NCBI GenBank assembly: GCA_963768655.1
Contig: CAVYIM010000007.1
Span: forward strand, 237,201 to 301,200
DNA: 64,000 nt
Origin: an uncultured Chloroflexia bacterium
Lineage (GTDB): Bacteria; Chloroflexota; Limnocylindria; Limnocylindrales; CSP1-4
Direction: 5' to 3'
Under the pieces are notes generated by a model. It made no database searches and was not told the origin of the DNA. It worked only from the letters and a program-made list of their open reading frames with translations. How positions within the stretch are numbered: position 1 is the stretch's first letter; every line of letters begins with the position of its first letter. Position numbers and translations under genes: made by a program. This document shows, in pieces, positions 1 to 64,000 of this stretch.

Positions 1-707
1 CGCATCTGGGCCCAGTCCGGCGAGGGCCCGATCTTCGCCCCGCTCACCCATCGCCCGACGAAACGCGTGCACAACTCGGGCTCTCGGACCTCGACCCTCA
101 GATGGTCCGAAACGGGACCGTCCGTCTCCTCGACGACGATCTCGGGCCAGCGGAGGCCGGCACCCGTCGCCGCCGATACCTCGCGCGCCAGGCCGATCAG
201 GCATAGCGCGTCGCCGCGATTGGGTTTCACGTCCACGTCCAGAACCTCGTCGCCGTACAGCTCGCTCAGGTCACGGCCGAGTGGCGTCGCCGGTGGGAGG
301 ATGAGGATTCCCTCCGCGTCACTGGTGATGTGGAGCTCGTCGCCGGAGCAGAGCATTCCCTCCGAGGCGATGCCCATCTTCTCGGTCCGCTCGATGCGGC
401 GATCTCCCGGCAGGACGGCGCCGGGCAAGGCAACCGGCACACGCTGGCCGGGGGCGATGTTGTGTGCGCCACAGACGATGTGGAGCGGCTCGCCCGAGCC
501 GATGGTGACCGTCGTGAGATGGAGGCGGTCGGCGAACGGGTGCTTCTCGACGGTCAACAGCTCGCCGACGACGACGGAGCGCCAGTCGGCGCCCCAGCGT
601 TCGACGCCCTTGACCTCCATGCCGAGGAGAGTCAGGCGCTCGGCCAGCTGTTCGGGCGAGAGCTGGATGTCGACGTATTCGCGCAGCCAGCCAAGCGGGA
701 CTCTCAT
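1..707 (-). CDS. pheT: Phenylalanine--tRNA ligase beta subunit (5' part; runs off window edge)
   Basis: Manual translation MRVPLGWLREYVDI...HPFADRL...IVCGAHN...SEGMLCS...KPNRGDAL; ATG overlaps pheS stop (ATGA). Not in the ORF track because it is truncated. Confidence 0.97.
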   Translation of the reverse strand, partial: MRVPLGWLREYVDIQLSPEQLAERLTLLGMEVKGVERWGADWRSVVVGELLTVEKHPFADRLHLTTVTIGSGEPLHIVCGAHNIAPGQRVPVALPGAVLPGDRRIERTEKMGIASEGMLCSGDELHITSDAEGILILPPATPLGRDLSELYGDEVLDVDVKPNRGDALCLIGLAREVSAATGAGLRWPEIVVEETDGPVSDHLRVEVREPELCTRFVGRWVSGAKIGPSPDWAQM

Positions 708-1741
708 CGGAACTGCTCCAGGAAGCGCAGATCGTTCTCGAGGTAGTAGCGCAGGTCGGGCACGGCATGGCGCAGGTTGGCGATGCGCTCCACGCCCATG
801 CCGAAGGCGAAGCCCTGGTATCGCTCGGGGTCGATACCGCCGTACTGGAGAACCACCGGGTGGACCATGCCGGCGCCCAGGATCGTCATCCAGCCCGTCC
901 TCGAACAGGCCGGACAGCCGGCGCCGCCGCAGACGACGCACTCGACGTCGAACGCCGCCGACGGCTCCGTGAACGGGTAATATCCGGGCCGGAAGCGTGT
1001 CTTGCGCGGCCCGAAGAGAGCGTGGGCGAACTCGTCGAGCAGGCCCTTCAGGTCGGCCATCGAGGTGCCCTCGTCGACCATCAGCCCCTCGACCTGGAAG
1101 AACTCGAAGCCGTGGCTGGCGTCGACGGCCTCGTAACGGAAGCAGCGACCCGGCAGCAGCGCCCGAATTGGCGGTCGGGTCGACTGCATCACTCGGATCT
1201 GGCCCGGGCTGGTGTGGGTTCGCAACAGGTGCCCGGGGATGTCCACGTAGAGAGTGTCCCACAGGTCCCGAGCGGGATGGTCCGGCGCGATGTTGAGCAT
1301 CTGGAAGTTCGTCAGGTCGTCCTCGACCTCGGGGCCCTCATAGACGACGAACCCGAACTGCCCGAAAACCTCCGCGATGGCCGCGACCGTTTCGGGAATG
1401 GGATGGAGCGTGCCTCGCGGAACGGTCCGGCCCGGCAGCGTCACGTCCGCCTTCTCCGCCACGAGCCGTTGCGCCTGAACGCCGGCCCTCAGCTCGGCGC
1501 TGCGTTCGGCCAGGGCCGTCTTGACAGCCTCTCCGATCTCGTTGGCCACGGCGCCGACACGCGGCCGGTCTTCCGGCAGCAGCGCTCCGATGCCGCGCAG
1601 GACGGCCGTGAGCTCCCCCTTCTTGCCCAGGTACTGTATCTGCAGCTGTTCGAGCGCTGCGGGATCGGCCGCTTTCGCGATCTCAGCCAGGGCGCGATCC
1701 ATGAGGCGACGCAGGTCACCGCTCAGGCTGTCGAAGTCCAC
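704..1741 (-). CDS. pheS: Phenylalanine--tRNA ligase alpha subunit
   Basis: YLGKKG, HPARD, LLRTHTSPGQ, YPFTEPS, GAGMVHP, FAFGMGVER motifs; GTG start at 1741 with GAGG RBS. Confidence 0.97.
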   Translation of the reverse strand: MDFDSLSGDLRRLMDRALAEIAKAADPAALEQLQIQYLGKKGELTAVLRGIGALLPEDRPRVGAVANEIGEAVKTALAERSAELRAGVQAQRLVAEKADVTLPGRTVPRGTLHPIPETVAAIAEVFGQFGFVVYEGPEVEDDLTNFQMLNIAPDHPARDLWDTLYVDIPGHLLRTHTSPGQIRVMQSTRPPIRALLPGRCFRYEAVDASHGFEFFQVEGLMVDEGTSMADLKGLLDEFAHALFGPRKTRFRPGYYPFTEPSAAFDVECVVCGGAGCPACSRTGWMTILGAGMVHPVVLQYGGIDPERYQGFAFGMGVERIANLRHAVPDLRYYLENDLRFLEQFR

Positions 1742-1804
1742 GCCACGTTTCCTCGCTCTATCGCCGGGCCGGGTGGCTCGGCGTCGACATCGGTCGCTCC
1801 AGGA

Positions 1805-2090
1805 ATCCAGAACCCTCGACTGTCCGCATCCGTTCGAACACGGGGACGAGTCGAGGGCTCGCGGTACCACCCCGCTTCCCCGGTGGCCGGTGTGCCGCCA
1901 GGGCGCTTGTGGGCCCGATATCGGGGGACCGACCGGTCCGCCTACTCACTCGGACGCCTGTGCGTCGGAGCTTCAACGGACGGCTCTGGAGCGAACCGGC
2001 GAGATCGATCGCGGACGGGCTTCCAGTCGCCGACCCGTCCTCCCTGGGGGATCTGTCCTCGCCTCTTCTCCGTCCTCGCCTCTACTTCCT
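1805..2090 (-). promoter_or_regulatory. T-box riboswitch (Phe specifier) upstream of pheS
   Basis: T-box consensus AAGCGGGGTGGTACCGCG at ~1860-1878; terminator hairpin CCCTCGAC...GTCGAGGGTT at ~1811-1858; stem I with TTC specifier at 1993-1995. Confidence 0.9.
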
Positions 2091-2119
2091 GTCAGCCGGC
2101 CGTCTCCGGCCGGCCCGGC

Positions 2120-2476
2120 TCAAGCCGGCGCCTTGCCGGCGGCAGCCACTACCTGTGCGAATGCCGAGGCGTCGCGAATGGCCAGATCGGCCAGGACCTT
2201 GCGGTCGAGGTCGATGTTCGCGGCCTTGAGACCGGCGATCAACTTGCCGTAGGTCGTGCCGTTCTGGCGAGCGGCCGCGTTGATGCGGATGATCCAGAGC
2301 TCGCGCATCTGGCGCTTGCGCTGCTTGCGGTCGCGGGTCGCGTACGCCAGCGCGTGCAGCATCGACTCATGGGCTCGCTTGACGAGCTTCGAGTTGGTGC
2401 CGGACCGGCCCTCGGCGTCGTTGAGAAGCCGCTTATGGCGGCGATGGGCGGTTACGCCTCGCTTGACGCGTGCCAT
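2120..2476 (-). CDS. rplT: 50S ribosomal protein L20
   Basis: MARVKRG...[23 protein letters not shown]...[10 protein letters not shown]. Confidence 0.98.
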
Positions 2477-2482
2477 CGAAGA

Positions 2483-2686
2483 TCAGACTCCCAGGTACGG
2501 CAGCAGCCGGCGGATCTGGTCGAGAGACTCGCCGCTGACGAGCTCCTTGCCCTCATAGCGGCGCGTGCGCCGCGAGGACTTCAGTTCGAGGTGGTGTCCG
2601 CGCCACGACTTGACCCGGACCGCCTTGCCACTGCCGGTGACCCCAATCCGTTTCTGGGCCCCCTTGTGGCTCTTCATCTTGGGCAC
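2483..2686 (-). CDS. rpmI: 50S ribosomal protein L35
   Basis: MPKMKSHKGAQKR...TGSGK...LLPY; lies between infC and rplT. Confidence 0.97.
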   Translation of the reverse strand: MPKMKSHKGAQKRIGVTGSGKAVRVKSWRGHHLELKSSRRTRRYEGKELVSGESLDQIRRLLPYLGV

Positions 2687-2687
2687 G

Positions 2688-3365
2688 TCAGTTCACCTTC
2701 CCGTTTGACGCCGCGCCGTCCTCCGGCTCGGGTCCGGGAGCCGCCGGTCTGTCCGGGGTCTCCACGCTAGATGTATCTTCGGCGTCCAGAGAGGACGCCC
2801 CGTCACCTGCGCCGGCGTGGCCTTTCGCCGCCGCTGTCGGCTCATGCGGCTTTGGCTTGTGGACCGAGGCCACGCTTATGTGCATCGATTTGCCTTCGAG
2901 CAGCGGAGGCCGCTCGACAACGCCGTGTTCCTTGATCTGCTCCGCGAACTTGTCCAGCAGATCGCGCCCGATCTGCGGGTGAGTCAGCTCGCGGCCGCGG
3001 AACTGGACCGCAACCTTGACCCTGTCGCCTTCTTCCAGAAACTCGATCGCGCGTCTGACCTTCGTATCGAAGTCGCCGGTGCCGATCTTCGGCTTCAGGC
3101 GGACTTCCTTGAACGTAACAGACCGCTGCCGCCGCTTGGCCTCCTTCTCACGCTTGGTCAGCTCGTACTTGTACTGACCGAAATCGAGGAGTCGCGCCAC
3201 GGGAGGACTGGCCAGTGGTGCGACCTCCACCAGGTCGAGCCCCCGCTCCTGCGCAAGCCTCAAGGCGTCGGCTGTTCGCATCACGCCAAGCTGGCTACCG
3301 TCTTCGTCGACAACCCGTACGTCGAACACACGGATCATCTGATTGATGCGCAGGTCTCGGCTGAT
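2688..3365 (-). CDS. infC: Translation initiation factor IF-3, probable non-canonical ATC start
   Basis: RINQMIR, GLDLVEV, KEVRLKPKI, FRGRE motifs; AAGGGG RBS precedes in-frame ATC at 3365. Confidence 0.95.
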   Translation of the reverse strand: MSRDLRINQMIRVFDVRVVDEDGSQLGVMRTADALRLAQERGLDLVEVAPLASPPVARLLDFGQYKYELTKREKEAKRRQRSVTFKEVRLKPKIGTGDFDTKVRRAIEFLEEGDRVKVAVQFRGRELTHPQIGRDLLDKFAEQIKEHGVVERPPLLEGKSMHISVASVHKPKPHEPTAAAKGHAGAGDGASSLDAEDTSSVETPDRPAAPGPEPEDGAASNGKVN

Positions 3366-3475
3366 GGCGAACCCCTTCTGTACGTGTTCCGGTTGCCGGC
3401 GACCGGGCCACTCTGCCCGGAGACAGGCGGACGCACAAACCCGGGGCACGGCTGCGCCGGGCTGTCGCCCGCGGG

Positions 3476-3505
3476 ACTATAGCACACGGATTCCGGCACC
3501 GGCAA
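3476..3505 (-). promoter_or_regulatory. Sigma70-type promoter for infC-rpmI-rplT
   Basis: TTGCCG-N18-TATAGT with extended -10 (TGcTATAGT). Confidence 0.6.
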
Positions 3506-3602
3506 ACGCGCGACCGACACGTTTCGCGCCGTTTCGCCGTCGTTTTCCGCGCGGTGTGTGATGATGCCCGCGTCACTCGCAAAGTGGATCTGAGGAGTGC
3601 TG

Positions 3603-4205
3603 ATGGGGCGGTCGATTCTGGCGTCTGCGCTGGCTCTGTTTCTGGTCGTGGCGACAATCGCCGGGTGCGGGACCACGACACCCACACCCACGCCATCCCC
3701 GAGCCCGAGCCCCAGTCCCACGCCCACTGCATCTGCGACGGCCACTCCGTCTCCGATCCTCTCCCCTACTCCGACCCCGTCGCCGACGCCCACCGTCAAC
3801 CCGAATGCCTCTCCGACTCCTCTGCCGACCGGTGGCCCGGGAGCGTACTACGCGGTCAACAACTACGAGCAGGACCTGCTTGCCGGAAACTACGCGAAGG
3901 CTTGGGCGCTCCTCAGCAAGAGCAGCCAGAGCATGGCCAAATGGGGCACGCTCGCCGGCTTCACGAAAGAGCGGGCTGCCTTCCTGGCCACTGCCGGCAC
4001 GGACTTCCAGGAAGAGTTGAGCCCTACCAACACGCTGACTCTGCGCCAGTGGATCGAGGGAGCCAACTGGATGTCGCAGATCGACCAGGCTCACGCCTAC
4101 CTGGTCAGCGTCAAGTGGACCTCAATCACAACGGCCTACGCGGGTTGGGAGATCTGGGTGGTCAATCCCACCAAGACCGGCTGGCTCCTGTACGAGGCTC
4201 ACTAG
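3603..4205 (+). CDS. Putative lipoprotein with Pro/Thr/Ser-rich linker, unknown function
   Basis: GAGGAG RBS, signal peptide with lipobox IAGC, TP/SP repeats, then a ~130-aa globular domain. Confidence 0.8.
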
Positions 4206-4224
4206 CCAACCCTTCGGTCGTGAG

Positions 4225-6087
4225 TCATGGTCTGCGGGCGGCGGTTTCCTCGGTCAGTCGATCGATGAACGCGTCCCAGGCGACGCCGTTCTCCTGCTCG
4301 CCGGCGCGGTTTCGGATCGCGACCGTGCGCGCTTCCACTTCCCGATCTCCGAGCACGAGCATGTACGGCACCTTCTGCTCCTGGGCCAGCCTGATCTTGT
4401 TCTGCATCCGGCTGTCGGAGTCGTCGACCTCCACGCGCAGCTTTCGCCCCTTGAGGAGGCCCGCCAGGTCGCGGGCCGCCTCGACGTGCCGATCGGCGAT
4501 CGGGATCACCACGGCCTGTACCGGTGCGCACCACACCGGGAAGGCGCCCGCGAAATGCTCCACGAGCACGCCTATGAATCTCTCGAGCGAGCCGTAGATG
4601 GCCCGATGGATCGTCATCGGGCGGACGGCCTGGCCGTTCTCATCGATGTAGGTACAGTCGAATCGCTCGGGCAACATGACCAGATCGACCTGGATGGTGG
4701 CTGTCTGCCACTCCCGCCCCAACGCATCCTCGATCTGGATGTCGATCTTGGGGGCGTAGAACGCGCCGTCCTTCGGCTTGAGGCGGTACGGCTTGCCGAG
4801 CGAATCGAGAGCGGCCTTGATCTGCGCCTCTGCCGTCTCCCACAGGGCAGGGTCGCCGAGCGCCTTGTCGGGCCTGGTGCCGAAGGTGAACTTGGGCTCG
4901 AGGCCGAACCAGCCGTAGACCTCGTAGACCTCGCCCAACAGGGCCTTGATCTCGTCCTGGAGCTGGTCGGGCCGGAGGTAGATGTGGGCGTCGTCCTGGA
5001 CGAAATGGCGGACACGGGTAAGGCCCGAGAGCGTGCCCGATCGTTCGTTTCGATGCAGTCGGCCGAAGTCCGAGTAGCGGAGCGGCAGGTCGCGGTAGGA
5101 GCGCAGCTTGCTCCTGTAGATGAACGTGCTTTCGGGACAGTTCATCGGCTTGAGGCTGAAGGTCTGACCCTCGGACTCGAGGATGAACATGTTGTCCTTG
5201 TAGTTGGCCCAGTGCCCCGACTGCTCCCACAGCTTCTTGTGGACGAGAAGCGGCGTGCTGACCTCCTGGTAGCCGCGGCGGTCCTGGACCTCGCGAATGG
5301 CCGTTTCCAGCGTTCGCCAGAGTCGCTGACCCTTTGGGTGCCAGAAAGCCGACCCGGGGCTGACGTCGTGGAAGCTGAAGAGGTCGAGCTGGACACCGAG
5401 CCGGCGATGATCGCGCCGCTTTGCCTCCTCGCGGCGGTGAAGATAGGCCTCCAGCTCCCCCTGAGTCGGCCATACGGTGCCGTAGATGCGCTGCAGCATC
5501 GGCCGCTTCTCGGAGCCGCGCCAGTACGCGCCCGCCACGGTCATGAGCTTGAACGGGCCGATCTTGCCCGTGCTGGCGACGTGGGGGCCCTTGCAGAGAT
5601 CGATGAAGAGACCGTGCTGGTAGGTGGAGGTCGGAGGAAGCGGTGTGCCGGCCTCCGTGGATCGGGCGGCCAGGTCGTCTAGGATTTCGACCTTGAAGGG
5701 CTGCTCACGAGCTTCGAAGAAGGCGCGGCCTTCCTCGAACGGAATCTCCTTGCGGACGAAGGCGTTGTCGGCGGCGATCGAGGCACGCATCCCGCTCTCT
5801 ATTGCGGCGAGGTCGTCGGGGGTCAGGGGGCGAGGCAGCAGGAAGTCGTAGTAGAAGCCGTCTTCGATCGACGGCCCGATCCCGAGCTGAGCGTCCGGGA
5901 ACAGTGCCACGACCGCCTCGGCCATCACATGGGCCGCCGAATGGCGCATCGCGTCCAGATCGGAGTGGGCGCCGGCGTCGAGGAGTTCATCCACGGAGCC
6001 GCGGTCGACCGCGTCGAAGAACTCCTCTGGCTCTGCGGGCTCGGCTCCGCCCGACTGAGCCGCCTGGATCTCCTGATCGTTGCTCAT
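4225..6087 (-). CDS. thrS: Threonine--tRNA ligase
   Basis: HSAAHVMAEAV, GFYYDF, DLCKGPH, RDHRRLG, LKPMNCP, GAFYAPKID, HRAIYGSLERF. Confidence 0.98.
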   Translation of the reverse strand: MSNDQEIQAAQSGGAEPAEPEEFFDAVDRGSVDELLDAGAHSDLDAMRHSAAHVMAEAVVALFPDAQLGIGPSIEDGFYYDFLLPRPLTPDDLAAIESGMRASIAADNAFVRKEIPFEEGRAFFEAREQPFKVEILDDLAARSTEAGTPLPPTSTYQHGLFIDLCKGPHVASTGKIGPFKLMTVAGAYWRGSEKRPMLQRIYGTVWPTQGELEAYLHRREEAKRRDHRRLGVQLDLFSFHDVSPGSAFWHPKGQRLWRTLETAIREVQDRRGYQEVSTPLLVHKKLWEQSGHWANYKDNMFILESEGQTFSLKPMNCPESTFIYRSKLRSYRDLPLRYSDFGRLHRNERSGTLSGLTRVRHFVQDDAHIYLRPDQLQDEIKALLGEVYEVYGWFGLEPKFTFGTRPDKALGDPALWETAEAQIKAALDSLGKPYRLKPKDGAFYAPKIDIQIEDALGREWQTATIQVDLVMLPERFDCTYIDENGQAVRPMTIHRAIYGSLERFIGVLVEHFAGAFPVWCAPVQAVVIPIADRHVEAARDLAGLLKGRKLRVEVDDSDSRMQNKIRLAQEQKVPYMLVLGDREVEARTVAIRNRAGEQENGVAWDAFIDRLTEETAARRP

Positions 6088-6129
6088 CCTGTCAGCCCGC
6101 CTTTGCTATCAAACCGGCGTTAGCGATCG

Positions 6130-6380
6130 AAACACAAAGCCTCCCGTCCGACAGGACGAGAGGCTTCTCTCGCGGTTCCACCCGCCTTCGCGCCGCCCAC
6201 GGTCAATCCGCCGGCGCCGCGCGCTCATGCCGCTCTCACGGGCGGATCCCGGGCCGGTTCCCCGGCCGCTCACGGTTGGTGCCAGCGCCGGCGACGATCG
6301 TCATCGATCTCAGCGGTGGCGATGCCACCTCGACGACTCTCTTGGATCCTGCCGGCGAAGCGTGTCCCGCTCGTCGCTTT
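6130..6380 (-). promoter_or_regulatory. T-box riboswitch (Thr specifier) upstream of thrS
   Basis: AAGGCGGGTGGAACCGCG at ~6171-6188; terminator AGCCTCTCGTCC...GGACGGGAGGCTTT; stem I with AGAGAG bulge, GCTGAGA loop and ACC specifier at ~6278-6280. Confidence 0.88.
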
Positions 6381-6419
6381 GGATATGCAGTTTCCGGGGC
6401 GCCGCCTGGGCAGCCTCGA

Positions 6420-6496
6420 TGGTGGGCGGTAGAGGACTTGAACCTCTGGCCTCATGCATGTCAAGCATGCGCTCTAACCAACTGAGCTAACCGCCC
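6420..6496 (-). tRNA. tRNA-Val(GAC)
   Basis: GGGCGGTTAGCTCAGTTGGTTAGAGCG-CATGC TT GAC AT GCATG-AGGCCAGAGGTTCAAGTCCTCTACCGCCCACCA; full cloverleaf with CCA. Confidence 0.97.
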
Positions 6497-6550
6497 GGGT
6501 GCGCGGCGGATCGTAGCACAGGCGGTCGCGGCGAGCGGGCCGAGTACTAA

Positions 6551-7063
6551 CTAAGGCAGCGCTTCAGATGCCAACACAGCCCTCGCCATTCGGCTTCCAC
6601 CGACTAACGGCCCAAGGAGTGCCGAAGCGGCCGCGAGCCACGTGATGAGCGTCCATTCGCCAAGAGGGTTCAGGAGAAGCAAGGCGAGGAGGGCCAGAGC
6701 CAGATAGGTTCCGTCGACACACAGAAGGAGGCCAAGCGCCGACCGCTTGAGCCAATTGACAACACCGATCAGGTCGCCTACGGCGATAGCCAACGCAGCC
6801 ACTGCAACCAAGGCCCACAGGCCATAGAAGAACACATCTACGCCGCAGGCATTTCCAGCCCCGAAGAACCACTCGACCGCATCAGCGATTGTGAGGTTCC
6901 CGGGTCCTGGTCGGCCGCACAGCTGTCCGGGCCCAGGGTCAACCGCGACACCGCCAGGAGTGACAAGTGCCCAGACAAGCACGCCGGCGACTAGCACGAG
7001 CGAGGCGATGGCGGCCATGTGGGATAGCGTCCCCAAGGCCCGCGCCGCTCGCAGCCACTTCAT
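6551..7063 (-). CDS. Hypothetical multi-pass membrane protein (appears lower GC than neighbours)
   Basis: ATG at 7063 with GGGAGG RBS; about 4 hydrophobic segments; more A/T-ending codons than neighbours. Confidence 0.65.
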   Translation of the reverse strand: MKWLRAARALGTLSHMAAIASLVLVAGVLVWALVTPGGVAVDPGPGQLCGRPGPGNLTIADAVEWFFGAGNACGVDVFFYGLWALVAVAALAIAVGDLIGVVNWLKRSALGLLLCVDGTYLALALLALLLLNPLGEWTLITWLAAASALLGPLVGGSRMARAVLASEALP

Positions 7064-7177
7064 CTCAGGCGCCCTCCCCGTTCGTGCCGTCGACCTGCGA
7101 ACACAATAATCGACGGGCCTTCGCTCGCCCGATCCGTGCGTGAATTGGCGTCTGGCTACACCGCTCGGGGGCTCAAC

Positions 7178-7212
7178 GCATGTCAAGCTCTAACCAACTG
7201 AGCTAACCGCCC
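7178..7212 (-). pseudogene. Truncated, decayed second copy of tRNA-Val (5' half)
   Basis: Matches 6456-6496 except for a 6-nt deletion before the anticodon loop; no T-arm or 3' acceptor strand. Confidence 0.85.
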
Positions 7213-7325
7213 GGGTGCGGGGCGCATCATAACGCATCAGCCTGTGGCGGGGCTGACGCCGGAGCCGCTCGGGCGGACGGCCTGACACTCGGGCTGAGGG
7301 CGAGGATGCGCCGGACGTCGATCTG

Positions 7326-8384
7326 TCACCCAAGCCAGACCTGGCCCTCCGCCCGTGTGAACGGAGCGGCCGAGTCGGTCTCCTTCGACCAGCCCGAACC
7401 GCTTCGAACGTAGGTGAGCTCATGAATACCCGCCACAACGCCGCTCGCGTCCTCTGTGCCGGAAAGCATGGCCAGGCGCGAACCGTCGGCGCTCAGGGCC
7501 AGATCCCAGACAACCTGCGACGGTTCGAGCGACGCCGCGGTGGGCGGCTCCTTGCCCCCCAGCCAATCGGCGACGGGCGCCACGTAGACCGCTGACTCCG
7601 TTGCCGCAGCGAGGCTCTCGCGATCCGGCGACAGGGCGAAGACACGCACGCCCCCCAACCCGCCCAGGAGAAGGATCGTGCGCTTTGCGGTATCGACGAC
7701 CGCGAGACGTGGGATCTGGCGGGCGTCGTCCGATATCACCGCCAGCCGTTGAGAGTCGATCCATGCGACTGATGGACCAAACGGTGAATCCGGCGCCGGC
7801 AGGAGCTCGACGGTCGACCCATCCGTTGCGACCACACGGAATGCCAGTCCACCCGAAGCTGAGACTGCGATCGCCGTCACGCCGGCGTCCGAGCGATCCA
7901 CACCGACGATCGTTCCGTCGAGCGGCTGGTTGCCCGAACGAGGCGATATCGTCGCCACGGTGGTCTGTGGGCTGGCGTCGGCTCGCAATTCAAGCGATCC
8001 ACCCATTCCCAGGACGAGTGTCTGTCCGTCTCGAGCCAGTGCGGTAGCCTCCGGCAGCGGCCATCGCGGGGCCCAGGTCCCGCCCGTATACGTCCACAGC
8101 CCGACGCCACCCTGGACCCCATCGGCAAGCACGAGCAGCTGCGGTGCCGGCACGCCCGTGGCGACCGGCGACCCCGAAACCGTGGCTTCGGTCGGGTCGG
8201 TTGGACGAATGGAGACGGCAGTGGTCGCTGGAGGCGCGACGCTACCGCTGGCTGTGCCGCCAGATGTGCCCACGCCCGCGGCGCAGCCGGTCGCCGCCAC
8301 GGAGAGGCAGAACGCGACTGGAACCAACTGGCGACTCAGCGTGGCTGCGAGTTCCTTGATACGGGTACGCGAACCGTGGATCAT
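7326..8384 (-). CDS. Putative lipoprotein with beta-propeller (WD40/TolB-like) repeats
   Basis: Lipobox-like ATGC; low-complexity linker; repeats ALARDG, FALSPD, LALSADGSRLA; AAAGGGGG RBS. Confidence 0.75.
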   Translation of the reverse strand: MIHGSRTRIKELAATLSRQLVPVAFCLSVAATGCAAGVGTSGGTASGSVAPPATTAVSIRPTDPTEATVSGSPVATGVPAPQLLVLADGVQGGVGLWTYTGGTWAPRWPLPEATALARDGQTLVLGMGGSLELRADASPQTTVATISPRSGNQPLDGTIVGVDRSDAGVTAIAVSASGGLAFRVVATDGSTVELLPAPDSPFGPSVAWIDSQRLAVISDDARQIPRLAVVDTAKRTILLLGGLGGVRVFALSPDRESLAAATESAVYVAPVADWLGGKEPPTAASLEPSQVVWDLALSADGSRLAMLSGTEDASGVVAGIHELTYVRSGSGWSKETDSAAPFTRAEGQVWLG

Positions 8385-8402
8385 GTGATCCCCCTTTCTG
8401 AG

Positions 8403-8440
8403 GCGGCCCGCGCCCGCCCAACCGGACGGCCGCGGGCCGC
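8403..8440. terminator. GC-rich intergenic hairpin (terminator or mRNA stabiliser)
   Basis: Inverted repeat GCGGCCCGCG...CGCGGGCCGC between two co-oriented genes; no U-tract. Confidence 0.4.
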
Positions 8441-8481
8441 CGAATGGTGGGGTTGCCATCACTGGCCGAACCCCATCGCCT

Positions 8482-9405
8482 TCACTCCACGAAATCTCCA
8501 CCGATGATGGTGCCGTCGCCGGCATCGATGAAGATGCTCATCAGCCAGACGTAGTTGGCCGCGTCGCCGGAGGGCTTCACTTCGCTCACCCAGGCGAGCC
8601 TGTACGGTGCCTCGGAGGCGCTGATCCCGGCCGGATCGAACGCCGCATTGGGCCCGACCCACTCCAGGTCGAGCTTCTGGATCGCATATCCCGAGTTCCG
8701 GCCGGCGAACCAGCGGTTGAGGTTCGTTGCCGCGATCTGGCGGGCCGTCTCCGAAGGAATCGAGCTGAGCGGCGCAGCAGCCAGCTCGTGCTCCGCACGG
8801 GCCACACTCTCGATGCGCCCGTCGGGCCAAACCTGGACGCGAGTCTCGTCGCCACGCACCCGGACACCGTCCTGCGTGCGAGCCCAATGCACCGTCCACC
8901 CGCCCGTTGCCTGATCGGCCTCGGTCGAGGTGGGAGTTCCTACGCCAAGGCCGGCCGCCAGGACTGACTTCTGGGCCGATCTCACGGCGCTGTCCTGGGT
9001 GATTCGAAGGCCCGCCGCAGGGGCGGCATCCAATCGAACCGCGGCCCGCAAACGTCCCTTCGAATCGAACTGAGTGACCGACTCGACGTCGCCTGCGGAG
9101 TCGAGCTCGGTGACCTCGTCGTACTCGGCGTCTTCAAAGCCATCAAGCACGTGACGACCGACGCGTTTGACGCCCACCGGGAAGCCCAACGCCTCGCGCG
9201 CCAGGCCCTCGCGGGCGAGCAGCACCGCGTCGGTATTCGCGTCCAGGGCGGCCTCGACTCGAGACGGATTCCCGATGGTTTCGCCCGGCGAGTCAGGCGA
9301 CCTGGGAGCCGCCTCGATGCGGCCCGCCGATACGGCAACGCACATCAGAGCTATCACGCCCAGGGCCAGGGAGGATCTTGCGTTCTTGATGATGGAGGCT
9401 CGCAT
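8482..9405 (-). CDS. Secreted FTP/PepSY-like (protease propeptide-like) protein
   Basis: Signal peptide; VHWARTQDGVRVRGDETRVQVWPDGRI (FTP-like) and SETARQIA...YRLAW...IFIDAGDGTII (PepSY-like); GAGGTGA RBS. Confidence 0.7.
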   Translation of the reverse strand: MRASIIKNARSSLALGVIALMCVAVSAGRIEAAPRSPDSPGETIGNPSRVEAALDANTDAVLLAREGLAREALGFPVGVKRVGRHVLDGFEDAEYDEVTELDSAGDVESVTQFDSKGRLRAAVRLDAAPAAGLRITQDSAVRSAQKSVLAAGLGVGTPTSTEADQATGGWTVHWARTQDGVRVRGDETRVQVWPDGRIESVARAEHELAAAPLSSIPSETARQIAATNLNRWFAGRNSGYAIQKLDLEWVGPNAAFDPAGISASEAPYRLAWVSEVKPSGDAANYVWLMSIFIDAGDGTIIGGDFVE

Positions 9406-9410
9406 TTCCG

Positions 9411-10180
9411 TCACCTCGACACCGGCCGCATAGGCGTGCCGCTGTAGTAGGGATCGCCCCACCAGTTGGCCTGGAAGGGCTCGCTTGAACTGACGTCTCT
9501 CGTAGCCGCCAATCCCTGAGGCATAGGCAAAAGCGGCGGAAAGCGTCCGGGATCCTGGAGTCCCACCGTTCGCGTAGCTCCAGAAGGCCTTCTCGAAACG
9601 CAAGACTGGAGCTGTCCCAGGTGTGATAGACGTAGCCGAGGTAGAACTCGTAGTCGGTGGCCTGCTTCGTCTTCTCTATCTGGAACGCGGCCGGCATCGT
9701 GCTGGAATTCGAGCCCAGCATGCAGGTCGACATGATGACGATGTTGTAGAACGAGCCCTGGGTGGCGGCCTTGATTGAGCTCGCCCTGATGATGTCCTTC
9801 GAGGAGTTGCACTTCCCCGCGCCGGGATCCTGGAGGAACCCGGAGTCGATGTTCGGTGCACCGCTCGCTGCCCAGTAGTTGTCGCCGTGGCTGTGGACGT
9901 ACACGGCCCAATCGTTGAGAACGTCGCCCAGGACGGCAGCGCGGGTGAACCCAGGTCCCAGGGCTCCCGCCACCGGGGCGAAGCCCAGCTTGCCGAGCTG
10001 CGTGACGGTCAGGCTGTAGAGCTGCTGTGGATAGGTGTCGTTCACACCCAGGCACCCGACCTTGAACGCGTCCGAGTTGGACCACACATGGGCGTCGTAG
10101 GTGGCGGCAGCCTGACCTGGCGCCGCGATCGTGGAGGCCGCGACGGCCATCGAAACGAGACACATGAATGCTCGTTTCAT
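9411..10180 (-). CDS. Secreted caspase/gingipain-fold (clan CD-like) cysteine protease, two apparent +1 indels
   Basis: Signal peptide; VYVHSHG and IVIMSTC dyad motifs; FYLGY; C-terminal WWGDP. Span is 770 nt (256 codons + 2); removing single bases near 9602 and 9499 gives one ~255-aa protein. Confidence 0.65.
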
Positions 10181-10388
10181 GAAATCTCCTCCCATTCCGG
10201 CGGGCGGATCGATTTGCCGGCGGCGGGTCGAGGCGGGCGGGAAGCTGAGCGGCTGGATGACAGGCCGGCGGAACACCTCCTTCGCGGGCGAGCGCGTCAC
10301 CGTCCAAGGGGCGATGTCCGGCCCTGGCGCCGGTGGGCCCGCCCCCTCGTGCACCCTTACCAGGGCAGGCCCAACGTGCGACGGCGGG

Positions 10389-10421
10389 ACTCTACCCTCG
10401 ACCGCTTATCAGCGGCTTATC
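10389..10421 (-). promoter_or_regulatory. Putative activator-dependent promoter with heptamer direct repeats
   Basis: -10 TAGAGT (10389-10394); GATAAGC twice with 11-bp period (10404-10410, 10415-10421) over the -35 position. Confidence 0.45.
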
Positions 10422-10465
10422 CGGTGATTTGCCCCGGCCGTCCACGGCCGCCCGCGGGCGCCGTC

Positions 10466-11872
10466 TCAGTCGCGCGGCCCAGCGCTCGCCGCACTGTCCC
10501 AGCGCGCCTTCCCAGTCCCATCGTGCGCCATCTTCTCGTAGCGAACAGGGCCGCCTCGGAGGGCGAGGTTCAGCAGCGCCCGCGGCACGACAGCGAGCCA
10601 GAGCGCGTTGAAGAGTGAAACTCGCAGGGCGCGCCGGGCGCGCTCTGCCCCACCCAGCGCCCCGCCGCCGGCCCCCGTCTCCCAGCGAAGAGCGTCCCAA
10701 CCAAGGCCCGCGCTGACACCGAGGTAGCCGCCCAGAAGCGCGACCAGCGACCGTCTGCGGCCCCGCACCACGCTCGCGGCTGCGGCGCCGGCGACGACGG
10801 TTGGCACGGCAAGCTGGCCGACGTAGGCGACGAAATCCAGCCGCGACCGGGCCGCCAGGCGCGCGCTGGAGATAACGGCCGGTCCGTGCTCGAAGGCGCG
10901 CCTGAAGCCTCCCTCCGCCCAGCGAAGGCGCTGTCGCCAGAGCCCTCTGATCGTCCGGACCGGCTCCTCCCAGACCTCCGCGTCGATCGCCCACGCGACT
11001 CGCTCGCCAGTGATCGAAGCCAGTCGACTGGAGAGGTCGATGTCCTCGGTCAGCGCCGTCGCGCTCCAGCCGCCCGCCGCTGCGAGCAACTCGCGCCTGA
11101 TCATGATCCCGTCGCCGCGGAACTCCGAGCAGCCGCCCATCGCCCAGCGACCTCGGTTCAGCTCGCCGTCCATGGTCTGTTCATCAGCCTGAGCGCCGGC
11201 CAGCCAGCCGGAGTCGGCGTCCAGAATGCGGCGCCTGGCGGTGACTGCGTTCGCGCCGGCCGCGAAGTAGCCCGCGGCTCGCCGCAAGAACCACGGTTCG
11301 ATCCTCGCGTCGGCATCGAGAACGAGGATCACCTGTCCGCGGCAGACGTCAGGCTGGGCGGCCGTCAGCGCGGCCCCTTTCCCGTCCGGGAGTCCGTCGC
11401 CGTCGCGCCGGATCACGCGCGTCACGCTCTCGATCCCGAACTGCCGAGCCGCGGCCACCACGACCTCGCCGCTGCCGTCGCGGGAACGATCGTCGACCAC
11501 GATCAGCTCGAACAGCGGCTCTCCTGCCGCCGAACGGTAGTTCTGGCCGGCCAGGTCGCGCACTATGCGCGGCAGCACTGTGGCTTCGTCGCGCGCTCCG
11601 ACCAGCACGGTAAAGGTGGGCGGGGACGCCAGCGTCTCGAAAGCCTCCGCGGCCGCTTCCGGGGGGATAGGTGGCCGCCGCGTCGCGATCGCCACGGGCA
11701 CCGCGCAGCCGATGGCCACGCCGGCAGTGCCGAGCGCGGCGAGCCTGCCAAGCCGATGCCCGCTCCCGACGTACCCGACGGCCGCTCCGCCTGCGAGGAT
11801 GCCCGCTGCCGCCACCCGCCAGGCGAGGGGCGTGGTGCGTGACTCCTTCGGCGCCGGCGCGCGGACGGTCAC
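10466..11872 (-). CDS. GT2 glycosyltransferase, MgdA-like (possible glucosyl-diacylglycerol synthase)
   Basis: DDRSRD, GKGAAL, DAD, TED and QRLRWAEGG motifs; GGCSEFRGDG resembles cyanobacterial MgdA as recalled; terminal TM segments. Confidence 0.85.
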   Translation of the reverse strand: MTVRAPAPKESRTTPLAWRVAAAGILAGGAAVGYVGSGHRLGRLAALGTAGVAIGCAVPVAIATRRPPIPPEAAAEAFETLASPPTFTVLVGARDEATVLPRIVRDLAGQNYRSAAGEPLFELIVVDDRSRDGSGEVVVAAARQFGIESVTRVIRRDGDGLPDGKGAALTAAQPDVCRGQVILVLDADARIEPWFLRRAAGYFAAGANAVTARRRILDADSGWLAGAQADEQTMDGELNRGRWAMGGCSEFRGDGIMIRRELLAAAGGWSATALTEDIDLSSRLASITGERVAWAIDAEVWEEPVRTIRGLWRQRLRWAEGGFRRAFEHGPAVISSARLAARSRLDFVAYVGQLAVPTVVAGAAAASVVRGRRRSLVALLGGYLGVSAGLGWDALRWETGAGGGALGGAERARRALRVSLFNALWLAVVPRALLNLALRGGPVRYEKMAHDGTGKARWDSAASAGPRD

Positions 11873-11897
11873 GCCGTCCGTCCCGCTGCGCGGCCTG

Positions 11898-13439
11898 TCA
11901 TCGCCGGACCTGGCTCCCGTCTCGGCCGGGCTCGGGAGCGATCAGATTCGTACCGCCGGCCATCTCCGGTGGCACGATCACCACGCTCACTGGATCTACC
12001 GGTGCCCCGGTTGGCGGAGTGCTGGCCCGGGCTTCCGCCTCGGCCGGCAGCAGCGCGCCTCGCCTAACGACGCTTGAGACCCCCCACAGGCACACGATGA
12101 TGGCCACGACCAGGATCACGCCCTCAGTGCCGACGAAGTCGGCCACAGGGGCGACGATGATGATCGGCGCAAGGCTGGCTATCGACACCAGCATGTTCAA
12201 GACGCCGAATACGCGACCCCGCACGTCTTCGGGCAGCTCTTCCTGAAGCTGCGTCTGCGACGCGATCGAGACGATCGAGAACGCGAAGCCGACCAGGAAG
12301 GCGATGACGACCACCAGAGACAGCACGGAGACGACGCGGCTGGACTCCGCGATCTGAGCCGCGACGTTGTCCTCGAGGAAGCGCGAAATGGGGCCGGCGA
12401 ACGACAGGATCGCCAGCAGGATGCCCATTGCGATCATTCCCGCTTCGATGGTCCGTCGCCGCGGCAGCCGGTGCCCATACGCGTTGAGGGCGATGATTCC
12501 GGCCACTACCCCGAGTCCAAGAGGTAGGACCACCACCACGAAGTCCTTGGTTCCGAGAGCCAGCGTGGTCGTCGCGAACTTAGGCCCGAGGACGCCCAGG
12601 ATGCCGATGAGCGCACCCGTGATGCCGAGGTAGGACAGCGACCACCCAACGGAACGGTGGTCGCGGATGTATGCCAGTCCCTCGGTCAGCTGCCCGAACA
12701 TCGTCTCGACGGCGCGCTCGGCGTCTGCCACGGCCTGCCCCTTGGTAGCCCTGTCTCCGCCCACGGGAGGCGCCGACGGCAGTGTCCAGCAGAAGGCGGC
12801 AGCCACGAAGTACAGGATGCCGACGATCACGATCAGCGCCTGCGGGCTGGCCACGGCTACCAGGAAGGGTCCGACGAGCGCGAACCCCAGGGCGAAAGCG
12901 GCGTTCATGGTGAGGGTGAAGAGTCCGTTGGCCGCGAGGAGCTGGCGACGCGGTACCAGGAACGGGATCATCGACGCCTCAGCCGGGCCGAAGAAGGTGG
13001 TCACCGTCGCCACGAAGATCATCAGCAGGTACAGCAGCGCGAGGTTGCTGTGGACGACGACGATCGCTAGGAATGCCAGCCCGCGGAGCACATTGGTGAC
13101 GAGCAGGATGTGGCGTTTGTCGACACGATCGACGAAGACGCCGGCGATTGCCGAGAAGACGATCGCCGGAACGAGGAAGCTCAGCAGCAGGGCGCCCACG
13201 GCCGTGGACGAGGCGGTCTGAGTGGTGATCAGGATCGTCAGACCGTAGATGACCATGTTGCCGCCGACCTGCGTCGACAGCTGGGCCAGCCACAGCAGCA
13301 GGAACGGCTCGTTGCGCAGGACTGCGAGGGCGCTCAATTCCTGCGCCGGTTCCACGTCCGCGGCGCGGCTTGCGGCAACTCTCGAGCGCGTGGCGGTCAC
13401 GACGCCCGCCTGCCGCGCGGCCCGGCCCGGCATGTTCAT
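11898..13439 (-). CDS. MFS transporter
   Basis: About 12 TM segments; motif A GVFVDRVDKR; ATG overlaps the upstream stop. Confidence 0.92.
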   Translation of the reverse strand: MNMPGRAARQAGVVTATRSRVAASRAADVEPAQELSALAVLRNEPFLLLWLAQLSTQVGGNMVIYGLTILITTQTASSTAVGALLLSFLVPAIVFSAIAGVFVDRVDKRHILLVTNVLRGLAFLAIVVVHSNLALLYLLMIFVATVTTFFGPAEASMIPFLVPRRQLLAANGLFTLTMNAAFALGFALVGPFLVAVASPQALIVIVGILYFVAAAFCWTLPSAPPVGGDRATKGQAVADAERAVETMFGQLTEGLAYIRDHRSVGWSLSYLGITGALIGILGVLGPKFATTTLALGTKDFVVVVLPLGLGVVAGIIALNAYGHRLPRRRTIEAGMIAMGILLAILSFAGPISRFLEDNVAAQIAESSRVVSVLSLVVVIAFLVGFAFSIVSIASQTQLQEELPEDVRGRVFGVLNMLVSIASLAPIIIVAPVADFVGTEGVILVVAIIVCLWGVSSVVRRGALLPAEAEARASTPPTGAPVDPVSVVIVPPEMAGGTNLIAPEPGRDGSQVRR

Positions 13440-13720
13440 CGCCGGCCCTCGCCGCCTGCCGGGGGCAGGTCGGCGTCCCGAGGAATCGGGGCCACGGCCC
13501 GACTCAAGGCCAGGTCGCCTCGGGCCACGAACCCGGTAGATCGCCGCTCGAGCGTGCGGCGATCGAGCAACACGTGCCGGCCGCAGCCCTGGCAGCGCAG
13601 ACCGATGTCGGCGCCGAGCCGGTCCACGAGCCAGTCGTGCCCGCCGCACGGGTGCGACCGACGCAACCGGACGATGTCCCCGAGTCTGAACTCGACGACA
13701 CCCTGGTCAGGAGACGGCAC
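13436..13720 (-). CDS. DUF951 family protein
   Basis: GDIVRLRRSHPCGGHDW...RLGADIGLRCQGCGRHVLLDR. Confidence 0.9.
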   Translation of the reverse strand: MPSPDQGVVEFRLGDIVRLRRSHPCGGHDWLVDRLGADIGLRCQGCGRHVLLDRRTLERRSTGFVARGDLALSRAVAPIPRDADLPPAGGEGRR

Positions 13721-13867
13721 TGTTGTCGACCTGTGCTGAGTGCAAGGACGCGGGTTCCATAATGGCCGCTCAGCCTATCAGAGCCGAAGGCGGCCGTGGC
13801 GGCGGATCGAACGACGACCTGGCGCACCGAGCCCGGCGACATCCGGACGGCCGCATCAGGGCGTCCT

Positions 13868-15232
13868 TCAAGGCGCCCCTCGCGACGAACGTCGGTGCGA
13901 AACGGCGACTGCTACCAGGATCAGGCCCACGAGAACGACCGCTGCGGCCGCAATCGCGTAGGCGGCGGCCGGGATGCCATGTTGCGAACCGGCGCCCGCG
14001 GCACCGGGGCTCGCGGGGGCGCCGGGCACCGACAGCGGCGTTCGAGCTGAAGTGAATCCGGCTGCCCCGGTCGTGGTCCAGTCGGACGGGACCGGGCCGG
14101 TTGGCTCCGGCTGCGGGCCGAATGAACTGACAGGTGTGGCGCCGTTGTCCTTCTGCCAGGCCTGGTCGAACGCCTCGGTGTCGATGCCGATGGCCGTCTT
14201 GAACGCGTCATCGTCCGACACGCCCGTGCCGTAGGTCTTGACGAGCCTGTCCAGGTCGGCCTGGCCGTAAGTCCGCATGAAGTAGTCCACTGCCGACACC
14301 AATTCGGCATAGGCCAGGTAGAACCCCTGCTGGCTCGTCGGGAACTCGCCCCGGAGGGCCGCGAGCGGCATCAGGCTGCCGTCGGAAGCAGCCTGGGCGA
14401 CCAGTTGCTTGTCCGAGCTGTCGTATCCCTGCGAAACGTATACGGCGATGCCCTCGTTGAGCCAGCGCGGAGGGTCGTGATAGGGGTTTCCGGTGATATC
14501 CGCGAACACCACGTGCGTCAGCTCGTGGGGCACAACCGTCGAGGCGTACGAGAGATCGCCGGGCGCGATCAGGGCGAAGAGCGTCCTCGTGTCCGGATTG
14601 GCCTCGCCACCCACGTTGTCCCGCGTGGCCGGACCCAGAGCGTCGTAGAAGGGCGTCTGGTCGGCGTAGACGTAGAAGTCGATGGGGGCGGTTTCGTCGT
14701 AGCCCAGGAAAGCGGACGCTTTGGCTATCCCGTCCTCGCCCATCTGCAATGCCTGCTGGGCGAACGTGTCGTCGCCTTCGTACCAATGAAGCCGGACGAT
14801 CGTCCCGACCTTGGTCTGCCAGTCGAACCTGTCGTCCTGGTAGTTGACTTGAACGTCGGGTCCGGTTTCGACCGTGCCGTCCGCCAGGACCACCTGGAAA
14901 TGGGCGGCTAGCTGCGTGTTCGGTTGCATCTCCCCGGACGAAGTGTCGAGTTCGTAGTCGAAGCTGCCCGTCCCCGGGCTCTCGAGCTTGATCACGGAAG
15001 GCCCGTAGTCGCCCGGATAGGTGATGACGATGTCGACCTCGCTGAAGGTTCCGCCGCCGGTATAGGGCTGAGTGAAGTCGATCCCCTTACCGAAAGTGGA
15101 CGTGGCAGTCGGCGTTCCGAACGTGATCGAAGCGCCGAGAACCGACGCCGCGCTGGCGCCGACCGCCGCCGGGGCAAGCACGGCCGCCATGAACGCGACG
15201 CGGACGAGCCTGTAGCGCAGTGACAGCTTCAT
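13868..15232 (-). CDS. Secreted, C-terminally anchored gluzincin (peptidase MA-like)
   Basis: Signal peptide; HELTH...PRWLNEGIA zinc motif; C-terminal TM with basic tail; ATG overlaps the OppA stop. Confidence 0.88.
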   Translation of the reverse strand: MKLSLRYRLVRVAFMAAVLAPAAVGASAASVLGASITFGTPTATSTFGKGIDFTQPYTGGGTFSEVDIVITYPGDYGPSVIKLESPGTGSFDYELDTSSGEMQPNTQLAAHFQVVLADGTVETGPDVQVNYQDDRFDWQTKVGTIVRLHWYEGDDTFAQQALQMGEDGIAKASAFLGYDETAPIDFYVYADQTPFYDALGPATRDNVGGEANPDTRTLFALIAPGDLSYASTVVPHELTHVVFADITGNPYHDPPRWLNEGIAVYVSQGYDSSDKQLVAQAASDGSLMPLAALRGEFPTSQQGFYLAYAELVSAVDYFMRTYGQADLDRLVKTYGTGVSDDDAFKTAIGIDTEAFDQAWQKDNGATPVSSFGPQPEPTGPVPSDWTTTGAAGFTSARTPLSVPGAPASPGAAGAGSQHGIPAAAYAIAAAAVVLVGLILVAVAVSHRRSSRGAP

Positions 15233-16899
15233 GAGCCGCTCGCCCAGGCCAGGCTGGCGTAGCGCATCAGGCCCTGGCCGTTCGTGACGGCCCCCAGAAG
15301 ACCCGCTTTCGCCAGCGAATAGCCCCCGTCGTAGTCGACCGGAATCACGGGCGCCTGGTCGAGCACGACCGCCTGTGCCCGATCCAGCGCTTGCTGCATC
15401 GATGCCTGATCGCCGGCGGCCAGCGCCTGGCTGATGGCGGTGTCGAAGTCGGTCGAGCTCCACCTCCCGTAGTTGTTCGGCTGCCCGGTCCCGAGGAGAA
15501 GTCCGAGGAAATCGTCGGCTCCGGGATAGTCCGCCTCCCAGTCCATCTCCCAGAAGGCCGGCGGGTCGTTCACGAGCTGCGCGTAGTAGGACTGGAAGTC
15601 GCGGGTTTCATAACCGATATCGATCCCCAAGTTGTCATGGAGCTGGCGCACGATGGCTTCGTCCAGCGGGGCGCCGGCGGTGACCAGCGTTATCTTCGGA
15701 AAGCCCACTCCGTTCGGGTACCCCGCCGTGGCGAGCTCGGCCTTCGCCTGATCGAGATTGAAGACCGGCCCAAAATCGGTGGCGCTATGCCCGGGAACGT
15801 CGGGCGGGACCATCCCCGTCGCCGGCTCCATCAGCGGGTCGGCTTGCAGGCCGACGATGCCTCGCCAGTCGATCCCCATCTGGAATGCTAGCCGGACATG
15901 GACATCCGAGAATGGCGGCCGCGACGTGTCGAAGCCGTAGAACTCGACGGAAGGCGACGGATCGACGTGCAGCAACGGCCCGAGCGTCTGGTCGTACGCG
16001 ATCCACGACGCGTCGTCATAGGTGATCGGCGTGTAATCGAGCTTGCCGCTCTCGAAATCGGAGACCGGGCTGTCGCCGCCTATGGAGATCAGCTGGTGGA
16101 CGGTTTCGATGGGAGGCGGACCGGCCCAGTAATGGCTGTTGGCGGTCAACGTTACCTCTGTGTCGGTCAGGCCGGAGAGGACGTATGCACCGCTGCCCAC
16201 GAAGCCGTCAGGCGTCAGCGCGTCCGGGTTGGAATCGATCGACGGCGGGACGACCGCCAGCGTCGGGCTGGCCGCTATCGCGGGGAATTCCGGCGAGGGG
16301 TTCGTGAAGTCGACCTCGACCTGGTCGTCGCCGATCGCAGACAGACCTACCGCCGACTTTGCCCCGCTGCCTTCACGGTACGCACAGGCCCCGACGACAT
16401 CATCGAGGAGCGAGGCGAGCTGGCTCGGCTGAGCAGGATCGAGGACCCGCATCCAGCTCGAGATCACGTTGGCCGCGACGAGGGGCGAGCCGTCCGAGAA
16501 CACCAACCCTGGTCGGAGGTCGAAGACGAGTTTCTTGCCGGCATTCGAGGTCTGCCAGCTGTCGGCAAGGGCAGGCTGGACGTGTCCGGCCGTATCGATC
16601 GCAGTCAGTGACTCGAAGAGTTGGGCCACGACCTGGGCGCTGCCCATGTCGGACTGAACCGCCGGGTCGAGCGAGGCAGGCTCGCTCCCGAAGATGGTGA
16701 CCGAGCCGGTCGAGGATCCAGAGGGCCCCAGACTGACCCCAGGGCTGACGCCTCGGCTGGCGCCGGGGCCGGGCCGGCCGGACCCCGTCAGGTAGGTCCC
16801 GCCGGCTATGGCCAGAACGAGCGCGAGCGCGACGCCGATCGCGACCAAGGCGGGGCGGCGCTGGCCGGAACGCGGGGGCGGGGCGGGCCAGGCATACAT
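15229..16899 (-). CDS. ABC transporter substrate-binding protein, family 5 (OppA-like), N-terminally anchored
   Basis: SLDPA...LFESLT...PALADSW...FDLRPGLVFSDGSP; PFSDVHVRLAF; WEADYPG. Start could be GTG 16914. Confidence 0.9.
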   Translation of the reverse strand: MYAWPAPPPRSGQRRPALVAIGVALALVLAIAGGTYLTGSGRPGPGASRGVSPGVSLGPSGSSTGSVTIFGSEPASLDPAVQSDMGSAQVVAQLFESLTAIDTAGHVQPALADSWQTSNAGKKLVFDLRPGLVFSDGSPLVAANVISSWMRVLDPAQPSQLASLLDDVVGACAYREGSGAKSAVGLSAIGDDQVEVDFTNPSPEFPAIAASPTLAVVPPSIDSNPDALTPDGFVGSGAYVLSGLTDTEVTLTANSHYWAGPPPIETVHQLISIGGDSPVSDFESGKLDYTPITYDDASWIAYDQTLGPLLHVDPSPSVEFYGFDTSRPPFSDVHVRLAFQMGIDWRGIVGLQADPLMEPATGMVPPDVPGHSATDFGPVFNLDQAKAELATAGYPNGVGFPKITLVTAGAPLDEAIVRQLHDNLGIDIGYETRDFQSYYAQLVNDPPAFWEMDWEADYPGADDFLGLLLGTGQPNNYGRWSSTDFDTAISQALAAGDQASMQQALDRAQAVVLDQAPVIPVDYDGGYSLAKAGLLGAVTNGQGLMRYASLAWASGS

Positions 16900-17057
16900 C
16901 AGCGAACGAGCCACCAGGCGAGGAAAGTGCCGTCACGGCCATCCACCTGGAGCGGCCTCTCGATGGGTACCGGCCGAGGGGGCGGGACCACGCGCCAGAC
17001 GTATCCCTGCCCGCAGAACCGGCCGATCAGGGCTGCGATACAAAGAAAGCGGCGCAT
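16899..17057 (-). CDS. Small 52-aa ORF, probably leaderless and coupled to the OppA gene
   Basis: MRRFLCIAALIGRFCGQGYVWRVVPPPRPVPIERPLQVDGRDGTFLAWWLVR*; TATACT 6 nt before the ATG; stop overlaps next ATG (TGATG). Confidence 0.45.
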   Translation of the reverse strand: MRRFLCIAALIGRFCGQGYVWRVVPPPRPVPIERPLQVDGRDGTFLAWWLVR

Positions 17058-17200
17058 CCCGGGAGTATATGCGGACACGCCTTTGTTGCCCTGCTGCTCC
17101 AGGCTTCCCGCGGCCGGCGTCTGGGAATGCGCGGGCGTCAGCTTCTACGCTGCCTTTGCTCGCCAATTCGAGCCGTCACGGCACCGCGGCGTTTCCTTCC

Positions 17201-19891
17201 CTAACGTCCGTCCCGCAGCGCGGGAGCGAGGCGCTGGATTGCGGCTCCGGCCAGCGCAGCCAGGTGGTCCAGCATCCGGAGTCTCTCGGGCGAAACCACC
17301 GCCGCGGCTGGGAGAGCCACCACGATGAGCCCGCAGACCTGGCCGTCGACCGGAATTGGGAGGCTCAGCAGCACGCCGTTCCCGTTGTCGTCCTCAGTCA
17401 GGACGCTGGAGTTGGACCACAGCCGGCCCCAGAAACCCTCGCCGCGATGGATCGACCGCCCGGTCTCCTCGAACCTGCCGAGGCCCGCCAGCTGGCGCAT
17501 GACCTCCGGTTCTACGACAGACGACAAACCCCGCGCGGCGTCTCCGAGGGCCACCAGCCCGTCGCGCGAACCGACGATGGCGGCTGCATGCCGCAGGGTC
17601 ACCAGCGCGACCTCTTCCGCGCCGCCGGCCGTCAGGAGGTCCCTGGCCGCGTCGAGAATCGCCCCCGGGACGGCCTCGGGCGGGCTCTCGGGCACACGTC
17701 CGGCGCCGGCTGCTCGACGTCGCTTCGCTTCGTACAGGGCCGCATCCGCGGCGCTCACCAGCTCGGCCTTGGCGGGTCCGTCCGCAGGCCAGTAGGCGAC
17801 CCCGACAGACGCTCCGAAAGGCAAGTCGGCCCCTCCGATGGGCGAGACTCGGACGGCCTCTCTCACGGCTACGCGAACGCGGCCCGCCACCTCTTCGGCC
17901 TTGGCGCGGCTGGCGCCGACCAGGAGCAGGGCGAACTCGTCGCCGCCGTATCGATACGCCCGGTCGTTCTGTCGCGTGGCCCCTACGATCGCCCTGGCTA
18001 CCGTCTGGAGGAGCGCGTCGCCGGCCGGGTGGCCGTAGGTGTCGTTGAATGCCTTGAACGAGTCCAGGTCCATCATCAGTAGCGAGAACGGCTTGCCGGC
18101 GTCGACGAGCCCATCCAGGTCGCGCTGGAATGTGCCGTGATTGCGAAGTCCGGTCAGGGCGTCGAGGTCCGCGCGTGTCGACACGGTCACGTGGGTCTCG
18201 GCGTTCTGAAGAGCGATCGAGGCCTGACCGGCGAACAGCTTGCTCAATTCGAACTCCGGCTCGCTGAAATGGGCCTCCGCGCCCCCCACGCGGGCCAGGT
18301 TCAGGCTCCCGACGACATCGCCGTGAACACGCAGCGGGACCACGATGACGTTCTGCGAGACGCGGTCGCCCGCCTGCCCGGCCGTCGCTGCCTCCCGGTC
18401 GCGCCGGCTCCCATCCGTGGCCGCACTCGTCGATCGAGTCGCGTCGCTCTGCAGAGTGCCCTGGAGCGCTCCCGCCAGAACGCCCTCGGCTATGTCGTTG
18501 GCGCAGACGGCGTCACCCCGACCGATGACCCAGCTCGTGAGACCCTCGTCCAGGGCGTGGCGAGATTGGCCGGCGACTGCTTCCGCCCCCGAGTCGCCGC
18601 GCGTCAGGACCACCTCGATGCCACCGGATTCGCGGTCGTGCCTGTAGATCGTCAGGCGATCGTAGTGGACGACGCTGCCGATGGTGTCCGCTATCTGTTC
18701 GAGCACCTGGCGCGGCTCCAGGGTCGACACCAACTGCTCGCTTACATCCAGCAGCCTGCGCTCCCCGGCGAGCTGGCGTTCCAGAGCTGTCTGCTGGTGT
18801 TCCAGGCGCTCGATGTTGTCGGCATTCTCTATCGCCTGGCCCGCGTACCGGCCGAAGATCGACAGCGCCTGTTCGTCTTCCCGGTCGTAGCGCCCGGCCC
18901 CGGCTTTCGACACGACGAGCACGCCATGGACTGCCTCGCCGTACGCCATCGGAACCAGCAGCAGCGACTCGGGCCCCATCGTCGACCGGAAGATCGACCG
19001 TCTTTCCAGTGCGGCGTCGGCGACGATCACGGGTTCGTTGTGCTTCGCCACCCACCCGGGCAGCGTCTCCGCGTACCCGGACGAGATGACTTCGAGCGGC
19101 GGCGAGACGATGCCGACGAAGGTGCCGGAAGCGGCAGCGAGGTGAAAGCCCCCGTGGACGGGATCGTCCCGGTACACCCGCACCGTATCGCAGTCGACCA
19201 AACGCCCCACCTCGGCGACGATGGCCTCCACGATGGCCTCGACGTCCCGAAGCTGGGCCAGCCGAAGGCTCAGCTCGTGGATGGCCGTAAGTCGGTTTGC
19301 CAGCGATCGCACCGATGCGTACAGCCGGGAGTTCTGCATCGCGGTCGCCAGCTGGCCCGCGAAACCCGTGGCCAGGCCGAGATCCCTCACGGTCCAGGGG
19401 TGGGGCCGACGGTGAATGACGATCAACAGGCCGAGCATCTCACCCGGCACGCGGCACGGCACCCCGGCCAGACCGACGATTTCCTGCTTCTGCGCGACCG
19501 CCCGGATCTCTTCCGCAATCGGGTTCGTGGCGTCGTCCAGCGGGATCGCGACCAGTGGGCTGTCCGGCCAGCGTTGCATGATCGACTGCAGCGGACTGAT
19601 CACGTGGTGGTCCAGGGCGTCGAGGACATCCCTCGGAATCGACCGGCTGGCGGTCAGGACCAGCGAATGATCAGCCTCTTCGCGCCAGAACGCGACGCCG
19701 TCCGCCACGAGCACGAGCTCCACGCCGGCGAGCACCTCGTCGAACAGGCGGGCTCGGGCCGCCCGCTCGGTCTCGCTGTCCAGGAGCTCGGAATCGGCAG
19801 CGATCGGGTCACGCGCGAGCGTCGGAGCGACCTCCGGGGCGGCATCCTCGAACGGCCGACCGGACTCCAGGGCGAAGCTGTGGCTCTCCAT
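17201..19891 (-). CDS. Multi-GAF diguanylate cyclase
   Basis: Three GAF-like repeats; DALTGLRN, DLDSFKAFNDTYGHPAGD, RYGGDEF with RxxD I-site (RQND); degenerate GAF-like C-terminus. Confidence 0.93.
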   Translation of the reverse strand: MESHSFALESGRPFEDAAPEVAPTLARDPIAADSELLDSETERAARARLFDEVLAGVELVLVADGVAFWREEADHSLVLTASRSIPRDVLDALDHHVISPLQSIMQRWPDSPLVAIPLDDATNPIAEEIRAVAQKQEIVGLAGVPCRVPGEMLGLLIVIHRRPHPWTVRDLGLATGFAGQLATAMQNSRLYASVRSLANRLTAIHELSLRLAQLRDVEAIVEAIVAEVGRLVDCDTVRVYRDDPVHGGFHLAAASGTFVGIVSPPLEVISSGYAETLPGWVAKHNEPVIVADAALERRSIFRSTMGPESLLLVPMAYGEAVHGVLVVSKAGAGRYDREDEQALSIFGRYAGQAIENADNIERLEHQQTALERQLAGERRLLDVSEQLVSTLEPRQVLEQIADTIGSVVHYDRLTIYRHDRESGGIEVVLTRGDSGAEAVAGQSRHALDEGLTSWVIGRGDAVCANDIAEGVLAGALQGTLQSDATRSTSAATDGSRRDREAATAGQAGDRVSQNVIVVPLRVHGDVVGSLNLARVGGAEAHFSEPEFELSKLFAGQASIALQNAETHVTVSTRADLDALTGLRNHGTFQRDLDGLVDAGKPFSLLMMDLDSFKAFNDTYGHPAGDALLQTVARAIVGATRQNDRAYRYGGDEFALLLVGASRAKAEEVAGRVRVAVREAVRVSPIGGADLPFGASVGVAYWPADGPAKAELVSAADAALYEAKRRRAAGAGRVPESPPEAVPGAILDAARDLLTAGGAEEVALVTLRHAAAIVGSRDGLVALGDAARGLSSVVEPEVMRQLAGLGRFEETGRSIHRGEGFWGRLWSNSSVLTEDDNGNGVLLSLPIPVDGQVCGLIVVALPAAAVVSPERLRMLDHLAALAGAAIQRLAPALRDGR

Positions 19892-19984
19892 TGCCGGCAA
19901 TTGTGACTCGGGGGCTCTCGCACGCCAGCCACCGATAGGACATCCCCCAAGCGTGGGGGTTCGGGGGTGAGACTCCCGATGCAG

Positions 19985-20941
19985 CTAGCCGCGCTCGATT
20001 GGAGCCACGAGAGTCGCGGCCGATCGATCGCTCTCGGCCGGCTCGGCAGGCGACAGCCCATCCAGGGGAGCGGCCGCGTGGTAGTGACCGTCGTCGGCGG
20101 TCTCGTGTCGGTGCGAGTGGCTGATCGGACCGTGCCGGTGCAGGTGCTCGTGGATGAGATTCGCGCGAACGAGCAAGTCCGTGTCGGCCAGGATCGTGGC
20201 CGGATCGCCGTCCGCGACGACCCTCCCCTGCTCGCTCAGCACAACGGCCCGATCCGCGATCAGGGGCACGATGTCGAGCTCGTGAGTGGCGACGATGAGC
20301 GTCCGGCCGGCCGCTCCGAGACGCTGGATCAGATCCACCAGAACCCACTTGGTGCGCGGATCCAGCGAGGCCGTGGGCTCGTCCAGGAGGAGTACCTCCG
20401 GCCTCAGGGACAGAACGGAGGCGATCGCCGCGCGCTTCTTCTCCCCGCCTGAAAGTTCGAATGGAGCCCTGTCGGCCAGGTGCGCGATCTCCATCGCCGC
20501 CAGGGCCTCGTCGCAGCGCTGCTTGACCTCGTCCGCGGCCAGGCCCAGCTGAAGCGGCCCGAATGCCACGTCGTCGAGCACGGTCGCGCTGAAGAGCTGA
20601 ATGTCCGGGTCCTGGAAGACGAGACCGACCTGGCGGTGGAAGGTGAAGGCCTCCTGCCCGGCCGCGACTGCGGCGACGTCGGAGCCGAGGGCGCGCATCG
20701 TGCCGCTCGACGGGGCGGCGATGCCGTCGAGCAGCTTCAGGAGCGTCGACTTTCCGCTGCCGTTTGCGCCCAGCAGTACGACTCGTTCGCCAGGCCAGAT
20801 GTCGAGGGTCAAGCCGTCGAGGGCGGTCTGCCGGCCCGAATAGAGGTAGCCGACGTCTCGAAGGTTGAACAGGGGTTCGCCGGGGCCGACAGCCTCGGCC
20901 CTTCGATCGCCGGCCGCCGGGTCGAGATTTCGGCCGTTCAC
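19985..20941 (-). CDS. cbiO: ECF Ni/Co transporter ATPase (CbiO/NikO)
   Basis: GANGSGKS, VFQDPD, LSGGEKKR, LLLDEPT; His-rich C-terminus. Confidence 0.9.
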   Translation of the reverse strand: MNGRNLDPAAGDRRAEAVGPGEPLFNLRDVGYLYSGRQTALDGLTLDIWPGERVVLLGANGSGKSTLLKLLDGIAAPSSGTMRALGSDVAAVAAGQEAFTFHRQVGLVFQDPDIQLFSATVLDDVAFGPLQLGLAADEVKQRCDEALAAMEIAHLADRAPFELSGGEKKRAAIASVLSLRPEVLLLDEPTASLDPRTKWVLVDLIQRLGAAGRTLIVATHELDIVPLIADRAVVLSEQGRVVADGDPATILADTDLLVRANLIHEHLHRHGPISHSHRHETADDGHYHAAAPLDGLSPAEPAESDRSAATLVAPIERG

Positions 20942-21804
20942 GCCACGACTCGCGACACGAGCACCGCGCCGACGCCGAAGGCCCCGGTGGCGCCGAGGGC
21001 CAGCCAGTCGGCCATGCGCATTCGATAGGTGCTGTAGACCCGCACTTCTCCCGTGAAGCCGCGCGCGAGCATGGCGGCGTACACGTCGTTGCTCATCTTG
21101 AAGGCGCGGCTCATCAGGTTGCCCATGGTGCCGGTGATCCAGCGGCGCTGCTCTCCGCCGCTCGTCCGGCCCACCACGCGGCTCTTGCGGGCCAGGAGCA
21201 TGCCGTTTGCCGTGTGCAGGAAGAGGAAGATGTAGCGGTAGGTCATGGACAGGACGAGCACGAAGACCTGCGGCGTTCGAAGCGCGCGAAGGCTCTTGAG
21301 AACATCCGCCCACGGGGTCGTGAGGACCATCAGCACGGCCAGCGACACTGACACTCCCACCCGGCTGACGAAGATCGCCGCTCCGGCGAGGCCATTCCAG
21401 GACGGAGCCAGGTGCGCCGGCCCGAGCGCCAGGTCGAAGACCCGTACCCCGGGCACGAAGAAGATGGCCGGCACGACTACGATCCCGGCGAAGAACGGGA
21501 TCCCGAGCCAGACGCGCTTGATGAAGAAGCCGAATGGAACGCGGCTAGCCCGCGCCGCCGCGAGGGTGGCGGCATACAGGAGCGCGAGACCGACGACCGA
21601 GCTCGCCAGGCTGGCCGCTACGATGGCCATGAGGAAGCCGACGAGCTTCGCGCGGGGATCGCGTCGCTGCAGCCATCCGTCGGAGCGGGCGTGCCGTTCC
21701 GTGAAGATGGCGTGCTCGATGTTGGCGGTGATGCCACCGACGGTCTGCTCCAGCCAGCCGATGCGTCCGTCAGCTGCCGGGCGCCCGGCTGCGACCGCGG
21801 TCAC
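20938..21804 (-). CDS. cbiQ: ECF Ni/Co transporter T component (CbiQ/NikQ)
   Basis: DPRAKL, TYRYIF, ARKSR and AMLARGF motifs. Confidence 0.9.
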   Translation of the reverse strand: MTAVAAGRPAADGRIGWLEQTVGGITANIEHAIFTERHARSDGWLQRRDPRAKLVGFLMAIVAASLASSVVGLALLYAATLAAARASRVPFGFFIKRVWLGIPFFAGIVVVPAIFFVPGVRVFDLALGPAHLAPSWNGLAGAAIFVSRVGVSVSLAVLMVLTTPWADVLKSLRALRTPQVFVLVLSMTYRYIFLFLHTANGMLLARKSRVVGRTSGGEQRRWITGTMGNLMSRAFKMSNDVYAAMLARGFTGEVRVYSTYRMRMADWLALGATGAFGVGAVLVSRVVA

Positions 21805-23084
21805 GAGCCGGCCTCCGCGGCCGCCCCAGCCTGCCCGTTGCCGCGGCTTAGCAATCGGGCGATCCCGTATACGACCGCGCCGATGAGCGTGATCCCGATG
21901 ATGCCGGCGACCTCGTAGCCGATTGCGGCGTGCCAGAGCGGCGCGCTCGCCTCGGAGAAGAACGGCAGGGGCAGGTTGTAGCCGGCCATCGGGGCCGCGA
22001 AGACGCCCGACAGCTGCTGCAGGCCCGAGGGCACGTAGCCGAACGCAGCCTTGACGTCCTCGGTGCTGCCCTCCCCATACGCGATCCCGGGCGCGATGAG
22101 ACCGAGCGGAGCAATCACGGCAATCGCCACGAAGGTCGCACCGATGCGCTTGGCGGCCCGCGGCAGGAGCAAGTAGCTGGCCGGTATCAGGATGGCGCCG
22201 ATCACGATCGTCACGACCAGCATCGTCGCCACCGACGGCCAGTCGACCCGCGACCAGTCGGCGCCGAACATGCGATTGGGGTTGCCGCCACCCTCGATCA
22301 GGCCGATGGCGGCCAGGGCCACGACTCCCGCGCCGACAGACGCCGCGACAAGCTGCCAGAGCGGGCGTCTGGCGACGGTCCCTTCCGCAACCGCGTCGGG
22401 CGCGAAGATCCGGCTCATGCTCGTCAGGTACTCCGGGTGGCGCCGCTGCAGATACGCGACTCCGAGGCCCGTGATCAGACCCTCCACGATCGACGCTCCG
22501 AAGGCGTGCGCGGCAACCATCGCCGGGATCGCCTCGGACAGCCCATACGGGCTATAGAGAGCGTGCCCGTTCTGGGAGAAGAGGATCGGTTCGATGCCGA
22601 GTTCGACGCCTACGGTGAACGCCGCGACGGTGATGCCCACGTATGCACCGATGCCCGCGGCCACGGCCCGACGAGTGGACAGCACCGGCGAGCCCGCGGC
22701 GAGGAGGCGGTACGTCCCATACCCGACGAACGGCAGGATGATGGCCATGTTCAGGCAGTTCGCGAAGATCGCCAGCACGCCGCCGTCACCGAAGAAGAGG
22801 GCCTGCAGAATCAGCGCCGTACTGACGGCGATGCAGGCGGCCCATGGCCCCAGGACGACGGCGATGAGCGTCCCTCCCACTCCATGTGCCGTCGTGCCGC
22901 CCGGAACCGGGACGTTGAACATCATGATCGTGAAGCTGAGGGCCGAGAAGATCGCCAGCAGCGGCACGGTCCTGTTGTTCAGGACCTTCTTGACCTTCTG
23001 CGTCGCCACCGCCCAGACTGGTAGTGTCGGTACCGCGAGGGCGAGAGAGACGGCTGGCGCAAGGTAGCCGTCGGGTATGTGCAC
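21801..23084 (-). CDS. cbiM: ECF Ni/Co transporter S component with fused NikN-like domain (CbiM/NikMN)
   Basis: GTG start gives MHIPDGYL; NVPVPGGTTAH, QALFFGDGG; C-terminal AYGEG...APMAGY segment; GGAGAG RBS. Confidence 0.9.
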   Translation of the reverse strand: MHIPDGYLAPAVSLALAVPTLPVWAVATQKVKKVLNNRTVPLLAIFSALSFTIMMFNVPVPGGTTAHGVGGTLIAVVLGPWAACIAVSTALILQALFFGDGGVLAIFANCLNMAIILPFVGYGTYRLLAAGSPVLSTRRAVAAGIGAYVGITVAAFTVGVELGIEPILFSQNGHALYSPYGLSEAIPAMVAAHAFGASIVEGLITGLGVAYLQRRHPEYLTSMSRIFAPDAVAEGTVARRPLWQLVAASVGAGVVALAAIGLIEGGGNPNRMFGADWSRVDWPSVATMLVVTIVIGAILIPASYLLLPRAAKRIGATFVAIAVIAPLGLIAPGIAYGEGSTEDVKAAFGYVPSGLQQLSGVFAAPMAGYNLPLPFFSEASAPLWHAAIGYEVAGIIGITLIGAVVYGIARLLSRGNGQAGAAAEAGS

Positions 23085-23114
23085 CAGGGCTCTCCAGATG
23101 TTCCGCCTGACGCT

Positions 23115-23131
23115 ACAGTTTGCTATTGCAA
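23115..23131. promoter_or_regulatory. Candidate operator between the transporter and the Fur-family gene
   Basis: AT-rich patch with inverted repeat TTGC-N4-GCAA (23120-23131) in the divergent intergenic region. Confidence 0.35.
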
Positions 23132-23204
23132 CGCGTCGCGGCTGACGCAAGTCTACGTCCTCGCGCCGATGCGCGACAATCGGGGGCGCAGAAAGGACCG
23201 CCCA

Positions 23205-23669
23205 GTGCCACAGGCAGAACCCAACCCAGGCGCCGGAGTGACCGGCGCGAGCCCATGGGATGAGGCCGCCGATCGAATCAGAGCCAGCGGCCTCCGCTGG
23301 ACGCCTCAACGGCGAACCCTGGTCGAAGTCCTGCGGGAACGCGAGGGGCACGTCACGGCGACGGAGCTGATCGCGCGTTGCCGGGAGCGCGACCAGACGA
23401 CCACCCCCTCAACTGTCTATCGGACGCTGGATCTGCTCGAGGATCTGGGACTCGTCAAGCACGGTCACGGACACGACGGGCGCGAGGAGTACCACATCCT
23501 CCCCCAACAGGTCCACGGTCATCTCTACTGCGTGGGCTGCGGCACCACGTGGGAGATCCGGCCTGAAACGGGAGCCGTCATCGTGGAGGCGCTGGCGTCG
23601 CAGCTGGGCTTCGTCGTGGATCTCTCGCACGTGACGATCTCTGGTCGCTGCGCCGGCTGCCATGACTGA
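23205..23669 (+). CDS. Fur-family metal-responsive regulator (possibly Nur-like)
   Basis: GLRWTPQRR, STVYRTLDLLEDLGLV, HGHLYCVGC, CAGC; divergent from the Ni/Co ECF operon; start uncertain. Confidence 0.88.
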   Translation: MPQAEPNPGAGVTGASPWDEAADRIRASGLRWTPQRRTLVEVLREREGHVTATELIARCRERDQTTTPSTVYRTLDLLEDLGLVKHGHGHDGREEYHILPQQVHGHLYCVGCGTTWEIRPETGAVIVEALASQLGFVVDLSHVTISGRCAGCHD

Positions 23670-23690
23670 CTTCCGGCCCTGGCTCGCCCC

Positions 23691-24557
23691 CTAGTACGGA
23701 ACCACCAGCAGCCACTTTCCGTCACGACCCGGGTAGTGCCCCTCGGGTCGCTTCCACGGAAGGTAGTTCTTGGCCATGGCGGTCATGTCCCGGAACGTGT
23801 CCGGGGGCAGCGTCTGGCCCCAGATCGAGCTCAGGCGCGGATAGAACGGATCAACGATGTACGCGCCGAGAACCGCGAAGCCTCCGGGGTAGTAGCGCGG
23901 GTCGTTGGTGGACTGGAAACCGGTCATGACCCATGAATGGGCGCCCTTCCAGGCCAGCAACCCAACGGGCAGGTTCGTCTTGCGCAACGCCGTGGCCGCG
24001 TCGTCCAGCGCCTGGTTGAGAGTGTTGTCCACGACAAGCTTGTAGCGATGGCCGCTCAACTGGGTCATCGTGATGGCCCAGCCAGCCGGGCCGTAGCCAC
24101 CGTTGAGGCTGTCCGTCTTCGTTGTGTTGGCGACGATCGTGTTGCTGATCACCAGCTGGCGCGCCGTCGTCAGATCTATCTTCGGCCCGATGATGTTGAG
24201 CATGTTCTGCACTGCACCGGCCATGCACGCTTCCCTGTCGTGCTGCGAGACGAACGTTCCGGCCCGATAGATGTCTATGCTGAACGGGGCAGGCGTGGGC
24301 GCCGGCGTTGGGAAGGACGGCCAGACAAAGGGGGTGCCGGTTGCGTCGGGAGTTGCCGAGTCGGTGGGCGGCGCCGTCTCGCCCGGCGTCTCGCTCGGCG
24401 TCGGGGCGGGGGTGATCGTCGACCGCGTCGCAGATGGACCATTGGCGGCCGCCGTTCCCACGGCGACCCAGGCCGCTGACGCGAGGATCACGCAAACCGC
24501 CACGTAGGCCCCCACCCCAACCAGAGCCCGCCACCGTGACTTCGACCGCCGCGCCAT
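23691..24557 (-). CDS. Secreted papain-fold (C39-like) peptidase with Pro/Thr linker
   Basis: N-terminal TM/signal; TP repeats; SQHDREACMAG (Gln/Cys), AHSWVMTG (His), YIVDP (Asp). Confidence 0.7.
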   Translation of the reverse strand: MARRSKSRWRALVGVGAYVAVCVILASAAWVAVGTAAANGPSATRSTITPAPTPSETPGETAPPTDSATPDATGTPFVWPSFPTPAPTPAPFSIDIYRAGTFVSQHDREACMAGAVQNMLNIIGPKIDLTTARQLVISNTIVANTTKTDSLNGGYGPAGWAITMTQLSGHRYKLVVDNTLNQALDDAATALRKTNLPVGLLAWKGAHSWVMTGFQSTNDPRYYPGGFAVLGAYIVDPFYPRLSSIWGQTLPPDTFRDMTAMAKNYLPWKRPEGHYPGRDGKWLLVVPY

Positions 24558-24770
24558 CAAGCCGCATTTCCTCCGCATCGTCCCGTCCGCCGCGTCCGCG
24601 GCGCTGCCGAAAGACGCGGCGGGCCAGGACTGCGTGACGGACAGCCGTGCGCCAAACCGTCTGACTCAGGATACGCCCACTCGGCCAAGACCGAGGAAAC
24701 CGAGCCCGTCAGGGCATCGTGCGAGGCCGCGCCCGCCCCTCGCGCCAAGCACCTGGCGCTCTTCGCCGCC

Positions 24771-25214
24771 TCAGGAGAAGAGAACCGTCCCGAAGACATG
24801 GCGCCGACCCAGGGCGGTGATGGGGTCGTCGAAATGGACGCTGCCGGAAGCCTCGCGCTCGTACGTGCACAGCACCACCGTCGGGTCCCCGTCCCGGTGT
24901 TCCAGCCCTATGGCGATAGCCTCCGTCAAGCCGCCGCCCTCTTCCTTTGGCACCAACGCGTCCCAGCAGACCGCGCATGCCTTGATCGTGCCCGCTCGGG
25001 CCTGCAGACGGAACGTGGCGTACAAGGAATCGATGATCAGCGGATTGGACGGGTCCCGCAGCGTGGGGGCCACGTCGATCACCGCCAGCTGACCACTCGC
25101 CGCCAGCCGAGCGCCAAAGGGCCGGAACTCGCCGGTCTCCTCGAGCATCCGCTCCGCCAGGCCGAGCATGGGAGTGAGCAGTTCGTTGAAGTCCGTGCGG
25201 ATGCTCGGTTCCAT
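24771..25214 (-). CDS. Hypothetical protein
   Basis: ATG with AGGAGAG RBS; globular-looking sequence (MLEETGEFRPFGA...IGLEHRDG). Confidence 0.7.
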   Translation of the reverse strand: MEPSIRTDFNELLTPMLGLAERMLEETGEFRPFGARLAASGQLAVIDVAPTLRDPSNPLIIDSLYATFRLQARAGTIKACAVCWDALVPKEEGGGLTEAIAIGLEHRDGDPTVVLCTYEREASGSVHFDDPITALGRRHVFGTVLFS

Positions 25215-25348
25215 GAGTCTCTCCTGCGCTTGCCCGGCCGGGCGGCCGGCCGCTGGCCGACCGGTAACTGCTTCCACGGAAGAAGTCGGCAGAAGAGCGC
25301 CACCCTCAAGCCGCGGCCCGTCAAACGCGGCTCCTCGGCTCGACGCCG

Positions 25349-26041
25349 TCAGGGCGCCTCGGTGCCGCGCGTGCCTCGTCGCAGGACGAGAACGGCGCCG
25401 CTTGCCGCAGTGGCCATCCCGGCAACGAAGAGCGGCCATGGGAACCAGCCCGGCAGGCCGCCGGCCATGATGCGGGGCGCGTCGGCCGTGAAGCTCAGCA
25501 CCACGAGAAGGCCGCCGACGAGTCCAAGCCCCACCTCGCGCCGCCCGGTGCCAAGGGCCACTCCGCTCTCTGCCCGGCGTGCGGCGGTCAATCCAAATCC
25601 AACGAGGGCGGCGCTCACCGCCACGGGCGCCCACACCGGCCCGATCCAGGGCACGGGAATCAAGAACAACACATCCCACGTCCCTGGCGAGTGTGGCCAG
25701 CCAACGAAGATCCACAGCCAAACGTAGTAGAAGATGTCCCACACGCCGAAGGCGACCGCAGCCCAGGCCAGCCGCTCGAGCCAGGTCCGTCCAGTCAGCC
25801 AGCCAATCCCCGCCAGCATGACCAGCGTGGCGAACTCACGGCCCACCTCGATCGCGGCCAGGTCGCCGACCACCTCCGGGCCGCGCAGCGGGAAGAGCTG
25901 ATCGGGCGTGATGCTCAGGGCGCGCTGCAGATAGACGACGACCGCCGCCTCCAGGTAAGCCATCGCCACCGCGAACACGACGACCGCAATCGCGGCGCTG
26001 CGGAAGCGCTCGGGCCGCCTGGCCACGGGGGCGCCGTCCAT
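25349..26041 (-). CDS. Hypothetical integral membrane protein
   Basis: About 6 TM segments; AMAYLEAAVVVYL, EVGREFAT, WDIFYY, WDVLFLIPVPW. Confidence 0.8.
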   Translation of the reverse strand: MDGAPVARRPERFRSAAIAVVVFAVAMAYLEAAVVVYLQRALSITPDQLFPLRGPEVVGDLAAIEVGREFATLVMLAGIGWLTGRTWLERLAWAAVAFGVWDIFYYVWLWIFVGWPHSPGTWDVLFLIPVPWIGPVWAPVAVSAALVGFGLTAARRAESGVALGTGRREVGLGLVGGLLVVLSFTADAPRIMAGGLPGWFPWPLFVAGMATAASGAVLVLRRGTRGTEAP

Positions 26042-26195
26042 CAGTCCATCACGGCCCGGCGATGCCGTCGGGCGATCGTGTCCGCAAGGTTCCGGGAGCC
26101 GTCCGGGGCAGACGCCCGAGGGCTCCGCAGGATTGCCTCCTGCTTGTAGTTGAGCCGCGGCAAGGGCGTCCCTCCGGGCAAGGCGACCTGGGGTT

Positions 26196-26271
26196 TGGCG
26201 CCCCCGGCCGGACTCGAACCGACGACGCCCGCCTTAGGACGGCGGCGCTCTGTCCACTGAGCTACGGGGGC
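26196..26271 (-). tRNA. tRNA-Arg(CCT)
   Basis: GCCCCCGTAGCTCAGTGGACAGAGCG-CCGCC GT CCT AA GGCGG-...GGTTCGAGTCC...GGGGGCGCCA; -10 TAACAT just upstream. Confidence 0.95.
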
Positions 26272-26329
26272 CCGGACCGATGTTACCGCGTCCGCGGACA
26301 ACAACCACACCCTGCAGTGCGCCTCAGGC

Positions 26330-27193
26330 CTAGACCGCCGCCTCGAACCGATAGCGATCGCGATCGCGGACCAGGCAACCGACCGGGTGGAAAGGCTCAT
26401 GGGAGAGGACGATCGTCCAGTCCTCCTCGGTTGCGCGGGCGAACAGCGCCGCCTTGACGGCCACGGAGTCGAGGGGGAAGTCGTCGAACGCGGTGACCCA
26501 GCGCGGGTTCGCGCTCCAGGGCCGCATGAAGAGATCGCCAAGGAACGCGACCGTGATGTCCCGGCCGCGGATCAGGACTCCCTGGTGACCGGCCGAATGG
26601 CCGCCCGTCGGCATGACGCTGACGCCGGGCAGGATCTCGGCCTCCCCGTCCGCGGCCCCGCGCAGCCCCAGATCGCGCACCAACCGCAGCTCTGGCTGGT
26701 CGTAGCTGGCCACCAGGCGCGGATTGCCCCCCATGGCGATCTCCCACTCGGCCAGCTGGGCGACGAACCTGGCTCGGGGGAAGGCCAGGTCTCCGTTCGC
26801 GCGCAGCAGGCCGCCTGCATGGTCGAAGTGGAGGTGACTCACCGCCACAGCATCGACCGAACCCGGGTCGAAGCCCGCGTTCTCGAGCGCCGGGACGATC
26901 CATGGGCCCTCGTACGCCCGCATCGTCCGAACCTTGTCGCTGACCCGCTCTCCGATGCCGGTCTCGACGAGCACTCGACCGGCGGGCGTCTCCACGAGCA
27001 GGCAGTTGAGCGCCTGCAGGATGCGGTGTTGGTCGTCGATCTCCGGGGCGACCAGGTCGTTCCACATCATGCGCGGCACCACACCCAGCAGAGCGCCCGC
27101 ATCCGAGCGGAACTGGCCCGCCTGGATCAGCGCGACTCTTGTTCCTCCGCCCAGCTCGGCCGACCAGTGGACGGAGTCGTTGAGCGTCGTCAT
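26330..27193 (-). CDS. MBL-fold metallo-hydrolase (YtnP-like)
   Basis: [28 protein letters not shown]. Confidence 0.9.
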
Positions 27194-27795
27194 CGCTTCC
27201 TCCTGGGCGCCGCTAGGGTTCGACGACCTCGCTCGAAGTCCTCGAAGAACGCCGAGGCCGTCGGCTCGGCCTGGCCCTGGTATTTCGACCCCAGGCCCGC
27301 CGAGCCGTAGGGCCGCTCGACCGGACTGGACATGGTCAGGAAGCTGATCTGCCCGATCTTCATGCCGGAGTAGAGCGCGATCGGCAGCTTCGCGACGTTC
27401 GACAGCTCGAGCGTGAGCTTGCCTTTCCAGCCGGGGTCGACATAACCGGCGGTCGAATGGATGAGCAGGCCGAGGCGTCCAAGCGACGACTTGCCCTCCA
27501 GCCGAGCCACCAGGTCGTCCGGCAGCTCGACCCACTCGAGCGTCTGGCCCAGCACGAACTCGCCGGGGTGCAGCACGAACGCCTCGTTGTCGGCCACCGT
27601 CAGAAGCTCCGTGAGATCCGGTTGCGCGGACCTGACGTCGATGTACGGATAGCGGTTGTTGCGAAAGACCCGGAAGCTGTGATCCAGGTGCAGATCGATG
27701 GAAGACGGCTGCAGATCCGCCCGATCGTAAGGCGCGATCTTGATCCGGCCGGCCGCCAGGGCGACCGCGATGTCGCGGTCGGAGAGGACGCTCAC
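27190..27795 (-). CDS. dcd: dCTP deaminase
   Basis: [40 protein letters not shown]. Confidence 0.96.
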
Positions 27796-28265
27796 TTGAC
27801 CGTGGCCCCGCTTTCGCGCTGGGCGTAGAGGTTATCCACCTCGCGCTTCAGGGCCTCCAGGTCTTCGAAGCTCTGATACACGCTGGCGAATCTGATATAG
27901 GCAATCTGGTCGATGGCTCTCAGCTTCTCCATGGCCAGCCGGCCGACCTCCGAGGATTCGACCTCGGAGGAGCCAGACGCCCGCAGCTCGGCCTCGATCT
28001 GGTCCGCGGCGCGGTCCGAGGCGTCCTCCGCCACGGGCCGGCGCACCAGGGCCTTGCGCAACCCCAACGCCAGCTTCTCGCGATCGAATTCCTCGCGGGA
28101 GCCGTTGCGCTTGATGATGACCAGGCGCGGGGCCTCGATCCGCTCGTTCGTGGTGAATCGGGCGGAACAGGCCGAGCACTCGCGGCGGCGCCTGATGCTG
28201 ACCTCGTCGAGGTCTCGCGAGTCAATGACCCGGGTTTCGCGTTCGCCGCATCGCGGACAGCGCAT
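27792..28265 (-). CDS. nrdR: Transcriptional repressor NrdR
   Basis: [24 protein letters not shown] cone, AYIRFASVY. Confidence 0.96.
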
Positions 28266-28378
28266 CGGCTCCGTCTCCTCCGCCACGACGCCCGTGGCCT
28301 GCCGTGGAGGATATCACCGCGGGTCTGCCGGCCCGGAGCCCCGGTCGCGCCGCCGCCCGCGCCGCGTGGAGGCTCAGC

Positions 28379-28918
28379 TCACCCGCCCCAGCTCGAATGA
28401 CTCGCCTGGGAGATCTGGACTATCGTCTCGCGCCGCTCTCGGATCGCCTCGCGGGCGTGGACCAGGTTGAGATAGCCCCGCTTCACCGAAGTCTCCCCCT
28501 CACCCCAATCGACGCCGCTAACGTCCGCCAGCAGCTCGCCCCCATGCGCGACCAGGTCTATGGCCCGCTGGGCGCGTTCCATGTCTGCCACCAGGGCCGC
28601 GGCCGTGGTCGCCCAGGGTCCGTTTCGGCTGAGTGTCGTGGCATCCTGGATGTAGCGCCCCAGGGCATCCTGCGCGGCCGCCATCTTCGGCTGGGCGTCC
28701 TCGGGCGCGATCTTGCGCCGTCGCATCTCGTCCACCACGACCAGCAGGTCCCCCAGAAGAGTCTCAGAACGGCGGGCCATCTCGGCCGCCGCCACGCCCG
28801 ATGCCGTGTCGCGTCGCACCCGGCCGCCCGCGACCACGACTCGCCAGAGCAGCCATAGAATGGCGGCACCCATGACGAAGAAGATCGCGAGCGGTAGTAA
28901 GACTCTCGCTTCGGGCAC
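28379..28918 (-). CDS. Hypothetical membrane-anchored helical protein
   Basis: N-terminal TM followed by an alpha-helical region; fills the gap between moaC and nrdR. Confidence 0.7.
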   Translation of the reverse strand: MPEARVLLPLAIFFVMGAAILWLLWRVVVAGGRVRRDTASGVAAAEMARRSETLLGDLLVVVDEMRRRKIAPEDAQPKMAAAQDALGRYIQDATTLSRNGPWATTAAALVADMERAQRAIDLVAHGGELLADVSGVDWGEGETSVKRGYLNLVHAREAIRERRETIVQISQASHSSWGG

Positions 28919-29075
28919 GGCTCAATCCTTCGCTTGAAAGCGCGCCGCTAAATCTAACGATCCTTCTCAGCTGCGACCCGCCCCAAGATGAACCCGCCGC
29001 CCGCCCCAAACGTACTACCCGTCCTGCCGCCCGAGCCGCTTCGAACCGTCTGCGTGGCTCCCCAGTGGACGGGTT

Positions 29076-29726
29076 CTACGAGCCGAACCGGCGCGGCGGA
29101 ATGCGACCGCCGGACCCGCGCGACGGCCCCGAGATTCGGCCGGCGACCCGTGCGCCCCTCGGGGGCCTGGGGCCCGGCCCGGAGCTTGCTTCCGGGGGGC
29201 GTTGCCACGTATCGCTCTCGCCGCCCGAGCGTGAGAGCAGCTTGATGCCCCGCACGGCGGCCGAAGGGTCCACATCCCGGACCATGTCGTACACCGTGAG
29301 AGCCGCCACTGCCGCCGCCGTCAGAGCTTCCATCTCGACGCCACCGGGGCCGATCGCCGCCGTCTCCACGCGGATGCGGATCAGGCCGGCAGCTCTGTCC
29401 GGTACGCCGCGAACGAGCAGATCGGTCAGGGCCACGGGATGGCAGAGCGGAATCAGGTCGCTGGTGCGCTTGCCGGCCATGACGCCGGCCAACTCGGCCA
29501 CGCTCAGGACGTCGCCCTTCGGGTTCGTGCCGTCGACGATGGCGCTCAGCGTCTCTTGAGAGACCGCTACCTCCGCCTCGGCGACCGCGCGCCGCGCGCT
29601 GACAGGCTGGTCGGTCACGTCCGCCATTCGTGGCCTGCCCGCACGATCGACGTGCCCGCCCCGCCGCCGCTCCGCGCGTGAACCGTCTTCGAAGCCGCTC
29701 TCTCCCGGCTTGCCGTCGACACTCAT
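29076..29726 (-). CDS. moaC: Cyclic pyranopterin monophosphate synthase
   Basis: HVD...MADV, KGDVL, KRTSDLIPLCHP, GVEMEALT, YDM. Confidence 0.93.
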   Translation of the reverse strand: MSVDGKPGESGFEDGSRAERRRGGHVDRAGRPRMADVTDQPVSARRAVAEAEVAVSQETLSAIVDGTNPKGDVLSVAELAGVMAGKRTSDLIPLCHPVALTDLLVRGVPDRAAGLIRIRVETAAIGPGGVEMEALTAAAVAALTVYDMVRDVDPSAAVRGIKLLSRSGGESDTWQRPPEASSGPGPRPPRGARVAGRISGPSRGSGGRIPPRRFGS

Positions 29727-29747
29727 CAGGCCCTCACCTCTGCACGC

Positions 29748-31049
29748 TCATCGATCGCGAGGCTCGTCCGACGAACCCCCGGGTAAATCCTCAGGGCCGG
29801 CCGGCGGGCCGGGCGCTGCCGGCGGTCCCGGCGGTCCCGGTGGCGCCGGTGGAGTCCGACGCCCGGGGAACCGGGCAACCTGCAGCAGCGCCCGCGACGC
29901 CAGCGCCTGCTGCGTGGCTCGTTCACGAATGAGCAGCGAGATCGATCGACGTGTGAGCAGCGCCGAGACGTGCTCGCCGGTCCCGATCAGAAGCCCATCG
30001 AGGCCGGACCGCTCGAGTACCTCCAGCGCCGGCCACAGATCGGAGTCGCCGCGCGCCCAGGGCACGCTCCGGAGCGGGACCATGGCCTGCTCGGTCCGCA
30101 TCGCCGGCCAGTTGCGGCGCGGTATCCGCTTTATCTGCGCCGTTCCGATCAGCCCCAGCAACTCCTCGCCGCGCTCCACGAGCGCCGCGCCGCCGAGCCT
30201 CTCGCCCAGATACTCGCCGGCGAACACGTCGAGGGTCAGCTGCGGCGGGATCCTGGCCGTATCGGAGTCGGCCGCGTCCGAGACGTGCGCCCCCGCGACG
30301 AGCCCCTGCAGGAAGAGGCGGCGATCGAGAAGGCGGCTCGAACCCACGAGCAGCCAACCGGCGACGAGCAGCGCCAGCCCTGGCCAGAGGTCCACGAAGA
30401 CGACCACGACCACACCCAGGGTCATGACGCCGATGCCGACCATTCGGCCGACCCGGCTGGCGACCCTGGTCGCGACTTCGTCGCGCCCCGATCTTGCCCA
30501 CGCGATGGCGTGGACAATTCGGGCGCCGTCCATGGGATAACCGGGGATCAGGTTGGTCACCGCCAGGAAGAGGTTGAACAGCGCCAGCACCTCGCACACG
30601 AAGGTCACGGCCGCAACGCTGTCCGGCACGTTGCTCGAGTTGCCCCAGCCGATCTCTAGGACGCCGGCAACCGTGCCGAACGCCAGGACGAGAACCACAC
30701 TCACGAACGGACCGGCCAGCGCCGCCCTCAACTCCTGACCCCAATTGCGGGGCCGAGCCTCCATTAGATACGTGCCGCCCAGCAACTGGATTACCACCAC
30801 GTTGGCGCCGATTCCGTTGCGCCGCGCGACCAGGACGTGAGCCAGCTCGTGAACTATCACCGACGCGAAGACCAGCACGGCCGTCACGACCGCCGAGCCC
30901 CAGGCCCAGGCCATGTCGCTGCCGGTAGTCGCCTGAGCCGCCAGTCCCTCTCCCAGGACCACCGTGATGAGCGCGAGGAGGAATATCCACGTCCAATGAG
31001 CTCGGATCTCGGTCCCGAAGACACGGCCCAACGGGACCCCGGAGTTCAT
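29748..31049 (-). CDS. Site-2 protease (M50) with CBS domains
   Basis: HELAH, AGPFVS, NLIPGYPMDG; C-terminal CBS-like pair. Confidence 0.92.
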   Translation of the reverse strand: MNSGVPLGRVFGTEIRAHWTWIFLLALITVVLGEGLAAQATTGSDMAWAWGSAVVTAVLVFASVIVHELAHVLVARRNGIGANVVVIQLLGGTYLMEARPRNWGQELRAALAGPFVSVVLVLAFGTVAGVLEIGWGNSSNVPDSVAAVTFVCEVLALFNLFLAVTNLIPGYPMDGARIVHAIAWARSGRDEVATRVASRVGRMVGIGVMTLGVVVVVFVDLWPGLALLVAGWLLVGSSRLLDRRLFLQGLVAGAHVSDAADSDTARIPPQLTLDVFAGEYLGERLGGAALVERGEELLGLIGTAQIKRIPRRNWPAMRTEQAMVPLRSVPWARGDSDLWPALEVLERSGLDGLLIGTGEHVSALLTRRSISLLIRERATQQALASRALLQVARFPGRRTPPAPPGPPGPPAAPGPPAGPEDLPGGSSDEPRDR

Positions 31050-31759
31050 TTCGAGACTTCCGGCGGCGTCACCGCGGAAGACGCGGCCCGTGGCGTCGGG
31101 ACGGCGAAACCGGTTCGTCCGGCGATCCGACCCGCGCCGGCGACGACCACGAGCGCCAGTGCCAGCACGGCCAGCGCGATCGCAACGCTCGTCTCGGACC
31201 AGAACTGATCCGGGAACAGCTGCACGAGCTTCTCGGTCCGGACATCGAACATGTACGTGCCCGGTGCGAAGAAGATCTCATGGAACAGCTGGAAGGCCTG
31301 GTCGAAGAACAACGCGAAGGCCAGGCCGACTACCACGACGCCGCCCACCAGCAGCTTTCCGCCCGCTTCCACGGCCCGCCAGAACCACGCCGCGCCCCGA
31401 CTCGCGAGTCCAAATAGCACCAGGACAAGCGCGGCAATGAGTGCCACCAGCCCTAGGTTCAGGAGCACGGTGCGGACGTCGGCCATGTGGCTCCGTTCGG
31501 CGACGTCAAGGACCGGCGCGCCGTTGACGGTCACGGCGAAGTTCGGCGGCCCGAAGACGAGATCGGAGAGGATGCTGCCGGTGACTTGGCTGACCTGCGC
31601 GGGCGTGTAGCCGGTCAGTTGGGACACGTCGCTTCGGCCCTGATCGAAGCCAACCCAGATCGGGTTGAGAAAGAGGAGCACGGCCACGGCGACCGTGACA
31701 CACGGCGTGGCCAGCACGACGAGCACGGTGCCGAGCGCCTGGGCAAGTGGGAATCTCAC
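31046..31759 (-). CDS. TIGR01906/DUF1461-like integral membrane protein
   Basis: ERSHMADVR, FDQAFQLFHEIFF, LVQLFPDQFW. Confidence 0.85.
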   Translation of the reverse strand: MRFPLAQALGTVLVVLATPCVTVAVAVLLFLNPIWVGFDQGRSDVSQLTGYTPAQVSQVTGSILSDLVFGPPNFAVTVNGAPVLDVAERSHMADVRTVLLNLGLVALIAALVLVLFGLASRGAAWFWRAVEAGGKLLVGGVVVVGLAFALFFDQAFQLFHEIFFAPGTYMFDVRTEKLVQLFPDQFWSETSVAIALAVLALALVVVAGAGRIAGRTGFAVPTPRAASSAVTPPEVSK

Positions 31760-31802
31760 CCGTCAATCGTACCGCTCCCGGGCGGCGGCGCCTCAGCCCG
31801 GC

Positions 31803-33356
31803 TCAACTCGCCGAAACGGTCAGCGCCGAGGCTTCACGCCGGACGATCGCCCAGACCCGTTCGAGGTCCGCGTCTTCCGTCCGGAGATTGGCCAGAGCCA
31901 CTCGGATCGTGAACCGGCCCCGCAGGCGCGTGTGGGACAGGAAGACCTCGCCGGTCCGGTTGATGGCGTCCATTAGAGCCACGTTCATGCGATCGAGCTC
32001 CTGGGCGACCGCGGGCTCGTCCTCCCGGCCCGCCAGCGATGGCGGCCTGTAGCGGAAGCAGATCGTTGAGAACGGCACCGGCGCGAGCCGCTCGAAGTCG
32101 GGAGCCCCGTCGATCCAGGTGGCGAAACGCTCGCCCAGCTCGAGGTGGTAGGAAATCCTCCGCCGCAGGCCCTCGAGGCCGAAATAGCGGAGCAGCATCC
32201 ACAGCTTCAGGGCCCGGAAGCGCCGGCCCAGCGTAGGCGTGTACTCGTTGTAGTCGCGGATCGGGCCCTGGCGATCGAGAGTGCGCAGGTACTCAGGCAC
32301 GAGACTGAAGGCGTCGCGCAGAACCGGCATGCGCGTCGTCAGCAGGACCGACGCATCCACCGGCGAGAAGAACCATTTGTGCGGGTTCGTGACCACGGAA
32401 TCCGCGCGCTCCCAGCCGGCGAACTGGCCGCGCCGTTCCGGAATCAGTGCCACGGCGCCCGCGTGAGCGGCATCGACGTGGAGCCAGATGCCTTCCCGGG
32501 CGGCGACGTCGGCCATGCCCGGGATCGGGTCGATGGACGTGGTCGAGGTCGTCCCGATGGTCCCGACGAGCGCGATGGGCAGGACGCCGGCCTTCTGGTC
32601 TGCCGCGATCGCCTCCTCGAGAGCGTCAAGGCGCAGCTCGAACCGATCGTTCGTCGGGATCTTCGTCAAGCCGGCCTGACCGAGCCCGAGTGTCATGGCG
32701 GCCTTCTCGATCGAAGAGTGCGCCTCTGCCGAGGCGTACACGCGCAGCTGCGGGACGTCCGCCCGGCCCGGCAATCCCTTCGCCGCGGCGTCCACTCCGG
32801 CCGCCTGGCGGGCCGCGGCCAGCGCCAGGAGCGACGACGTAGAGGCCGTATCGGTCAGGAGGCCGTCGAATGCCGCCGGCAGGCCAAGGGCCTGGCGGAA
32901 CCAGTCGACCACGACCTCTTCGAGCTCGGTCCCGGCCGGGCTCGTGCGCCACAGCATGACATTCGAGTTCAGGACCGCCGTCAGCATCTCGCCGATGATC
33001 CCGGGCCCAGACGCGGCGCTGCTGAAGTACGCCAGGAAGCGCGGATGCTGCCAGTGCGTGATGTTCGGCTCGATCAGGCGTTGATAGTCCGCGAGGATGG
33101 TCTCGATCGGCTCGGGCGACTCCGGTGGCGCGGCCGGAAAGAGCGGCCGCAGCGATCCGGGCTCGACGGCCGGCATCACGTCTCGCTCCCCTACCCCCTC
33201 GAGGTAGTCGGCCATGATGTCGACGGCGGCGTGCGCGGCAGCCCGGAAGTCAACCGGCGCCATGTCTCCGAGGCCGGCTCGCTGCTGTTCGTCCAGTCCG
33301 CCCGCTTTGGGCGCTCGGCTTGTGTCGCGCCCGCTCAGTTCGTCCACGCTCGTCAC
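31803..33356 (-). CDS. PLP-dependent group II decarboxylase (aromatic L-amino-acid decarboxylase-like)
   Basis: THWQHPRF, AHSSIEKA, WLHVDAA, NPHKW, LGRRFRALKLW; start uncertain. Confidence 0.93.
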   Translation of the reverse strand: MTSVDELSGRDTSRAPKAGGLDEQQRAGLGDMAPVDFRAAAHAAVDIMADYLEGVGERDVMPAVEPGSLRPLFPAAPPESPEPIETILADYQRLIEPNITHWQHPRFLAYFSSAASGPGIIGEMLTAVLNSNVMLWRTSPAGTELEEVVVDWFRQALGLPAAFDGLLTDTASTSSLLALAAARQAAGVDAAAKGLPGRADVPQLRVYASAEAHSSIEKAAMTLGLGQAGLTKIPTNDRFELRLDALEEAIAADQKAGVLPIALVGTIGTTSTTSIDPIPGMADVAAREGIWLHVDAAHAGAVALIPERRGQFAGWERADSVVTNPHKWFFSPVDASVLLTTRMPVLRDAFSLVPEYLRTLDRQGPIRDYNEYTPTLGRRFRALKLWMLLRYFGLEGLRRRISYHLELGERFATWIDGAPDFERLAPVPFSTICFRYRPPSLAGREDEPAVAQELDRMNVALMDAINRTGEVFLSHTRLRGRFTIRVALANLRTEDADLERVWAIVRREASALTVSAS

Positions 33357-33549
33357 TCGTCCAGGTTGGCTCGCCCGGCCGGTTGTATCGGCCTCAGCGA
33401 TCGAGTTTACCCTGGGCTGCGCGAGAGGCCTGGATCCGCCGGCCACGGGCCGCAGATGGCGGGACGGAGGAGCGCGACAAAGGGGGAGCGCGACAGACAA
33501 GAACCGGGCCGCGTCATCCGCGACCCGGTTCCGATCGCCCTGGCGAGGG

Positions 33550-33705
33550 TTACAGGCTGTGCCCGATGGTGCTCAGAATCGTGTTGATCTGGCCACTGAG
33601 GAAGATGAGGGCGGTGATCGCCAGGATCGCGATCAGGGCGAGGATCAGGGCGTATTCGGCGAGGCCCTGGCCTTCTGCCTTGCGGAGGAACATGAGCCAC
33701 CTCAT
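33550..33705 (-). CDS. Flp/Fap (type IVc, Tad) pilin
   Basis: EGQGLAEYALILALIAI prepilin motif with E-Y; about 51 aa. Confidence 0.9.
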   Translation of the reverse strand: MRWLMFLRKAEGQGLAEYALILALIAILAITALIFLSGQINTILSTIGHSL

Positions 33706-33880
33706 GAGTGCGTCGGCCAATTCGGCCAGGTGAGGCTTCGGCCCCCGGCTCAAGGGGCCGCATAGCACTTCGGGGTCAGGGCCGATAGCCCATCCGTGTG
33801 AGGCTCCCGGCCGTGGCGCCCGCGATCGCAAAGGTTCCGGGCCTGCATTCGGGGTCTGGCACAGCCCCGGTCTCCCGGAG

Positions 33881-34020
33881 CTACTGGTAGTAGCCGGTGA
33901 TATCGACGATCACTTGCGTCCTGGCTCCCGGGAGCCACCTACGACCAGGGTGACCTGACGTTCGGCCGTCCCCGAGCCGAGGGCGACGACACCGCCATTG
34001 GCGATCGTGGCGCCGCCGGT
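33881..34020 (-). pseudogene. C-terminal remnant of a secreted repeat-domain gene
   Basis: GATIANGGVVALGSG...VTLVVGGS, one-base shift, then PGARTQVIVDITGYYQ*; no 5' portion present. Confidence 0.5.
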
Positions 34021-34126
34021 CGCCGCCGGACGCTCGCCGCCGCAAGGGTCCGCGACGCAGCCGGCTGCTCCGCGGCGAACGGCAGGGCCGATCACAGGCT
34101 ACGGGACTGGGGTACCGACCCAGAAC

Positions 34127-34157
34127 GAAGACCCCCGGACCGTATCCGGGGGCCTTC
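34127..34157 (-). terminator. Intrinsic terminator after tRNA-Pro
   Basis: GGCCCCCGGA-TACGG-TCCGGGGGTC followed by TTCGTT. Confidence 0.75.
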
Positions 34158-34171
34158 TCACGCTCAGTAGA

Positions 34172-34248
34172 TGGTCGGGGCGGAGCGATTCGAACGCTCG
34201 ACCGCCTGAACCCCATTCAGGTGCGCTACCAGGCTGCGCCACGCCCCG
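34172..34248 (-). tRNA. tRNA-Pro(GGG)
   Basis: CGGGGCGTGGCGCAGCCTGGTAGCGCA-CCTGA AT GGG GT TCAGG-...GTTCGAATC...CGCCCCGACCA. Confidence 0.96.
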
Positions 34249-34300
34249 ATCGGCCGACAGCATAGCAGACCCGAGAAGAGGCTCAGCCCGCCGCAAAGGC

Positions 34301-35938
34301 TCAGCCCGAGTGGCCGCGCTGGCCCGGGGAGCGTCTCACGCTACCGGTGGCTCCGCGGCCGGGCTTTGCGCCGGACGCCGAGTGCGTCCCCGACGGCGGC
34401 TTGCCGGGCCGCGGCCCACTCGGCCGTCGAGCCTTGCCCGGGCTCCTCTCGCGTCCGGCTCGATCGCTCGCCCGCTCACGGAAGATCAGCCGGATGGGCG
34501 TTCCGTCGAAGCCGAACTCGGCGCGAAGCTGGTTCTCCAGGAACCGTTTGTAGCTGAAGTGCACCTGGTCGGCATGGCGGGCGAAGAAGACGAACGTCGG
34601 CGGGGCCACGGCCACCTGGGTCGCGTAGAAGATCTTGGGCGGGCCGAGCTTGCCGGCCGGCGGCGCCTGCCGCAGCGACGCCACGCGGAGGACGCGATTG
34701 AGGTCCGGCGTGGAGATACGCTTGCGCCGCTCGCCCCAGACGTCGAGAGCCAGCTCGAGCACCTTGCCGACGCGCTGACCGGTCTTGGCGCTGATCGAGA
34801 CGACCGGCGCGAAATCGAGGAACGGCACTTCGGCCCGCAAGGCCGTCGCGAACTCGTCGAACGAGCGGTCCGTCTTTTCGGCCAGCAGATCCCACTTGTT
34901 GAGGGCGAGGACCAGGCCACGGCCCTCCTCCACGACGAAACCGGCGACGTGGGCGTCCTGGGCGGTCAGGCCCTCGAAGGCGTCGATGATCAAGACGGCC
35001 ACGTCCGCCCGCTCCACCGCCTTGAGCGCCCGAAGCGTCGAGTAGCGCTCCGCGTCGGGGCCGCTTGCCACTTTGCCGTGACGGCGCATGCCGGCGGTGT
35101 CGATCAGGACGATGTCGCTGCGGCCCCACTGCAAGTGCGTGTCGATGGCGTCGCGGGTCGTCCCCGGTATGTCGCTGACGATCGCCCGCTCCTCACCGAG
35201 CAGCGAATTGAAAAGGCTCGACTTGCCGACGTTCGGCCGGCCGACCAGGGCGATCGACACCTTCTGGTCTTCGTCGCCGAAGCTCGGCTGGCCGTCCTCG
35301 CCGGCCTCGTCGCCGTCTATTTCGATCGCCTCGGCGTCGCTGTCACGAACGCGCGCCAGCCGGCCCTCGGCCATCTCGCGAGCCCAGTCGTCGGCCTCAG
35401 CCTCGCGGCGCTTGCGCTCGATCTCGTCGGGACTCTCCGGCGGTAGCGCCCACACGATTGCGTCCAGCAGATCCGCGACGCCACGGCCGTGCGCGGCGCT
35501 GATCGGATGGGTCTCCTCCCAGCCCAGGGAGTAGAACTCGGCTGCCTCGAGCTCGCGCTTGTCGTTGTCGGCCTTGTTGGCCGCAACCAGCACCGGCGCC
35601 TTCGCCGTCCGCAGGAGATCGGCCGCCTCGATGTCGGCCGGAGTAAGCCCGGTGATCGAGTCGACCACCAGCACGATGGCGTCCGCCTCGGCGATGGCGA
35701 TGCGGGCCTGCTCCTGGACCTTCTCCTCGATCGGGTCGCCGGGCTTGATTTCCAGGCCGCCGGTGTCGACCGCGATGAAGCGGCGGCCGTTCCACTCGGC
35801 CTCGCCGTAGATGCGATCGCGGGTGGTTCGGGCGCGGTCTTCCACGATCGCCGCGCGGTGGCCGACGATGCGGTTGAACAGCGTGCTCTTGCCGACGTTC
35901 GGGCGCCCGACGACGGCAACGATGGGGAGTGGGATCAC
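34301..35938 (-). CDS. der: Ribosome biogenesis GTPase Der (EngA)
   Basis: Two GRPNVGKS motifs, DTGG/DTAG, NKAD/NKWD, KH-like C-terminal domain. Confidence 0.97.
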   Translation of the reverse strand: MIPLPIVAVVGRPNVGKSTLFNRIVGHRAAIVEDRARTTRDRIYGEAEWNGRRFIAVDTGGLEIKPGDPIEEKVQEQARIAIAEADAIVLVVDSITGLTPADIEAADLLRTAKAPVLVAANKADNDKRELEAAEFYSLGWEETHPISAAHGRGVADLLDAIVWALPPESPDEIERKRREAEADDWAREMAEGRLARVRDSDAEAIEIDGDEAGEDGQPSFGDEDQKVSIALVGRPNVGKSSLFNSLLGEERAIVSDIPGTTRDAIDTHLQWGRSDIVLIDTAGMRRHGKVASGPDAERYSTLRALKAVERADVAVLIIDAFEGLTAQDAHVAGFVVEEGRGLVLALNKWDLLAEKTDRSFDEFATALRAEVPFLDFAPVVSISAKTGQRVGKVLELALDVWGERRKRISTPDLNRVLRVASLRQAPPAGKLGPPKIFYATQVAVAPPTFVFFARHADQVHFSYKRFLENQLRAEFGFDGTPIRLIFRERASDRAGRERSPGKARRPSGPRPGKPPSGTHSASGAKPGRGATGSVRRSPGQRGHSG

Positions 35939-35998
35939 GGGTGGATTATGGGGCCGTGTTGGCCGCGGCGCGTCGAACGAACGGCGAGCCGCGCTCGG

Positions 35999-36964
35999 TC
36001 AGCGCGTGACGGCGAGCTGTGGGTCCGGAAGCGACGTAGTCCGGCCGGCCGGCGTGGCGGCCGCGGCCAGGGCGGCGCCGGCCAGTTCCCCGGCGCGAGC
36101 AGCGGCCTCCGGCGTGCCGGCGAGTGTGAGGATCCGCTCCGCCACGCACCGAAGGTCTTCTATCGGGGTCGAGGTTCCGCCGGTCACGCCGACGACTCGC
36201 GCGTCCCCGAAGATCGACGCGTCCATCAGGTCGCGCTCGGACTCGATCTGGATCGCCCGCGTCCCGACGATCCCGCACAGCCGGGTCAGCTCCTTGGTGT
36301 TCGCGCTCGACCGACCGCCGACGACCAGCATCAGGTCTACCCCTCGTGCGGCCTCGATGGTGTCCTGCTGGCGGTGGATCGTGACCGGGCAGACGGTGTT
36401 GACGATCTTGAGCTCGTGACAGCGGCCGACCATGAAGGCAGCCAGCTTCTCGAACTTCCAGGGCGGCTGCGTGCTCTGGCTGAGCAGCGCCATCTTCTTG
36501 CGGCGCGGGATCTGATCCCAGTCCTCCTCTTCGTCCACGACGATCGCGTCTGGCGCGAAGCCGAGCAAGCCCACTACCTCGGGGTGGCGCGGCGTGCCGA
36601 GCAGGACGATCGCGTAGCCCTCTTCGACCAGCCTGGTGATCTCGCGCTGCTCCTGGATCACCCACGTGCAGGTGCCATCTATCACTTCCAGGCCGCGATC
36701 CTGCGCATTGTGCAGCACGTCCGGCCGGACGCCGTGGGCGCGAATGACGACCGCGGCTCCCTCGGTGACCTGGTCGAGCGAATCGACGGTCTCGATCCCC
36801 TGGGCCGCCAGCGCGGCGATCACGCCCTCGTTGTGGACGACCTGACCCAGGGTATGCGTCACCTTGCCAACCGCCGCCGCTTCCTTGGCCTTGTCGATGG
36901 CCTCGCGCACGCCGTAGCAGAACCCCGTGCGCCGCGCGATCCGGACTTCTCGAACGTTACCCAT
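35999..36964 (-). CDS. ispH: 4-hydroxy-3-methylbut-2-enyl diphosphate reductase
   Basis: GFCYGV, VHN, IRAHG, DGTC, HPEV, NTVC, SSANT, TSTP. Confidence 0.96.
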   Translation of the reverse strand: MGNVREVRIARRTGFCYGVREAIDKAKEAAAVGKVTHTLGQVVHNEGVIAALAAQGIETVDSLDQVTEGAAVVIRAHGVRPDVLHNAQDRGLEVIDGTCTWVIQEQREITRLVEEGYAIVLLGTPRHPEVVGLLGFAPDAIVVDEEEDWDQIPRRKKMALLSQSTQPPWKFEKLAAFMVGRCHELKIVNTVCPVTIHRQQDTIEAARGVDLMLVVGGRSSANTKELTRLCGIVGTRAIQIESERDLMDASIFGDARVVGVTGGTSTPIEDLRCVAERILTLAGTPEAAARAGELAGAALAAAATPAGRTTSLPDPQLAVTR

Positions 36965-37682
36965 TGCGCTTAAGTATCGCACCGGGGGCGAACTCGCCAT
37001 CTCGCACCCGCCCGGCCGTCTCAGCGTAGACGCCTCGTTGCTCCTCGGGCAGCAGCGCCGCGACGTGGCCCATCATCTCGGCTGTGGCGGCCCGCAGCGA
37101 TTCGTGGCGGTCGGCGCCTCTTGGCATCGTGAGCGTGAAGGGCTCCCCGACCCTGACCGTCATCCGCCGCCCGGGGCGCGGCAGGAGCTTGCCCCTCGGC
37201 CAGAAGCGCTGCGAGCCGATGATGGCGATCGGCAGTATCGGCGCGGCGCTGCGGACGGCCAGCACCGTGGCGCCCTCCTTTGCCTCTTGCAGGGCCCCGG
37301 TCGGCGAGCGAGTGCCTTCCGGGAAGATCGCCAGGACCCGACCGTCGTCGAGCACGCTCTTGGCCAGCCTGAACGCCTCCAGATCGCCGGCGCCCCGGCG
37401 GACTCCGAAGATCCCGTTGTGCCTCATCGCCCAGCCGAAGAGCGGCCAGCGCAGGGCCTCCTCCTTGCCGAGCCATGCCATCGGCCTCTTCATCGCGGGC
37501 ACCAGGTAGGCCATCAACAGGATTCCGTCCGCGTTCGAAGCGTGGTTGCAGATGACCAGCAGCGGCCCCGACGCCGGCAGGTTCTCGAAGCCCTGACGCT
37601 CGACGCGAGTCAAGCAGGCCGCGACCACTCGAAGCACGGCGCCGGAGAAACGAGGGAAGAACGGCAGCCGCCTACCGCCCAC
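36957..37682 (-). CDS. plsC: 1-acyl-sn-glycerol-3-phosphate acyltransferase
   Basis: NHASNAD and FPEGTRS motifs. Confidence 0.9.
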   Translation of the reverse strand: MGGRRLPFFPRFSGAVLRVVAACLTRVERQGFENLPASGPLLVICNHASNADGILLMAYLVPAMKRPMAWLGKEEALRWPLFGWAMRHNGIFGVRRGAGDLEAFRLAKSVLDDGRVLAIFPEGTRSPTGALQEAKEGATVLAVRSAAPILPIAIIGSQRFWPRGKLLPRPGRRMTVRVGEPFTLTMPRGADRHESLRAATAEMMGHVAALLPEEQRGVYAETAGRVRDGEFAPGAILKRNG

Positions 37683-38427
37683 GGTCCCCTCCTCCGGCCA
37701 CCTCGGCCTCCCTGATTGTCTGGAGCACGGCCGCGACCGTCTGCTCGAACGTATTGCCGTCCGTCTTGACCACGATCGCGTCCTCGGCGGCCCGGAGCGG
37801 GGCGGTTTCCCGCTCGGAGTCGATCGTATCGCGGCGACGCATGTCCTCGAGAATCCCGCTCGCGGCGGTTTCGTCCGCGGCGACCCGGCGCTGCGCTGCC
37901 CGCCGGCGCGCCCGCTCCTCGGGAGAGGCGTGGAGGTAGATCTTGAGGTCGGCGTTGGGCAGGATGACCGTCCCGATGTCCCGCCCGGCCATGATGATGC
38001 CGCCCTCGGCAGCGAGCGCTCTCTGGCGCGGAACCAGCGCCGCCCGCAACTCGGGAACCTTCGAGTAGCCCGAGACGGCGCGATCGACGACCGGGCCGCG
38101 AACCTCGGCGGTCACGTCGCGACCGGCGGCTTCCACGTGACGAAGCCGGCCGCGCTTGTCGGCGACGAGCTCCACCTCTCCCGCCAGTGGCGCCAGCGCC
38201 TCCGTCTGGTCCGGCGCGATGCCGCGCTCCACGGCCAGCCAGGCCACGGCGCGATACAGCAGGCCCGTATCGCAGAAGCGGTAGCCGAGCCGCCGCGCGA
38301 CCTCGGCGCCTACGGTGCTCTTGCCGCTCGAGCTGGGCCCGTCGACGGCCACCACGAGGCGTCTTCTCGCCCCGGCCAGATCGGCGGGTTGGGCAACGAG
38401 GCCTTCGGTGCGTTGGTCGGCGCTCAC
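37672..38427 (-). CDS. cmk: Cytidylate kinase
   Basis: AVDGPSSSGKST, DTGLLYRA, GRDIGTV, RDTIDSER. Confidence 0.95.
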   Translation of the reverse strand: MSADQRTEGLVAQPADLAGARRRLVVAVDGPSSSGKSTVGAEVARRLGYRFCDTGLLYRAVAWLAVERGIAPDQTEALAPLAGEVELVADKRGRLRHVEAAGRDVTAEVRGPVVDRAVSGYSKVPELRAALVPRQRALAAEGGIIMAGRDIGTVILPNADLKIYLHASPEERARRRAAQRRVAADETAASGILEDMRRRDTIDSERETAPLRAAEDAIVVKTDGNTFEQTVAAVLQTIREAEVAGGGDRGR

Positions 38428-38456
38428 GACCCGAGAATACCGTCCCGGAGCCCGGA

Positions 38457-39308
38457 CTATTCGGGCAAGTCGTGGCTCGCGGCGGCGGCCGGCCGAGCTA
38501 TCGGCGGGGTGGGCTTCGCCGGGCGCGTCGTCGTCGGTCGCCGGGCGCACGATGCGAGCTGCGTGACTTCGTGGTGGGCGAGCGGCCGAGCCTCGCCCGC
38601 GTGTATGTCGGTGAGCTTCAGAGAGCCGACTCGGACCCGAACCAGGCGGCGCACCGGCCGTCCGACGGCCTCGAACATCCGCCGTATCTGCCGCTTCCAG
38701 CCCTGGGCCAGCACGACGCGGTACCAGCGCAGCTCCGCGTGCGGCGGCGTCAGCAGATCGAGCAGCTTTCGAACCTGGGCGGGCGTGGCATCCTCGAGCA
38801 TGTCGAGTCGAGCCAGGCCCTCCTCGAGCTCGATGCCGTTGCGTAGCGCCACCTTCTGCAGCCTGGTTACCGATCGATCGAGGCCGACCATGTACTCGCG
38901 CTCGACGCCGTAGCGGGGGTGCAGCAGCAGGTTCGCCCAGGCACCGTCGTTGGTGAAGAGCAGCAGCCCCTCCGACTCTTCGTCCAGGCGGCCGACCGGA
39001 TAGAGCCGCGCCTCCCGGCGCGCATTCGGCGGCAACAGCTCCATGACGGTTCGGTCGGCGTGGCGGTCCCGAACCGTGGACACCACGCCAACGGGCTTGT
39101 TCAGCATCCAGTAGGAACGCTGGCGCTCGATCGCCGGCAGCGGCTTGCCGTCCACGAGGACGCGCTGCATGTCGGGATCGACCTGCTCGCCCAGAACCGC
39201 CGGCCGGCCGTCCACCGTGACTCGCCCGGCGCGGATGAGATCCTCGCCCGAACGTCGCGAGGCAATGCCCGAAGTGGCGAGCACCTTCTGCAGCCGCTCG
39301 CGGGTCAC
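38457..39308 (-). CDS. rluB: rRNA pseudouridine synthase (RluB/RsuA family)
   Basis: S4 domain ERLQKVLA, NKPVG, GRLDEESEGLLL, RQIRRM; next to scpAB. Confidence 0.88.
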   Translation of the reverse strand: MTRERLQKVLATSGIASRRSGEDLIRAGRVTVDGRPAVLGEQVDPDMQRVLVDGKPLPAIERQRSYWMLNKPVGVVSTVRDRHADRTVMELLPPNARREARLYPVGRLDEESEGLLLFTNDGAWANLLLHPRYGVEREYMVGLDRSVTRLQKVALRNGIELEEGLARLDMLEDATPAQVRKLLDLLTPPHAELRWYRVVLAQGWKRQIRRMFEAVGRPVRRLVRVRVGSLKLTDIHAGEARPLAHHEVTQLASCARRPTTTRPAKPTPPIARPAAAASHDLPE

Positions 39309-39309
39309 T

Positions 39310-40050
39310 TCAGCCGGCCTCGCTCTCCGAGCCGGAGGCAGGCCCACCGGCTGCGATGCCGACCGCCGTTGCGGCCGTCGTTCCGGCCGAAACATCCTCT
39401 TCGTCGCCTGGTGCGAACAGCCGCTCCGCGATCGGCGCGTCCAGCGGCGGCAGCTCGTCGAGGCTCGTCATGCCGAACCGCTCCAGGAAGTCGAAGCCGG
39501 TTCCATACAGGATCGGGCGGCCGGGGGCCGCCGAGCGGCCCAGCTCCGCCACGAGGCGACGGTGGAGCAGGGTTCGGATCGTGTACTCCGAGTCGACACC
39601 ACGAATTCGCTCGATGGTGGCGCGGGTGCAGGGCTGGCGATAGGCGACGATGGCCAGCGTCTCAAGCGAGGGCGACGACAGCCGCGGCGCGTCGGCGCCA
39701 ACGTATCGGGCGATCAGCGCGCCCGCTTCCGGGGCGGTGGCCAGCTCCACCTTCTCGCCCGCCTCCACGAGCCGGATGCCACGCTCGCCCAGGCTGACGG
39801 CCAGGTCGCCGATTCGAGCGTCCACCGTCTCGCGGTCAACCCCGGCCAGCAGGGCGATCTCGGCGCGGGCGAGTGGCTTCTCAGCCACGAACAGCAGCGC
39901 CTCGAGCTGCGCCTCACTCAGCTCGCCCGGCTGGGCGGGCTCACCGGAGCGGGCGCCGGACGAAGCCTCGGCTTCGTCCGGCGGTTCGTCTTTCCCGATC
40001 TCGAGAGACTGGGCCCCGATGTCCAAGCCGATCACATCCTCCGCACTCAT
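39310..40050 (-). CDS. scpB: SMC-Scp complex subunit ScpB
   Basis: LEALLF, LETLAIVAYRQP, IRGVDS, PGRPILYGT. Confidence 0.96.
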   Translation of the reverse strand: MSAEDVIGLDIGAQSLEIGKDEPPDEAEASSGARSGEPAQPGELSEAQLEALLFVAEKPLARAEIALLAGVDRETVDARIGDLAVSLGERGIRLVEAGEKVELATAPEAGALIARYVGADAPRLSSPSLETLAIVAYRQPCTRATIERIRGVDSEYTIRTLLHRRLVAELGRSAAPGRPILYGTGFDFLERFGMTSLDELPPLDAPIAERLFAPGDEEDVSAGTTAATAVGIAAGGPASGSESEAG

Positions 40051-40967
40051 GCGAACGAACCCAGGCTCTCGTCGATCTCGCCTTCGACGTCGAACGATCC
40101 GGTGACCGTCGCTCGTCGCGCCACGATCGGCCCCCATGGTTCCGCCTGTTCGAGCGTTATCTCGCGGCGCTTGAAGAGCTCCAGCATGGCCAGGAAGGTC
40201 ACGGCGACCACGACACGGTCTCTGACTCCACCCAGCAGCTCCTGCAGCACGACGTGATCGGCCTTTGAGAGGGCGGCGCGAATGACGGCCGCCCGCTCCG
40301 CCATAGTGACTGTTCTGGCGACGATTTCTACGGGGGCCTCCGGAGGCGGAACGATCATGGCCAGCCGGTTTAGCGCCGCGGCCAGGACCGCGGGCGGGAG
40401 CGGCGGCCTCTCCGGCGGGCGAGCTCCGGCCCTGCCAGCGAGAGCGGCGACCTCGGCGTCGCGGCGGAAAAGGCGGTACACACCGAGCCGCTCGTTCAAC
40501 GCGGCGCCGGCGTCTCTGAAGCGACGGTATTCGATGAGTCGCGCCCGCAGCTCCGCCTCGGGATCGGGCTCGTCATCGAGCGGCACCGCCATCACCTTCG
40601 GCGGGCGCGGCAGAATTGCCCGGCTCTTGATCAGGATCAGCTGCGCAGCCACTGCCACGAACCCGGACACACTTCCGAGGCGGTCTCCCTCCAGCGTGGC
40701 CAGGGCGTCCAGATAGGCCTCCGCCAGGCCCCCCAGAGGCACGGTCAGCACGTCGAGCTGGCGGGCCTCGATCAGGGCGAGGAGGAGTGCGAGTGGTCCG
40801 TCGAAGTCCGCCATGCGGACGTGCGTGGCCCGCTCGAGCCGCCCCTCCTCGAACACGACCTCGGGCGCCGAGCCAAGGCGGGCCAGCGCCGCAGTCCGCG
40901 CAGCATCGGCGCGCGAAACCCGCTCGCGCGTGAGCCGCTCCTGGGGCGTTGTCTCAGCTGACGTCAT
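40047..40967 (-). CDS. scpA: Segregation/condensation protein ScpA
   Basis: FDGPLALLLALI, LILIKSRAILP, VTFLAMLEL. Confidence 0.95.
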   Translation of the reverse strand: MTSAETTPQERLTRERVSRADAARTAALARLGSAPEVVFEEGRLERATHVRMADFDGPLALLLALIEARQLDVLTVPLGGLAEAYLDALATLEGDRLGSVSGFVAVAAQLILIKSRAILPRPPKVMAVPLDDEPDPEAELRARLIEYRRFRDAGAALNERLGVYRLFRRDAEVAALAGRAGARPPERPPLPPAVLAAALNRLAMIVPPPEAPVEIVARTVTMAERAAVIRAALSKADHVVLQELLGGVRDRVVVAVTFLAMLELFKRREITLEQAEPWGPIVARRATVTGSFDVEGEIDESLGSFA

Positions 40968-41458
40968 CAACTCGCCTCGTCGGCGGCGAGCAGGAGCCTG
41001 CCCGCCTCATCGACCGGATTCTCCGCCAGCCGGATCAACTCCACCGTTCGCGGGCTGCAGCCCGCCGCGGCGGCGAGCTCGGCCGACCGTTCGGCGTGGG
41101 TGCGCAGGCGCTCCAGCCCGTAGCGAAACGTCGGCAGGTGGCTCGACGCCCGCCAGATCCACTCCCCATAGCGCTGCCCGATGGACCAGGCCACGCGATG
41201 CGCGAGACGGAGGTGCGGACCCTTGCCGCAGTCGTGAAGCAGCCCGGCAACCAGCAGGTCCGGGTCCGTCGCGCCGGCCTTCCGCAGCCCGGCTACCACG
41301 TCCAGACCGTGCCGCCGGTCCGCGACTTGCATCCGATCGAACAGCGCGAGCTGCGCTGGCGTCAGCCAGATCACCAGATCGTCGCGCTCCGACGGCGCAA
41401 CCCGCGCCCGAGCGTACGACCAGGTCCTCCTGATCCTCGCGGCCCACCAGTTGCGCAC
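40967..41458 (-). CDS. HD-domain protein
   Basis: DRRH...LLHDCGK...HAERSA...LLAAD. Confidence 0.85.
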   Translation of the reverse strand: MRNWWAARIRRTWSYARARVAPSERDDLVIWLTPAQLALFDRMQVADRRHGLDVVAGLRKAGATDPDLLVAGLLHDCGKGPHLRLAHRVAWSIGQRYGEWIWRASSHLPTFRYGLERLRTHAERSAELAAAAGCSPRTVELIRLAENPVDEAGRLLLAADEAS

Positions 41459-41459
41459 G

Positions 41460-42131
41460 CTAGACGATGTAGTACTGGAAGCCGAGGAGGAGATTTACCA
41501 GAGAGCCGATGAGGGGCTCGAGGAACTGGAATGCGAAGAGCACGAGGATGATCAGGATCACGATGCCGTACTGGTTCATGAACTGCTGGACCTGCCGGCC
41601 GGTCGCCGGATCGAGCAGGTCGATCAGGACGTGCGAGCCATCGAGCGGTGCCACCGGCACCAGGTTGAAGAGCATCAGAACTACGTTGAGCGAAACGCCG
41701 GTGACGAACACGAGTTCCAGCATGTCCATGGCCGAGTCGTTGCCCGGGTAGTAGCCGTCCGACCATAGGATTCGGACTCCCACGGCAAATGCCGCCGCCA
41801 TCGCCAGATTCGACAGCGGGCCCGCCGCAGCCACCTTGGCGTCCGCGTAGCGGCCCCGCAGGTTGTACGGGTTGACCGGCGTGGGCTTGGCCCAGCCGAA
41901 GGCCAGCCCGCCCCCGTAGGCGAGGCCCAGCAACGCCGTGAAGATGAGCAGCCCACCACCCATCGGATCGAAATGGACGACCGGATCGAGGGAGACGCGC
42001 CCGAACAGCTTGGCGGTGCCATCACCCAGTCGCAGCGCCGTGTAGGCGTGGGCACATTCGTGGACAGGCCCGGCGACCAGGAAGAAAAGGGCGATCCAGA
42101 TGACCGTTCGGGCGACGTCAATCGATTGCAC
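41460..42131 (-). CDS. Site-2 protease family (M50) membrane peptidase
   Basis: HECAH, GWAKP, AGPLSN, FNLVPVAPLDG. Confidence 0.93.
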   Translation of the reverse strand: MQSIDVARTVIWIALFFLVAGPVHECAHAYTALRLGDGTAKLFGRVSLDPVVHFDPMGGGLLIFTALLGLAYGGGLAFGWAKPTPVNPYNLRGRYADAKVAAAGPLSNLAMAAAFAVGVRILWSDGYYPGNDSAMDMLELVFVTGVSLNVVLMLFNLVPVAPLDGSHVLIDLLDPATGRQVQQFMNQYGIVILIILVLFAFQFLEPLIGSLVNLLLGFQYYIV

Positions 42132-42209
42132 GCTCTACCTCTTGGCTGCGGGACGGGCGGAGGTATCCTACCGTGCCGCCCGTCGCCAACCGTGATGAAA
42201 CGTCTCCAG

Positions 42210-42887
42210 CTACAGGCGGCCGAGCAGCTCGGCCTTCTTGGCCTCGTAGTCGGCCGGGGTGATCGCGCCCTTGTCGCGCAGGTCGGCCAGCTTGGCGAGC
42301 GTGGCGGTCACATCGTCCGAGCTCGACGACCTCGCGGCAGGAGCGCTCGCGACCGGTGCCGGCGCAGCGGGGCTCATCGACCCCCGGTAGCCATCCTCGA
42401 GGTTGTTCTTGGCGTTCAGCATCGCTTTCTTGAAGTCCACCACGTGGGAGAGCATCTCGTAGCGGTCGATCGCGTCGTCGTTCGCGGTCAGGATCTCCAG
42501 GTCACCGTAGTGCAGCATTCGCGCGAGCAGGCCCTGCTTGAGGACCGCGTCGTTGATCTTGTCGAGCGAGCTGTCTCCGCTCTTCTTGTCGAGCAGTCCC
42601 TCGACCTTCAGCACCCGGCGGTTGGTGATGACGTATTCCTCGGCCTTCCACGTGAAGTACACGATCGCGATCCAGACGAAGCCGACCACGAGGAGCACCG
42701 CCGGCAACAACCCGGCGATAGAGAACAGGCTGATGTGCAGGACTACCAGCTCCAGAAGCGCAACCACGACCCCAGCGAGAAACACCAGCAGCCCGTTCCG
42801 CGCGTCCGACACAGGCGCGAGCCAGAACTGCCTGCCTCGATAGAGCACCTGCTCGTCCTTCGCCATCAAAGTATCCGCGTAGCTCAT
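42210..42887 (-). CDS. Bacterial PH domain (bPH_2-like) membrane protein with C-terminal SHOCT
   Basis: YVITNRRVL...YGDLEI; LAKLADLRDKGAITPADYEAKKAELL. Confidence 0.88.
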   Translation of the reverse strand: MSYADTLMAKDEQVLYRGRQFWLAPVSDARNGLLVFLAGVVVALLELVVLHISLFSIAGLLPAVLLVVGFVWIAIVYFTWKAEEYVITNRRVLKVEGLLDKKSGDSSLDKINDAVLKQGLLARMLHYGDLEILTANDDAIDRYEMLSHVVDFKKAMLNAKNNLEDGYRGSMSPAAPAPVASAPAARSSSSDDVTATLAKLADLRDKGAITPADYEAKKAELLGRL

Positions 42888-42932
42888 CCTCGTCTCCTTC
42901 TCTGCCCGTCCACCGTCGGGCCGTCAGGCTCT

Positions 42933-43913
42933 TCAGGCCCGTGGGTGGGCGCGGGCGTAGACGTCCTTGATCCGTTCGCCGGTCAGATGCGTGTACAGCT
43001 GTGTCGTGCTGATGTTCGCATGCCCGAGTAGCTCCTGAACGATACGCAGATCGGCGCCTCCCTCCAAGAGGTGAGTCGCGAACGAATGCCGCAATGTGTG
43101 TGGGCTGACGCCATTCTGGAGACCGGCCGAACGGGCGGTCGCGACGAGCATCTCCCAGGCCCGCCGGCGGTCGAGCCGCTCGCCGCGCACGGACAAGAAC
43201 AGGGGCCCACCGTGCGCCAGGGGCGGCGCAGCCAGTGCCAGCCACGCCGGTCTGACTTCGCCGATGTACCGGCGCAGCCAGCCGAGGGCTACCTCTCCGA
43301 CCGGTACCTGTCGTTCCCGATCGCCTTTCCCGACGACCCGCACCAATCCCTCTTCGAGCGACAGGTCGTCCCGATCGAGGCCAACCGCCTCGGATATGCG
43401 CAGGCCGCTGGCGTACAGCAGCTCGAGCAGGGCGCGGTCGCGAATGCCGGCCGGCGTGTCGGCCGTTCGCATCGCCAGCAAACGGTCCACTTCCTCGACC
43501 GTCAGCACCTCGGGCAGAAGCCGCGGCTGGCGCGGCAGCTCGAACCGGGCGGCCAGGTCCGTGGCGATCAGTCCTTCCGCGTAGCAGAACCGGTAGAACC
43601 CGCGCAAAGAGGCCGCCTTCCGGCGGAGGCTGGTGGGCCGCAGCGGCGGCCTGCGACTACGGCCCGGCGAGGCCAGCATGCCCAGGTATCGAACTGCCAC
43701 CCCCGCCGAGGCATCCCACTCCGCGGCGGCCCCGCGACTGGCAGCGAAGTCGAGCAGATCGGCGCGGTAGGCCCGCAGCGTCGCGTCGGACAGCCCGCGC
43801 TCCACTCGGAGGTGCATCAGGAACTCGTCTATGGCCGCCGGCAGCCGGCCCGTCGGGCCGGCCGTCGGGTGCCGCCCTCCGCCCGCCGACTGGTCCGCCG
43901 CGGCGCCGGCCAT
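42933..43913 (-). CDS. xerD: Tyrosine recombinase XerD-like
   Basis: RDRALLELLYASGLR, GKG, PHTLRHSFATHLL, LLGH, TTQLY; housekeeping context. Confidence 0.9.
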   Translation of the reverse strand: MAGAAADQSAGGGRHPTAGPTGRLPAAIDEFLMHLRVERGLSDATLRAYRADLLDFAASRGAAAEWDASAGVAVRYLGMLASPGRSRRPPLRPTSLRRKAASLRGFYRFCYAEGLIATDLAARFELPRQPRLLPEVLTVEEVDRLLAMRTADTPAGIRDRALLELLYASGLRISEAVGLDRDDLSLEEGLVRVVGKGDRERQVPVGEVALGWLRRYIGEVRPAWLALAAPPLAHGGPLFLSVRGERLDRRRAWEMLVATARSAGLQNGVSPHTLRHSFATHLLEGGADLRIVQELLGHANISTTQLYTHLTGERIKDVYARAHPRA

Positions 43914-43914
43914 C

Positions 43915-45746
43915 TCATTCGCCCCGGGCCGAGCGGCGCCAGGCATCGGCTCTGGCCAGGAGCTCCTCCGCGCTCGCGCGCGCCCCGGCGCCGCCCTCCG
44001 CGCCGGCGAGCATCTGGGCCAGCTCCTCGACGCGCTCGTCCGGTCCGAGGCGGCGAACCTCGGTCACGGTCCGACCGTCGCGCTGGCGCTTCTCGATCCG
44101 GAACTGGGCGTCGGCGTACGCGGCGATCTGGCCGAGGTGGGTTACGCACAGAACCTGATGCGACCGCGCCAGCTCCCACAGGCTGCGACCGACCGGCTCG
44201 GCGCTCCGTCCGCCGATGCCGGAGTCGATCTCGTCGAAGACGAGCGTGGGGGTGTGATCGGCCTCGGCGAGGATCTGCTTGATGGCCAGAGCGACGCGAG
44301 AGAGCTCGCCGCCGCTGGCGATGCGCGCCAGAGGCCGTGCGGGCTCGCCGGGGTTGGGCGCGATCAGGAAGACCACCGCGTCGATGCCGGATGCCGTCGA
44401 ACGCGACAGGCTCGCCATCGACCTTCGACTGCCGGCTCGGCGGGGCCCGGCTGGCGGCGCGTCACGGCCACCTGGAAGCTGGTCTGGCGAAATCCCAGCC
44501 CGACGAGGGCCTCCTCGACCGCCTTGGCGAGCAGCTGAGCCGCCGTCTGCCGGCCGCGGGAAAGCGCCGCGGAGGTTGTCGCCACCACTTCCAGCAGCCG
44601 CACCGCCTCTGCCTGGCGCCTCTCACGCGAAACCTCCAGCGTCCGCAGCCGCTCGTCCTCGGCCGCCGCTCGCTCGCCGTAGGCGATGACGGCGGCCTCG
44701 TCCTCGCCGTACTTGCGCTCCAGCGAGTAGATGACCGAGAGACGCTCCTCCAGTCGCGAAAGCGCGGCCGGGTCGTGCTCGACGCTCTCCGCCAGCGTGG
44801 CCGCCTCGGCGCCCGCGTCTTCCAACTCCGCCGCCAACCCGCCGAGTCGCTCGGCCAACGCGGTGTAGCGTTCGTCGAGCTTCGCCAGGTCGCGAGCCCG
44901 ACGAGCCGCCTCGGCCGTGGTTTCCCGGGCGCCGGTCCCCTCCCCCGCCAGCAGGTCGTGGATCTCGGCGCTCCCGCGGGCGATCGACTCGGCGTGCTGC
45001 GCCGACGAAAGACGGCCTCGAATCTCCGCGGCCTCCCCGATACGCAGCCTGGCGCCGGCGATCTCAGCGACCTGGTGCTCCTGCAGCTCCAGGCGGCGGG
45101 CCAGCTCCCGGGGATCCAGCGCCAGCTCGGCCAGCGCGGCCTGGTTCACCCGCCAGGCCTCGACCGCCGCGGTCGTGGCGGCGCGCTCCGCCTCGAGGCC
45201 CCCGAACGCGTCCAGGAGCTCGCGCTGCCAGCGTTCGTCGAGAAGACGCTGCTGGTCGTGCTGCCCGTGTATCTCCACCAGACGTCCGGCGACGCCCGCC
45301 AGGCGGGCGGCGGTGACCGACTCATCGTCGATCCGGGCGGTGGACCGCCCTGCCGCCGAAACCTCCCGCACGCAGATCAGCGGCTCCGGAGCACGATCGA
45401 AGAGCGCCTCCACCCGCGCCGAGTCCGACCCGTGGCGCACCAGAGAAGTGTCGGCGCGCGCCCCGACAGCCAGCCCCAGGGCATCGATGAGCAGGCTCTT
45501 GCCGGCACCGGTCTCTCCCGTCAGGACGTTGAGCCCGGGCTCGAAGGAGATCCGCAGCTTCTCGATCAGGGCCAGGTCGTGAACCGCCAGCTCCGCCAGC
45601 CGGCCGGCGGCCATGGGTCGCACCGCGTTTACGTCCGGGCCTGGAACCGCGGCGCCGTCCATGCCAGCGTCGGCCCCCGGCGCGTCCTCGTCTGTCCGGC
45701 TCCGCCCGGGTTCGGCAACGATCTGCGCCCGCGCAGACTCGGTCAT
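43915..45746 (-). CDS. recN: DNA repair protein RecN (two apparent +1 indels at ~44396-44423)
   Basis: GETGAGKS, IHGQH, ASGGELSR, FDEIDSG; removing two G residues restores VEVDGEPVAFDASGID. Confidence 0.93.
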
Positions 45747-46588
45747 GACGGCAGCAGCTCCGACTTCTGGCGAAGCAGATCCCAGAACGGGATGGCACCA
45801 CGCGGCTCGATGAAGCGGATCGGCCGGGGCATCTCCGACACGCAGACGACGTCGCCGACGGACAATCGCCGGTCCTCACGCCCATCGACGCTCATGAGCA
45901 CGTCGTACGCATCGAGGATACGGACTCGGACGGTGTGCCTCGGGCTGACCACGACGGACCGGATCGCGGAGAGATAGCCCGCGATCGGGGTCACGATCAG
46001 ATTTCGGCTGGTTGGATCCACGATCGGGCCGCCCGCCGAGAAGGAGTAGCCGGTCGAACCAGTCGGGCTAGAGACGACCAGTCCATCGGCCGTGAAAGTG
46101 GCGAGATGCGACGGCCCGATCTCCACCTCGATGCGGCATACGCGTGCCAGCGAACCGCGGGCTACGGCTATGTCGTTGAGCGCGAAGAAGGTCTCGCTGG
46201 CCTCGGGCCGGCCCGCCGGATGAATCTCCGCGTGCAGCGCCATGCGCGCCTCAAGCGCGAAGTCGCCCGCCGCCAGGTGGGCGAGCACCGCCTCCACGTC
46301 GCCGGTTTCGACCTTCGAAAGGAAGCCGACCTTGCCGAGGTTCACGCCCAGGAGCGGCACGTCCACTTCCGCGACGGCCCGGGCCGCCCGCAGGAAAGTC
46401 CCGTCGCCGCCGAGAACGACCAGTGCGCCGGTGTCCGGAAGCTCGCGAACGACGGCCTTGGTCTCGCCGGCAGGGGCAGCCCAGTGAGCAATGCCCCGCA
46501 CCTCGCACCAGCCCTCGGCACGCTCACGCAGGTCCAGCGCCGCCTCCTTGGTGGGGTTGTACGCAAAGCCGATGCGATCGAGCGTCAT
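45743..46588 (-). CDS. nadK: NAD kinase
   Basis: LGGDGT, GVNLGKVGFL, ND, DG, SPTGSTGYSFSAGGP. Confidence 0.95.
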   Translation of the reverse strand: MTLDRIGFAYNPTKEAALDLRERAEGWCEVRGIAHWAAPAGETKAVVRELPDTGALVVLGGDGTFLRAARAVAEVDVPLLGVNLGKVGFLSKVETGDVEAVLAHLAAGDFALEARMALHAEIHPAGRPEASETFFALNDIAVARGSLARVCRIEVEIGPSHLATFTADGLVVSSPTGSTGYSFSAGGPIVDPTSRNLIVTPIAGYLSAIRSVVVSPRHTVRVRILDAYDVLMSVDGREDRRLSVGDVVCVSEMPRPIRFIEPRGAIPFWDLLRQKSELLPS

Positions 46589-47427
46589 GCTCCGGCCAGC
46601 TCTCCGAACCTGATCGCCCACTCGGGCGGCAACTCGACGGAGCCGCCCTCGACCGGGACGTATCCCGCCGGCACCTCCAGCTCGACGAAGAACTCGCGAT
46701 TCCCTGCCGGACCGGTGATCGGCGAGGCCACGGCATCGCGCAGCCTCAACCCGATCGCCAGCGCGTGCCGGCCGACCGTCTCGAGCGTCTGGCGGTGTAT
46801 CTGCGGATCTCGCACCACGCCGTCACGGACCTGTGCGCGGCCCGCCTCGAACTGGGGCTTCACGAGGGCCACGATGATGCCGCCGAGGGGCCCGAAGCAA
46901 GTGGCCACCGGACCGAGAATGCGGTCCAACGAGATGAACGACACGTCGACCACAGCCAGATCGACCGCCGTGGGGAGTATCCCGGGCCCGAGGGCGCGGG
47001 CGTTCGTCCGCTCCATGGAGACGACGCGCGGGTCGTGGCGGAGCGTCTCCGCCAGCTGGCCGCGGCCGACGTCAACCGCGTAGACGCGGCTCGCATCCCG
47101 CTGCAGCAGCAGATCCGTGAAACCGCCGGTTGATGAGCCCACGTCCAGGCAGACGAGCCCGACCGGCTCCACTCCGAACGCGTCGAAGGCGGCGCGCAGC
47201 TTGATACCGCCACGCGACACGAACGGCGGAGGCGCCTCAACCTCGAGAGCGATCGTGGTCTCCACCAGATCGCCAGACTTGCGGTCGGTTCGGGCTGCCT
47301 CGCCCTCTCCGACTCGTACGTGACCACCCAGGATCAACGCCTGGGCTCGCGTCCGAGATTCGGCGAGGCCTCGCTCGACCAGGAGCTGGTCGAGGCGCTG
47401 TCGAACTGGCCGAGCAGCAGGGCTCAT
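46585..47427 (-). CDS. tlyA: TlyA-family rRNA methyltransferase
   Basis: RLDQLL, VSRGGIKL, DVGSSTGGFT, DVSFISL, LVKPQFE, GNREF. Confidence 0.95.
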   Translation of the reverse strand: MSPAARPVRQRLDQLLVERGLAESRTRAQALILGGHVRVGEGEAARTDRKSGDLVETTIALEVEAPPPFVSRGGIKLRAAFDAFGVEPVGLVCLDVGSSTGGFTDLLLQRDASRVYAVDVGRGQLAETLRHDPRVVSMERTNARALGPGILPTAVDLAVVDVSFISLDRILGPVATCFGPLGGIIVALVKPQFEAGRAQVRDGVVRDPQIHRQTLETVGRHALAIGLRLRDAVASPITGPAGNREFFVELEVPAGYVPVEGGSVELPPEWAIRFGELAGA

Positions 47428-47529
47428 GCCTTCAATCGTGGCACACCCTGATCATCTCGTGCTGCGCTGGCGCGCGGTCCGGCGCTTGACGGGCTGAGCC
47501 CGGCGCCAACCCGCCCACCGAGAAAGCAA

Positions 47530-49671
47530 TCAGGCCAGCGGCGCGTTCGGGCGCCCCGCTGCCGCGGTTTCGGTCTGTCGGACCGAGGGCGTCACCCGCA
47601 TTCTTGCCAGCGTCTCGCGTATCTGTCCCGCGATGCCCTCCGCATCCAGGCGCAGCAGGCGGCGCAGATCGTCGACGGAGCCATGGTCCACGAACCGGTC
47701 AGCGGGAATGCCGACGATACGCACCGTCACGTCCCGATATGCCGGATCGGCCACCCGCGCCTCTTCGACCAGCTCCAGGACCCCCACCCCGAACCCGCCG
47801 GTCACGACGCTCTCCTCGAGGGTCAGCAGCAGCTTCTTCCCGCGCGCCTGATCCAGGATCAGCTGGCGATCGAGCGGCTTGGCGAAGCGGGCATTGATGA
47901 CCCCCACCGACCAGCCGTCCTTCTCGAGCATGCAGGCCGCCTCACGGCCGCGCTCCACGATGGGGCCGAAGCCCACTATCAGAATCTGACTGCCCTCGCA
48001 CAGGACCTCGCCCACGCCGATCGGGAGAATCTCGGGCGTTCGCACGGGGACGCCGTAGCCGGGGTCGCGCGGGTAGTGCAGCGAGAAGGGGTGGTCCTGA
48101 GCGAAGGCGGTCCGGACCAGCGAGCGAAGCTCCTGCTCGTCCTTGGGGCTAGCGATGATCATGTGGGGCAGCTGGCGCTGCGTGGGCAGCGTAAACATGC
48201 CCTGGTGGCTCGTCCCGTCCTCGCCGACCAGGCCGGCCCGATCGACGGCGATCACTACAGGCAGATCGTTCTGGCAGACGTCGTGGACCTCCTGGTCGAA
48301 GGCGCGCTGCAGGAACGTGGAGTACAGCGCCACGACCGGCCGCTCGCCGGCGAGGGCCATGCCGGCCGATAGCGCCACGGCATGCTGCTCGGCGATCCCG
48401 ACGTCGAAGAAGCGATCCGGGAACTCGGCCTGGAACGAGTGAAGGCCAGTCCCGGTGGGCATCCCGGCGGTAACGGCCACGATTCGGCGATCTGTCCGTG
48501 CCAGGTCGATGAGCTCCGTGGAGAAGTGGTACGTGTAGTTGGGCGGCTTCGACGCCGCTGCAACCCTGGCCGCCGCCGAAGGCGTACCCATGTCCGCGCC
48601 GCCGGGAACGGAGCTGCCGTTGCCCGACGGCTCGAAGGGGGCCTCGTCCGGCTTCCCGGGGGTCGGCATGCCACTGTCTTTACGCGACAGCGCCGCGCCC
48701 GTCAGCGCCGGGTGGCCGGCGCCGGCATGGATTTCGGGAGCGCGGCCGTCGACGAGTTCGGGCATCGGGGGCAGCGCTGCGCCGTGGAAACCGATCTGGT
48801 CGCGCTCCGCCGGCCGATAGCCGCGTCCCTTGCGTGTCCTGACGTGGACGAGCACCGGACCCGGAACCTCCAGCGCGGCCCGGAAGATGTGCTCCAGGCC
48901 GCGGATGTTGTGACCTGGAATGACTCCGAGGTAGGTGATCCCGAGATCCTCGAAGAGCTGCCCGGGCTGGGCGAAGTTGACCACCATGCGCCGTATTCGG
49001 CGCGACAAACTCAGCGCCGGCCGGCCGACGACCGGCAGCGACTCGACGATTCGATCGTAGGCGGTCTTGCTCTGCTTCCAGGCGCTCGACAGCTTGAGTG
49101 TCGAGAAGTACTGGCTGAAGGCGCCCACAGTGGGGCTGATCGACATGGCGTTGTCGTTGAGGACGATCAGCAGCTGAGTCTGGCGGTGGCCGATGTCGTT
49201 CAGAGCCTCGAGCGAGAGACCGCTGATCAGCGCGGCATCGCCCACTACCACCGCGATCTGCTCCATGGAGTGGCGCAAGTCGCGGGCCGTGGCGAGGCCC
49301 TGAGCGATTGAGAGCCCGGTGCCGGCGTGCCCACCGTCGAAGACGTCGTGCTCCGACTCGGCTCGGCGTGGGAATCCCCCGATCCCGCCCAGCTGCCGCA
49401 GCGTCCCGAACCTGGCATAGCGTCCGGTCAGGAGCTTGTGGGCATAGGCCTGGTGCCCGGTGTCCCAGACGATCTTGTCGCGCGGCGACTCGAGCACGCG
49501 GTGTAGAGCGATCGCCACCTCGACCACGCCCAGCGAGGAGCCCAGGTGGCCGCCGGTCTTGGAAACGGTGGTGACTATGTACTCGCGAATCTCGGCCGCG
49601 AGGTCGTTCAGCTCCTCGTAGCTGAGGCCCCGCAGGTCGCTCGGGCCCTGCAGAGTGGGCAGGATTGCCAA
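47530..49671 (-). CDS. dxs: 1-deoxy-D-xylulose-5-phosphate synthase
   Basis: GGHLGSSLG, HQAYAHK, GDAA...NDN, DVGIAEQHA, YSTFLQRA, DRAG. Confidence 0.97.
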   Translation of the reverse strand: MAILPTLQGPSDLRGLSYEELNDLAAEIREYIVTTVSKTGGHLGSSLGVVEVAIALHRVLESPRDKIVWDTGHQAYAHKLLTGRYARFGTLRQLGGIGGFPRRAESEHDVFDGGHAGTGLSIAQGLATARDLRHSMEQIAVVVGDAALISGLSLEALNDIGHRQTQLLIVLNDNAMSISPTVGAFSQYFSTLKLSSAWKQSKTAYDRIVESLPVVGRPALSLSRRIRRMVVNFAQPGQLFEDLGITYLGVIPGHNIRGLEHIFRAALEVPGPVLVHVRTRKGRGYRPAERDQIGFHGAALPPMPELVDGRAPEIHAGAGHPALTGAALSRKDSGMPTPGKPDEAPFEPSGNGSSVPGGADMGTPSAAARVAAASKPPNYTYHFSTELIDLARTDRRIVAVTAGMPTGTGLHSFQAEFPDRFFDVGIAEQHAVALSAGMALAGERPVVALYSTFLQRAFDQEVHDVCQNDLPVVIAVDRAGLVGEDGTSHQGMFTLPTQRQLPHMIIASPKDEQELRSLVRTAFAQDHPFSLHYPRDPGYGVPVRTPEILPIGVGEVLCEGSQILIVGFGPIVERGREAACMLEKDGWSVGVINARFAKPLDRQLILDQARGKKLLLTLEESVVTGGFGVGVLELVEEARVADPAYRDVTVRIVGIPADRFVDHGSVDDLRRLLRLDAEGIAGQIRETLARMRVTPSVRQTETAAAGRPNAPLA

Positions 49672-49780
49672 GTCATCACTCCCGGGCGACCCCCCTTCTC
49701 GCCCTTGCTGCGCGCGCGCTCACCTACCGGTCGAGTTATCGGTCGAGCGCCACCGAAGTCGTCTGCCGGGCAGTCTACAG

Positions 49781-50050
49781 CTAGTCCGCCTGTTCCTCGG
49801 CCCTGGCCTCGGCGACGGCCAGCTGACCCGCGGCGCGATCCAGAAGACGCTGAACCCGGAGCTCCGCCTGGCCCAGAAGCCCGGCGCAGTGCTCGTGAAG
49901 CGCCACGCCGCGCTCGTACAGCTCGATCGAACGCTCGAGAGGGAGGCCGCCCTGTTCCAGCTCCGCCACCGTCCGCTGCAACTCCACCAGAGCGTCGTCG
50001 AACGTGAGCGAGTCGATGTCCACGGCCTGGGTGGCCGCCTGGTCACTCAT
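49781..50050 (-). CDS. xseB: Exodeoxyribonuclease VII small subunit
   Basis: FDDALVELQRTVAELEQGGLPLERSIELYERG. Confidence 0.93.
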   Translation of the reverse strand: MSDQAATQAVDIDSLTFDDALVELQRTVAELEQGGLPLERSIELYERGVALHEHCAGLLGQAELRVQRLLDRAAGQLAVAEARAEEQAD

Positions 50051-50210
50051 CGGCACCTACCTCATCTGTCTGCGCGGGCTCTTCGTCTGCGGCGCGTGCC
50101 TCGACGGCACGGTCCAGACGAAGCCCCAGCAGGATACCAACCCGGATAGACAACACGAATGCCACGATGGCCCCCGCCACCAGCAGCGCGGCAACCAGTA
50201 GCTCCTGCAT
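50043..50210 (-). CDS. Small single-pass membrane protein (55 aa)
   Basis: MQELLVAALLVAGAIVAFVLSIRVGILLG...; ATG overlaps xseA stop (TGATG); 3' end overlaps xseB start. Confidence 0.65.
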   Translation of the reverse strand: MQELLVAALLVAGAIVAFVLSIRVGILLGLRLDRAVEARAADEEPAQTDEVGADE

Positions 50211-51790
50211 CACGAGCGACCACGCCTCGACGATGGGCGCCTCGTGCCGGCGGTCGGGCCGGCATGGGAGTCGACGGTCGCCTCGAACTCGCCCCCGGCG
50301 ACTCGGACCGCGAGCTGCTGGCCGGGGGGCGCCTCGTCGGGCTCGCGGACGATCGCTCCGTCCGAGCGGCGCCTCACGATCGCATACCCGCGGTCCAGCG
50401 TGGCCTGTGGCCCCAGCGCCGCCAGCGCCGCCGAGCTTCGCTCCAGGGCCGACCGCCGCGCCGCCAGCTGCACCGCCACCATGGGGTCGAGCCGCGCCGC
50501 AAGGCGCCGCTCCACATCGACCCGCCGCCCGATCTCGTCCCGCAGGGCCCTGGTTGCCCGATCCAACAGGTAGCCGGCCCGCTCCCGCGCCCCGGCCAGC
50601 TGCGCCGAGGGCCGCAGCCGCTCCAGAGCGCGGCTCTCCGCTCCGAGCTCGGCCCGTGCAGCGGCGATGACGCCGACCGTGCATGCGCCGGCACGTCTGG
50701 TCAGCTCACGCAGAACCGCCACGATCTCGGCGCTGTCCGGCACGACAAGCTCTGCGGCCGCCGAAGGGGTTGGGGCACGTACGTCGGCCGCGAAGTCGGC
50801 GAGCGTCACGTCGACCTCGTGCCCCACCCCGCACACGACCGGAACGGGATGAGCCACGACTGCACGCACGACGCGCTCGTCATTGAACGACCACAGGTCC
50901 TCCAGCGAGCCTCCGCCGCGTGCCAGGATGACCACCTCCGGGGCATCCTCCGGGCGTCCTTCCGCCCGACATTGCTCGCCCCAGCGCGCCAAACGATCCA
51001 GCGCCGACGCCACGCTCGCCGCGGCCCCTTCCCCCTGGACCTGGCAGGGCGAAAGCAGGAGCCGAGCCAGCGGCCACCGCCGCGCGACGACGTGGCAGAT
51101 GTCGTGCCAGACGGCGCCGGTCGCGCTGGTGGCCACGCCGATGACGGCCGGTCGGTCTGGCAGCGAGCGCTTGCGAGCGGTGTCGAACAGGCCCTCGGCG
51201 GCCAGCCTCGCTTTCAGCGCCTCGAACCGCAGCGCGAGATCGCCGAAGCCGGCGGGCTGGATAGCCGCCACGTAGAGCTGATAGACGCCCTGGCTCTCGA
51301 ACACGTCGATGCGGCCGTGAACCACGACTCGCAGGCCGGTCCGCGGCTCGAACGGAGAGCTCAGCCGGTCGTCGCGGAAGAAGACACACGCGAGCTGGCT
51401 CCGCTCGTCCTTCAGCGTGAAGTAGGCGTGGCCCGCCGACGAGACGGTCACCCGCCCGACTTCGCCCTCGACCCACACGTCGCGCAGCCCGTCTTCGGCC
51501 CGAACTGCCTCCCGTACGGCCCGCGTTATCTCGCTGACCTGCAGGATCCGGAGCGTGAAGCTTGCCGCCGGCTCGAGCCGCGCCGATTGCGCCGCTTCAG
51601 CCGTCGCACGCTCCGGCCGCGGGAGTGCGGCCTCGGTCGGTCGCGCGGATCCGGCGTCCTGTGCGGGAATCGCGTCCCACGACGGCAGGGCCCAGTCGGG
51701 CGGCGTCGATCCGTCGGGGACAGGCGCGGGCTCGTCCACAGGCAAGTCGCCCCAGAGGGGCTCGCTCTGCGGAGGCCCGCTGCGACTCAC
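50210..51790 (-). CDS. xseA: Exodeoxyribonuclease VII large subunit
   Basis: VWVEGEV, GHAYFTLKD, ARGGGSLEDLWSFNDE, GVGHEVD, APTPSAAAE; AGGAGG RBS before GTG. Confidence 0.95.
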   Translation of the reverse strand: MSRSGPPQSEPLWGDLPVDEPAPVPDGSTPPDWALPSWDAIPAQDAGSARPTEAALPRPERATAEAAQSARLEPAASFTLRILQVSEITRAVREAVRAEDGLRDVWVEGEVGRVTVSSAGHAYFTLKDERSQLACVFFRDDRLSSPFEPRTGLRVVVHGRIDVFESQGVYQLYVAAIQPAGFGDLALRFEALKARLAAEGLFDTARKRSLPDRPAVIGVATSATGAVWHDICHVVARRWPLARLLLSPCQVQGEGAAASVASALDRLARWGEQCRAEGRPEDAPEVVILARGGGSLEDLWSFNDERVVRAVVAHPVPVVCGVGHEVDVTLADFAADVRAPTPSAAAELVVPDSAEIVAVLRELTRRAGACTVGVIAAARAELGAESRALERLRPSAQLAGARERAGYLLDRATRALRDEIGRRVDVERRLAARLDPMVAVQLAARRSALERSSAALAALGPQATLDRGYAIVRRRSDGAIVREPDEAPPGQQLAVRVAGGEFEATVDSHAGPTAGTRRPSSRRGRS

Positions 51791-51840
51791 AACAGATCCT
51801 CCTGATCGAACCGGCGGCGCGCCCTCCGGCCGGCCGAACG

Positions 51841-52398
51841 CTAGAGCCGGGTCTGGTACTCGCCGGTTCGGGTGTCGACCCGGACCGTGTCGCCCTCGTT
51901 CACGAAGATCGGGACCTGGATGGTCAGGCCGGTCTCGAGCTTGGCCGCCTTGCGCGCGCCCGTCTGAGTGTCGCCTGCGAAGCCGGGCTCGGTCTCGACG
52001 ACCTTGAGGTCGACGGTGACCGGCAGCTCGACGCCGATCGTCTCGCCCTCGTAGCTGGTCCGATCCAGGAGCATGGATTCCTTCAGGTAGTTGACGGCGT
52101 CGTCGAGCTGCTCGGCGCTCAGGTGGAACTGGTCGTAGCTCTCCGTCTCCATGAAGTGGAAGTCGTTGCCGTCCTGATAGAGGAACTGGATCTGGCGGTG
52201 CTCCAGCTGGACTCGGGGCCACTTGTCCCCGGCCTGGAAGGACCGTTCGATCGTCTGGCCGCGCTTGATGTTGCGGAGCTTGATGCGGACTTGCGCCGAG
52301 CCACGCCCGATCTTCAGGTGGTGATAGTCGAGGATCTGCCACAGGTCGCCATCGAGCTCGATGGTCACACCCTTGTGCAGGTCGCTTGTCGAAATCAT
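51841..52398 (-). CDS. efp: Elongation factor P
   Basis: QFLY, FMETESYDQ, TEPG-GDT, KAAKLETG, VDTRTGEY; tip loop KIGRG. Confidence 0.96.
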   Translation of the reverse strand: MISTSDLHKGVTIELDGDLWQILDYHHLKIGRGSAQVRIKLRNIKRGQTIERSFQAGDKWPRVQLEHRQIQFLYQDGNDFHFMETESYDQFHLSAEQLDDAVNYLKESMLLDRTSYEGETIGVELPVTVDLKVVETEPGFAGDTQTGARKAAKLETGLTIQVPIFVNEGDTVRVDTRTGEYQTRL

Positions 52399-52521
52399 GG
52401 TCGAGGACGGCTCCTTGGATAGCAGGCCGACCGGCGGCCGCCTGGATCGATCGATATCGTGCTCCCGAATTGTACCGGAGCGAGCGCCGGAAACACGGCC
52501 GCTCCGGATCGCCTCGGACCG

Positions 52522-53751
52522 TCAGACCCCGACGACGACCACGTCCCGCGGGAAGCAAGTCAGGGCTCCAGCGTGCCGCGCTCCCGTGTCGTACAGGACC
52601 AGATCCTCGATCCGGACGCCCGTCTCGCCGTCGAGGTAGATCCCCGGCTCGACGCTGAAGACCGTCGGGCTGGGCAGCGGATCCTCGATCGCAGCTCGGC
52701 TCAGCGACGGCAGCTCGTGCGTGGCCAGGCCGATGCCGTGGCCGGTGGCGTGTCCGAAATGCTCGCCGTGCCCCGCTGCCTCGATCACCTGACGCGCCGC
52801 CGCGTCGCCTTCGCGGCCGTTCGCCGCCGCACGCTCGCGGCGCGCCGACGCGCCGAGCAGCTCGATGGCCGCATTCTGGGCTGCCGCCACGATCTCGTAG
52901 ATCGCCAGGTCGCGCGCCGCCGGCTCGCCCACGAAGAGGGTCCGCGTCATGTCGCTGCGATAGCCGGCCACCATGGCTCCGAAGTCGAACAGAAGCACCT
53001 GGCCACCGCACACCTCCTGCCCCGAGGGCGAGCCGTGAGGCAGCGCGGCGTTCGGTCCGGCCAGGCAGGCGATGCCGAACGCCAGCGCTTCCGCGCCGCA
53101 GGTGCGCATCTCCCACTCGAGGGCCATTGCCAGTTCCCGCTCCGTCACGTCAGGCTTGATTCGCCGCACGATGGAGGCGAGAGCGCGGTCGGCGACCGCG
53201 CAGGCCGCCCTGATCCGTTCGATCTCGGCCGGTTCCTTGGTCGCCCGATCGGCCTCGACCCAGCCGCTCACGGGCACCAGCTCGACGTCGGGGGCGGACT
53301 CTTGTAGCTCCAGCCACTGCTGGTGACTGACGAATCCACCCTCCACCGCCACTCGTTTCGCACCCACGCTCTTCGCCAGGGCCGGCCAGCCGGCCGCGAG
53401 GTCGTAGGTCGTCGGCTCGATCCGGGCCTCCGGCGCCTGCGCCATCGCCTGCAGGCGGTAGCGCGTATCCGCCAAAACCACGACCTCCTCGCCGGAAACC
53501 ATGAAGCGGCCGGAGTTCCCGGCGACCCGATCTTCGCCGTCCTCGAGGATGAAGCCGGTCAGGTAGCGCATGTGCTCGGGGCGAACGCCGAAGTAGGCGT
53601 CGATCCCATCGGCGGCGAGCCGGGCGCGCAGCCTGACCAGGCGAGCCGGGCGCGCGGACCTGTCGGCCTCGGCCCAGCGGTCCAGATCGCCCGCCGCCGG
53701 AGGCGCCGCGAAGTCGGCTGGATGCGGCAGACGCCGCACGACTGCAGTCAC
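52522..53751 (-). CDS. Xaa-Pro aminopeptidase (M24B)
   Basis: ALPH, DFGA, YRSDMTRT, HATGHGIGL, SVEPGIY, GVRIED. Confidence 0.93.
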   Translation of the reverse strand: MTAVVRRLPHPADFAAPPAAGDLDRWAEADRSARPARLVRLRARLAADGIDAYFGVRPEHMRYLTGFILEDGEDRVAGNSGRFMVSGEEVVVLADTRYRLQAMAQAPEARIEPTTYDLAAGWPALAKSVGAKRVAVEGGFVSHQQWLELQESAPDVELVPVSGWVEADRATKEPAEIERIRAACAVADRALASIVRRIKPDVTERELAMALEWEMRTCGAEALAFGIACLAGPNAALPHGSPSGQEVCGGQVLLFDFGAMVAGYRSDMTRTLFVGEPAARDLAIYEIVAAAQNAAIELLGASARRERAAANGREGDAAARQVIEAAGHGEHFGHATGHGIGLATHELPSLSRAAIEDPLPSPTVFSVEPGIYLDGETGVRIEDLVLYDTGARHAGALTCFPRDVVVVGV

Positions 53752-53790
53752 CTGGACAATGTTACGCGTCCGTCGCGGCAGTCGATCGGC

Positions 53791-55227
53791 CTACTTGATG
53801 TAGCCGTACTTCTTCTCGTTGGCGATCTGTTCGGCGTTGGTGTGAGCGAAGGCCAGAGCCCCCGTGCCGTCGTTCTTCGAGAGGAAGTAGTAGTACCCGT
53901 CGGCAGTGTCCGGAGTCAGCGCGGCCGCCAGAGAAGCCAATCCAGGCGAGTCGATCGGGGTCGGGGGCAGGCCGGCATGGTGGTAGGTGTTGTACGGAGC
54001 GATGTTGTCGGGGAACACGATCTGCGCCAGCGGCGTGGTTCCACCGACGGGAACCCAGAACGTGTAGCCCACCCAGCTCGCTATCGGATGCGACTCCAGC
54101 CATACCGAGTCATTCGCGTAGTCGACCGTGGGGTTCGACTCGAGCAGGCCGGTCGGCCACTTCTTCAGGTCGAGCCTGTTGACGTAGACCCCGGCCACCA
54201 GCGGCCGGTCCGAATCGAGCACCGCCTCGGGCTCGACCAGCGAAGCGATCTGCACGGTCTGGTAGATCTGGTCCGGAGTCAGCTTGAACAGCGCCGGCGG
54301 TGCCTGCGCCACGAAGGCGTTGAGCTGCTGTTCGATGAGCTCCAGGGGCGTGATGTTCGGGTCGACGTTGTAGGTGGCCGGGAACAGAAAGCCTTCGAGG
54401 GAAGCGCCCTGCGGCAAGCTCAGCCAGCTGTATTGAGCCAGAAGGCTCGCCGGGGGGTTGGTCGCCAGCTGGTAGTACTGCGCGACGTCGAGCGTGAGCT
54501 TGGCCGAAGGATCGACCGGATTGGCCTCCAGGTACTCCATCTCGGCCACCATCTGCTCGATGCGGAGCCCTTCTCGGAAGGTCAGGCGGACGGTGGGCGC
54601 GACTACGATCGGCGAGATCAGGGCATCGATGATCCCGTCGACGGTCATTGCCCTGCTGACGACGTGGCGACCGGCGATGAAGCTGGACGTCTCACCCCGC
54701 TCGATCGCCTCGAAGACGAATGCCCGGGCGTCGGCGATGATGCCCGCGCTCTGGAGCGCTTGGCCGATGTCAGCTGTGGTGTCGCCATACTGGACTTCGA
54801 AAGGGATCTGGCGGAAATCCTGTGCGTCCAGTGGCTGGGTGAGACTCGTGCCCAGGTCGCTGCGGACGATGTCGGCCACCAGCGGAAGCTTCAGGGCGGT
54901 CGGATTCTCCGCTGCCCACTCGGCGATGGCATGGACGACGGCCGGCCGCGCCAGAAAGTACAGTCCCCCGAGGACCAGGCTGGCCAGCACGAGTGTGAAC
55001 ACGGCGAAGCGCAGAACCGTGCCAACTCCACCCGACTTGCGCGACTTGTAGTCGCGCCGGTCCTCCGTGCCCGAGTCCACCTTGGAGCCGGGGCCCACCG
55101 CCTCGGTCCCGGCCGGATCGTAGCCATCCCAGCCCGTGTCTACGAATGGACGCGGTATGGTCGGCGATCCTTTCCTGACGCCCCGGCGACCCTGGTTGTT
55201 CGGGTCCTGGTCGCTACGAAGACTCAT
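53791..55227 (-). CDS. mltG: Endolytic transglycosylase MltG (YceG)
   Basis: TM anchor; LTFREG, LEGFLFPATY, ASLVEPEA (catalytic Glu), YVNRL, PYNTY, GLPPTPI. Confidence 0.93.
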   Translation of the reverse strand: MSLRSDQDPNNQGRRGVRKGSPTIPRPFVDTGWDGYDPAGTEAVGPGSKVDSGTEDRRDYKSRKSGGVGTVLRFAVFTLVLASLVLGGLYFLARPAVVHAIAEWAAENPTALKLPLVADIVRSDLGTSLTQPLDAQDFRQIPFEVQYGDTTADIGQALQSAGIIADARAFVFEAIERGETSSFIAGRHVVSRAMTVDGIIDALISPIVVAPTVRLTFREGLRIEQMVAEMEYLEANPVDPSAKLTLDVAQYYQLATNPPASLLAQYSWLSLPQGASLEGFLFPATYNVDPNITPLELIEQQLNAFVAQAPPALFKLTPDQIYQTVQIASLVEPEAVLDSDRPLVAGVYVNRLDLKKWPTGLLESNPTVDYANDSVWLESHPIASWVGYTFWVPVGGTTPLAQIVFPDNIAPYNTYHHAGLPPTPIDSPGLASLAAALTPDTADGYYYFLSKNDGTGALAFAHTNAEQIANEKKYGYIK

Positions 55228-55762
55228 TAGCTTCCTCGCTCGACGGGCTCGTCTGACCGAACGCAGACTCGTCTGCGGCTCCGGCTGTGGCGTCAAGATC
55301 GTCCTGAAGTATCAGCGTCGCCGCCTCGCGATCGATGCGGGCCCGACGTGCGTCACGCTGCGCCCCGCTGGGCGGGCCACCTGATCTGCCCCTGGCCGGG
55401 CCGCCGATGCGCTGCTCGGCGCGCACGCTCGTCAGACGCTCGTCGCGGAATCGCAGCGGCAAGCCAGTCGCGGCAGCTACTGCGACCGACCACTCGCGCG
55501 TCCTGGCGGCCTGCAGGCCCTCGCTCCCGTCGGCGTTGAGAGGCAGGCCGACCAGCAGGCCGTCCGCCCGCTGCTCGGCGGCGAGGCGCGCTACGGTGCG
55601 AGCGTCCTCGTCGACGGTCCGCGCCCGACTAAGCGTGGCCAGCGGCACGGCCGAGTGCGTCTCCACTTCCCCTACGGCCACGCCGATTCGCCGCTCGCCC
55701 AAATCTATGCCCAGGACCCGGCGCAACTTTGGGGCGCCTCCACGGGCGTCATCGACGCTCAT
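55214..55762 (-). CDS. ruvX: YqgF/RuvX family nuclease (pre-16S rRNA processing)
   Basis: LGIDLGERRIGVA, VGLP, DERLTS, IDREAATLILQ. Confidence 0.93.
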   Translation of the reverse strand: MSVDDARGGAPKLRRVLGIDLGERRIGVAVGEVETHSAVPLATLSRARTVDEDARTVARLAAEQRADGLLVGLPLNADGSEGLQAARTREWSVAVAAATGLPLRFRDERLTSVRAEQRIGGPARGRSGGPPSGAQRDARRARIDREAATLILQDDLDATAGAADESAFGQTSPSSEEANESS

Positions 55763-57667
55763 GGCGTGGCCGTTGGGCTCGCCCCGGTCGAAGCGGTCGC
55801 CGCCGGCGTCGGAGTGGGGCTCGGTGATGGCGCGGCGGAAGGGAACGGCGTCGCCGTCGCAGTTGCCGACGGGGTCGCAGTCTCCGTCGGCGTCTCCGTC
55901 GGCGTTGGGGTCAGCGTCGGAGTCTCGCTCGGGGTCGATGTCGGAGTCTCGGTCGGCGTCGGCTCGCCACTCGGCGGTGCGTTGCCGGTCGACGTTGCGA
56001 CCGGCGTCGGAGTCGCCGTGGGAATCGGCGCGATCGTCTCGGAGGCTCCGGGGCCGGGCGGCGCGGTCGGTGCGATGAGGCTCACCTTGATCCGGAAGTC
56101 GAACCCCGGGATTGTCGACACCCAGAACGGCCAGGTGGAAACCTGCGCGGTGCCGTACTGGGATAGGTAAGCGCTGGCCTGCGTCGCGGACTTGCCCTTG
56201 ATGGCGGCGCGCAGCTGGTTCACGTCTACCGTTGCCGTCTGGAGCCCGCTGGCGACCACGGGGACAGTAACCACAAATCCGTCAGCGGTCGGCGTCCCAA
56301 ACGTGACCGCGAGCGAGCCGCCGACGAGCACGTGGCCGGCCTGAACCATGGCCTGGATCTTGCGACCGGCGAGGCTGCGCACTGACGAGAGGTCGGCCAA
56401 TGTAGCGGTTTCCGTGGCGCTCGCGGCCAGGTCAAAGCTCAACAGGCCCTGGTTCACGAGCGTGGCCGGGTCAGGGGCGAAGCTGGGATCGCCCAGGCTG
56501 CCCGTCGCGGGAAACAACTCCATTCCCGCCGCAACAGACGAGGGATCGGCCATCTTGGCCTGCGCCGCCGATTCGAGCTGTGCCGTGAGACTGGCTTCCG
56601 CGGCGGCGATATCGGACTGCTGCACGAAAGACGTCACGGTGTGAGTGCCGCCCGACGTGGCCTTCTTGTTGGTCACCTGGTCGGCGACGACGAGCGCCGC
56701 CGCCAAGGAGGCCGGTACGTTGACGATGGCCCCGGCGGGGACGTCCCCAGAAAGGCCCTTCTTCACCGCCGTCACGGCCACGTCGCCAGTTGCCGGAGTG
56801 AACGTGTTCGCGCCGGTGATCACGGCCTTCGGCACCGTGATCGTGGAGTTCGTCGCGAACGCAACTCCGGCCGCGGTCTCAACCTGCGTACCGGCGGGTA
56901 TCACCACGGGGCTCCCCGTGTTCCCACTGGTAAAGGTGACCGTGCCGGTGGCGGCCGTGTCGACGACGTTCTGGCCCGTGGCGTTGAACGTGCCGCTCGC
57001 CTGCACGGCGAACCCCTTGGCCACGCCCGGAACCGCCAGCATGGCGTCGTTCGGAGCGCTGATTCCGGGATCGACCCTGATCGCCAGGCTCACGGGGCCG
57101 ACCGCCTCCTCTCTCAACGTCAGGACGACGGTGGCGCTCGGCAGCAGCAGAAATGCGCCGAGGCCGCCTACGAGGAGAACAGCGACGAGCCCCAGGGCGA
57201 CCCAACGCCAGGCCCCGGGACCGAACCGGCGGACCGTGCGCGCCGCGGGCTGCCCACCGCCGGTCGTCCGACCGGGCCCACCGCCGGCACGCCTGGCGGT
57301 CCGGTCCGCCTCTCCGGCCCCGACCGTAGCCGCCAGCTCGTCGAGCGCGTCGCCGACGGCGTCGGCACCACCTGGCTGATTGCCGGGCGGCCGCGCGGCT
57401 TCCGCCTTCTGGTACTCGGCAACGCTGGCGAAGACCGGCAGATCGGCCGTCTGAGCCAGGGATCGAACCGTCGCGTCGGCGGCGATGATAGCCAGGCGCC
57501 GGCCCCGATGGCGCGCCTCGCGGGCGAGGAGCCGGAAATTGATTCGCGACGTCGCCAGGCGCGAGCCGCCCTGGATCACCAGCGCGATGCGCGTGTCGCT
57601 GGCGTCGCGGATTGCGTGCAGCCGCGGACGTGATCTCGTCGTCGACGTCGATGTAGTAGATAGCCAT
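55759..57667 (-). CDS. Single-pass membrane protein with baseplate J/gp47-like exterior domain and Pro/Thr tail (one apparent +1 indel near 57613)
   Basis: Span 1909 nt (636 codons + 1); MAIYYIDVDDEITSAAAR joins IRDASDTRIALV; TM WVALGLVAVLLVGGLGAFLLL; ATGTVTF...IPAGTQV...VAFAT...VTAVKKG-SGDVPAGAI...VTNKKATSGG. Confidence 0.75.
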
Positions 57668-57671
57668 GGCG

Positions 57672-58934
57672 CTACATCTTCATCGCTCGGAGGACCCGGC
57701 GCAAAGCGACATCCAGCGGATCCTCGTTGGTCTGCAGTTCGATCGCCTGGTAGGCGAGACCGAGCGGCGTGACGTCCTGCTGGTCGACCAGCAGATGCGT
57801 GGCGTCCTTGATCCGCTCGACCTGGGCCGGGGCCATCACCTGGATCTCGGGCAGCCGGCTGAACGGCAGGCGCCTCCAGAACTCCTCGCTGCGCAATACC
57901 GCGGCGATCTCCGGCAGGTGCGAGCCGCCGCCGCACATGTAAACGCGACTCGGCAGCAGGTCGCCCTCGGCCAGCTCTTCGAGAACCAGCTCCACGCCGG
58001 CCGACCAGATCGCGACGTCGTCGGCCACCACGCGAGCCACGTCGGCACGGTGCTCCACCGGCCTGCCTTTCGCGTAGTCGACCTTGACTTCTTCCGCACG
58101 CGGGAAGGGCAGGTCCAGATGGTCCGCGATCGACTTCGTGAAGGCCCGGCCGCCGAGAGCGAACATGCGCGTACCCTCGATTCCGCCATGCCTGACGAGG
58201 GCAACGTCCGTCGTGCCGCCGCCGATGTCGATGAAGAGCGCCCCGGACTGCTGCACCTGCTCGCTGGCCAGCACGCGGGCTACCGCGTACGGCTCGGCCA
58301 CGACCTCGAGCAGCTCCAGGTCCAGTTGCTCGGCCACGCTCTGCAGGGCACCGAGGTGAACGAGCGGCGCGAAGGCGTTGAAGATGCTGATCTTGACGTT
58401 CCGGCCCTTGAAACCGACCGGGTTGGTGACCGGATAGCCGTCGATCTGGGCGCCGGTGACCGCGGCATGGACAAGCCGCACGTCCACCTGAGGCAGCCCT
58501 GTTTCCCACGTGATCGCCCGCTCGGCCTCGCGCAGGGCGTCATGCTGGACGCCGTCGATCAGCTTATGCAGCTCGATGTCTGTTATCGGGGCGTCGGGCC
58601 GCTTGCGTTCGTGGGATCGGATCGTGGTGAAGCCTTTGACCAGCTCGCCGGCGATCCCGATGACGCACTGCGTCGGCCGGAAGCCGGCCATCTCTTCGGC
58701 TTCCTGGAGCGCGATGGAGCAGTTGTCGACGACCGCGTTGATGTCCGTCACCGTGCCGGACTGCATGTGAGCGAGGCCCTGGCGCTTGCGGCCGACGCCC
58801 CGCACGGTGCCGAGCCCGGTCTCGTCGATGTCGAAGACGAGCGCCTTTGCGAACTCGGTGCCGATGTCCAGCGCCGTGCAGGCAGCCAGCGCCGACTGCT
58901 CCTCGCGGCCCCAGATTCTGCGCCAGAACGCCAC
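57672..58934 (-). CDS. FtsA/PilM-like actin-fold ATPase (not beside ftsZ)
   Basis: ALDIGTE, AEPYA, FIDIGGGTTD, GGRAFT, AEEVK and CGGGS motifs; AGGGGAG RBS. Confidence 0.85.
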   Translation of the reverse strand: MAFWRRIWGREEQSALAACTALDIGTEFAKALVFDIDETGLGTVRGVGRKRQGLAHMQSGTVTDINAVVDNCSIALQEAEEMAGFRPTQCVIGIAGELVKGFTTIRSHERKRPDAPITDIELHKLIDGVQHDALREAERAITWETGLPQVDVRLVHAAVTGAQIDGYPVTNPVGFKGRNVKISIFNAFAPLVHLGALQSVAEQLDLELLEVVAEPYAVARVLASEQVQQSGALFIDIGGGTTDVALVRHGGIEGTRMFALGGRAFTKSIADHLDLPFPRAEEVKVDYAKGRPVEHRADVARVVADDVAIWSAGVELVLEELAEGDLLPSRVYMCGGGSHLPEIAAVLRSEEFWRRLPFSRLPEIQVMAPAQVERIKDATHLLVDQQDVTPLGLAYQAIELQTNEDPLDVALRRVLRAMKM

Positions 58935-58951
58935 GGCCGCTCCCCTAGCCT

Positions 58952-61681
<2,730 letters not shown>

Positions 61682-61779
61682 CGCTGATAACGGTACCAAA
61701 CCGCGCGAGCGCCCGGCGCGACCGGGTCAGCTGGGCCACGAACCGGACGTCACGGCAATCCAACCAGGGGGCAAGCGCT

Positions 61780-61960
61780 TCAATCGAGCTTCCGGCGCCT
61801 GCTCCAGATGGTCGAACCGGCGATGGCCGCACCGACCAGGGTTCCCAGAGCCACGCCCCGCGCGAACGCGATCAGCCGTGGATCGCCTGAAATCCCGTCC
61901 GGCACGGCGGCGGACCACGCGGCGGCGAACCAGGAACCAGACCAGCGACCAAGAAATCAA
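61780..61960 (-). CDS. Possible small membrane protein (start uncertain, probable indel)
   Basis: ...DPRLIAFARGVALGTLVGAAIAGSTIWSRRRKLD*; GAGGAG RBS before TTG at 61960. Confidence 0.35.
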
Positions 61961-62244
61961 TCCGGCTCCTCGGGGGAAGGCGCCGGTCCGAGCACGCTTA
62001 TCACAGAAACGAAGGCGATGCCTACCCAGGCCACGACGGAAGCCGAGACGACGTGGAAGTCGCCCACGTGCAGCGGATCGACGCCGAGGCGTCCTCCCAC
62101 TGCATCGCCCGCCCACGCCCCCAGGATGGCGGCACATGCGACGAGCACGGTCCGCCCGCCGGCCCGGCCTCGCAGGAACACGAACAGACCGGTGTGAAAC
62201 AGGCCGACCAGGACGGCCAGCACCGGAGCAGTACGGAGAGCCAC
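61957..62244 (-). CDS. Small multi-pass membrane protein
   Basis: GAGGAG RBS before GTG; three hydrophobic segments; -10 TATACT at 62290-62295. Confidence 0.7.
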   Translation of the reverse strand: MALRTAPVLAVLVGLFHTGLFVFLRGRAGGRTVLVACAAILGAWAGDAVGGRLGVDPLHVGDFHVVSASVVAWVGIAFVSVISVLGPAPSPEEPD

Positions 62245-62321
62245 TCAACTCCTCATTGGGGGATGCCGCTTTCCGGCGACTTCGGCGTGAGTATAGGAGC
62301 CCGTTACCCACCACCAGGCTG

Positions 62322-63427
62322 TCAGGCGACGGCCAATCCCCGCCCGAGCTATCCGCCCGCCCCCGACGACCATGTCTGCGCGGTACAGGACCGCGGCTTG
62401 ACCCGGCGCAGCCGCCGAGACGGGGTCGTCGGTCTCGACGGTCCAGCGACCGTCCCGCGCCGGCGACACGGTCGCGCCGGCCACGCGGCCTCGGTAGCGA
62501 ACCTGGGCTTCCGCGTCGGAAGGCTGCGGCCCCGGCCGGCGGCTCGCCGGCGACGAAGCGCATCTAGCTTGACCTCGAACCGTCTCGTTTCGAGATCCGC
62601 CCGGCGGCCCAGGCGGACGATGTTCGCGACGGCGTCGATCTTCCACACATAGCGCGGTTCGCCAAGCGCCACGCCGATCCCCTGACGCTGCCCGATGGTG
62701 TACGACGCGGCCCCGAAATGCTCGCCGACCTCACGGCCGTCGACGTCGACGACCGGGCCCGGCTCGGCTTTCCAGCCAGCCCGCTCGCGCAGGACGTCGC
62801 GGTAGTCGCCCCGCGGCACGAAGCAGATCTCCTGGCTGTCGCGCTTCTCGGCCGTGACCAGCCCCAGCGAGCGCGCCAGCTCGCGAACCTGCGGTTTGGT
62901 CATGTCGCCGAGCGGAAGACGCGTGTGCGCCAGCTCCTCCTGGCCGAGACCGTAGAGGAAGTAGCTCTGGTCCTTGTTCGGGTCCCGGCCGCGCAGCAGC
63001 TCAAATCCCGCTCCCGGGCCGCGCGGGGCTGCGACGCGGGCATAGTGGCCGGTTGCGACCGCATCGCACTGGTACATGAACCGGGCGCGGCCCAGCAGCG
63101 CCCCGAACTTGACGACGCTGTTGCAGTCGACGCAGGGGCTGGGCGTGCGGCCCTCCAGATAGGCTCGCAGGAACGGCTGCAGCACGCCCGCGTCGAATTC
63201 GGGCTGCAATTCATGACGTAGAAGGGAATCTGGAGCTCGGCCGCGACACGGCGCGCATCTTCGGCCGCGTCGAGCGAGCAACAGCTCCTCTTGAATTCAG
63301 ACTGAGTGTCGGCGACATCGTGGAGTCGCATCCACACGCCGATGGCCTCGTCGCCCGCGGCGCGCACAAGCGCCGCCGCCACGGACGAGTCCACGCCGCC
63401 GGACATCGCGACGAGGACGCGCGTCAC
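62322..63427 (-). CDS. mnmA: tRNA-specific 2-thiouridylase (multiple apparent indels; 3' end approximate)
   Basis: [46 protein letters not shown]. Confidence 0.93.
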
Positions 63428-64000
63428 CCGGCCGTCGCCTCCGCTGCAGCGGCCCCGGCCTCGTGGCCGGGCGTGGCCGGGCGGCCGATCGCCGCCATCT
63501 TTCCGGCTGCATCGCGCTGGGTCTCGATCGCCTGAGCAATCCAATGCCCGGCCTGCTCGATCTCGGCCGCCGTTGTCGTTCGCCCGAGCGAGAGCCGGAG
63601 AGCGCTCTTCGCCTCGTCCTCCGGATATCCCATGGCCGTCAGAACGTGGCTGACTTCGCTCGAGCCGGTCACGCACGCCGAGCCGGTCGAACAGGCCAGG
63701 CCGGCCAGATCGAGCGCCATCACCGGCGAGGCGCCGTCGAGCCCACCGATCACGACCGACACGCTGTTGGCCAGCCGTTCGACCGGGTGCCCGGTCTCCA
63801 GCACGCCTTCGATGCCGAGCAGCAGGCCCGCCAGGGCGTCCCGCAGCACGCCCAGCTGCGACTCTATCGCCGGCCGCTCCGCAGTGGCCAGCTCGAGCGC
63901 GACGGCCATCCCGACGGCCCCGGCCACGTCCTCGGTCCCGGCGCGGCAATAGCGCTCCTGTGCGCCGCCCTGCTGTTGGGCCAGGATGTTCGTGCCGTGG
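63424..64000 (-). CDS. Cysteine desulfurase (IscS/NifS type), 3' part
   Basis: [32 protein letters not shown]; stop overlaps mnmA start. Confidence 0.92.

Follow-up and report, generated by a model that had tools for sequence, protein, structure and literature searches.

Two neighboring genes, which encode an FtsA-like ATPase and a single-pass membrane protein with a baseplate-J-like ectodomain, probably make up one conserved transmembrane module, most likely acting in envelope growth, division or upkeep. They lie on the minus strand, as do all features described here, in the order alaS, FtsA-like gene, membrane-protein gene, ruvX and mltG, within the window, i.e. the whole stretch of 64,000 nucleotides analyzed. 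A working partnership of the two products is well supported; we infer that they also touch each other and that the pair serves the envelope or division.

The upstream flank of the slot is alaS (58952-61600, upper end approximate), encoding alanyl-tRNA synthetase, with matches to tRNA-synt_2c, tRNA_SAD and DHHA1. These fall in different frames, at least three in the assembly, and the C-terminal part with the tRNA_SAD and DHHA1 domains ends at 58952. After 17 nt comes the FtsA-like gene (57672-58934) and after 4 nt more the membrane-protein gene (55759-57667), which overlaps ruvX (55214-55762) by 4 nt. The overlap of ruvX, the downstream flank, with mltG (53791-55227) is 14 nt if mltG starts with ATG at 55227, or 83 nt if it starts with TTG at 55296. 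Both curated cut-offs were exceeded by ruvX (YqgF; PF03652, 106 bits against 29.2; TIGR00250, 76.3 against 43.25) and by mltG, which encodes a YceG-like endolytic transglycosylase (PF02618, 199.7 bits against 32.4; TIGR00247, 130.8 against 103.4) with a TM helix and a long cytoplasmic stretch at the N-terminus. This is the tight coupling of four genes after alaS, two gaps and then two overlaps, that the original prediction had described. Its account of the surroundings was accurate too: the GC content is host-like (0.65-0.71 in the region, 0.67-0.69 for the contigs), and neither phage structural nor pil genes are found nearby, where the flanking genes are all housekeeping (dxs, xseA, efp, M24 peptidase, mnmA and a class-V aminotransferase).

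In the assembly, the window forms the end of contig C7, which overlaps the end of contig C6 over 7.6 kb. This end is poorly polished, because the overlap is only 96% identical and rich in indels. Like alaS, mnmA is frame-broken and split across several frames. The membrane-protein gene is broken by a 1-nt insertion, one extra base near 57612-57614, seen against 4 of 4 aligned relatives, one of them the overlapping C6 copy; homologues have intact N-termini, while here the frame is lost after codon 18.

The FtsA-like gene has a GTG start and encodes an actin-fold ATPase of 420 aa. In profile searches it scored 55 bits on Pfam FtsA and 106.7 bits on TIGR01174, below the FtsA equivalog cut-off of 175.85. 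A canonical ftsA, with 408 bits on TIGR01174, is located elsewhere in the same genome directly before ftsZ (C6, 45769-48623 for ftsA and ftsZ), whereas the FtsA-like gene sits between alaS and ruvX and not in a dcw cluster beside ftsZ. Its AF2 model (pLDDT 89.9) is folded like FtsA and carries subdomain 1C instead of 1B. The best structural match was FtsA (7q6f_A, Z 40.3, rmsd 2.6, 353 of 382 residues aligned), followed by PilM (Z 32), EutJ (Z 25) and MreB (Z about 24). The nucleotide-binding residues D23, G25, D236, G238, G335 and G336 are invariant across 37 orthologs. Identity is 84-95% over the best 120 hits of this protein, and merely 45-75% over the best hits of the membrane partner. In a tree of 70 rows, the 39 pair-linked proteins formed one clade (SH-aLRT 98, stem 2.69) and 29 canonical FtsA rows stood apart in a clade of their own (SH-aLRT 97). 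Both forms co-occur in 5 of 5 other Chloroflexota genomes and in 3 of 4 genomes of other phyla. The FtsA-like gene is a paralog and not the divisome FtsA. The original prediction depended on this ATPase being neither the only FtsA of the genome nor a branch of canonical FtsA, and the ftsA next to ftsZ and the separate clade uphold it on both counts. At the C-terminus there is an amphipathic helix (57675-57719; residues 406-417 of the model), a motif conserved at ortholog ends. Its hydrophobic moment of 0.674, against 0.364 for shuffles, is a modest score, as 4.9% of shuffles were equally high. The helix is likely a membrane-targeting sequence, by which the protein would bind the membrane.

The membrane protein (about 636 aa) is composed of a cytoplasmic alpha/beta domain, a disordered linker, one TM helix, the baseplate-J-like ectodomain and a Pro/Thr-rich tail. 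The N-terminal domain (57385-57667, about 95 aa, pLDDT 89-96) is small and possibly Rossmann/STAS-like; its fold matches, obtained with a window copy that lacks the first 18 residues in frame, are weak (Z about 5) and comprise small Rossmann-like proteins, USP and one STAS (7v75, Z 4.8). Residues 6-105 of the syntenic protein in Table S2 of PMC10633639 are labelled 'SpoIIaa-like' (0.888). The single TM helix (57148-57210) corresponds to helix 135-155 of the P0002 model, and a hydrophobic TM window is present in 60 of 60 orthologous loci. The N-terminus was read as cytoplasmic because basic residues precede the helix. The C-terminal tail (55762-56055) is rich in Pro, Thr and Ser and modelled with low confidence (pLDDT 40-54). 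Close homologues have similar tails; that the tail spans the wall is only a guess.

Judged by profile match and predicted fold, the ectodomain (56068-57141, pLDDT above 95, beta-barrel at about 56632-56970) is related to the phage/CIS baseplate wedge J proteins. Baseplate_J (PF04865) matched with 31.3 bits against a gathering cut-off of 21.1, although the match is partial (protein residues 219-323, profile positions 21-110 of 255). Foldseek returned 8kea_d (E 9.5e-7) and 9gb2_G (29% identity), and structural alignment gave 9gb2_G, labelled VIA there (Z 14.8, 137 residues aligned), 8kea_d (Z 14.3), Mu 9ki1_H (Z 12.1, rmsd 4.6 over 113) and 5iv5_A (Z 8.9). The top BFVD matches are also Baseplate J-like proteins. 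Across the wedge J family (Mu gp47 9ki1, T4 gp6 5iv5, phiCD508 9gb2, diffocin 8v3w and AFP 6rao), the beta-barrel and its flanking domains align with Z 8.9-14.8 and 22-29% identity over about 90-137 residues. This supports the kinship to baseplate proteins that had been proposed for the presumed exterior domain. The fold is of a binding, non-enzymatic type.

Given this clear structural kinship, the gene might be a remnant of a prophage or of a contractile injection system (CIS), or its product a membrane dock for the CIS of this genome, whose sheath, tube, spike, PAAR, gp25 and Baseplate_J genes are on contig C4. We regard this as extremely improbable. The alignment begins only past the wedge N-terminal part, at about chain residue 76-86, and a TM helix anchors the protein in place of that part. 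The J protein of the real CIS is a different gene, and it reaches merely 20.9 bits on the membrane-protein family profile. Moreover, the window gene is chromosomal, vertically inherited and single-copy, with host-like composition, no gp25, gpI, tube, sheath or other tail gene is near it, it occupies an identical housekeeping slot across phyla, and the family is held by 193 of 201 tiny Patescibacteria genomes.

The membrane protein was found in 215 of 301 Chloroflexota genomes sampled, large-genome lineages among them, in addition to the Patescibacteria sample just given, and its family comprises 7,979 clusters at 50% identity (E up to 1e-30). The FtsA-like gene was detected in 92 of the 301 and 121 of the 201 genomes, respectively. 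Wherever the two could be placed, the membrane-protein gene followed directly downstream: in 41 of 41 Chloroflexota loci that carry the FtsA-like gene, in 15 of 15 loci from genome_contigs that allowed the test (among them Peribacteria, Saccharibacteria, Dojkabacteria, Dormiibacterota and the cultured Natroniella sp. ANB-PHB2) and in 12 of 12 two-gene Patescibacteria loci. Among the families surveyed, none had the ATPase without the membrane protein. Conservation of the pair, which the original prediction had assumed, therefore holds across phyla. In Chloroflexota and Patescibacteria the module is ancient and has been passed on vertically. The old flanks of its slot are alaS, which is no part of it, and ruvX, which probably is none either.

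It is quite unlikely that the two genes are mere neighbors, with the FtsA-like protein tethering FtsZ or other divisome parts to the membrane as a second anchor, perhaps under certain conditions only, and the baseplate-like protein having an unrelated surface role. The ATPase does retain the FtsA fold and motifs and subdomain 1C. About 123 of the 215 Chloroflexota holders and about 72 of the 193 Patescibacteria holders have the membrane protein without an FtsA-like gene, and the ATPase is therefore dispensable for the job of the membrane protein. The cytoplasmic N-domain is kept in family members both with and without the ATPase, and neither a co-variation signal nor a conserved linker motif tracking the ATPase was seen in the membrane proteins. 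Against simple neighborhood stand the invariable adjacency, the absence of families with the ATPase alone and a natural fusion of the two. In 8 Patescibacteria loci, a single ORF of 699-804 aa after alaS unites a TM helix and the ectodomain with a core of about 260 aa. Over 223 columns this core can be aligned with the FtsA-like family (hhalign probability 98.2%, E 5.5e-14), but it is stripped, without 1C and 2B and with the ATP motifs lost. The fusion supports joint action of both proteins. As the actin core stands in place of the N-domain and is not added to it, the swap fits alternative cytoplasmic modules as well as binding partners.

A sortase gene is directly downstream in 8 of 8 of the fused-form loci, which hints at an envelope role of the module. 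The sortase, the binding-type ectodomain and the near-universal occurrence in Patescibacteria would suit a scaffold for surface display or contact, used for sortase-dependent anchoring or, in epibiotic CPR bacteria, for contact with the host cell, and not a device for wall growth or division; epibiotic growth of a Saccharibacterium needs the baseplate-like gene (Tn-seq, PMC10633639). We consider such a scaffold rather unlikely, since most Chloroflexota genomes sampled also hold the module protein, large-genome lineages included. Furthermore, the operon in the window has no sortase, the only sortase match in the genome is weak and far away, and no sorting signal is visible at the end of the membrane protein.

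An actin-fold protein together with a bitopic partner also recalls PilM-PilN (PDB 2ych), in which the cytoplasmic protein binds its membrane partner, as we infer here too, and the fused Patescibacteria form, with its nucleotide-blind core, is laid out like GspL, in which one protein comprises an actin core, a TM segment and an outer domain. PilM was the second-best structural match, and the Saccharibacterial gene is annotated as 'PilM' in PMC10633639. Nevertheless, it is highly unlikely that the pair is the alignment component of a type IV pilus or of a secretion machine. The score on TIGR01175 was 34 bits against a cut-off of 133, far below it, and the outer domain is baseplate-J-like and not of the PilN or GspL type. 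No pilus or secretion genes are linked to the pair in the window, no PilM above the cut-off was found in the genome, whose T2SSE ATPase is in a Tad/Flp locus far away, and PilM at the cut-off occurs in 1 of 151 Chloroflexota genomes. In addition, the available text of PMC11623550 gives both pilus loci of TM7x their own PilM, PilN and PilO, and Southlakia epibionticum has a separate PF11104 PilM, SEML1_0104 (PMC10633639).

The mechanism that we favor for the conserved module starts with the FtsA-like protein, which, by its intact ATP site, subdomain 1C and amphipathic helix, would most likely reside at the inner face of the membrane and may polymerize there by analogy with FtsA. Its single-pass partner would offer a small alpha/beta domain and a disordered linker on the cytoplasmic side, and would display outside the cell a non-enzymatic scaffold that derives from a wedge protein (J/gp47/gp6) of a phage or CIS baseplate. 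Such a module most likely serves envelope growth, division or upkeep, and not pili, secretion or a prophage. FtsA-FtsN (PDB 7q6f and 7q6i) is similar in the structural match of the ATPase (Z 40.3 and 39.9, about 353 residues, 22% identity), in its domain equipment and in having a single-pass membrane partner whose N-terminus is cytoplasmic. However, the window protein scores under the equivalog cut-off, is in a separate clade, is not encoded next to ftsZ and coexists with a canonical ftsA, and while FtsN has a short cytoplasmic peptide and a SPOR domain, the partner here combines a folded domain in the cytoplasm with a baseplate-like ectodomain. MreB-RodZ (PDB 2wus) likewise couples a bacterial actin to a bitopic adaptor with a folded domain in the cytoplasm, in an envelope-growth context. 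Unlike the window protein, MreB, a weaker structural match, has no 1C; the genome has two MreB genes, and the domains of RodZ are unrelated to those of the membrane partner.

A bolder version, to which we give only tentative credence, is an unrecognized ancient envelope machine of Chloroflexota and Patescibacteria. A membrane-bound filament of the FtsA-like protein would order wedge-derived ectodomains into rings or arrays, pattern the deposition of wall material or surface proteins (e.g. in division or polar budding), put a building block of the phage baseplate to cellular use and be essential in most CPR bacteria. If the reading that we favor is right, the pair would be a fourth bacterial system of an actin and a bitopic adaptor besides FtsA-FtsN, PilM-PilN and MreB-RodZ, and a case of a phage baseplate fold at work in a core function of the cell. 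Patescibacteria have some of the smallest genomes of all free or epibiotic bacteria, and few uncharacterized proteins are so widely retained there. Saccharibacteria are genetically tractable, published Tn-seq data from one of them already hint at essentiality, and the cultured Natroniella has the pair.

The trans-envelope system of the original prediction stands in its conserved pair, baseplate-like ectodomain and separate ftsA, and gains the natural fusion; the positioning of the partner by the actin-like protein, the membership of RuvX and any tie to local wall cleavage stay hypothetical. RuvX acts as a nuclease on pre-16S rRNA, its gene adjoins that of the membrane protein whether the ATPase is present or absent, and it is probably outside the module. 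Regarding MltG, only one of the genomes listed (G213) combines the membrane protein with the lack of any MltG match, and the membrane protein is also missing from small-genome families that lack MltG, for example f19 (0 of 9). These patterns hint at the envelope. The co-absence is weak evidence because the lineages behind it are related, with small genomes and many gene losses. mltG could have a functional link to the module or be a neighbor only, and the link is perhaps inherited gene order.

No study of the FtsA-like/baseplate-like pair was found in the literature. The Tn-seq study of S. epibionticum, the main text of which names neither gene, records in Table S1 the order cysteine desulfurase, mnmA, alaS, 'PilM' (KO K03590), 'baseplate J/gp47', ruvX and mltG (PMC10633639). 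Orthology of these genes is based on annotation, length, domain notes and gene order, with the sequences uncompared. The baseplate-like gene was called NE/ES/ES (insertions 48, 25, 7 and 2), i.e. essential after passage, and the FtsA-like gene NE/NE/GD (normalised reads 2427, 660 and 221), i.e. with a growth defect, whereas mltG was NE/NE/NE and non-essential (PMC10633639), which counts against a functional link of mltG to the module. Polar effects on the essential ruvX could color these calls, but the FtsA-like gene, which is further upstream, tolerates insertions.

The predicted gene set was borne out on the minus strand by Pfam and NCBIfam matches, with the caveat that it lies at a noisy contig end. 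The C-terminal part of alaS (ending at 58952; 58952-61600 overall, split over at least three frames) forms its upstream flank, followed by an FtsA-like gene of 420 aa (57672-58934), a membrane-protein gene (55759-57667), ruvX (55214-55762) and mltG (YceG, 53791-55227), the last two being clear by both Pfam and NCBIfam. The gaps reported earlier, 17 nt and 4 nt, are right, and the two overlaps that follow measure 4 nt and 14 nt. Genes for an M24 peptidase, efp, xseA and dxs lie downstream of mltG, while mnmA and a class-V aminotransferase gene lie upstream of alaS. The GC content of the region matches the rest of the genome, and a promoter and terminator scan gave nothing above shuffled expectation.

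The window is the final 64 kb of contig C7, the end of which (window 56439-64000, C7:293639-301200) overlaps C6:303324-310894 in inverted orientation for 7.6 kb (96% identity, many indels). C6 and C7 are thus neighbouring contigs, both with poorly polished ends. The C6 copy of the overlap is full of frame breaks. We rejected a second copy of the pair on C6 as a 90%-identical paralog, since it is this error-rich overlapping end. The gene mnmA (62349-63949) is split over two frames, and the breaks in alaS and mnmA, explained by the error-rich overlap, are probably contig-end noise and not gene decay. The membrane gene shifts frame after codon 18, with one extra base near 57612-57614 compared with four of four relatives, including the C6 copy, and its N-terminus is intact in homologues. 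Judged from these sequences and the poor polishing, this break is a probable assembly error.

The FtsA-like protein is a paralog of FtsA. It matches Pfam FtsA at 55 bits and TIGR01174 at 106.7 bits, which falls under the cut-off of 175.85 bits. Its structural model is confident (pLDDT 89.9, pTM 0.87) and the best structural match is FtsA 7q6f_A (Z 40.3, rmsd 2.6 over 353 residues, 22% identity), followed by PilM (Z 32.3), EutJ (Z 25.3) and MreB (Z about 24). With FtsA and then PilM as top matches, its layout is that of FtsA and PilM, including subdomain 1C. The residues that bind the nucleotide do not vary across 37 orthologs. A conserved helix, amphipathic and basic, makes up the C-terminal 15 residues; its hydrophobic moment is 0.674 against 0.364 for shuffles (4.9% of shuffles are as high), and it may target the protein to the membrane. 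The original prediction called for a check for a separate ftsA beside ftsZ, and a canonical ftsA (408 bits) was indeed found directly before ftsZ on C6. The genome also has two mreB genes, and no PilM above cut-off was found in it. Both canonical FtsA and the paralog are held by five of five other Chloroflexota genomes tested, and also by Natroniella, one Saccharibacterium and one Peribacterium. In a small Dojkabacteria genome the paralog was the only FtsA form found.

Phylogeny likewise sets these proteins apart from canonical FtsA. A quick IQ-TREE tree of 70 rows (LG+C20, rooted on two MreB proteins) places the 39 pair-linked proteins in one clade (SH-aLRT 98, stem length 2.69) and 29 canonical FtsA rows in another (SH-aLRT 97). 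It omits 17 near-duplicate Chloroflexota rows, 3 of the 16 orthologs from the genome_contigs set, the locus L104, and 41 of the remaining 63 canonical FtsA rows, chosen at random. The single PilM row is on a very long branch (5.96) and its placement is unreliable. A pilus or secretion component, which would make the ATPase a PilM-type protein, is unlikely: its PilM model score is far below the cut-off, PilM reaches that cut-off in 1 of 151 Chloroflexota genomes, and the T2SSE ATPase of the genome lies in a distant Tad locus. According to PMC11623550, the pilus loci of TM7x have their own PilM, PilN and PilO.

The partner of this FtsA paralog is a single-pass membrane protein with an ectodomain related to phage baseplate proteins. 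Baseplate_J matches it at 31.3 bits (cut-off 21.1), but only over profile positions 21-110 of 255, and a sequence search of the PDB gave no real match. The model of its in-frame part (P0002, 617 aa, from a 46-row alignment) exceeds pLDDT 89 both in a small alpha/beta domain at the N-terminus and in the stretch lying outside the membrane, residues 158-515. A single TM helix, a linker and a Pro/Thr-rich tail complete it, the latter two disordered. Foldseek against the PDB returned phage baseplate proteins first (8kea_d, E 9.5e-7; phiCD508 9gb2_G, 29% identity over 115 columns; Mu 9ki1_O, 27%), and a second structural aligner found 9gb2_G (Z 14.8), 8kea_d (Z 14.3), Mu 9ki1_H (Z 12.1) and T4 gp6 5iv5_A (Z 8.9). 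Among viral models, Baseplate J-like proteins fill the top of the match list. The same barrel is present in GlxA (Z 13.1, rmsd 1.8 over 96 residues). Since these alignments set in around residues 76-86 of the wedge chains, the TM helix here takes the place of the wedge N-terminal part. For the N-domain the aligner gave weak similarities only (Z about 5), with small Rossmann-like, USP and STAS domains. A remnant of a prophage or contractile injection system (CIS) is unlikely, the GC content being host-like and no other tail gene lying nearby. The genome has its real CIS cluster, with its own Baseplate_J protein, elsewhere, on contig C4. That protein reaches only 20.9 bits on the membrane-protein family profile.

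The architecture of the partner varies. In seven loci of family f23 (L064-L067 and L070-L072; genomes of 5-7 Mb) it reaches 880-1000 aa and its TM helix is preceded by some 400 aa of disordered, acidic cytoplasmic linker, and the 3-4 family-profile matches per f23 genome suggest paralogs. In L032, L033 and L035 (family f20, genus g62) it has no cytoplasmic N-domain, the TM helix starting at residue 82-92, and these genomes have no FtsA-like ortholog.

The names attached to close homologues indicate Candidatus Limnocylindrales, within the Chloroflexota. A profile search of 301 evenly sampled Chloroflexota genomes found the membrane protein in at least 215, a floor owing to the strict first look of the search. 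With matches of at least 156 bits counted as the FtsA-like ortholog, 92 of these genomes have it; canonical FtsA accounts for the next-best matches, none of them above 93 bits. No Chloroflexota family has the ATPase without also having the membrane protein. The tallies include the unpublished genomes G038, G145, G173, G227 and G272 (Chloroflexota) and G458 (Patescibacteria), of which G173 and G272 are within the 92; claims on single genomes rest on none of these six. A single-pass membrane protein of the family lies right before ruvX in 60 of 60 fetched loci. In the 41 with an ATPase gene, this gene is directly before the membrane gene, and after alaS where the flank was recovered; four ORF calls among these loci are disturbed by frame breaks or contig ends. 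In named genomes outside the sample the pair is adjacent in 15 of 15 testable ortholog loci, a sixteenth stopping at a contig end. They include Peribacteria, Saccharibacteria, Dojkabacteria, Dormiibacterota and the cultured Natroniella sp. ANB-PHB2. Of 201 Patescibacteria genomes, 193 have the membrane protein and 121 the ATPase; in the phylum of Natroniella the ATPase is present in 4 of 151. The membrane-protein family comprises 7,979 clusters at 50% identity (E up to 1e-30). Among the best 120 matches of each, identity is 84-95% for the ATPase and 45-75% for the partner, the ATPase being far better conserved. The pair is strongly conserved across phyla, and its adjacency is constant. The ATPase of L099, from a genome titled Candidatus Dormiibacterota, is almost identical to that of L074, from a genome counted in the phylum of the window (G182). 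Two taxonomies place this phylum border differently, so that Dormiibacterota adds no independent phylum to the tallies here. A frame of 1013 aa in G498 was rejected as a fusion, as there are masked bases between alaS and the ATPase gene.

Eight Patescibacteria genomes without a strong ATPase match carry, directly after alaS, a single ORF of 699-804 aa that begins with a part of about 260 aa and continues through a linker and a TM helix into a baseplate-like ectodomain. Pfam detects Baseplate_J alone in all eight, and a PDB sequence search with the fused N-domain profile gave chance-level matches only. The actin kinship of the fused core comes from our own family profile, which matches the N-terminal part in six of eight, and from hhalign of the eight N-terminal parts against the ATPase family (probability 98.2%, E 5.5e-14, 223 columns). 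Subdomains 1C and 2B are deleted in this stripped core and its ATP motifs are lost. Natural gene fusion of this kind is classical evidence for two proteins acting in one complex, though it leaves the manner unspecified. Together with the constant adjacency it makes the view that the ATPase and the membrane protein are mere neighbours hard to hold. The partnership of an actin-like protein with a baseplate-derived outer scaffold gained support, while the mechanism stays a proposal. Complex prediction of the FtsA-like protein with partner residues 1-150, run as alignments for the intact pair of a genome of the same genus (G178), scored 0.69, 0.71 and 0.69, but one unrelated control also reached 0.55, and these scores carry no weight in either direction on contact between the two. 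The linker is longer where the ATPase is present (median TM start 167, versus 133 without it), and inspection of the linkers revealed no motif tracking the ATPase. An N-domain restricted to ATPase-bearing loci was rejected, as it is also found in 16 of 19 loci without ATPase (missing in L032, L033 and L035). Since the actin core takes the place of the N-domain in the fused forms, the two are possibly alternative inner modules.

Sortase linkage, co-occurrence with MltG and published Tn-seq data point to an envelope role for the pair. In eight of eight loci with the fused gene it is followed by a sortase gene and then by ruvX and mltG. One of them (L198, on contig C3 of G470) has a polysaccharide deacetylase gene after the sortase, another wall-modifying neighbour. 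Among the genomes listed, G213 is the sole holder of the membrane protein with no match to MltG, and small-genome families without MltG are also without the membrane protein (in f19, 0 of 9 for both). A Chloroflexota survey (PMC10608941) describes Dehalococcoidia, with which our family codes are not equated, as lacking peptidoglycan and most dcw genes.

In Southlakia epibionticum the gene order is cysteine desulfurase, YdcF, MnmA, AlaS, 'PilM' (KO K03590, 427 aa), 'baseplate J/gp47 family protein' (556 aa), RuvX and MltG (Wang et al. 2023, PMC10633639, Table S1). This is the order of the window except for YdcF, and orthology is presumed from order, length and annotation. The block from the cysteine desulfurase gene through mnmA, alaS, the pair and ruvX to mltG is common to window 53791-64000 and SEML1_0653-0660, a synteny unusually long for groups as distant as Chloroflexota and a Saccharibacterium. 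The domains listed for the baseplate-like protein in Table S2 of that work (SpoIIaa-like, beta-barrel, G3P pilus-binding-like and gp6 domain III) agree with the P0002 model. In its Tn-seq data the baseplate-like gene, core and Patescibacteria-enriched, is NE/ES/ES (insertions 48, 25, 7, 2), the FtsA-like gene is NE/NE/GD (normalised reads 2427, 660, 221), RuvX is NE/ES/ES and MltG is NE/NE/NE. Polar effects on ruvX are not fully excluded, yet insertions further upstream are tolerated. The words baseplate, FtsA and PilM and the two locus tags are all absent from the main text of PMC10633639. Our searches of article full texts found no study of the pair, which is annotated in databases. The inclusion of RuvX in the proposed machine and a link to wall cleavage through MltG were not supported. 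It is less likely, though conceivable, that the pair serves as a surface-display or host-contact scaffold and not in wall growth or division.

Elsewhere in the genome, C3:182000-188000 (L205) holds a Tad/Flp pilus locus beside a histidine kinase, with RcpC/CpaB, a response-regulator/ParA-like TadZ, a CpaF-type ATPase and two T2SSF genes. At C4:361216-371000 (L207) lies what looks like a complete contractile injection system or phage-tail-like cluster, with genes for a sheath, two gp19-type tube proteins, a CIS tube, a spike (Phage_base_V), PAAR, gp25 and a Baseplate_J protein of 659 aa.
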